From: a virus
Taxonomy: Duplodnaviria > Caudoviricetes
Length of the DNA stretch: 31,448 nucleotides
Virus record (IMG/VR): IMGVR_UViG_3300012971_000060
Coordinates: 1 to 31,448 of that record
Direction: 5' to 3' (one strand)
The position numbers were made by a program, and so were the translations under genes. Position 1 is the first letter of the stretch. The number at the start of each line of letters is the position of its first letter. This document shows positions 1 through 31,448 of this stretch, piece after piece. Below the pieces are notes generated by a model. It ran no database searches. It was not told the origin of the DNA and saw nothing but the letters and a program-made list of their open reading frames with translations.

Positions 1-3000
1 AATGGCTTGCCCCAGCATTTTTGCGGTCTCGCTGGTCCCTGGCAGCACCTGCTGAGCCTGCGGCTTCTTCGTCATTCCCTCTGGTAAGATCGGCCGGTTC
101 AAGAAGTAGTTCCAGTTCGCCTGCTGCTCGATCGCCGGCCGGACGACTTGCGGCACGAGGCTCGGCGATAGCGCGTCCATGATGGAGTCGGCGACGTGCT
201 TAAAGGCGTTCGGTCGCTGCTGCACGAACGACTCCATGATGCGCTCGGGCAGCGAGCCGAAGATCTGACCCTCGGCAAACGGCTTGGGCAGGCGCCAGAT
301 CGAGCCGGCGTTATATTGCTGGGTGCCATCCGGTAGCGTGCGCTTCCATGCTGGGCCCAATCCTGCAGCGGCTTTCTGCGCAGCCGGTGTGTCGATGTTT
401 TTCCAATTGTCGGTCATGACGATCCAGAACAGCATCTTCTGCCACTGCGGGAGCTCCTGGTAGCGTGGGTCGTCCTTGTTGTGCATCCACAGCAGCATCG
501 ACGGCACCGTGATCGAAGCCAGAGTTTTGGTGGCGGTGCCGACGGGGTCGTTGCGGAACGCACGGCCGAGACGGTCGAGACCCTGAACGTTGGCGTTGAA
601 GAATGGGATCAGCATATTGAGCGCGCGCATCACTGGGCTCGAGCCCATGCGCCCGAAATCGACCGTGAGCTCACGGGCATTGAAGGCTGCCTGGTGTGCT
701 GAGACTCCATTCCTTATATCGCGCTGATAGGCACCAAACCGGGTAGCGTTTTCGAATGCTTCAGACACGCTTCGCAGCATGTCGACCCACTGGGTCGGAT
801 GAACGACGACGTTTGCCAGCTTGCCGTAGAACGAGCGTGGCTCGATATCCGCCAATCTACGATCGAACGACACCAGGTTGGCGTTGGCACCGCCATTGCG
901 CAGCCAAGTTTGGAATTCCTTCTGCATCTGTGGATTGAATAGGCGTCCCAAGCTGGAATAGATCGCGTCGTAGAATGGCACGTAGCCGCCGAGGCCTTTG
1001 GCTTGAATGAAAGCGGTCAATTGATCACGAAAGACGTTCTTGACGCCGAATTCAGGCGTCAACGTCGCGCCGGCGCGCAGCCAGCTGGCCGGCTTACCAA
1101 GAATTTTGAGTACGATGTGCGCTGCCGGCCGGTTCATGCCATTGATGACACGAGCAATGTCCTTCGGCACGTCGTAAATCTGCTCTTTGCCGTTTTCGAA
1201 CATCCGCATCTTGCCGGTTTCCGGCGAGAATGCCTTAGCGTCAGTAAATCGCATTTTTTCGATCATGTTCGGCGGGATCCCAGCATCAAGCATGCGCTGA
1301 CGCTGCTCCGCCGACATCGTGAGCGGCGCGCCGGTTTTGGACAGCTTCATGAATTGCTTATCGAGCGGCAGGGCATCATTGGCGCGCTTCATCGCGCGGT
1401 GGACTTCGTTCTTTTCGGCGAGATCGGTGATCATCGCGGTATTGCGCAGCACGGACTCGAGCGGATTGAGGATCTGCCGTTCGGAGCCTTTGAGTCGTTC
1501 GATCGGATCCTTGACGGTGAGCCCACCCCCGGTTCGGAACATATCGCCGAGCTCGGATTTGGGGTCGATCGCGCGGTAGAACGGGATGTAGGATCTGTTG
1601 GCCGCCATCATCTGGGCGACGCCCTCGCTGCCGATGAGATGTTTTCCCATCTTGAGCACGCCATTCTGAAAATTCTGCAATTCCGTGAACGTCGGCCCCC
1701 ACTCCTTGCCGTATTTGGCGACAACGCGATTGGCTTCGGCCAAAGGGACACCGGACTTTTTGCCCTGACCTTCAATTTCGATCGCGCGCCGCGCCGTGGC
1801 ATAGGCGGTGAATTCGCCGGGATTTCGGCTGATTTTTTCGAGAATAGGATTGAGCGCCGGACCAATAACTTTCCGGGTCTCAGGATCAAATGGCCCTTCG
1901 TGGTAAATTGATTCGAGCTTGCCACCGAGGCCTTTGATGCTGCGCGCCAGGCGATGGAAGTCCTCCTCTCGCTCGAGCGGACGGCCCAGGGTCTTTTCGA
2001 CCCACGCCGCCTTGCGTGCGTAAGGGTGAAGGGCGTTGATGGTGCCTTCATAGAACCGGTGTGCGAGCTCTCCAGCCTCTCGCAAATTGCGCGGAACGTA
2101 GTCTTTCCAGGAGGGTTGCGCGGCGACGCGACCCAGCACTGTCTCAACATCCGCGTCGGGGTGCGGTTGACGTCCTAGCGCTTGCCGTTCGGGCGGAGCC
2201 TGTTCGGGCGGCAGTTTGGGTCCGGTCGCCTTTTCCACCCCCCGCTCGAGAATCTCGCGTTCCGTGCCAATAGGAAGCTCTTCTGTGCGAATCGGACGTC
2301 CAGAACGACCTCGACCACCCTCGACAGGTTCGCGACGAATGGCACCCTGGACCGGAGGCTCTGGTGCAGTAATACCTCCTGGTTTTTGGGCGCCAGGCAA
2401 ATTTTCAGGAATCGGCGCGCGCGCCGCCGCTACTGGAGGCTGCTCACCAGCAACGGCGGTCGGTCGCGCAGTCATTTCGGATTGAGCCGCCGCATGGGCG
2501 AGCGTCGGGTCGATCTCACCGACGTTCATCCCTCCGCCCGGTTCGTTTGGCGGGGTAGTCTTGCCGTAGTCCTCGGGACCGTGCGCCTCACTGCGTGGCG
2601 GAGGCGCTTGGACTTCGGCGGTGCCGGCGGCAGCTTCAGCACCGGGCGATCCATGCTCAGTGTATTGATCTGTTCCAGCTAGATGAGGTTCGCCTTGATC
2701 GGCCGTCCGAGGTGGAAACATCTCGGTTTGGACTGGCTCGGTCCGGCCACCAGTCAGGGGCAATTCTGGCTCGGCAGTGCGGGTGGCTCCTCCTGTGAGC
2801 GGGAGCTCGGCCTGCACTGGGGGCTGTGTGCGAGTAACCCCACCCTCCAATGAAAGCTCTGGCGGCCTCGGCACGGGCGCTGGCGGTGGTTCTACGGGCC
2901 GTGCAGCCGGCGCTGGGGCTGGCGCTGGCGGTGCTGGCGCGCTAGGTTGCGGACGCAACCTAGCGCCCGCCGTTGCGCCTATCTGTTCTAGTCTTGTCCC

Positions 3001-3696
3001 CCACTTGTACGGGTTTGGAGCCACCGCGCCGGCGAGGGTTTGGGCAGCGATGGAGGGCGCGGCTTCCGTGATCCCTTCAGGGGTGAAGAGTTCCTTGCCA
3101 CGCTGATAGACTTGAGCGGCCGTCTCACCAGCACCACTGATAGCGGCTGATAGAAGCCGCGTGCTCGCTGCCGCTACGCCGCGAGGATTAAAGCCGGCGA
3201 GGTTAGAGATCGCCTGGCCAGCGGCTGCGGCGATCGGATGCTCTTTGACGTTGGCTGCACGGACAGCATCGTCATCGAAGCCTAACGCTTTGGCGGCCGT
3301 GTCTTGAACGGTCTCGCCGGCCATACCTCCAAGAAAACCACCAATCAGACCACCGGTTAGGGTCGCGCCAGGGATCGGAACGGCGGCGCCAATCGCGGCG
3401 CCGGTGAGCATGCCGGTTCCGGCTGCAGCCATTGCTGGAGCGACCCCATGGACGGCCTCGCGGGTGAAGGCACCCCAAGCGCTTTCAGGCTCGGTGTAGG
3501 GTGTAAAGCCATCCTCTTTTGGCTCTTCATATGGCGTGAAGCCGTCGGTGGTAGCGGCTCGTGTAGGTTCTGATGGTTCGACATACGGCGTAAAGCCATC
3601 GGTAGCCGGAGCCGGAGCCGGAGCCGGAGCTCGGACTACAGCTTCGGTGCCGTCATCATCCGCTGGCGCATAAAAATCTACGTCGTCGTCAGCCAT
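1..3696 (-). CDS. Large internal virion/ejection protein with LPD38-like C-terminal region (3'-partial, at least 1232 aa)
   Basis: Absent from the ORF track because the frame has no stop in the window. ATG at 3696 (MADDDVDFY) directly follows the upstream TAA. Manual translation gives ...LRAGATLTPEFGVKNVFRD...ARELTVDFGRMG...LIPFFNANVQG...YQELPQWQK...WRLPKPF..., which resembles large polyvalent protein/LPD38 regions. N-terminus has DGFTPY three times. Confidence 0.75.
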   Translation of the reverse strand, partial: MADDDVDFYAPADDDGTEAVVRAPAPAPAPATDGFTPYVEPSEPTRAATTDGFTPYEEPKEDGFTPYTEPESAWGAFTREAVHGVAPAMAAAGTGMLTGAAIGAAVPIPGATLTGGLIGGFLGGMAGETVQDTAAKALGFDDDAVRAANVKEHPIAAAAGQAISNLAGFNPRGVAAASTRLLSAAISGAGETAAQVYQRGKELFTPEGITEAAPSIAAQTLAGAVAPNPYKWGTRLEQIGATAGARLRPQPSAPAPPAPAPAPAARPVEPPPAPVPRPPELSLEGGVTRTQPPVQAELPLTGGATRTAEPELPLTGGRTEPVQTEMFPPRTADQGEPHLAGTDQYTEHGSPGAEAAAGTAEVQAPPPRSEAHGPEDYGKTTPPNEPGGGMNVGEIDPTLAHAAAQSEMTARPTAVAGEQPPVAAARAPIPENLPGAQKPGGITAPEPPVQGAIRREPVEGGRGRSGRPIRTEELPIGTEREILERGVEKATGPKLPPEQAPPERQALGRQPHPDADVETVLGRVAAQPSWKDYVPRNLREAGELAHRFYEGTINALHPYARKAAWVEKTLGRPLEREEDFHRLARSIKGLGGKLESIYHEGPFDPETRKVIGPALNPILEKISRNPGEFTAYATARRAIEIEGQGKKSGVPLAEANRVVAKYGKEWGPTFTELQNFQNGVLKMGKHLIGSEGVAQMMAANRSYIPFYRAIDPKSELGDMFRTGGGLTVKDPIERLKGSERQILNPLESVLRNTAMITDLAEKNEVHRAMKRANDALPLDKQFMKLSKTGAPLTMSAEQRQRMLDAGIPPNMIEKMRFTDAKAFSPETGKMRMFENGKEQIYDVPKDIARVINGMNRPAAHIVLKILGKPASWLRAGATLTPEFGVKNVFRDQLTAFIQAKGLGGYVPFYDAIYSSLGRLFNPQMQKEFQTWLRNGGANANLVSFDRRLADIEPRSFYGKLANVVVHPTQWVDMLRSVSEAFENATRFGAYQRDIRNGVSAHQAAFNARELTVDFGRMGSSPVMRALNMLIPFFNANVQGLDRLGRAFRNDPVGTATKTLASITVPSMLLWMHNKDDPRYQELPQWQKMLFWIVMTDNWKNIDTPAAQKAAAGLGPAWKRTLPDGTQQYNAGSIWRLPKPFAEGQIFGSLPERIMESFVQQRPNAFKHVADSIMDALSPSLVPQVVRPAIEQQANWNYFLNRPILPEGMTKKPQAQQVLPGTSETAKMLGQAI

Positions 3697-6636
3697 TTAC
3701 TTCGGTCGCAGTTGCCATTCGCCATTCGGCATCGTGCCCCACTGGAATTTATTCGGGTCAGGATTCTTGAACGGCGGGACCTTGCCACGATAGTTCGGGT
3801 CGACTGTGGGTGGCTGTGCTGGCGCAGCTGTCGTGCCGGTCGTCGCTGGTGGTTGCGGCGTTGCTGGCGTTGTGGTCTGTGGCGTTGCTGGCGCTGCTGT
3901 AGCTGGCGCTGTCGGCATTGTTGACTGCAAAAGATCGTTGGCGAATTTAATCGCGCCGAGTTCTTCATCATTCGGTGTCGCTGTTGGATCGTTTCGTTGA
4001 CGAGTACGAAAGTTAGTCATTAACTGAGCAGCTGCACCTTGTCGCGCACGTAACAGTGCATCATATCCACGCTGCATGATGTTATTGTCGCTCATCATTT
4101 TACGCACATTCATCGCATCGCGACGCTGATCGACGGTGTTGGCGTTGCGAAGGTTACGCCCGTCTTCCTTCATTCTTTCGATGTCCATTTTTTGTTCGGG
4201 CGTTTGCTTAGTTACGTTCCTTTCTTGAATGTTACGAAATTCTTTCGCGGCCGTGATATCGCGCTGCATCAGCTGACGTTCATAGTTCGCACGCTGGCGC
4301 GTCTGACTCGCCCACGGAAACATGTTATTAGCTTCTTCTGCCCGACGCTGGGCTGCTTCGCGCGAATAAGGATCGAGCGGTGCGTTGGAAGTCGGCTGAT
4401 TTTGCTGGGTTGGTTGACCTTGTTGGGTCGTCGGTTGACCTTGTTGGGTTGTTGGCGCGCTTGTCGTTGGCGCACCTGTTGTTGGCGCACCTTGTCGTGT
4501 CGTCAGTCCACGATAAGGATCGTAATAGATCGATGAATTATCCGGCGTGTTGCCAAAGCCAGTTCCACGTCCGGGAATATTGCCAAACTGTGCTTGCGAT
4601 CCAGCTATTTGCGCTCTTTGATCCGTCGTACCATAAGGATATGCCGTCCGTGAAGTCGCAGGTGGCGGAGTGGTGATGGGAATGCCACCCGGTGTCGTGC
4701 GCTCACCACCAGCACCGGTCGTTGCTGCAGCAGGCGCCGCAGTCGTGACTTCTCCCGGTGCACCCTGCGAACCGGTCAGCTGCGCAAATTTTTTCTCGAT
4801 TCCTTCTTGCGCCGCGATATCGAACACGCTTGAAGGTCCCATGGCGTATTGACTGAACTGCTGCGGGGTCAAACTGAACGTGGTCGCTGGACCGCCATTG
4901 TCAGGCCGCACGATCGCGGTAATGCGTCCATCCTCGGTCTGCACAAAGTCAACGCTACGACCATTCGGAATGAGATTGTTGAGCCGTCCGGCCAGCTGCA
5001 GCGCGGCGCCGTAATCGCCCTGCGATGCGGCTGCAATCATCGCCGCACGTACATTGTCGTAGGAAGGACGCAAGGACTGCACGAAGCGTGAGGCGCCATC
5101 CATGTCGCCATTGGCGACCAGATCATGGAACGCTTTACGAATGGCACCGTTCTGATCGAGCGTCGGATCCGCAGCACTGGTGCGGTTCAAGATATCGGTC
5201 ATCTGCTGGGGCGTGAAACTGCGATCGCCCTTGAGATAATCGTGCAGCGCTTGCTGATCTGTAGGTGCTGCTGCAGTCGGTGCTACAGCCGGCGTCCCAT
5301 CCTGGGTGAGACGCTGAACATATCGTTGTGCGGGTCCGGCAAACAATTGTTGGTGACGTTCTGCGACGCCACGCTCGAAGCTGCCGCCAGATTGAATCGA
5401 TTCTGGCAGTGTCAGTCGTGTCGCCGGTTCTGTGGGCGCAACGGGAACACCAGCACGTGCCAGGGCTGCTTGCTGTTTACGTTCAGCGTCTAGCTGTTCG
5501 GGTGAGTATTGTTCGGCAGCCGGTTCTGCGGCGGCTCTACGCGTCGGAACCGTCGGGAGTTTGCTGGTGTCGCCTTCGATTCGCGGCGGTGCAATTTCGG
5601 TCACCGGTGTCTCCGGTCTTTCGACCGTAGCTGTCGGTGCAGTATAGCCAGGCAGCTTCAACGCGCGACGGGTCCAGTCAAGGACATCGCGCAGAGCTCC
5701 ACCGGGATCCTGCACAATCCGCGCGAGTGGGTCTGCTTGGGTCGGCGTGTATCCGGTCGGCGTCTTGGCGACTTCGGCTTGCGCTCTTATGGCTTCGGCC
5801 TCACGATCGGTCTGATCGGTCGGTTCGGCATTATATCCTGTGCGCTGCGGCGGCGGCTGCGGCTGGCCGGCGACTTGATACGGCGGCGCGGTCTCGATGT
5901 CCTCTTCGTCGGCTTCGACGGGACGCGGACGCGGGGTCGGGACTTCCTCTTCCTCTTGCTGTGGAGGAGGCTCTTCTTTCTCTTGCTGTTGCGATGGCGG
6001 TGGCGGCGGCGGCGGCTGCTCTGGCTCTACTTCGTGTGTTGGAGGTAAGAATCGACTTTCACCTTGTTCAACCGGATATGCAGTATCGTAATCGACCTCT
6101 TGCTGTGAGATAAGTCCTTCATCATTATCCTCAACTTCGCCACCTCTCTGGTAACCAGTCCGACGCACCGCTCCGCCTTTGCAATACGCGAATTCCTCGG
6201 GCACCTGCGGCGCTCCAGCTGGACGCGTCGACAAGGCCTCGGCATCCTCGACAGCGTGCTGCGGATTATGTCGGCGTGAATCGAGCGCGGCGGACATCGC
6301 CAGCGGTCCTGCCGCCGTGGTGCCGCTGTCGCTGGTGCTGGCGCTGCTGCTTCCGCCTTCGCCATAGACCGGACCGCCATAGGCATACGCGGCGGCCGGA
6401 ACGCCGCGTTTCATGTAGCCGGTGACTGGCGCATCGATCCATTTGCGCAATTTCGTGCGCCGTGGACCCGTTCGTGCGAGAGGTTTACCAAGCTTGCGGT
6501 TCTTCTTGCGGCTTTGTACTTGACCACGCACCGCACCACCTCGCTGATAACCTTCATCAGGTGCAGGAGGTTCTTCTACCGGTGCTGTCTGTCCTGGCAC
6601 TGCAGCTTGATAGCCAGTAGGAGAATATCTAGCCAT
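3697..6636 (-). CDS. Large low-complexity internal virion (ejection-type) protein, about 979 aa
   Basis: Long ORF rich in P/T/Q/E. Preferred start is ATG 6636 (MARYSP), which overlaps the upstream TAG. Contains repeated YxxGGxV and TGY motifs. Position is typical of podovirus ejection proteins. Confidence 0.6.
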   Translation of the reverse strand: MARYSPTGYQAAVPGQTAPVEEPPAPDEGYQRGGAVRGQVQSRKKNRKLGKPLARTGPRRTKLRKWIDAPVTGYMKRGVPAAAYAYGGPVYGEGGSSSASTSDSGTTAAGPLAMSAALDSRRHNPQHAVEDAEALSTRPAGAPQVPEEFAYCKGGAVRRTGYQRGGEVEDNDEGLISQQEVDYDTAYPVEQGESRFLPPTHEVEPEQPPPPPPPSQQQEKEEPPPQQEEEEVPTPRPRPVEADEEDIETAPPYQVAGQPQPPPQRTGYNAEPTDQTDREAEAIRAQAEVAKTPTGYTPTQADPLARIVQDPGGALRDVLDWTRRALKLPGYTAPTATVERPETPVTEIAPPRIEGDTSKLPTVPTRRAAAEPAAEQYSPEQLDAERKQQAALARAGVPVAPTEPATRLTLPESIQSGGSFERGVAERHQQLFAGPAQRYVQRLTQDGTPAVAPTAAAPTDQQALHDYLKGDRSFTPQQMTDILNRTSAADPTLDQNGAIRKAFHDLVANGDMDGASRFVQSLRPSYDNVRAAMIAAASQGDYGAALQLAGRLNNLIPNGRSVDFVQTEDGRITAIVRPDNGGPATTFSLTPQQFSQYAMGPSSVFDIAAQEGIEKKFAQLTGSQGAPGEVTTAAPAAATTGAGGERTTPGGIPITTPPPATSRTAYPYGTTDQRAQIAGSQAQFGNIPGRGTGFGNTPDNSSIYYDPYRGLTTRQGAPTTGAPTTSAPTTQQGQPTTQQGQPTQQNQPTSNAPLDPYSREAAQRRAEEANNMFPWASQTRQRANYERQLMQRDITAAKEFRNIQERNVTKQTPEQKMDIERMKEDGRNLRNANTVDQRRDAMNVRKMMSDNNIMQRGYDALLRARQGAAAQLMTNFRTRQRNDPTATPNDEELGAIKFANDLLQSTMPTAPATAAPATPQTTTPATPQPPATTGTTAAPAQPPTVDPNYRGKVPPFKNPDPNKFQWGTMPNGEWQLRPK

Positions 6637-8851
6637 TGGGTCGATATCCGGTTCGCTGTGGTCTAACCGGCATGCCACCATTGCTGCGGTTCTTGCGTGC
6701 TTGCGCGATCAATTTGTAAAAAAATTCTTTTCCTTTCCAATGCGCGACATCTTTTGGGATCACGAACTCGCCGGCGTTGAGTTTGGCGGCGACGTCATCG
6801 GTGCGCGCGCCGGCTGAAGGCGAGAGATTGCGTGATACGAAGCCACCGGTGGTCGCTGCCGGACCAGGCGGTCCATTTGCTGCTGGTCCATTGGGTCCAT
6901 TGATGCTTCGACGAAGTGGTGGTGCGAAAGGCGGCGGCGGCATCATTCGTCGACGTTGGATCAGTCCACCTTGCTGCATCAGCGGAGGTCCGCCAGGAAC
7001 CGGTGATGGCGGCGGGGCAACGCCTCGCGCCGGCATAATGCCGGATGGAGTGCCTAAATTCATGCCGGGGGTCATGCCGATCGTCGCTGCGGGCGGCGAA
7101 GGACCGCGCGGCGCGCGCGGCGCCATGCGCGGACGATAGCCGGTTTGCATCGGACCAGGCATGGGAGGTCTCCTTCCGACGACACCGCCGCGTTGGAATG
7201 TTTCTTCGCCAGTATCACTGCTGCCCCAATTACCGCCCCAATCAGAATAATCTGGCTGATTGTAATTAGTGTTATCCCACTGTGATTGATCGTAAGCTTG
7301 CTGATCGTAAGCTTGCTGATCCCAATTATCCCACTGCGATTGATCGTAAGCTTGCTGATCCCAATTATCCCACTGCGATTGATCCTGCTGATTCCATTGA
7401 TCCCACTGAGCTTGATCCTGGTTCCATTGATCGGCCCAAGCTTGATCCTGATTGGCCCAGTCCATGCTGGGATCGTAATTACCGGTGTAGCCGTAATCGA
7501 AGTTGGCGTAAGGATCCTGGTTCGGCACCGTCCAATCGTTACCACCAGCAACCTGCCACGGCGCAGCAGTTTCTGGATCGTATTGCGACGTGTAATTCGT
7601 GAAGTCCATGCTGGGATCGTAATTACCGGTGTAACCCTGATCGTACTGATTGGGGTCGTACTGCCAATCCATGCTTGGATCGTATGTTCCGGTGTAGCCC
7701 GTATCGATCGGGTTGCCCTGCCAATCGACCTGCTGACCACCCCACGTTTGTGGATTGTCCCACGACCATCCACCCGACGGTTCAGCGCCATAAAGATTGC
7801 CAGCCGGATCGGTGTATGCACCAGGCCAAGCGTCAGTCGGAATGTTGTAAGGATTATTTGGATCGTCAGGATTGATACCCGTGACGTTCGGATCAGGATA
7901 GACCGGCCAACCAGGATATTGTTCGTCGCCTGTTTGACCAGGCCCACCACCAGGCCCGCCACCACCGCCTGGTGGCTTAACGATGCCAGGAAGACCACCG
8001 CCACTCGGCTTCGCTGTTCCAGTCAGATCAGGCGCAGGCCGACCTTCAGGTGTTCCTGGTCCTTGCCCGAATGGATCCTTCGCTCGCTGCGGCGCACCGC
8101 CACCGCCAGCCGGTCCGCCACCAGGACCCGCAGGACCCGTCGGCTGACGCGGTGCGAATTGCTCGCTCAAATTCCGGCTGGTCGACTCCTGCGTACGCTG
8201 TCCGCTTGCTGTCGTTCCCAGCGGCGGATAGCGCAGCTGCATGCCGGTGCCGAGGAGCCGCGCCATCTCCTGCGCAGCCTGATAGCCCAGCTGCGTGTTC
8301 TGCAGGCTTGCCGAGATCGCCTGGTTGCGCATGGCATTGCCGGCAGCGATGTCGGCCATGCGTTGCTGATTGCCGGCGCCGGCGGCCGCCGCTGAGGCTT
8401 GCACCCGGTTGGCTTGATCGAGCGCGGCGTAGCGGCCGGAGCTCGGATCGATGCCATAGCTCTCGAGATCTCGGATCGCGCTCTGACGCGCCTGCTCGGC
8501 GCCCTGCTGCACGCCCGCTTCCGCCATCCCCATGTCGACGGAGATGCGCTGCGGCGAGGCATAGCTCAGCGCGTCGCGGAGAAGACCATCGATGTTGCCT
8601 TGGTTCTTGTTGTAGGTGTTCATCCCCCACTGGTAGACCTGGGGGGCCTGATCGAAGGCGTACTGCGCGATCGCTTGCAGCAGCGGCGCCTGCGGGTAAT
8701 CGGGAATGTATTGCTGAGAAATATTGGTGCCCTGACCCGTGCTGTCAGTGCCACCAGTGGTGAAGCCGGTCAGAAGATTGGACTGGGGATAGATATTTGA
8801 GTAGCCGCCCGCCCCTGGAGCGATAGGAATTTGAAGCTGACCGTCAGCCAT
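6629..8851 (-). CDS. Putative internal virion/DNA-transfer protein, 740 aa
   Basis: N-terminal helical A/Q-rich region with YGIDPSSGRY, a central W/D/Q/Y repeat region, and a C-terminal GGFV...TDDVAAKLNAGEFVIP motif of the kind seen in phage internal and tape-measure proteins. Confidence 0.6.
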   Translation of the reverse strand: MADGQLQIPIAPGAGGYSNIYPQSNLLTGFTTGGTDSTGQGTNISQQYIPDYPQAPLLQAIAQYAFDQAPQVYQWGMNTYNKNQGNIDGLLRDALSYASPQRISVDMGMAEAGVQQGAEQARQSAIRDLESYGIDPSSGRYAALDQANRVQASAAAAGAGNQQRMADIAAGNAMRNQAISASLQNTQLGYQAAQEMARLLGTGMQLRYPPLGTTASGQRTQESTSRNLSEQFAPRQPTGPAGPGGGPAGGGGAPQRAKDPFGQGPGTPEGRPAPDLTGTAKPSGGGLPGIVKPPGGGGGPGGGPGQTGDEQYPGWPVYPDPNVTGINPDDPNNPYNIPTDAWPGAYTDPAGNLYGAEPSGGWSWDNPQTWGGQQVDWQGNPIDTGYTGTYDPSMDWQYDPNQYDQGYTGNYDPSMDFTNYTSQYDPETAAPWQVAGGNDWTVPNQDPYANFDYGYTGNYDPSMDWANQDQAWADQWNQDQAQWDQWNQQDQSQWDNWDQQAYDQSQWDNWDQQAYDQQAYDQSQWDNTNYNQPDYSDWGGNWGSSDTGEETFQRGGVVGRRPPMPGPMQTGYRPRMAPRAPRGPSPPAATIGMTPGMNLGTPSGIMPARGVAPPPSPVPGGPPLMQQGGLIQRRRMMPPPPFAPPLRRSINGPNGPAANGPPGPAATTGGFVSRNLSPSAGARTDDVAAKLNAGEFVIPKDVAHWKGKEFFYKLIAQARKNRSNGGMPVRPQRTGYRPNG
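7275..7700. repeat. Coding tandem repeats (39-nt NWDQQAYDQSQWD units; three GYTG[N/T]YDPSMD units)
   Basis: Direct repeats such as gatcgtaagcttgctgatcccaattatcccactgcgatt and tccatgctgggatcgtaattaccggtgta, all in frame within the 740-aa ORF. Confidence 0.85.
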
Positions 8852-8909
8852 TGTTAGGTCCTGGAAAAAGCTGGACTTTTCCAGCCTGTTCGGCCCTAAC
8901 AGAAAAGTC

Positions 8910-8924
8910 CTAAGAAATGCTTAA
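8910..8924 (-). promoter_or_regulatory. CtrA-like box, one mismatch (CTAA-GAAATGC-TTAA), upstream of an RBS-occluding structure at 8852-8901
   Basis: Near-identical to the motifs at 24464 and 28374; intergenic. Confidence 0.55.
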
Positions 8925-8961
8925 GATTGCTGTGCTTGTGCCGGTCCTTAAGGTCACTGGC

Positions 8962-10164
8962 TTAGAATTTTCCGAGTTTCCCAGCACCTATTGCTGCCCG
9001 CTGGCCTAGCGGATTTCCAGATATCTTTTGCTGCATCGATCCAGCTGGACCGACGTAGGCATAAGCCTTTCCATCGAAGACTGCTACGCCACCAAACAGA
9101 CTCTTTTTCTTTCCTTTTCCTTTGCTAAAACAAAACGAACCGAGAAATCCTTGTTGGCCTTGCGGAATGAAAGTAATTATTTGATCTCCCCCCGTTCCAC
9201 CGATAATTAAATTATCACCATTGAAGACGAGACCATAGCTATATTTGTGATCGATGATGCTACACACAGTTGCGCCATCGCCAGTAGCGCCATCGAAACC
9301 GCCAACGCCAAAGGTACCGCCATATCTATCATGAAGATTTGTTTCATGGACAGACGCGCCGTTTATAAGGATGTTGTAAGTCGTAGATCCGCCGATCATC
9401 GGATCGAATTCGTGAGAGTTTTGATCTTGCTTTGACTTGAATCCAACATAAGCCGTAACACCGTTATCATCGGTCGGCGCGCTGTCCATGGCGTAGCCTT
9501 CCGCCCGAATATAAGAAGCTGCAACTGGATCTGATTCATGCGTTCCAGGACCGTATTGCATCCGCCTGCCACCGAATCCACTACCGCTTGATTCATAGAC
9601 GTAAGCAGATCCGTTGTCGTAACGATCCTCACTGCGTTGAGTTCCGACAATGAATTTGCCATCACCTCCTTGTAGACAGTTGAAAAATTCATTGCCCTCA
9701 TTATCGTTGAAATAGTTCGCAATAGATAAAGCCAGCTTCCAGGTATCACCCTTGTCGCTAGATATGTAAATTTCATCTACGCCGGGGCCTTCGTCATTAA
9801 AACAATGGATCGCAAAATAAACTTTTTTCGAGCCATCGTCTTCTTTCTCCTGAGAGCTTATCCCAGCAAGAGCAACTGCTTTTTTTGGCAGCTTGACTGA
9901 ACCCCACGTCTTCGCGCCGTTGTTCGATCGCCAAGCACTACTATCCCTGATGCCCATCCAAACGCCATAGGTCTTGCCGTCATCAGTCCAGGCCAACGAT
10001 GTTGCCGGCACTCCCTTGGGAACTTGTGCCCAATCTTCACCGTCTTCCGAAACAAACATTCCGTCGCCACAGGAAAACAAAAAACCCTTCGTTCCACCCC
10101 AAGAGACATTGATGACACGCTCAAAAAAATCCTCGACAAAAACTGACTCGCCAAGTTCAGGCAT
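8962..10164 (-). CDS. Asp-box/BNR beta-propeller-like protein, possible receptor-binding or tail tip protein
   Basis: Asp-box-like motifs SEDGEDW, SNNGAKTW and SSDKGDTW; visibly more AT-rich than its neighbours. Confidence 0.5.
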   Translation of the reverse strand: MPELGESVFVEDFFERVINVSWGGTKGFLFSCGDGMFVSEDGEDWAQVPKGVPATSLAWTDDGKTYGVWMGIRDSSAWRSNNGAKTWGSVKLPKKAVALAGISSQEKEDDGSKKVYFAIHCFNDEGPGVDEIYISSDKGDTWKLALSIANYFNDNEGNEFFNCLQGGDGKFIVGTQRSEDRYDNGSAYVYESSGSGFGGRRMQYGPGTHESDPVAASYIRAEGYAMDSAPTDDNGVTAYVGFKSKQDQNSHEFDPMIGGSTTYNILINGASVHETNLHDRYGGTFGVGGFDGATGDGATVCSIIDHKYSYGLVFNGDNLIIGGTGGDQIITFIPQGQQGFLGSFCFSKGKGKKKSLFGGVAVFDGKAYAYVGPAGSMQQKISGNPLGQRAAIGAGKLGKF

Positions 10165-10674
10165 TTACGTGCCCGCTTCTTCCGGCGTCCCCAATTGCTG
10201 ATCGAACGGCAGATAATATTTCCAATAAAAGTCCGGCGCCTCCTGCTGGTTGTTCTGGAAGTCGATCGCATTGATCCTTCGCACGAGCGCGCGCTGCTTT
10301 CGATCGGTATCCTCGGGATCGTTCTGGTTCTTCCAATCGTGGTGATAGACATAACCGCTCATGTTGAGGACTGCGATCTGCGTCCAAGCCGGAAACTCGT
10401 TGTAATAGGTGTTGCCGGTGGCACGGAAGAACGTCGGCGGTGGATTATAAACGTTGTTGATCGTGGTATTGACCAGCAGCTGTCGCAGCACGCTGCGCAT
10501 CACATTGACGGTGCGGATGAGCGTCGGCAGATCCATCGCCGGCGGGATGGCCTGAAACTTCGGCGCCGCCTGCAGCGCCCCGCTGCCGTTTCCCGGCGCC
10601 GCGCCGGCGCCGACCTTGATCGCGGTGGCATAAGGGATCTGACTATGACTGATCGGACAAGCGGGTGCAGTCAT
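10165..10674 (-). CDS. Tail-associated hypothetical protein, paralogue C (APxCPIS family)
   Basis: ATG 10674; motifs APACPIS, IPPAMDLP and TINNVY shared with the two upstream genes. Confidence 0.7.
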   Translation of the reverse strand: MTAPACPISHSQIPYATAIKVGAGAAPGNGSGALQAAPKFQAIPPAMDLPTLIRTVNVMRSVLRQLLVNTTINNVYNPPPTFFRATGNTYYNEFPAWTQIAVLNMSGYVYHHDWKNQNDPEDTDRKQRALVRRINAIDFQNNQQEAPDFYWKYYLPFDQQLGTPEEAGT

Positions 10675-10676
10675 GA

Positions 10677-11198
10677 TCAAGCTCCAGAAGCAATTTCTTC
10701 CGCGGTCTTAGTCCCGCGCACCACCCGCACGCCTTCGCCTTTGTCGCCATACATCCAAGTCAGGTACGTCTTCCAATCCTTGTCGTACCACACCATACGC
10801 TCGATGCGCTCCATGATGACCCAGACGTCCTCGTTTCTCTTTCCGTTATCATCCTTGGCATAGTACTTGTACCGACGCTTGACCCGCTTGCTAGTCTGCT
10901 CGACCCAGCGTGCGGTCTTGATTTTATACTTGTCAGGAGCAACCGCTGTGTGGGGCTCGAATTTTTTGCCGAAGGTATGGCTATAGACGTTGTTGATAGT
11001 CTTCTTTTGTGTAATGGACTGCACGATATTACGTGCAATGTTGGCGGCATTGAGCGCCGAAGGCAGATCGAACGCGCGCGGGATCGCCGGACGCACGAAC
11101 TGTGGGCGTCCGAAAAGATGCGGCGCCTGCATCTCCGGCAGCGGGCTATCCCGGCTGATCGGACAGGTCGGCGCGACAGGACCAAAATAGACCGGCAT
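10677..11198 (-). CDS. Tail-associated hypothetical protein, paralogue B (APxCPIS family)
   Basis: Motifs APTCPIS, IPRAFDLPSA and TINNVY. Confidence 0.7.
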   Translation of the reverse strand: MPVYFGPVAPTCPISRDSPLPEMQAPHLFGRPQFVRPAIPRAFDLPSALNAANIARNIVQSITQKKTINNVYSHTFGKKFEPHTAVAPDKYKIKTARWVEQTSKRVKRRYKYYAKDDNGKRNEDVWVIMERIERMVWYDKDWKTYLTWMYGDKGEGVRVVRGTKTAEEIASGA

Positions 11199-11201
11199 GC
11201 A

Positions 11202-11669
11202 TCACCCCATTACATCATCTGATCCTTCGTACATCAACAGATCGCCAGTATTAGCGTTGTTGAAATCGACCCTGGTGAGAACCTTGATTGCAACTTTTTG
11301 CTCCGTATCGTCCGGATTGACGACATGACGGGTTTCGTATTCGCGATTCTCCTCGATCCAATCTGCACGTATATAGCCAGGATTGTGATCTATCCCCTGC
11401 AGCAGCACCGAGCCGCCTCCCGGAATGACCGTGTTGTTGAGTATTGGCGCGCTGTGGGTGATCTGGGTGATGATGTTGTTCATGATGTTGAGCGCGCGGA
11501 TTGCCGATGGCAAATCGACCGCGATCGGAATTGAATTTATATGATGCTGCAGCGAATACGGCCGCGCGAACTGATATGGATCGAGACCCTTCCCGCCGGG
11601 ATGATAGAGCGGTGCATCCGGCGATATGGCGTTGGAGTAGCTGATCGGACACGAGGGAGCATTAGACAC
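11202..11669 (-). CDS. Tail-associated hypothetical protein, paralogue A (APxCPIS family)
   Basis: Motifs APSCPIS, IPIAVDLPSA and ILNN; overlaps the upstream stop. Confidence 0.7.
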   Translation of the reverse strand: MSNAPSCPISYSNAISPDAPLYHPGGKGLDPYQFARPYSLQHHINSIPIAVDLPSAIRALNIMNNIITQITHSAPILNNTVIPGGGSVLLQGIDHNPGYIRADWIEENREYETRHVVNPDDTEQKVAIKVLTRVDFNNANTGDLLMYEGSDDVMG

Positions 11670-13959
11670 CGGCCAACTCCTTCACTGATGTGGCGACCTG
11701 CAAATTCGAGACGTTGATTCTTCCCTCGATCTCGAACGACCACTGCTCGCCCTTGATGCCGGAGAAGATCCGCAGGAGCTCGCCGCTCTTTCGGATCTCG
11801 CGCGTGGTCCAGAGCGCGTCATCAACATAGATCCGCACGATGCCGTACTGATTATTCCCAAGAACCGTCTGTGGAAAGGTCACGTCACGCGCCACCTGCG
11901 GCGGCGTGGTGTCGGGCACCTCGAAGAAGACCCGCATGGCCGCGAAGTTGCGCCGCGCCAACTGCTGATAGGTCTTCGAGCGCCAGATATAGGGCACGAT
12001 GATCGGATGCTGATCGGTGAAGTCGTAGTAATAAATGCCGCCGTTCTGCACCAGCACGCAGATGCCGGTCCAGGCGTCGAGCTCGACGTTGACGATGTCG
12101 AAGCCATTCGGTGTGGTGAGATTATTGTAACCCAATCTATGGCCACCGGCCTGCGGCCAGATCGTGAACGAGGTCTTGTCCTCGGACGAGAGCTCGACGG
12201 TGAAGCCATCACGGATCGGACCGCCGGGGTTACGCACGCCGAAGGCAAAATAGCTGGTCGCGTGCTTGACCGCCCGCACGCGCTGCTGCGGGGTGAGCGA
12301 CTGCCACTTCTCACGCGTGATCCAGCCCTCGGTGACGTTGAGACCAGAGCCGGACTGGCTGATCTGGATGAGGCCGTTCTGACTGACGTACAAGACTGCG
12401 GTGTCGGTGGCGACGATCGACGCCCGGTGCAAGCACGGTTCCGGCAGATTGACCTTGGTCGACGCCATGGATGCCGGATTGACGCCATTGATCATATACG
12501 GCGTGCCCTGCGTACAGACGATGATCGACTGGCCGGCAACGCCGATGCCGACGATGGGAAACTCCGTCGTTAAAACGTATCCAGGCGGCCACGCGTGCGG
12601 CCGGTAGGCTTCGCTGAACCATATTTCGTTCGAGCGGAAGCCGACCGCGATGCCATTGGGAAAGGCGTGGATCGCCTGCATGTCCTCCGGCGGTCCGTAC
12701 CAGTAAAGCGACACCAGCTGCGCGTTGAGCGCGATCACGTCGTCGCCGATATTGTCGACATACGTCCCCTGCGACACCGGGATCTCGGCGACGAGGAAGT
12801 ACGTCCCCATGCCGGACTGGTTGGAGATGGTGCGGTAGATGCGGGTGAAGGCGATGTTGCGATCAGCCGGCTTCATCGTGTTGTCGGCCGGATCGAGCCA
12901 ATCCGCGCCCATATTGCTGGGCGTGGGCTGGAATAGCGAGATGGTCCAGTTCGCGTTCGACCAGCCGTTCACGACCACGGGAGAAGACGGCGGACCTTCC
13001 TCGCCATATGCAGTAACCCAAGTGTAAACATAACCCCTCGCTTCGAAGATCGATGCGCCCAGAAGATTGGCCCAGATCCGATACGTCGCTTGCGGCAGCG
13101 ACACGTTCAATGGATCGGGCGGTGCGTTGGAGTAAGTCGCCGAATAGCCGCGGCTCTTGAGGCTGCTATTGGCGTTCTCCAGATTGTAAGGTGCATCGGT
13201 CATGATACCGACCCAGTAAGTCACGTTCGAGATGACCGACACACCATTAGTAATGACCGACGTATTTGCACTTCCCAAAGCGGCAGGGGTCGACACACCT
13301 TCACCGAGCAGCTGATAGGGCGCGCCGTTGAGATCGCTATAGACCACACCCCTGAAATTGACCGGCGAACCGACGTCATTGGGAGCAAACGACACGCTCT
13401 GGATAATCATCGTTCCCGAAGGAACGATCGGCACGAACAAGATGTAATTGCCGGGGACATACTGGAAGCCGGTGCTGGTCGTAGGATCGACCGTAGGGGC
13501 GCCCAGCGTGATGGTGTCACCGCCGCCATCGACCACCACACCAGGCGGACAGCCAGACGCCGGCACGCCCAGAATCCAATCGTGCTGGTCGTTAAAAATA
13601 CGATCGTAGGTATTGTAGCGCGGCACCGACGAAGGGCTCGCCCAATAGAAACGATCGTACTGATCCTGCACCACCGGCGAATGCATGACCGTGGTGTCGG
13701 GGTCGGCGAACTCGAGCCACTTGGAGTCGCTCGCCGTAATCGCGGTGTTGTTAGTAACCTTGTTGGGGACGCGGTAGACAAACTGCTTGGTGCTATCACG
13801 CAGCCAATGCAACAGCTTGGGCTGGCGCCAACCAATCAGTGAGCCGCTGAACAAATAACAATCGCGGGAGTAAGACGCTTGCCCTTCAGGCAGCAGTCGT
13901 GGATCCCAAGCGGGAAGCTAAAGCATCCCGCCGTACTTATCGAGTTTCAGTGCGGACAT
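11662..13959 (-). CDS. Tail tubular/nozzle (head-stabilisation) protein with an in-frame TAG at codon 14 (13918-13920)
   Basis: Strong SD (GAGAGGAGG) and ATG at 13959 are in frame with the 730-aa ORF, giving MSALKLDKYGGML*LPAWDPRLLPEGQA... Motifs YVYTWVTAYGEEGPPS, RIYRT, EIWFSEAYRPHAWP and WRSK resemble podovirus tail tube B/nozzle proteins. The TTG start at 13854 in the ORF track has no SD. Confidence 0.7.
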
Positions 13960-14435
13960 GGGATGCTACCTCCTCTCTCCAAATATTCTGCGCACCGCCG
14001 AAGACGTCTTGGATCGTCATCCGCACAGCCCAGCGTCAGATTACACGCATGGCAGAGAATACCGCGAAATTCCCCAGTGTTATGGTTGTGGTCGGTGTGC
14101 CACCCCCACTTCGTACCAGGGTCTTTCGCACCACAAATCTTACAAGATTCTCCTTGCTTGACAAATTCTTTTTGCCACTTCTCCATCGGCTCGTTGCCTT
14201 TTCCCGTCAAACCACACAATCGAAGTGCTTTATTTCGACGATGTAGTTTAGTTTTGTCCGGATTCGCTTTACCCCAATTCCGATTGTAATCAGCATGCGC
14301 GGCACGATGCCGTGCAGTAGCAGCAGTAATCACTGCCTTACCATGTTCAGTTCGATAGTATTCCTGACGAACTCCTTTCAGCCTCGCTTTGTGTTTCAGA
14401 TAATACTGTCGATGATATTCCCCATCGTACGTCAT
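13947..14435 (-). CDS. Free-standing endonuclease VII-like (His-Me finger) putative homing endonuclease
   Basis: CKICG...HTDHNHNTGEFRGILCHACNLTLG matches the EndoVII CxxC...DHxH...RGxLCxxCN signature. Basic N-terminus. ATGA overlap with the upstream gene; its 3' end overlaps the tail gene start. Confidence 0.85.
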   Translation of the reverse strand: MTYDGEYHRQYYLKHKARLKGVRQEYYRTEHGKAVITAATARHRAAHADYNRNWGKANPDKTKLHRRNKALRLCGLTGKGNEPMEKWQKEFVKQGESCKICGAKDPGTKWGWHTDHNHNTGEFRGILCHACNLTLGCADDDPRRLRRCAEYLERGGSIPCPH

Positions 14436-14929
14436 TTCATTCTCGTCGTCGTCTTACTCGTCGGATAAACTTCCTGCTGCGACGGATTGGGATGATGCAC
14501 GGTCTCCGTCGTTCCTAACCGCCTGCGCTCCGCTTCTTCGTACCGACGCGTGGCCTCGCGATTGCGCTCTTGCTCTTCGATCGCTCGCGCCACCGCCGCC
14601 TTGCCGGCCTCGACCTCGGCATTGTACGCCCTATCGGCCGCTTCAGTACGGTGATAATTCAAGCTCCAATCGATCTCTTTCGGCTTTCGATCGCGCAGCT
14701 TGCGAATGCGCTCGAGCAACATCTCGCGGGTCTCGCCGTCACGCACGAACCCCACTTGAAAGTCTAGCTGCTGGCTCTCGAGCTCCCGCGCTTTACGTTC
14801 CCGCTCTTCTTGTGCCAGCGCTTCCTGCTGCTTTCGAGCTTCTTCATCTGCTTGCTTTTGTACATGCTCTTCGCGCATCCGTTCCAAACGCTCTTCATGA
14901 TGGCTAATCGAGTCAGGTTTCTTGGCCAT
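14432..14929 (-). CDS. Hypothetical charged coiled-coil protein
   Basis: 165 aa, E/R/K-rich, with SD AGGAGG. Confidence 0.7.
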   Translation of the reverse strand: MAKKPDSISHHEERLERMREEHVQKQADEEARKQQEALAQEERERKARELESQQLDFQVGFVRDGETREMLLERIRKLRDRKPKEIDWSLNYHRTEAADRAYNAEVEAGKAAVARAIEEQERNREATRRYEEAERRRLGTTETVHHPNPSQQEVYPTSKTTTRMK

Positions 14930-14937
14930 GAGTCCTC

Positions 14938-15222
14938 CTATGGCGCGATCACGGTGAACTTGATGGTATCGTTTTTAACATTTCCCTGGCTGTCCGTCAG
15001 CTTCAACGTGACGGTCACCTGCTCGCCCAACGTCCCACCCGTGAGATAGAACACCACGTCGGTGCCCAAGATCGTCGGCACCGGCGTGCTGACGGTGCAC
15101 GTCGTCGATGACGACGTCACGCTGACCTGCGCAATCGTCGCAGTGTTGCCCAGCCATTTGTCGTACTGCACGGTCCAGCGCCGAGTATCGCCGACGGTAT
15201 GCAGCTTGCTACCTAGGATCAT
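14938..15222 (-). CDS. Small beta-rich protein, possible fibre-tail adaptor
   Basis: 94 aa with the pattern YDKWL...TI...FYLTGG; located directly after the fibre genes. Confidence 0.55.
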   Translation of the reverse strand: MILGSKLHTVGDTRRWTVQYDKWLGNTATIAQVSVTSSSTTCTVSTPVPTILGTDVVFYLTGGTLGEQVTVTLKLTDSQGNVKNDTIKFTVIAP

Positions 15223-15334
15223 CTGGCACCTCTATTATTCGTAATTCTGCCGGCACGATGATCGTGCGATCCTCGGGCGGCACGACGATCTCGCGATCCT
15301 CGGCGGGAACGATGATGATGTTTTCCTCGAGCAT
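15209..15334 (-). CDS. 41-aa microprotein with about four IxVPxEDR repeats
   Basis: Manual translation: MLEENIIIVPAEDREIVVPPEDRTIIVPAELRIIEVPDDPR*. TGATG-coupled to the upstream gene; below the ORF-track cutoff. Confidence 0.7.
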   Translation of the reverse strand: MLEENIIIVPAEDREIVVPPEDRTIIVPAELRIIEVPDDPR

Positions 15335-15732
15335 CAGTAGATTTCCTTGATGACGATGATGCCCGCTGCGCCATTGCCGCCAACAGTCGCGCCAGCAGTG
15401 CCACCAACACCGCCCGCGCCTATAGCGTAACTGTACGATGCGGCTGGATTGTTAATGATGGCCCAAATCGTAGCTCCAGCACCGCCACCAGCACCGCCCC
15501 AATTACCGCTAACAGCCGCACTGCCCCCGCCACCGCCGCTACCACTATTTGCTGCAATTAGATTCGCACTCGGCACATATGTGCCGCTCGCGGTGAAGGT
15601 CTGCACACCAACTCGCGTCGTTCCACCGCCGGGAGTTTGCGCTGTCCACTTCGTGCCATCCCATTTCCACGTCACGCCCGCAGCTGTGAAAGTCTGGCCG
15701 GTGGTCGGAGAGTTGGGGAAGTCGATTGCCAT
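15334..15732 (-). CDS. Short glycine-rich fibre-like protein, apparently internally deleted
   Basis: N-terminus MAIDFPNSPTTGQTF...WKWDGTKW plus a partial glycine-rich domain paralogous to the C-terminus of the upstream gene. Confidence 0.65.
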   Translation of the reverse strand: MAIDFPNSPTTGQTFTAAGVTWKWDGTKWTAQTPGGGTTRVGVQTFTASGTYVPSANLIAANSGSGGGGGSAAVSGNWGGAGGGAGATIWAIINNPAASYSYAIGAGGVGGTAGATVGGNGAAGIIVIKEIY

Positions 15733-15733
15733 G

Positions 15734-18789
<3,056 letters not shown>

Positions 18790-18798
18790 CTTCGCACC

Positions 18799-18954
18799 TC
18801 ACACGAAGGAATGGATCGCGAAGACCGATGACGAAGGCGGCGATCTCACAATGCCGATATTCGACACGGCTTGCGTTTTGCCAGTACCCGGATCCGTCGT
18901 GATAACTGATCCGATTCCAGCCCGTGATGCACTAAGAACCTGCGTCTTGTTCAT
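18799..18954 (-). CDS. Hypothetical 51-aa protein
   Basis: ATG 18954 overlaps the upstream TGA (ATGA); sequence begins MNKTQVLSAS; fills the gap between two genes. Confidence 0.55.
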   Translation of the reverse strand: MNKTQVLSASRAGIGSVITTDPGTGKTQAVSNIGIVRSPPSSSVFAIHSFV

Positions 18955-21083
18955 GTAATCTTGACCTGTGGGTTGACCCAAACCGTCGCGAACGCCTTCA
19001 TCAGTCGCACCAAAGCACGCACCCGCCCTGCGACCTGTGGCGTAAAGCTCACCTGCAAGAACTGCTTATTCATGCTGAAGAAGGAATTCCAAGCCGAGAA
19101 GCCACTCGGTATCGTCTGCGTGAACGCCGCGGCGCCAAAATTACCGATCGCCACCGAGCTCAACGCATTGAACACTGCGACCGGAAAACCACCTGTACCA
19201 ACAAGCGCAGGTGCAATCGAGAAGCCGCCGACCCCGGTTGCTGGATTGGCGGTGCCCGATCCATTCCAATTGCCACCATTGAGCCGCGCCCACCCCAGTT
19301 GCGCACCAAAATCAAAAGCGAAGCAAATCGTGTTTGCTCCAATTGTGCCAATATTGCCTACGTTGGTGTTGTTGATCCAAATATTTCCATTCTGCTGCAC
19401 CAAAAAATAGTAAGTGCTGTCATTGTTAACTAACGGCGCTGTCGCCGTGCAAATGCCGGCGCCGAAACCTGCTCCTGGCGTGCTCCAAGAAACTTCAAAA
19501 TACGCCTTGCCAGAGGTCAACCCGTTGGTCGCGCGCACGCCAACCTGGCTCGTTCCCGCCGTCGACGTAGCAAAAAGATTACCGTTGGATAAATTGACGC
19601 CGGCAGATTTATCGCTTGGATTCCACGTCGTCAGCGCTGCAGCCGGCATATTGTTCCAAATGCCGGCAGAAATCGGCAGTGCTGTGACAATACCCAATGC
19701 TCCCGGCGCGCTATCAATGAAACTACCAAGCGTCGATCCGACCGTACCTTCATATTCAAGCAATACGCCGATATCAGCATTGGTGAGCACTCCCGATGTC
19801 GAAAGGATCTCAACGGTCGCCGTGCGCGATCCAAGCAAGATATTTTCGGCGTCAAACTGAAAACAAGTCACTGGCATCACCAGCGTATCTGCATTGCTGC
19901 TGGCGATCATCTTCAAACTAAATGGCCCTACATCATCGAATGCACCGCCAGCAAAGACCGTATTACGATCGGAAACCGTCCGCCCTGCTTGCGTCCAGCG
20001 CTCGTTGATCACGTTGGTGCCATCCCAGCAATTGACCAACTCGACTTCGTCTTGCGAACTCGGACTGCCCGATGGCGACGTGGTGGGAAAGCGAACAACG
20101 GCTGGTGCGATCAAACAGCTGTCCATTAACAGCTTGAAAGGAAGCGTTTGAGGAGTAAAAAGACTGCCTGTAACGTTGCTGAAATCCACACCTCGACATG
20201 TCACCAACAGCGCGCTATAACTGCCATTATTCATGAATGGTGTGGTCGGTGGCGTACCTTGAAACGCAGATGGTGTATTGATCCACACAAACTCGAATGG
20301 CGCACTACCATTCAACATTATCTGATGCGCCGCATTAGCGAACTGAACAACGGTATTGTCAAATACAATCCTTCCCTGTGTTTGAAACCAAATCGTTGGC
20401 GCCGACGCTGCGCTCGTCAATTGAAAAATACAGTTCTTGAAATAGTAATTTCTCCGTCCGTAATAACCAAACTGAAGCGCTCCAGCAGTTGTGATCGCAT
20501 CGATAAATTTGAACCCCTGCCAATAGACATCACAGATCGCATCCAGATTAAGCGCCGATCCTACATTGGAAATTGTCGCGCCAGCCAAATAATCAGAAGC
20601 GACAGGAGGCACCGAACCGGTACGGTTCACCGAAATGACTTGCACTTGCCCGAAAGCAAATCCGGACAAACCATGAAAAGAATAACACAGAGTGCTGCCG
20701 CCTGTATAAGTCTCGTTATGATCGCTGGAAACAAAAATCCGATCGCCTACAACACCTCTGCCATAGGATGTGCCGCCATACCCACCGTTAGAACTAAAAG
20801 TCATAACGGTACCACCGGCTGCCCCCCAGCCATAAGCACTCTGCCCCGTCACATTGGTGAACGTCACACCGCCCGTGGTGACAGTTCCATTGTTCTGAGC
20901 CGGCGTGGAACTAGTCCAAGTCGGTTCAGCACCCGAAGTCCCTGCAGTCGTGCAACGAAACACAAACGACGCATTGAACGCCGGCGCCGAGGGCTTGATG
21001 AGATCGCCAACGCTATAGACATGGCTCGGCTGGAACGCCGCAATCGCCGCGTAAGCTACCGACGATATGTACCAATCAGCCAT
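18951..21083 (-). CDS. Tail/fibre-associated protein with a SPRY/ConA-like domain near the C-terminus
   Basis: TWNPSDK...LSNGNL...VRATNG...GKAYFEV...NFGAAAF...PSGF follows the SPRY pattern. N-terminal FRCTTAGTSGAEPTW motif is typical of fibre proteins. Confidence 0.65.
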   Translation of the reverse strand: MADWYISSVAYAAIAAFQPSHVYSVGDLIKPSAPAFNASFVFRCTTAGTSGAEPTWTSSTPAQNNGTVTTGGVTFTNVTGQSAYGWGAAGGTVMTFSSNGGYGGTSYGRGVVGDRIFVSSDHNETYTGGSTLCYSFHGLSGFAFGQVQVISVNRTGSVPPVASDYLAGATISNVGSALNLDAICDVYWQGFKFIDAITTAGALQFGYYGRRNYYFKNCIFQLTSAASAPTIWFQTQGRIVFDNTVVQFANAAHQIMLNGSAPFEFVWINTPSAFQGTPPTTPFMNNGSYSALLVTCRGVDFSNVTGSLFTPQTLPFKLLMDSCLIAPAVVRFPTTSPSGSPSSQDEVELVNCWDGTNVINERWTQAGRTVSDRNTVFAGGAFDDVGPFSLKMIASSNADTLVMPVTCFQFDAENILLGSRTATVEILSTSGVLTNADIGVLLEYEGTVGSTLGSFIDSAPGALGIVTALPISAGIWNNMPAAALTTWNPSDKSAGVNLSNGNLFATSTAGTSQVGVRATNGLTSGKAYFEVSWSTPGAGFGAGICTATAPLVNNDSTYYFLVQQNGNIWINNTNVGNIGTIGANTICFAFDFGAQLGWARLNGGNWNGSGTANPATGVGGFSIAPALVGTGGFPVAVFNALSSVAIGNFGAAAFTQTIPSGFSAWNSFFSMNKQFLQVSFTPQVAGRVRALVRLMKAFATVWVNPQVKIT

Positions 21084-22465
21084 TACTGCAACGCCTTCAC
21101 GCTGTACGAATAGATCCCGTTACATCCCCACATCATCAGTGCGAACTTGTGCCCAGCAATCGTGGTGAATGCATCTCCTGGATTACCGACCGTCCAACCA
21201 GGGAATGTGATTGCGCCCGCACCAGTCTGATTGAAGATCATCAAGATGCAGCTGCCAGCCTGCGATGGCGCGCCAATCGTGAACGCACCGGCGTTATTGA
21301 CCCACTGGATTGGATTGAGCGAGAAGTCGACCGTGAAACTTCCAGTCGGATATTGATACGGCGTCGAATACACACCACCAGATAAATTCTGCCCGGTTGC
21401 GCCAAGCAACATCGCACCGCTCGATGAACCGGTTGGTCCAGTCGCGCCGGTATTTGTTGCAGTTCCAGGCGGCCCGGTGGGACCCGTGCCTAATGGACCT
21501 GTGACGCCCGTCGGCCCTGTAAATCCTATAGGACCAACAGCACCCACTGATCCTGTTGCACCTGTCGCACCAGTATTCGTCGCACTTCCTGGCGCTCCCG
21601 TTGGACCACTCGACTGCACCGTCTCGATCGCGAAATACGAATCGAGCGCGACGATCGTAGCGTTCACCGTATTGTACTGAAAAATGAGAACTTCAAAATA
21701 ATCGCCAGCGATAACTGGAATGGGACCAGAAACCAGCGTGAGCCACGATTCAGTAAACTGACCGCCAGTGATCTGCCCAGTACGGCCAGGCCAACCAAAT
21801 TCAATACCATTCTTGTAAAATTGAATGTGTGCGCCTTGGCCAGACGTCGCCACGTTGGTTAAACGAATGCTCGCAGACACCCGCACATAATTGATGCCTA
21901 CCGGTACGGTTAGCCGTGAAGTATTGCTAACTGAATTGTGCCAACCAGCAGTATCGAAAGCCGCACCGCTCCAAGGAACGGTAAACCGCGTGCTAGAATT
22001 GGAAATGTCTTGTCCAGTCAGATCAGCGGCGTTGCGCGCCATGCAGCCATTGAACGAACCAGCACCCGGACCCGTCGGACCCGATGGCCCGGTCGGGCCA
22101 CCCAACGGCCCCGTTGGTCCAACGATGCTTAATCCTTGAGGTCCAGTGGGGCCTGTGAACGCACCGGCGCCCGTCGGCCCGGTTGCTCCCGGCGGCCCTG
22201 GTGCTGTCGGTCCGATAGGCCCTGGCGAGCCCGCTGGTCCAGTTTGGCCTACTGCTCCTGTTGGACCAGTGAACGCACCAGCGCCCGTAGGTCCTGTATA
22301 GCCTGTAGGCCCTGTCGTCGTAGAGCCCGTCGCTCCCGTGCTCCCAAGGCCGGTCGGTCCTGTTGGACCAGAAGGGCCTCCAGATGGTCCAGTAGGTCCC
22401 GTGCCAAAAATTGGAACGACGGGCCAAGCTGCGATGGGGGCCGGATCATTCGAGACAATAGGCAT
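21083..22465 (-). CDS. Collagen-like fibre protein with a central C1q-like beta domain
   Basis: Two GPT collagen blocks flank FDTAGWH...SRLTVP...GDYFEV. ATG 22465 is preferred; GTG 22474 is possible. Confidence 0.75.
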
Positions 22466-22559
22466 CGAAGCCACCCCCAGGGTGTGCTACGATGCGCAAC
22501 GGGATCGATGCAGTAACACCGATCCCGTCACTTGACCTCGAACTGAATGGAACAGTCCG

Positions 22560-22937
22560 ATGCCCAAAACAGACGGCAGATTTAGACACGGGTATGCTAC
22601 AAAGAAAAACGAACATCCGCTTTACGCAACTTGGGAAGCTATGCGCTCTCGATGTAACAATCCAAACTCTACGGGCTACGTTGATTATGGCGGTCGCGGC
22701 ATAAAAATATGTGACCGTTGGAATAAATTTGAAAATTTTCTGGCTGATGTCGGTGAGCGTCCACCTAATCATACAGCTGATCGAATCGACACTGATAAAG
22801 ATTATGCTCCTGAAAATTTTCGATGGGCTACCCCCGAAGAACAAGCCCAAAGTAAACGACCAATCCGCACCAAACTCAGTCAATTCAGCACTGCCGAACT
22901 TTTGGTTGAATTGCTGCGTCGAGAAATTCACGGCTGA
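22560..22937 (+). CDS. HNH-family homing endonuclease-like protein, antisense to the operon and possibly degenerate
   Basis: W..MRSRC.NP...YGGRGIKIC.RW..FENFLAD.GERP...DRID...Y.PEN.RWAT..EQ signature; AT-rich. Confidence 0.85.
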   Translation: MPKTDGRFRHGYATKKNEHPLYATWEAMRSRCNNPNSTGYVDYGGRGIKICDRWNKFENFLADVGERPPNHTADRIDTDKDYAPENFRWATPEEQAQSKRPIRTKLSQFSTAELLVELLRREIHG

Positions 22938-23317
22938 CTGACTCCTTGAATAACGCGCAAGGAACCATGCATTAGCACTGTGCGGATCGCCGGCGTAGAG
23001 CCATCGAACATAATTAAATCGTAGACATACATTCCAGGATTCAAAGCAGCCTGGATAATTGCCGGCGCGACATTGAGATGGATAACTCTTAAATTTATAT
23101 CGTCGACAATGATTTGTCCATTTGCTGTCGTAGGATTCAGCAACGGCGTGGCCTGATAACGATCGATCTTGATTTCCATCTCCCAGTTAAAAGTAAGCTG
23201 CCAAGTAAAATCTCCCGGTTGCCCAAACTGAAACGCATCCTGCCAAGTCGTGCCATTACCGATAACGATATTCACTTCGGCCGAGGTCGCGCTTTGGTTC
23301 TGATCCCACGACATCAT
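22928..23317 (-). CDS. Tail-associated Ig/BppU-N-like protein
   Basis: Pattern G.TW...F...G.YVYDL...LMHG; located between the adaptor and fibre genes. Confidence 0.5.
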   Translation of the reverse strand: MMSWDQNQSATSAEVNIVIGNGTTWQDAFQFGQPGDFTWQLTFNWEMEIKIDRYQATPLLNPTTANGQIIVDDINLRVIHLNVAPAIIQAALNPGMYVYDLIMFDGSTPAIRTVLMHGSLRVIQGVSQP

Positions 23318-23977
23318 TTACCTCGGCGTCGGAGTCGGATGGACGTTGAACGTGCTCACGCCACCCTTCTGGCTCGTCACTCGGAACTGCTGCGGATATG
23401 CCCACGCCTGTGCACCAACAGTATTCGCACGCATCGATGCGACACGCGCATGCGCAATTCCGTCACGAAATTTCGTTTGATGAAAATTGGATAGCTGGGC
23501 ATTGCTATAGCTATTTCCCGGCTGCAACATCATATTGCCCAGCACGCCGTGCAACAGCACGATATGATGCTTCGGCAACAACCAATCAGGAATGTTTGGC
23601 GGAAAACACTTCAACGGATCAGTGACGGTTTTTACCACGTACACCGACATCGGCTGCACTTGGGAATACGCATAGATAAACTGCACCGAACCGAGATCGT
23701 CCGACATAACCGCCGGCTGCGGAGTGTTGTATTGATTGAGCACCCCCAACAACCGTAATACCCGTCCACCTTCAATCGGCATGACCGCATAATCGAGTGT
23801 GTCTGGCGTGACCATGACCTTGATCACTTCACGCCAGCAATTCGAGCCATCAAAAAATTCGGTCAGCACATCGAACAGCTGCGCACGCAACGCTGCACTC
23901 GACGCTCCAGTCAACGGCACCTGCGCCTGACCATACAACTGCGCCCAATAACGATCGATCTCGTCTTCATCGCTCAT
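23318..23977 (-). CDS. Putative head-tail adaptor/tail tubular protein A
   Basis: EFFDGSNCWRE and GVLGNMMLQPG.SYSN motifs; second gene after the capsid. Confidence 0.6.
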   Translation of the reverse strand: MSDEDEIDRYWAQLYGQAQVPLTGASSAALRAQLFDVLTEFFDGSNCWREVIKVMVTPDTLDYAVMPIEGGRVLRLLGVLNQYNTPQPAVMSDDLGSVQFIYAYSQVQPMSVYVVKTVTDPLKCFPPNIPDWLLPKHHIVLLHGVLGNMMLQPGNSYSNAQLSNFHQTKFRDGIAHARVASMRANTVGAQAWAYPQQFRVTSQKGGVSTFNVHPTPTPR

Positions 23978-24426
23978 CGATCGCCTCGTTTACCGCTGGG
24001 TGGCGAACCACCAGTCACCACACCGATAGCGTGACCGATCAATCCAGCTGAGAACAAACTCAGGAATGCCGACGCTCTGGCGTCCTGATAATCCTCCTGA
24101 TCGCGCTCGAGTGCGTGACCTACCAACCCATGCACGAGAGCCAAACGAAACTGCGGCTCCATGTCGACATAAGTGTTATCGACTGCATTGAACGCTTGCG
24201 TCTGTCCACTGACCTTCAGATTGAAAACAAACAGATCCGATCGCAGTCGACGCGCTTCCAGCAGCGTCAAATTGAGCGCCATCAGCAGCGAGGGATCTTC
24301 GTAACGAAAAGGCTCAACTTTATCCTGCAGGAGAATACGCGCTTCGGTGATGTAGTCAGCGACAGTGTTCAGCGTCGGCTGATCCTGATCGCTGAAATCG
24401 CCGAAATATGATGGAGATGTCGCCAC
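23974..24426 (-). CDS. Putative head completion/adaptor protein
   Basis: ARILLQD...RY.D..L...LN......RRLR.DLF pattern; directly after the capsid; GTG start with SD AGGAG. Confidence 0.55.
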   Translation of the reverse strand: MATSPSYFGDFSDQDQPTLNTVADYITEARILLQDKVEPFRYEDPSLLMALNLTLLEARRLRSDLFVFNLKVSGQTQAFNAVDNTYVDMEPQFRLALVHGLVGHALERDQEDYQDARASAFLSLFSAGLIGHAIGVVTGGSPPSGKRGDR

Positions 24427-24463
24427 CCTAGGCTCCTCTCCGAAGGAACCTAGGGCGCGCTTC

Positions 24464-24478
24464 TTAAGATTTGCTTAA
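24464..24478 (-). promoter_or_regulatory. Perfect TTAA-N7-TTAA (CtrA-like) box ahead of a 12-bp SD/start-sequestering hairpin (24426-24455)
   Basis: ttaagatttgcttaa lies between the capsid stop and the next gene. Confidence 0.6.
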
Positions 24479-24480
24479 GC

Positions 24481-26177
24481 TTAACCACCCGAGATGACCT
24501 GAGCCTGACAGAGCGCGGTGTTATCGACGATTTGATAACCGTAGACTTGCAGACCGCGCAAAATCTGACCGAAGGTCAATTCGGATCGCAGCGTCTCCAC
24601 CTTGGAGATCTGCGACGCGAACGTCAGCGCATGGGCGTGTCCAGCATAGACCGGCGCCTCACCAGCAGCGAAGTTGGTTGCGTCCGTCGCGCTACTCGGC
24701 AACAAGTTCGAGATGTAGATCGTGAACCTGTCGACTTCACCAAGCCGTCCATTTCGCAGCATCGAGACCGGATCACCAGAGAGGTAAGCTTGTCTCAATT
24801 CTGACTGCTTGATTTGTCGTCCGGCCCACGAAGGCATCACCACCCAGCGTCCGACCTCGGGAATATTCATCTCGTCGAGGCATTGTCCGAGACGAAGCAG
24901 AACGTCGATGATTTCCACCTGACCGGCAGTCGGATTACGCCCGACTGTCGTGATTGGCGTGCCCTTGATACCAAGATTGATGTTACCGCTGATGTTGCCA
25001 GCAGTCGCACCTTTATTCTTGGCATTAGCACCACCGACGATACCGCCGAGCACATCGCGATCGACCGTGATTTTCAATTGTTGTGCGGCGTCATCGCTCC
25101 ACATGCTGAGGATATTCAAATCGCTTTGAACCTCCATGACGTCGTCGAGGATCAGCGAGAAGTACTTACCGTTACCGATATAGAGCTCCACGCTGTTACC
25201 GGAGGGGCGATCAAGACCAAGCAAACCGTCGGCCAGATAATCGCGGATCTGAATCGTCGGCTTTGTTCTGATCTTGACACGATCGCCCATATTGGCGATT
25301 TCGCCTTCGTAATCGGTGTTTGATATCGCCGCAAGCACGGTGCTCGCGTAAAACTTTTCAACCAGTTTTGCTGACCAAATTTCCGTTCTGTTACTACGCG
25401 GTCAGCACCCGCGTTAGACTTGGTGTTACCCAAGCGAGACAGCCATTTCTGCTGTCTTCTCCATGTCACCATGAAGGCCGGACTGTCGCATCAAAGAAGC
25501 AATTCGCTTCATTGCCCTCTCGCTCAGTCTCTGCGGGTCCACCTTCATAGCGCGCAACTCTTCAGCAAAAGCTGCACGCGCCTGCTCCATCCCCACATAA
25601 CCGGCAGTGGTAAAGCGGCCAGACGCATTGTCCAACCACCACAACACGAGTTTTGCCTGTTCTGCTTTCAGGATCAGGTGAGGAAGGATCAAATTCAGAA
25701 AACGACGAATATCATCGCCACTTAGCCATTCAAGCGACCAACTACTTTGCTGGTTCTGCTTACCCTTGCGGGTTAAAATATGGCCTCCGAATTTGGCATG
25801 AAGCTGATCTGCCAAATAGCGAGCACTGTCCGTCATGCACATACGAACTCGCGGTCGCACGTACAATCTTGGCCTGCTCACTTTTGGATACATCCGCTGC
25901 ACGTCAATACACCCTTCGCCATCGAAGAGACCAGCTAAGTATTCCGGGGTCATTTATACCACCATATTGGAATAAACTTAGCATGGTTTAGTGGTTCCCT
26001 CGGGTTACGTCAAGGACGCGTTCCCGGTGTTCAGAGAGGGTTTTACATCCCCAAAAATTACTTACGGCTAGGGATGAAGCCAGTCGCCTGCAAGGTATTT
26101 GCAGTCGAGCCAACAGGAGTAAGGGGAGGACTGGTACCGCTGGTAGCGATACCAAAGCCAGTGGTCGGAATAGGCAT
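24481..26177 (-). CDS. Major capsid protein, spliced (exon 1 26177-26070, exon 2 25383-24481; 336 aa)
   Basis: Joining the exons restores ...TGFIP|EIWSAKLVEKFYASTVLAAISNTDYEGEI.N.GD.V.I..., a typical HK97-fold capsid N-terminus. C-terminus has GLQVYG. Follows the scaffold gene. Confidence 0.9.
25384..26069 (-). ncRNA. Group I self-splicing intron (686 nt) in the major capsid gene
   Basis: P1: exon CAUCCCU pairs with the IGS GGGGAUG (26046-26052), with U.G at the 5' splice site. P10: AAUUUU with exon 2 GAAAUU. P3: CCCUCUC/GAGAGGG. P7: GACUG/CAGUC within R-like CAGAGACUG and S-like GAUGCGACAGUCC. P9 has a GUGA tetraloop. Terminal G at 25384. Confidence 0.92.
25426..25953 (-). CDS. Intron-encoded single-motif LAGLIDADG homing endonuclease
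   Basis: YLAGLFDGEGCI motif and ILPHLILKAEQA. Confidence 0.9.
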   Translation of the reverse strand: MTPEYLAGLFDGEGCIDVQRMYPKVSRPRLYVRPRVRMCMTDSARYLADQLHAKFGGHILTRKGKQNQQSSWSLEWLSGDDIRRFLNLILPHLILKAEQAKLVLWWLDNASGRFTTAGYVGMEQARAAFAEELRAMKVDPQRLSERAMKRIASLMRQSGLHGDMEKTAEMAVSLG

Positions 26178-26181
26178 CGAA

Positions 26182-26205
26182 GTAGTCCCTATGCATGGGG
26201 ACTAC
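26182..26205 (-). promoter_or_regulatory. Hairpin sequestering the capsid gene RBS
   Basis: mRNA GUAGUCCC...GGGACUAC (8 perfect bp) covers the SD-like GGGA just upstream of AUG 26177. Confidence 0.55.
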
Positions 26206-26240
26206 CCCGCGATCTTAGCTAGACAGGCGCAGCCCCCGGT

Positions 26241-27350
26241 TTACCGGATGCGCCCTTCTCGTCCAGCTGCAATGATCTCAGCATCCTGCCGCGCCCACTC
26301 GGCCTCACGGCCGACGTAAGCACCTTTGCGATGCGCATCATACAACTGCTTGATCTGAGCGCGTGAATAAATGGGCTTTTCAGTGGGCAACGAAGTGTCA
26401 CCACCAGTCGCCGGTCTTGCCCGTCCAGGGGCCGCTAGGGAGGCCAGGGGTACCGCCGCTTCCCGTGGGGGCGCTTGCCCTGTGGGTGTCGACGCTGGCG
26501 CCTCGATGTGGCCTGTGGCGGCTTCCTCTTGCTTGAAGCCGTTGAAGAACGAAATTACGCGGTGGGCCGAAGCTGTCGCGATAGCATCGTTCAACAGCGT
26601 CTGTCTAACACGTCCAGATAAAACGTCAATCCCGAGCAGCCATCGGTGCCAGCGCGGATTGCGGTCGATCTCACGAAAATCCGGCACCGCCTGCTCGACC
26701 ATCTGATCAAGACTACGCCGACGTTCATCGGCCACTTGACGGCGAAGAAGGGCGTTCTGCTCCTCGATCTCCTGGATCTTGGGCGCGACCATCTCCATCG
26801 CCGCCCGCTTGCTCATATCGAGCAAATCTCTGCCGTAATTCTGCTCGTCTTCCGGCGTCAGGTATTGCGGCGGGGGCGTAACCGCGGCGCCTGGTTGTCG
26901 CTCTCGCGGGGCTCTGGGGGCTTGCTGCTGGTTGTGCTGCAAATGCAGGAGCTCGCTCCCCAGCTGCTCCAACTGCACCTGCATCTCGCCGATTGTCTTA
27001 TTCAGCGCCGTATTTTGACCCTGCATCCGAACGAACTTGAGCTTCCAGCTATCCGAATTTTCATCTTCGGGCGGGGGAGGAGGAGAAACTGCAGGTGCCG
27101 ATGGGGCTGGAGTCGTGGTAGACGGCGGGACCACCGGCACCTGCTCTGCAACCGGAGTCTCAGGGGGGCTGGGTAGCTCCGGCGGCTTTACTTCAGATGA
27201 GGGCTGGGTTTGGGGCGACTCACCTGAAGTATCTGCATGAGCATACAACGCATCGACTGCCGCTGCACGATCGCGTACTGCCTTGGGGATAACTTCTGGA
27301 TCGTAAGGCAGCTTCGGCATCGATTTCTGATCGACGACAACATCAACCAT
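26241..27350 (-). CDS. Putative capsid scaffolding protein
   Basis: Pro-rich N-terminus, coiled coil, C-terminal I.AA.REGRIR; immediately upstream of the capsid gene. Confidence 0.7.
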   Translation of the reverse strand: MVDVVVDQKSMPKLPYDPEVIPKAVRDRAAAVDALYAHADTSGESPQTQPSSEVKPPELPSPPETPVAEQVPVVPPSTTTPAPSAPAVSPPPPPEDENSDSWKLKFVRMQGQNTALNKTIGEMQVQLEQLGSELLHLQHNQQQAPRAPRERQPGAAVTPPPQYLTPEDEQNYGRDLLDMSKRAAMEMVAPKIQEIEEQNALLRRQVADERRRSLDQMVEQAVPDFREIDRNPRWHRWLLGIDVLSGRVRQTLLNDAIATASAHRVISFFNGFKQEEAATGHIEAPASTPTGQAPPREAAVPLASLAAPGRARPATGGDTSLPTEKPIYSRAQIKQLYDAHRKGAYVGREAEWARQDAEIIAAGREGRIR

Positions 27351-27555
27351 TTTTTGCCCTCTCTAAAGCGTCCACGATCACCTTACACTGCTGCGCATGT
27401 CCCTGCGCATTGTGCAGATTCTCGGTTGTCAGGACCATCGTCTCGTATTGACGATCGGTGTAAGCAACGAACTCAGCGAAAAAATCCGCAAATTGCTGGG
27501 GTGCAGCATTGCGGAGAAAACGCGCTCGTTTGGTGAGTTCTTCTGTTGTGCTCAT
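27343..27555 (-). CDS. Hypothetical 70-aa protein
   Basis: Overlaps both neighbouring genes; AQGHAQ motif. Confidence 0.7.
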   Translation of the reverse strand: MSTTEELTKRARFLRNAAPQQFADFFAEFVAYTDRQYETMVLTTENLHNAQGHAQQCKVIVDALERAKNG

Positions 27556-27872
27556 TCACTGTCGTCTTCAGGCGGTTGCCCAATTCCAAACGGAGGCATC
27601 AGTGCCGATGGCGCACGAGGTGCCTGTTCACCCATCGGCACGGGAGGACTTGGAACGGATAAATCGTCCGCATCGGGCTCGCCCATATCCGGCGGCGGTG
27701 GCGCCGGCTTGGGATAGCGGTTCTGCGCGCTTTGGAACGGATTGCCTCCGGTCAGCTGCTCATCGCCACCTGGAGCTCGCCGCTGTTCAGTTGCGCCCTT
27801 GCCAACATGCTTGGTGATCCCACCGCGTCCGATCGGGGTGAGGTCCTTCTTAAATGGTCTACGGACTGCCAT
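27552..27872 (-). CDS. Hypothetical Pro-rich 106-aa protein
   Basis: SD AGGAGG before ATG 27872 (MAVRRPFKK). Confidence 0.65.
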   Translation of the reverse strand: MAVRRPFKKDLTPIGRGGITKHVGKGATEQRRAPGGDEQLTGGNPFQSAQNRYPKPAPPPPDMGEPDADDLSVPSPPVPMGEQAPRAPSALMPPFGIGQPPEDDSE

Positions 27873-28074
27873 AAGGTTTGAATCCTCCTGCAAAGCCGAT
27901 GCCGGCCCCGCGCACGCCCATATCCGGACCGCTCGAGTACGGCGTGGAGCCTTTGCCATAGACACGCGTAGAGACAGGTTTGATCCGAGGAGGCGCCAAC
28001 ACTGCCTTGTTGGGATCAGGCATTGCGGGCGGTGCCACCGGCACGCGCGGCGGCCGCATCATGGGTGGCGCCAT
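27859..28074 (-). CDS. Hypothetical Pro-rich 71-aa protein
   Basis: TGATG coupling to the upstream gene. Confidence 0.6.
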   Translation of the reverse strand: MAPPMMRPPRVPVAPPAMPDPNKAVLAPPRIKPVSTRVYGKGSTPYSSGPDMGVRGAGIGFAGGFKPYGSP

Positions 28075-28319
28075 CAGCGTGCTCCTGTCTGTCCCGCCTT
28101 CGCCGGCACCGATGGATTAAACCCGAACATCTTGGTCGAGCCGCCTTCGGCATACTTTGCCCCTGGCGCAGACGACTGATCCTTGCCGGTGTTTCCAGGC
28201 TTATCCGGCCCTGCTGCCTGTTGCTTGAACATCGGCGTGTCGCCGCCTTCGGCGAACTCGACGTCGTGCTGGGCTTCTTTCTTCGTCTTGTTAACGCTGA
28301 GCTTGTTCGCGGCAGCCAT
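28074..28319 (-). CDS. Small protein with two [FY]AEGG.T.MF motifs
   Basis: SD GGAGG; internal repeat FAEGGDTPMF / YAEGGSTKMF. Confidence 0.7.
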   Translation of the reverse strand: MAAANKLSVNKTKKEAQHDVEFAEGGDTPMFKQQAAGPDKPGNTGKDQSSAPGAKYAEGGSTKMFGFNPSVPAKAGQTGAR

Positions 28320-28325
28320 AAAAAA

Positions 28326-28357
28326 TCCTCCACGAAGTTGGATCTCACCGTGGAGGA
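28326..28357 (-). promoter_or_regulatory. 9-bp hairpin plus U6 that occludes the SD of the 28319 gene (possible terminator/attenuator)
   Basis: mRNA UCCUCCACG-N14-CGUGGAGGA-UUUUUU-AUG. Confidence 0.55.
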
Positions 28358-28373
28358 AGTTAGGCGCTAAATC

Positions 28374-28388
28374 TTAAGAAATGCTTAA
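28374..28388 (-). promoter_or_regulatory. Perfect TTAA-N7-TTAA (CtrA-like) box
   Basis: ttaagaaatgcttaa in the intergenic gap after the MTase gene. Confidence 0.6.
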
Positions 28389-28390
28389 GG

Positions 28391-28966
28391 TCAGTCCCAC
28401 GAAATCCGATCGATGATCGTCGGACCTTTATGTTTTCTCTCCCATACATACCAGGCAAACGGCATCGCGCTCGAAGACTTCGGACCGTCCCAACCCTTAC
28501 GATGCATCATCGGTAAGCGATTGCGGAACACATGAATGCGCGCAAGACCAGCATTCTCCAAAATGTCAGTACGCTTGACGCTCTCGAGGAACGCCAGCCG
28601 CAGCAACATGACCACCTTCGGACAGAAGTAGAGCGCTTTTTCAACGAACGCTTCTGCTAACTGATACGGCGGATTGGTCACGATCGCCACGCGGTTGATT
28701 TTGGATATCGGCACCTGCACCGACAAAAAATCCTCTATTGCATGCTCCCAACCATAGTCCAGAAGATCCGAGGCAAAGACCGTGTGTCCGTGATCACGGA
28801 GAACCTGGACAATCGCGCCTGGGCCGCACGCCGGTTCCCAGATATAATGAGGAAGACTCTCGACACGCAGGAGCGCCTCAGTGGCGCAAGGTGGGGTCTC
28901 GTAACAATCATCACCACGATCCTTGTAAGAATGCTGGCCTGCCTGAGCGGATTTATCGAGCATCAC
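28391..28966 (-). CDS. Small orphan SAM-dependent amino (probably N6-adenine) DNA methyltransferase
   Basis: Motif I WEPACGPG, motif IV TNPPY, and N-terminal D.YETP. Confidence 0.85.
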   Translation of the reverse strand: MMLDKSAQAGQHSYKDRGDDCYETPPCATEALLRVESLPHYIWEPACGPGAIVQVLRDHGHTVFASDLLDYGWEHAIEDFLSVQVPISKINRVAIVTNPPYQLAEAFVEKALYFCPKVVMLLRLAFLESVKRTDILENAGLARIHVFRNRLPMMHRKGWDGPKSSSAMPFAWYVWERKHKGPTIIDRISWD

Positions 28967-29190
28967 GCCGGCCCCACGTATCCAGGGATCCAGAGACTTT
29001 TTAACCCAGCCACGACACCACCGCTATCCTGAACTGTCTTGAACTGACCCGGCGACCCAGCACCAGAAGCTCCGGAGATCTGCGTCGCCGGCGTTTGACA
29101 GCCGGTCGGTCCCGTGAAATTGGCTGAGATATTGACCGTCGGCAGTTGCCCTTGACCGGTAGGGCCCGCAACAACGACAAAAGTCGCCAT
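28963..29190 (-). CDS. Hypothetical 75-aa protein with GPTG motifs
   Basis: Stop overlaps the MTase start; begins MATFVVVAGPTG. Confidence 0.6.
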   Translation of the reverse strand: MATFVVVAGPTGQGQLPTVNISANFTGPTGCQTPATQISGASGAGSPGQFKTVQDSGGVVAGLKSLWIPGYVGPA

Positions 29191-29311
29191 GATTATCGCG
29201 CCTTTGCAGCGGAGGGAGCGCCCAGGAGCTAACCCCCTCCGCCTCTACCTTCCACATCGTACGCTGCAGAAGAAGCCAAGGCTTCTTCGTTACAATTATC
29301 GTCTGCGTCTT

Positions 29312-29932
29312 CTACGCCCTTTTGGAGGGCGTCGGAACGCCCGGATGCTCCTCTGATGGTACGACTGCCACACCCCATCCGGTAGCTGGGGACCAATAAG
29401 TCTTCACGTCCCAATTCTCCAGCACCTCCGGCTTTTCATCCGGTGGACTGCCAGGCGGTGGGAGTTCGATCGGATGCGTAGGAACCCCAGGCACCCCGCT
29501 GCTCGGTGGGATATAAATCGGATGCTCTGGTTTCCCACCGGGAAGCGTTCCAGGCGGCAAATAAATTGGTGGAGTTGGCATCGGCACGCCACCGCCGCCC
29601 CAGATGCCGAGCGGAGGCTGCGGCAGTGGGTAACCGATTTGCGGAGGTGCCCCACCCCAAATTCCAGGAGGTGGTCCGCCGGGCGCGATTGGATGCCCCA
29701 TGATTGGAAGATTGCCACCGCCCCAGATGCCGAGCGGAGGCTGCGGCAGTGGGTAACCGATCTGTGGAGGAGCGCCGCCCCAAATTCCGGGAGGCGGACC
29801 GCCGGGTGCAATTGGATGTCCCATGACCGGCAAGTTGCCACCGCCCCAGATGCCGAGCGGTGGTTGCGGCAATGGATAGCCGACGCTCAACCCCGGATCG
29901 ATGATCGTAATCAATGCCAGATGTGTAGGCAT
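29312..29932 (-). CDS. Pro/Gly-rich repeat protein
   Basis: SD AGGAG; GIWGG and HPI repeats; C-terminal WSPATGW. Confidence 0.75.
   Translation of the reverse strand: MPTHLALITIIDPGLSVGYPLPQPPLGIWGGGNLPVMGHPIAPGGPPPGIWGGAPPQIGYPLPQPPLGIWGGGNLPIMGHPIAPGGPPPGIWGGAPPQIGYPLPQPPLGIWGGGGVPMPTPPIYLPPGTLPGGKPEHPIYIPPSSGVPGVPTHPIELPPPGSPPDEKPEVLENWDVKTYWSPATGWGVAVVPSEEHPGVPTPSKRA
29590..29882. repeat. 123-nt (41-aa) coding tandem repeat, about 2.4 copies
   Basis: cagatgccgagcgg recurs at 29601, 29724 and 29847. Confidence 0.9.
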
Positions 29933-30018
29933 TTTTCAGTCTCCTAGGCTGGTTGCCAGCGAACCCGGCTGGCGCGGGTACTCAGCATTATGACAAAGCA
30001 CACGACAGTTCCATGACT

Positions 30019-30369
30019 CTACCGAACTTTTTCTTGCTCGATATCTCGCTTGTGCGCCTCGATCTTGTCTCTTGTCGCCGCATAGGCTTTGCGACTTTGG
30101 TTCATCCCAACGATCAACCTGTGAGGTTGACCAGTGTCATCCCGCATCCAAATTCTGAACAAATGGGTGACGTTTTCCCTATAGGCGTCATCCAGTCCCT
30201 CGATCTCCAACTCCACTAGGCGAGCATCCCATTTAGTCGTCATTCGCGATGGCAATGTCTCAGCATCCGCTTTGTCCCAGGCACCGGTGAAATATCCAAA
30301 CAGCGCCAGCGCAAACAGAACGACGAGCACGATGACCACGATCAACGCGATACGATGCGAAAGCTTCAT
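30019..30369 (-). CDS. Membrane-anchored protein next to the endolysin (possible spanin/holin-type lysis accessory)
   Basis: ATG 30369; one N-terminal hydrophobic helix (IALIVVIVLVVLFALALFGYF) followed by a helical domain. Confidence 0.5.
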   Translation of the reverse strand: MKLSHRIALIVVIVLVVLFALALFGYFTGAWDKADAETLPSRMTTKWDARLVELEIEGLDDAYRENVTHLFRIWMRDDTGQPHRLIVGMNQSRKAYAATRDKIEAHKRDIEQEKVR

Positions 30370-30373
30370 TTCT

Positions 30374-31447
30374 TCAAGTGATAGCATCGCTTTCGTCCAT
30401 GTAGTCTTGCACATCCTGAAACATGGCATCCGCATCGGAGGAAAGAGTGACCTCGAATCGAATCGTAGGCCCATAATGATTACACAAATTCCTAAGCGTT
30501 AAGCCATGCGTTTCCGCACTGAACGCCGGCGCGTTCTTACATAGCGCTTGAAAATCCTCACCTCGGCCGGATCCATAATTCGTCCAATCCTCCGAACTGC
30601 AGCTGACCCCCTCTGACCACGCATCGAGATAGCCTGGATGCAATCCCTCGAGGAATTCGTCCATCAACTGGTCGAACTCAGGATTGCTGGCGCTTGACGC
30701 GTTATAACTGGTCTGAAAGGCGCCGGCTTCACAAGTGTTGCTGTCGGTATTGCTCGCGCTCTGATCCCTTCCACAGCAATGCTGACCGCTGGATTCGCGC
30801 ATTCCGCTTCCAAGCATGAAGGCGTAGAGATGCCGCAACGTATCGATCCCTGCTTCCTCGTTTGACATCCCTTCGTTCTCAAACTCATCGCGCCAAAGAT
30901 TTAACACGTCTTTTTCGGAATTAGTTCGCGCCTTGGCCATTTCGATAGCAGCGGGATGATTGACTAAGAGTTTTTTATAAGTCTGCGCGAACGACAGCGC
31001 CATGCCTTGAATGTATCCAGCCGGTGCAACGCCACGATCGGGCCAACTATAATCCGCAATCCGACTATCGTTGGCGATCCGCATGACCATCACCTGCTGC
31101 TCAGCGGTGAGCGCACCGGGTGGCGGTGGAGGCAGCGGTACCGGAAGCTTGTGACCATAAAGCGCTTCCCAAGTGAGCGGTCCACAAATACCGTCAGCTT
31201 CGAGCCCACGTGAACGTTGATACCGAACCACATTTTCATATGTAGTCGGACCAAAATCACCATCGAATTCACCCGTAAAGCGCGGAATCATGCGCTGCAT
31301 ATCGAGCACATCGTCGCCTTCATCGCCCTGCCGTAGCGTCGGTCGTTGATCGATAGGCACACTCCCAGGACGGTCTGGTAAAACTGGACGTGATGGCTTA
31401 ATGGGCGGCGGTTCAGTACCGATTGTAACTTCACCAACAACTCCTGC
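30374..31447 (-). CDS. Endolysin-like protein (5'-partial): peptidoglycan-binding domain plus putative lysozyme-like domain
   Basis: The frame stays open to the window edge (AGVVGEV...). LRQGDEGDDV...DGDFGPTT...YQ..RGL.ADGICGPLTW is a PG_binding_1 pattern; MRESSG...GAFQ resembles a lysozyme/transglycosylase catalytic motif. Confidence 0.75.
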   Translation of the reverse strand, partial: AGVVGEVTIGTEPPPIKPSRPVLPDRPGSVPIDQRPTLRQGDEGDDVLDMQRMIPRFTGEFDGDFGPTTYENVVRYQRSRGLEADGICGPLTWEALYGHKLPVPLPPPPPGALTAEQQVMVMRIANDSRIADYSWPDRGVAPAGYIQGMALSFAQTYKKLLVNHPAAIEMAKARTNSEKDVLNLWRDEFENEGMSNEEAGIDTLRHLYAFMLGSGMRESSGQHCCGRDQSASNTDSNTCEAGAFQTSYNASSASNPEFDQLMDEFLEGLHPGYLDAWSEGVSCSSEDWTNYGSGRGEDFQALCKNAPAFSAETHGLTLRNLCNHYGPTIRFEVTLSSDADAMFQDVQDYMDESDAIT

Positions 31448-31448
31448 T

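Follow-up and report, generated by a model that had tools for sequence, protein, structure and literature searches.

A stop codon inserted between matched leucine codons in a podophage tail nozzle gene: a candidate natural stop-hop beside an endonuclease VII gene

The translational bypass of phage T4 gene 60 lies within the homing-endonuclease element of MobA, as set out in the available sections of a preprint (bioRxiv 10.1101/2022.08.31.505936). Together with the endonuclease F-CphI and its partner gene psbA (PMC6083498, available sections), the MobA/gene 60 pair (10.1101/2022.08.31.505936) is the precedent for a protective insert residing beside an endonuclease. Stop-hopping that is not assisted by stimulators is described, in the accessible parts of two sources, as a low-level event (PMC5009743; bioRxiv 10.1101/2024.12.09.627546). 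The first of these, a 2016 review, considered that hopping over an in-frame stop could explain some apparent readthrough, and states that a natural case was not known (PMC5009743). For Streptomyces phage phiHau3, bypass was shown by mass spectrometry in E. coli with a stop replacing the hungry codon, according to the accessible portion of that work (PMC10732093). A search that covered few subscription papers found neither a natural 6-nt stop-hop nor a nozzle case in print since the 2016 review, and no in-frame stop of this kind in podophage nozzles was found in the literature searched. The locus described below is likely a natural counterpart of the minimal bypass which the review, in the part available, knew only from synthetic genes (PMC5009743).

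The six-base insertion and the nozzle gene

The stretch of viral DNA analysed (31,448 nt, hereafter the window) carries on its minus strand a Shine-Dalgarno (SD) sequence AGGAGGT (13974-13968) and an ATG at 13959, both read directly from the window. The first 13 codons of the gene (MSALKLDKYGGML; 13921..13959, minus strand) run up to and include CTT, the predicted CUU (Leu) take-off codon (13921..13923). Next on the same strand come an in-frame UAG (13918..13920), which is part of a 6-nt insertion, and a second CUU (Leu), the predicted landing codon (13915..13917). The latter opens the nozzle gene body (11662..13917, minus strand; 751 aa), whose 751 codons are open to the TAA at 11662. This is the layout that the earlier note had read here, namely a strong SD and AUG, CUU-UAG-CUU and about 750 open codons. 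The insertion can equally be described as GCTT-TA-GCTT, that is a 4-bp duplication plus TA. The gene body has no usable start of its own near its 5′ end; the downstream TTG (13854), already said to lack an SD, has no anti-SD pairing (+0.3 kcal/mol).

The 6-nt feature is real. Logan contigs cross the site with 0 differences in runs X1 (depth 11.6) and X3 (depth 7.6) and with no indel in run X5 (depth 10.3), in which one other letter differs within 2150 nt, at a position not given in the comparison. These contigs exclude an error of a single assembly and provide the six bases whose presence the earlier note wished to see confirmed, but they are not an independent replication: the window DNA may itself derive from X1 or X3, which carry a flag to that effect, and X5 shares its sample with flagged runs, so their support is not fully independent. 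The UAG form is the consensus allele in several runs. Runs X6, X7 and X8 contain the phage without cover over the insert site, X4 and X9 yielded relatives only, and no RNA dataset is listed among the runs that contain the phage. Reading about 400 kb of phage DNA in six frames gave 32 cases of identical codons flanking a stop with at least 100 open codons, nearly all in shadow frames. The bare codon-stop-codon motif is thus not beyond chance and the case must rest on comparison with relatives.

Profile and fold comparisons identify the gene as a podophage tail nozzle, as the earlier note had supposed. Tail nozzles are essential for podophages. A profile built from 62 homologues hits chain 8JOV_A of GP4 (six chains) at an E value of 1e-61, and the match takes in residues 1-61. 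The fold was taken from an AlphaFold model of a relative, P0002 (81% identical to the window protein; pLDDT 88), rather than of the window protein itself, and a Foldseek search with this model returned the tail structures of GP4, SU10, T7 gp12 and P22 gp10 (E 4e-25 to 3e-8). The closest cultured relatives are Rhizobium phages, at 38% at best. The N-terminal motif GG-x-L-P-x-W keeps its spacing in 241 of the 242 homologues that show it. The set behind this count comprises 280 proteins of at least 500 aa: 241 with the standard spacing, one longer by two residues (P0123), 11 whose gene calls begin at the Met of GGM, 2 that begin at the Leu after it, and 25 that start further downstream, the last known from protein without a link to DNA. 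G11, P14 and W16 are invariant across the 62 aligned homologues. Since the motif is length-invariant in homologues, CUU-UAG-CUU represents an exact 6-nt insertion into GGMLPAW, as had been anticipated.

Substitution patterns show that the nozzle gene is under purifying selection. All 9 differences in the gene of the strain present in run X7, whose state at the insert is unseen, are synonymous. No other in-frame stop or frameshift relative to related phages was found in the real genes of the window or of the related genome G006. TAG, as stated previously, is an ordinary stop here, ending 4 of the 27 window genes, and a general reassignment of TAG was rejected on this ground. No tRNA with a CUA anticodon was found in the window or in genomes G001, G002 (30 of 45 kb), G006, G007, G008 and G010, DNA that does not take in some 20 kb of the longer recorded contig, or the host; a phage amber suppressor was rejected for the DNA examined. 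The odd tRNAs of G006 and G007 were assigned as Glu(CUC), and they accompany alleles that have the insert as well as alleles that lack it.

A second allele and the endonuclease VII cassette

The same kind of insertion is found in an independent genome, the viral contig L070, as the earlier note had hoped, and there with a different matched Leu pair. Its nozzle protein, 43% identical to that of the window, reads MAPIKIQQFGGML-stop-LPAWDTT (DNA ATG TTG TAG TTG CCC), so the insert occupies the same motif position with the same stop, as UUG-UAG-UUG. The flanking Leu codons, counterparts of the take-off and landing codons of the window, are therefore matched within each allele (CUU/CUU and UUG/UUG) and different between the two. 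L070 was found among 80 of 582 confirmed viral loci, in a scan that covered 38 of 64 parts. Two further proteins, P0248 and P0244, whose gene calls begin after the stop, show an L070-type allele on other contigs of about 64 kb. Either one old insert was kept while both codons changed jointly, or insertion struck this site on two occasions; one origin and two are not separated by the endonuclease tree (0 starred branches). The chance of the two Leu codons matching is about 0.22 per allele. A duplication would match the codons automatically, and the covariation therefore fits hopping without proving it.

The first pattern scans for further alleles gave 0 matches. A metagenome scan gave 29, the sole nozzle among them being the window's own contig (L020), and viral scans gave 8 and 11, the sole nozzle being the L070 contig. 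The patterns require particular neighbouring residues, so alleles in other contexts are missed, as are frameshifts outside the Met-Pro gap. Nevertheless these viral and metagenome scans could have shown more than the two insert lineages found, which counts against the interpretation preferred below. P0131, which starts MPAWD, is a candidate third case known from its protein alone.

In the window a free-standing endonuclease VII (EndoVII) gene (PF02945, E 2e-18; 162 aa; 13947..14435, minus strand) overlaps the nozzle start. Its own start overlaps (ATGA) the stop of an upstream conserved 165-aa gene (14432..14929, minus strand) that abuts or overlaps the nozzle start in relatives lacking the endonuclease. 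The spacing of its motif (C, D+17, H, R+9, N+17), compared by hand, equals that of F-CphI (C84/D101/H102/R110/N118), and the product is predicted to be a homing endonuclease of the DHHRN family. A survey of 153 loci, 129 of which were mapped, yielded 83 distinct nozzle alleles; the 24 loci left out are 14 that are not nozzles and 10 nozzles missed by the regular expression, with apparently intact 5′ ends. The EndoVII gene is an optional gene between two conserved ones, present directly upstream in 8 of the 83 alleles and absent from 73, two being too short. The stop insert occurs in 2 of the 8 EndoVII-linked alleles and in none of the 73 others (Fisher p 0.009). If the window, which was chosen for its insert, is left out, 1 of 7 remains (p 0.09); including the +1 insertion of L072 raises this to 2 of 7 (p 0.007). 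This third disrupted EndoVII-linked allele carries a single additional T within the same nozzle motif (CAG TTT C GGC), a candidate +1 shift or a homopolymer error.

The remaining five of the eight EndoVII-linked alleles have no disruption, and EndoVII genes stand at many junctions in these phages (6 in G006), so the nozzle site is only a candidate target of the enzyme. Beside the other EndoVII genes of G006, G007, G008 and G010 no second stop insert was seen among the output listed. The SD of the window nozzle gene is the strongest among 81 nozzle alleles and among 22 window starts. The SDs of the three disrupted alleles rank 1, 2 and 6 of 81; those of the five intact EndoVII-linked alleles rank 7, 28, 29, 44 and 45.

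By alignment, the endonuclease travels with a synonymously recoded nozzle 5′ end in both alleles. Between L070 and its sister without the insert, L205, identity is 96% and 99% in the outer flanks, 89% towards the 3′ end of the upstream gene, 52% over the endonuclease (two different enzymes) and 77% across the initial 260 nt of the nozzle gene, with 4 synonymous and 0 replacement changes before the stop and 19 and 1, respectively, in the next 33 codons. A contig of run X8, assigned by depth to an 87%-identical relative and probably belonging to it, has the upstream gene running directly into the nozzle gene and lacks both the endonuclease and the insert. Compared by hand with the window, 9 of the 10 non-Met codons before the site differ, all synonymously, and identity is complete for at least 30 nt beyond the site (at 40% codon divergence, p is about 0.002 and 0.006). 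The order endonuclease, re-copied homologous region, insert is the layout described for MobA. The upstream EndoVII cassette, which the earlier note had missed, best explains why the insert exists; with this addition the interpretation first given to the site is partly supported.

Translation across the stop and competing explanations

We consider it probable, from these sequence comparisons, that a peptidyl-tRNA-Leu hops over the stop to give a wild-type nozzle and that the insert shields the gene from the phage's own endonuclease. While UAG waits in the A site, the peptidyl-tRNA-Leu would lift off the first Leu codon and re-pair with the identical codon 6 nt further on, yielding a GGMLPAW nozzle. 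The endonuclease would cut nozzle 5′ ends without the cassette, which would thereby spread, and the insert would spoil the target in its own genome. A stop would be favoured over a sense codon for two reasons: it is decoded slowly, which would drive the hop, and additional residues would not be tolerated in the motif. Hopping could be infrequent and still suffice, since a virion needs only six nozzles and translation starts from an unusually strong ribosome-binding site. Hop, cleavage and protection are what we infer from the recurrent, endonuclease-linked insertion. More tentatively, and with somewhat more doubt than trust, this may be an obligatory natural in-frame stop-hop, the smallest possible bypass, through which an essential virion protein is made and which selection has favoured because it renders the phage immune to its own DHHRN homing endonuclease. 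It would then be one of a set of micro-inserts (the 6-nt Leu-UAG-Leu, and the +1 at UUU_C in L072) taking, at the level of translation, the role played by introns in collaborative homing.

Several observations speak against the hop. The stimulators known from T4 are missing or doubtful: the nascent chain has no more than 13 residues, the apex hairpin lacks conservation, and a strong 5′ hairpin is seen in the window but not in L070. Ribosomes are strongly prone to +1 shifting at CUU_U (PMC5009743, accessible part), and such a shift in the window would drain them into a dead 27-codon frame, which also weighs against hopping. The apex hairpin (13909..13932, minus strand), with the stop at its tip, was proposed by the earlier note; its arms are where the note placed them (13932-13909), but it is weaker evidence than the note took it to be. 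The outer stem, accounted for by the Gly-Gly...Pro coding, is also present in the no-insert allele L012, and the L070 equivalent has only a 6-bp stem with two G-U pairs. As a key stimulator the apex hairpin is not supported by these two alleles. It is mutually exclusive with a long 5′ hairpin that runs from the SD spacer to the take-off codon (13922..13967, minus strand; z −2.5, rank 3 of 83 alleles), weaker in L070 (z −0.9, rank 26 of 83) and in the sister L205 (+0.4). This long hairpin might do what the 5′ stem-loop does in T4, namely push the ribosome forward; we take it as a lead only.

In a first alternative, readthrough, a near-cognate tRNA or a suppressor tRNA of the host would decode the UAG; the product would be GGML-X-LPAW, with two additional residues, and the matched codons would be only a by-product of duplication. 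This we regard as unlikely. A homologue with a sense codon at the TAG position, which the earlier note named among the results that would refute its reading, does occur in one cluster member: P0123, from the same 90% cluster, reads GGML-S-LPAW and would show that two extra residues can exist, and the AlphaFold model of the relative is mostly coil around residues 7-17. P0123 carries little weight, however, because it is a protein-level assembly with a chimeric C-terminus. Its Ser codon is only one base away from TAG, the Ser form is carried by no contig and was found by no pattern scan, and there is no other length variant among the 242 proteins. Were such insertions tolerated, sense ones should outnumber those with TAG; moreover, the DNA searched contains no CUA tRNA and uses TAG as a normal stop. 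Less credible still is that both alleles are dead, as scars of endonuclease or transposon activity (a 4-bp duplication with TA) in phages or prophages that are defective and persist in lysogens or through complementation. The G-Leu-TA-G-Leu shape fits such a footprint, integrases occur in some relatives (2 of 5) and the synonymous changes may predate the insertion. The same codon would yet have been struck by the same stop in two distant lineages; the UAG form is the consensus in several runs with no other decay seen, the SDs are the strongest in the family, and no close prophage was found among GTDB genomes (2 distant matches).

Termination at UAG followed by re-initiation just downstream, which would produce a nozzle devoid of its first 12-13 residues, is very unlikely. 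The UUG landing codon of L070 is a valid start with weak anti-SD pairing (−5.0) and split nozzles occur in other podophages, but the window has CUU as its landing codon and no SD before the next TTG, so this explanation fits only L070. The part lost would comprise an N-terminal strand and the invariant Gly, conserved out to residues 1-61 of GP4 8JOV_A, and the published nozzle splits fall between large domains. We give the least credence to removal of the six bases at the RNA level, by polymerase skipping or guided excision, or to an assembly artefact. A predicted fold pairs the SD region with both sides of the stop and bulges the stop out; against it, no intron family matched at the site and, by inspection, no 6-nt placement fits a group I U...G junction. 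A group I intron remnant was likewise rejected by inspection. The artefact is opposed by the agreement of contigs from three runs and of a second genome.

The two natural alleles, with different matched codons and each with a close no-insert relative, are ready-made test material. If the stop-hop is true, ribosomes can jump 6 nt efficiently enough to supply an essential protein with none of the T4 stimulators. Homing endonucleases would then have an inexpensive means of immunity in tiny stop inserts, and such genes (P0001, P0244, P0248) would be cut short by gene-calling programs.

Comparison with known systems

The N-terminal motif and fold of the window protein are like those of the GP4 (8JOV_A), SU10, T7 gp12 and P22 gp10 nozzles. 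Judged by analogy, the nozzle cassette would work like T4 mobA/gene 60. In both, take-off and landing codons are matched (CUU/CUU in the window, UUG/UUG in L070), a stop or hungry codon stands directly 3′ of take-off (UAG in the two nozzle alleles), and an adjacent free-standing endonuclease moves with a re-copied 5′ region. The cassette is nevertheless not a member of that family, from which it differs in gap size, host gene, enzyme and peptide signal, and its bypass is a predicted one. The T4 gap measures 20-50 nt as opposed to 6 nt in frame in the window and L070, with Gly/Asp codons instead of Leu codons. The T4 host gene encodes the large subunit of topoisomerase II rather than a virion nozzle, and the MobA-type enzymes are HNH, GIY-YIG or VSR whereas the one found here is EndoVII/DHHRN. 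The T4 nascent-peptide signal is placed, in the available sources, 25-30 residues before take-off, a length that the 13 codons preceding the window stop do not reach. The T4 take-off stem-loop with its stable tetraloop may have a counterpart in the window, where the stop is at the apex, although it is weak in L070 and its stem also occurs in the no-insert L012; neither it nor a mini-SD is conserved in the nozzle alleles. The T4 5′ stem-loop behind the ribosome has a possible counterpart in the hairpin that ranks third among the 83 alleles in the window (z −2.5), 26th in L070 (−0.9) and has a z of +0.4 in L205.

In geometry the nozzle alleles are identical to the synthetic E. coli stop-hops, in which 9 nt with matched codons around one stop give one residue (PMC5009743; 10.1101/2024.12.09.627546); as far as the accessible parts of these sources go, the synthetic ones are low-level constructs, whereas the nozzle alleles are natural. 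The 10-nt gap in the terminase of Streptomyces phage phiHau3 and the 7-nt gaps of prophages are, like the nozzle insert, short insertions at an invariant junction of an essential phage gene. They differ from it in being triggered by the rare UUA codon, frame-changing and proposed to be regulatory, and an endonuclease link is not seen in the available part of the report (PMC10732093). In cyanophage S-PM2, as described in the accessible sections (PMC6083498), collaborative homing involves the DHHRN enzyme F-CphI and the psbA group I intron: here too a free-standing enzyme with the EndoVII motif, of the same active-site spacing as that of the window, is found beside a gene whose insertion blocks self-cleavage. 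The protective insert in S-PM2 psbA is a self-splicing intron, while in the nozzle gene it would be 6 nt handled in translation.

Nozzle gene alleles in relatives

The called starts of several homologues of the tail nozzle protein (P0131, P0140/P0251/P0252, P0047, P0071 and P0090) lie just past the GG-x-L-P-x-W motif near the nozzle N-terminus, and further inserts, like the CUU-UAG of the window, may be hidden in these genes. At locus L072 of the relative G008, a nozzle allele linked to an endonuclease VII (EndoVII) gene carries one extra T at about 4000-4010 (CAG TTT C GGC GGG ATG) and has a very strong Shine-Dalgarno sequence. The extra T makes UUU_C a candidate +1 frameshift site, where CGG would occupy the A site; alternatively, it is a homopolymer error. 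At L077 (4703-6800) the middle of the nozzle gene has four stops and a frame change relative to P0002, the 81%-identical relative of the window nozzle; this is possibly a low-quality or broken copy.

Interruption of the major capsid gene

The window major capsid gene is interrupted by 686 nt (26069-25384, minus strand) that are probably a group I intron. Exon 1 (26177-26070, minus strand) ends in U and the intron in G, and a LAGLIDADG ORF lies inside the intron (25953-25426, minus strand). In the relative L045, GFIP-EIWS is continuous across this junction. An Rfam search returned no intron match. The capsid gene is also interrupted in the relatives G003, G004 and G005, each time elsewhere than in the window.

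Endonuclease, tRNA-like and repeat protein genes

An HNH endonuclease ORF (22560-22937, plus strand) runs in the reverse direction to every structural gene of the window, and a proline/glycine-rich repeat protein (29312-29932, minus strand) contains three units of GYPLPQPPLGIWGGG. A tandem pair of tRNA-Glu(CUC)-like genes, in which position 33 is C rather than U, is found in G006 (C1:30356-30531) and G007 (about 33251-33483); ARAGORN gave no assignment for these genes. Phages G006, G007 and G010 form an endonuclease-rich group, with six, three and three EndoVII genes, respectively, located at many gene junctions.

Follow-up and report, generated by a model that had tools for sequence, protein, structure and literature searches.

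In a soil podophage, a free-standing nuclease gene of the Endo VII family, a strong ribosome-binding site and a 6-nt insert with an in-frame UAG lie together at the start of the tail nozzle gene. The best joint explanation, with a probability of about 0.55, is that they form a mobile cassette in which the insert gives immunity against the nuclease and is passed by the ribosome in a stop-hop. Judged separately, a stop-hop at the UAG is probable, and immunity through the insert would be fairly likely.

According to this explanation, the nuclease would home by cutting nozzle genes that lack the insert at their conserved start, and the insert would block cleavage of the cassette's own copy, hence the self-immunity. 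The nuclease gene would have taken over the coupled ATGA start of the nozzle gene and given it a much stronger Shine-Dalgarno (SD) sequence, offsetting a low hop yield for a virion protein present in six copies. The ribosome would hop from a first CUU over the slow UAG to a second CUU, so that a nozzle of normal length is made, and a leader helix that closes only as the mRNA leaves the ribosome would push it forward. Different nuclease lineages would have gained different inserts independently (6-nt stop-hops, +1 UUU-C slips and a 44-nt hairpin), while others would depend on synonymous changes or cut elsewhere.

The nuclease gene and its empty allele

The window, i.e., the whole stretch of 31,448 nt that was analyzed, is a 31.4-kb part (about half) of the genome of a soil podophage that resembles Ralstonia phage GP4. 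Its minus strand encodes the capsid, the adaptor, the Gp77 fibre adaptor, collagen-like fibres and ejection proteins. The capsid gene carries a group I-like intron, and a promoter and terminator scan gave counts at chance level. The features of the site are the following:

11662..13917, minus strand: rest of the tail nozzle gene, 751 open codons (phrog_511, E 2e-99; PDB 8JOV_A, E 3e-59)
13909..13932, minus strand: local hairpin that could form instead, with the stop close to its loop; a quasi-palindrome (-15.3 kcal/mol, z -1.55)
13915..13917, minus strand: predicted landing codon CUU (from the sequence, with comparable codon pairs in relatives)
13918..13920, minus strand: in-frame UAG, which with the next codon makes the 6-nt insert; sole internal stop in the 32 window genes
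13918..14431, minus strand: mobile cassette of 514 nt, with the nuclease gene, a new SD and start, recoded codons 1-13 and the insert (from the X8 contig)
13921..13923, minus strand: predicted take-off codon CUU, Leu13 (from the sequence)
13921..13959, minus strand: nozzle codons 1-13, MSALKLDKYGGML, conserved in the family
13922..13929, minus strand: leader helix, 3' arm GGGATGCT, which reaches into the take-off codon (predicted pairing)
13947..14435, minus strand: free-standing nuclease gene of the Endo VII/DHHRN family, 162 aa, predicted homing endonuclease (PF02945)
13960..13967, minus strand: leader arm AGCATCCC, the 5' arm of the predicted helix between SD and start, pairing with 13929-13922
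13968..13974, minus strand: very strong SD AGGAGGT of the nozzle gene, within the nuclease gene (duplex -13.4 kcal/mol)
14432..14929, minus strand: upstream gene of unknown function, 165 aa (by tblastn in L001-L004, L006, L047 and others)

The nozzle frame has 766 codons, starts at the ATG at 13959 and reads MSALKLDKYGGML*LPAW. It was so named because of its match to phrog_511, its PDB match (8JOV_A, E 3e-59, six chains of the phage GP4 portal-tail complex) and the structure matches of a modelled relative, whose predicted fold finds 8JOV_A first and then tail chains of T7, SU10, Kp7 and P22. The match takes in residues 1-61 of 8JOV_A, which are homologous to the region of nozzle codons 1-13. 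In the AlphaFold model of the relative P0002, pLDDT is below 50 at residues 1-41, so that this model cannot tell if two added residues would fit.

At codon 13, CUU-UAG-CUU stands in place of the single Leu codon of homologues. Among 119 homologous proteins, none has extra residues at this site: 104 show the contiguous motif, one a substituted motif with equal spacing, and 14 begin inside or after it. P0123, a protein-level assembly in the cluster of the window protein, reads LSL here, through either an error in the reads or a sense variant that is tolerated. The stretch with the insert is unchanged in single contigs of runs X2, X4 and X5, which excludes an assembly slip, although these runs are all close to the source and give no independent support; runs X1, X6, X7 and X9 do not cover the site. 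A search for short or fused nozzle N-termini returned contig-end fragments only.

The catalytic domain of the nuclease is C-terminal (residues 90-153 of 162) and matches Pfam PF02945, Endonuclease_7, with E 2e-18. The alignment gives a conserved motif (D115, H116, H118, R124 and N132) and four conserved cysteines (C98, C101, C128 and C131), and the PDB relatives are Hpy99I and T4 Endo VII. Homing endonucleases of the Endo VII family were already known from F-CphI, in which the DHHRN residues are essential; the same source, as far as available, describes the motif as C-terminal in the endonuclease clade and N-terminal in the resolvase clade (PMC6083498). The window enzyme resembles the former and is predicted to be a free-standing homing endonuclease. 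Two relatives known as proteins only, P0126 and P0127, share the C-terminal ending GG[SC]IP[CW]P, which encodes the window-type SD and leader; in a third, P0190, the nuclease frame continues into a nozzle start that breaks off after FGG.

The last 13 nt of the nuclease gene overlap the nozzle start, and its stop at 13947 lies 23 nt from the take-off CTT, in keeping with the original observation of fewer than 30 nt to the CUUUAG. Its ATG sits at the ATGA overlap which the nozzle gene uses in empty alleles, and in nuclease-less relatives the 165-aa gene adjoins the nozzle gene directly.

One contig of run X8 (492 nt, depth 5.2) has neither the nuclease nor the insert and joins 14432 to 13918, at the insert, through 31 other letters. 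Read by hand, these letters start at the ATGA overlap and specify residues 1-12 as in the window, after which comes one Leu codon; 9 of the 11 codons 2-12 differ synonymously from those of the window (also by hand). Past the insert only 2 differences occur in 45 nt (there are 38 in the 269 nt upstream), so that the replaced block stops at the insert. The empty allele is one contig, and run X8 also contains window-identical pieces. Because this relative lacks nuclease and insert together, the nuclease, the new ribosome-binding site, codons 1-13 and the insert are shown, by comparison of the two alleles, to make up a single cassette; the co-mobility of nuclease and insert that had been proposed at the outset is borne out here, with its boundary at the insert.

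An intron at the target was also considered and rejected: the nuclease gene is placed between two others, only the cassette sets the empty allele apart, and Rfam matched nothing in the window, a weak negative as the intron in the capsid gene was missed too. The earlier statement that no intron core surrounds the nuclease agrees with this, and Rfam matched nothing in L190, L393, L440 and L451 either.

A second clean nuclease insertion, at the identical ATGA, is seen on comparing L227 with the nuclease-less L244, whose sites are identical. L030 and L103 carry two different nucleases in a divergent tract between near-identical flanks, which resembles co-conversion. Together, these pairs show that the nucleases at this site are optional and exchanged; the gene, where present, lies between conserved genes, and it is absent from 117 of the 131 junctions listed, from the X8 contig and from L244.

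Inserts at the nozzle start of relatives

Distinct junctions with at least 120 nt upstream were pooled from several searches, and the 131 obtained are a sample among the matches listed, the viral set comprising about 800-1100 family stretches. The nozzle start is interrupted in 8 of the 14 listed junctions with a nuclease directly upstream, versus 1 of the 117 without (p 1.5e-8), and in 4 of 10 versus 1 of 117 when only loci from nozzle searches are counted (p 1e-4), p values which overstate independence because the loci are related. The pairing at random that had been set beforehand as grounds for refutation was not seen. The expected co-occurrence is therefore non-random, but it is not obligatory, as 6 of the 14 nuclease loci have no insert (L007, L018, L023, L103, L227 and the degenerate L022), and L227 matches the nuclease-less L244 across the site.

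The eight interrupted junctions comprise five 6-nt UAG inserts, two inserts of one extra base and one of 44 nt. Besides the window, the 6-nt inserts read UUG-UAG-UUG at codon 13 in L030 and L193, CAA-UAG-CGA at codon 12 in L190, beside a truncated nuclease, and CCG-UAG-CCA at codon 18 in L393. In L252 and L354 the extra base gives UUU-C-GG at codon 9, where the ribosome likely slips by +1 from one Phe codon to the other. A caveat for the +1 cases is that such contigs do contain frameshift errors, as in L262. The 44-nt insert of L440 contains a 13-bp hairpin, and this locus has a non-canonical start and a nuclease in frame with the first nozzle residues. The sole interrupted junction among the 117 without a nuclease is L451 (CAU-UAG-CUC, codon 19), whose spacer is 79% identical to that of L190 over 123 nt and looks like a decayed nuclease region. 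Inserts are kept beside the truncated and the decayed nuclease, though exact deletion would be simple.

With L451 included, there are six 6-nt inserts in five lineages, and each consists of a stop and one further codon; a 3-nt insert with the stop alone was not seen. Two lineages have the same codon on both sides of the stop and one has synonymous codons; in the other two, the flanking codons (CAA/CGA and CAU/CUC) do not agree at the middle base. Because the inserts lie at codons 8/9, 12, 13, 18 and 19, depending on the lineage, independent origins and different cut sites are the simplest reading. The same spread of positions speaks against the quasi-palindrome as the general target, as had originally been suggested. 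This element is the product of deleting the 6 nt and is found verbatim in the nuclease-less L047; the closest empty allele departs from it, its second Gly codon being GGA, and in relatives the local hairpin is no stronger than in shuffled sequences. A repair scar of the type "4-nt duplication plus TA" was rejected as a general origin: it can explain the window, L030 and, almost, L190, but fails for L393 and L451. In the nuclease tree, which is poorly resolved (3 of 21 branches starred), the nucleases linked to inserts are not grouped in a single clade.

Further support for the link was provided by scanning metagenomes for the insert pattern. There were 107 matches, 104 of them due to chance, and all three that belong to the family have a 6-nt UAG insert beside an Endo VII gene, one of them being the window's own contig. 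Two of the four +1-pattern matches were chance, and both family members lie beside Endo VII. In a separate insert-pattern set, 41 of the 76 matches were chance and were dropped, and a stricter pattern gave 0 matches in viral contigs. GTDB genomes contained distant relatives only, with no nuclease or insert where the N-terminus was found (21 of 38 had no N-terminal match), and a crude screen of the genes behind 82 Endo VII loci gave no stop-hop outside the nozzle gene. A tblastn screen for further internal stops in the complete relatives G001-G003 was swamped by shadow frames.

Proposed passage of the interruption

TAG ends 4 of the 32 window genes and occurs internally once. This count argues against a TAG-recoded phage (code 15), and a suppressor tRNA was rejected as well: no CUA tRNA was found in the window or in G001-G003, and no tRNA gene of any kind in the window, about half a genome. 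Reinitiation after the UAG was rejected since the window has neither a start codon nor an SD just past the stop.

Hopping is favoured because each of the six 6-nt inserts joins a stop to one codon, which is the size needed for a hop, and a hop restores the family length at all four positions. The mismatched flanks in two lineages weaken a strict codon-matching rule.

The sequence upstream of the stop follows the inserts too. The SD duplex has a median of -6.1 kcal/mol in 66 nuclease-less junctions, versus -11.0 to -16.7 in six interrupted loci (p 5e-5); it is -11.6 in L451 and lies between -5.6 and -8.9 in four nuclease loci that are not interrupted, whereas L440, judged by inspection, departs from the pattern. 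The leader helix of the window has 8 Watson-Crick pairs, and one equally long is found in 1 of 70 uninterrupted junctions; the 52-nt stretch that contains it has a folding z of -2.6. The predicted helix measures 8 bp in L393 (as long in 0 of the 70), 9 bp in L451, 6 bp in L190 and 5 bp in L030 (6 of the 70 each for the last two), and its sequence and position shift with the take-off codon, even between the relatives L190 and L451. The combined p is 2e-4, for a measure picked after the data had been seen. Folding z values of the site regions are mostly -1.2 to -2.0, with -4.9 in L393, and the +1 cases have no leader helix.

One alternative keeps the same cassette and has the UAG read through by a near-cognate tRNA, with two residues added to the nozzle. 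UAG-C occurs in four of the five lineages and is a weak termination context that also favours read-through. The mismatched codons of two lineages and the LSL of P0123 also speak for it, and the matched codons elsewhere may be the by-product of a short duplication. On the other hand, 3 nt or loss of the stop would suffice for read-through, yet every insert is a stop plus one codon, at four positions. Moreover, the two residues would enter a region that has no indel in the family, no sense-codon insertion appears in the 119 proteins or the 131 junctions listed, no suppressor tRNA was found, and the position of the predicted helix upstream of the stop follows that of the take-off codon. Read-through is hence regarded as unlikely.

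A somewhat more doubtful alternative accepts the hop and regards it as an expression valve: the strong SD would have been imposed on the nozzle gene by the nuclease gene, the leaky stop would lower its output, and immunity would come from the recoded codons 2-12 or from a distant cut site. The strong SD is present in each interrupted locus measured and absent from the uninterrupted nuclease loci, which fits compensation for a low hop yield and a dosage valve equally well. The valve is also consistent with the 6 of 14 nuclease loci that do without inserts, with the persistence of inserts after decay of the nuclease and with the 9 of 11 recoded codons. Against it, the end of the inserts coincides exactly with the cassette boundary and falls in the motif that is conserved best, and for MobA the available account reports that the insert blocked nicking, which polymorphisms alone did not (10.1101/2022.08.31.505936). 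That the insert blocks self-cleavage, as the preferred explanation holds, is inferred from its position and its association with the nuclease.

A broken nozzle gene (a defective phage, a repair scar or an error), or a nozzle made from a downstream start without its N-terminus, is highly improbable. Gene callers do begin the protein at codon 37 (P0001). However, the interruption recurs in five independent lineages and several assemblies contain the insert stretch, no start codon or SD follows the stop in the window, and the N-terminus is conserved and has its homologue in the first residues of a virion protein of solved structure. In addition, the long loci are open for 750-980 codons past the interruption, and the insert-bearing gene is, by substitution rates, under purifying selection: dN/dS is 0.065/0.56 between L030 and L193 (104 codons, stop common to both), 0.031/0.27 between L030 and L103, and 0.15-0.17 between the window and three intact relatives, among which it is 0.11-0.14. 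Equally improbable is a junction resolvase or packaging accessory enzyme in an incidental position, for which the Pfam family name (recombination endonuclease VII) and a possible use by some podoviruses (PMC6083498) could be cited, but which does not agree with the C-terminal motif of the endonuclease clade, the 3-6 Endo VII copies per related genome (6, 3 and 3), the optional presence and exchange at one site, or the association with inserts (p 1e-4).

Relation to known bypass systems

The 50-nt bypass cassette of T4 mobA and gene 60 was reportedly described by Bonocora et al. in 2011. MobA elements carry substitutes for host codons, and the bypass insert forms their end (Manning & Atkins, 10.1101/2022.08.31.505936). 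In the available accounts of T4, as in the window, an upstream free-standing nuclease brings a new start and replacement host codons, a non-coding insert with a UAG follows the take-off codon, RNA structure (a predicted helix in the window) lies 5' of it, and the insert outlives decay of the nuclease, as it does in relatives of the window. The differences are that the window nuclease is of the DHHRN/Endo VII type and MobA is an HNH nuclease; that the host gene is an unsplit tail nozzle gene and not a split topoisomerase gene; that the insert is 6 nt long and in frame instead of 50 nt with a frame change; that several independent insert types exist, with a nuclease-insert link that is not obligatory; and that 13 residues leave no space for a long nascent-peptide signal. 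On these features, the cassette would work like mobA/gene 60 without being a member of that system. The leader helix can be likened to the stem-loops of gene 60, for which a role as driver has been proposed (10.1101/2024.12.09.627546).

F-CphI of cyanophage S-PM2 is likewise a free-standing nuclease with the Endo VII motif beside a target that an insertion protects; its protective element is a self-splicing group I intron, whereas that of the window would be 6 nt over which the ribosome is predicted to hop (PMC6083498). Synthetic stop-hops (Weiss et al. 1987) share with the window the matched codons around a stop, 9 nt yielding one residue, but they were laboratory constructs and the window is a natural sequence; according to the available part of a 2016 review, a natural in-frame stop-hop was not known (PMC5009743). 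A later natural case, or a report of the present system, was not found in the open-access literature, supplements aside. The UUA bypass in the terminase gene of phiHau3 (PMC10732093) and the byps of Magnusiomyces are also short inserts in essential genes with candidate stimulators (SD and stem-loop), and the 44-nt hairpin insert of L440 resembles a Magnusiomyces byp. These differ in using hungry or unused sense codons and lengths of 10-55 nt, and the portion of the report at hand describes no adjacent homing endonuclease (PMC10732093). What is new is the pairing of Endo VII-family nucleases with recoding inserts.

A wider proposal is more tentative, and its chance is below even: that Endo VII-family homing endonucleases repeatedly make their own immunity marks as minimal recoding signals, with at least seven independent inserts at one gene start (6-nt stop-hops, +1 slips and a 44-nt hairpin bypass). 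The 3' end of the nuclease gene would have co-evolved a leader that pairs as far as the take-off codon and brings about an efficient 6-nt hop, tolerant even of codon mismatch. This would amount to programmed stop-hopping in nature, from which bypassing of the gene 60 type could have evolved.

Since gene callers shorten such genes, the size of the class is probably underestimated. With several natural versions of a 60-nt cassette, in which codons and helices co-vary, the origin of programmed bypassing becomes testable, and one possible route is that a tiny scar was selected for nuclease immunity and later improved by SD and RNA structure. The mobA/gene 60 principle would in this way extend to another nuclease family and to a virion gene.

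Further interruptions at the start of the nozzle gene

The start of the GP4-like tail nozzle gene is interrupted in more than one way among the related phages. An identical one-base insertion, UUU-C-GG, was found at L252:3510-3525 and L354:3440-3455, two loci with unrelated nozzle genes that both lie behind Endo VII genes, and it is a candidate for a programmed +1 frameshift. Another locus, L440, carries a longer insert:

L440:1457-1500, 44-nt insert between CAG and UUU, containing a 13-bp hairpin with a GUAA loop and having UAG at its end

The start codon at this locus is ACG, and the nuclease shares its reading frame with the first residues of the nozzle protein. Furthermore, the Endo VII protein P0190 continues in frame to VPAIKIDQFGG, followed by residues foreign to the family, and likely represents a further interrupted junction.

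Variation in the nozzle gene

The nuclease-associated loci L018, L393 and L451 have Gly, Ile and Met at codon 9 in place of the conserved Phe/Tyr; Met is also found at this codon in some loci without the nuclease. The apparent start in L060/L439 is ATC, with no canonical start in frame. In five distant relatives (L263, L266, L273, L277 and L279), the gene consists of two ORFs, split at the variable middle region. Several frameshifts along the gene at L262:3501-6303 are probably sequencing errors.

A group I-like intron in the capsid gene, and tRNA-Glu-like genes

The major capsid gene of the window contains an intron-like element with its own ORF:

26069-25384, minus strand, group I-like intron, beginning after U and ending in G
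25953-25426, minus strand, LAGLIDADG ORF inside the intron

The flanking exon frames join as FIP/EIW; the Rfam search of the window did not pick up this intron. Two complete related genomes, G001 and G002, encode tRNA-Glu-like genes:

G001:C1:30356-30432
G001:C1:30455-30531
G002:C1:33251-33327

Their 8-nt anticodon loop, CCCCUCAG, is conserved while the stems differ, and they are possibly tRNAs of the frameshift-suppressor type. An amber-suppressor identity was ruled out.

Endo VII-family genes and their surroundings

Upstream of nuclease remnants, L190:510-636 and L451:1248-1370 have a common non-Endo VII spacer (79% over 123 nt), which matched nothing in Pfam or Rfam. The complete genomes G001, G002 and G003 each contain three to six Endo VII-family genes, every one immediately upstream of the start of a different gene.
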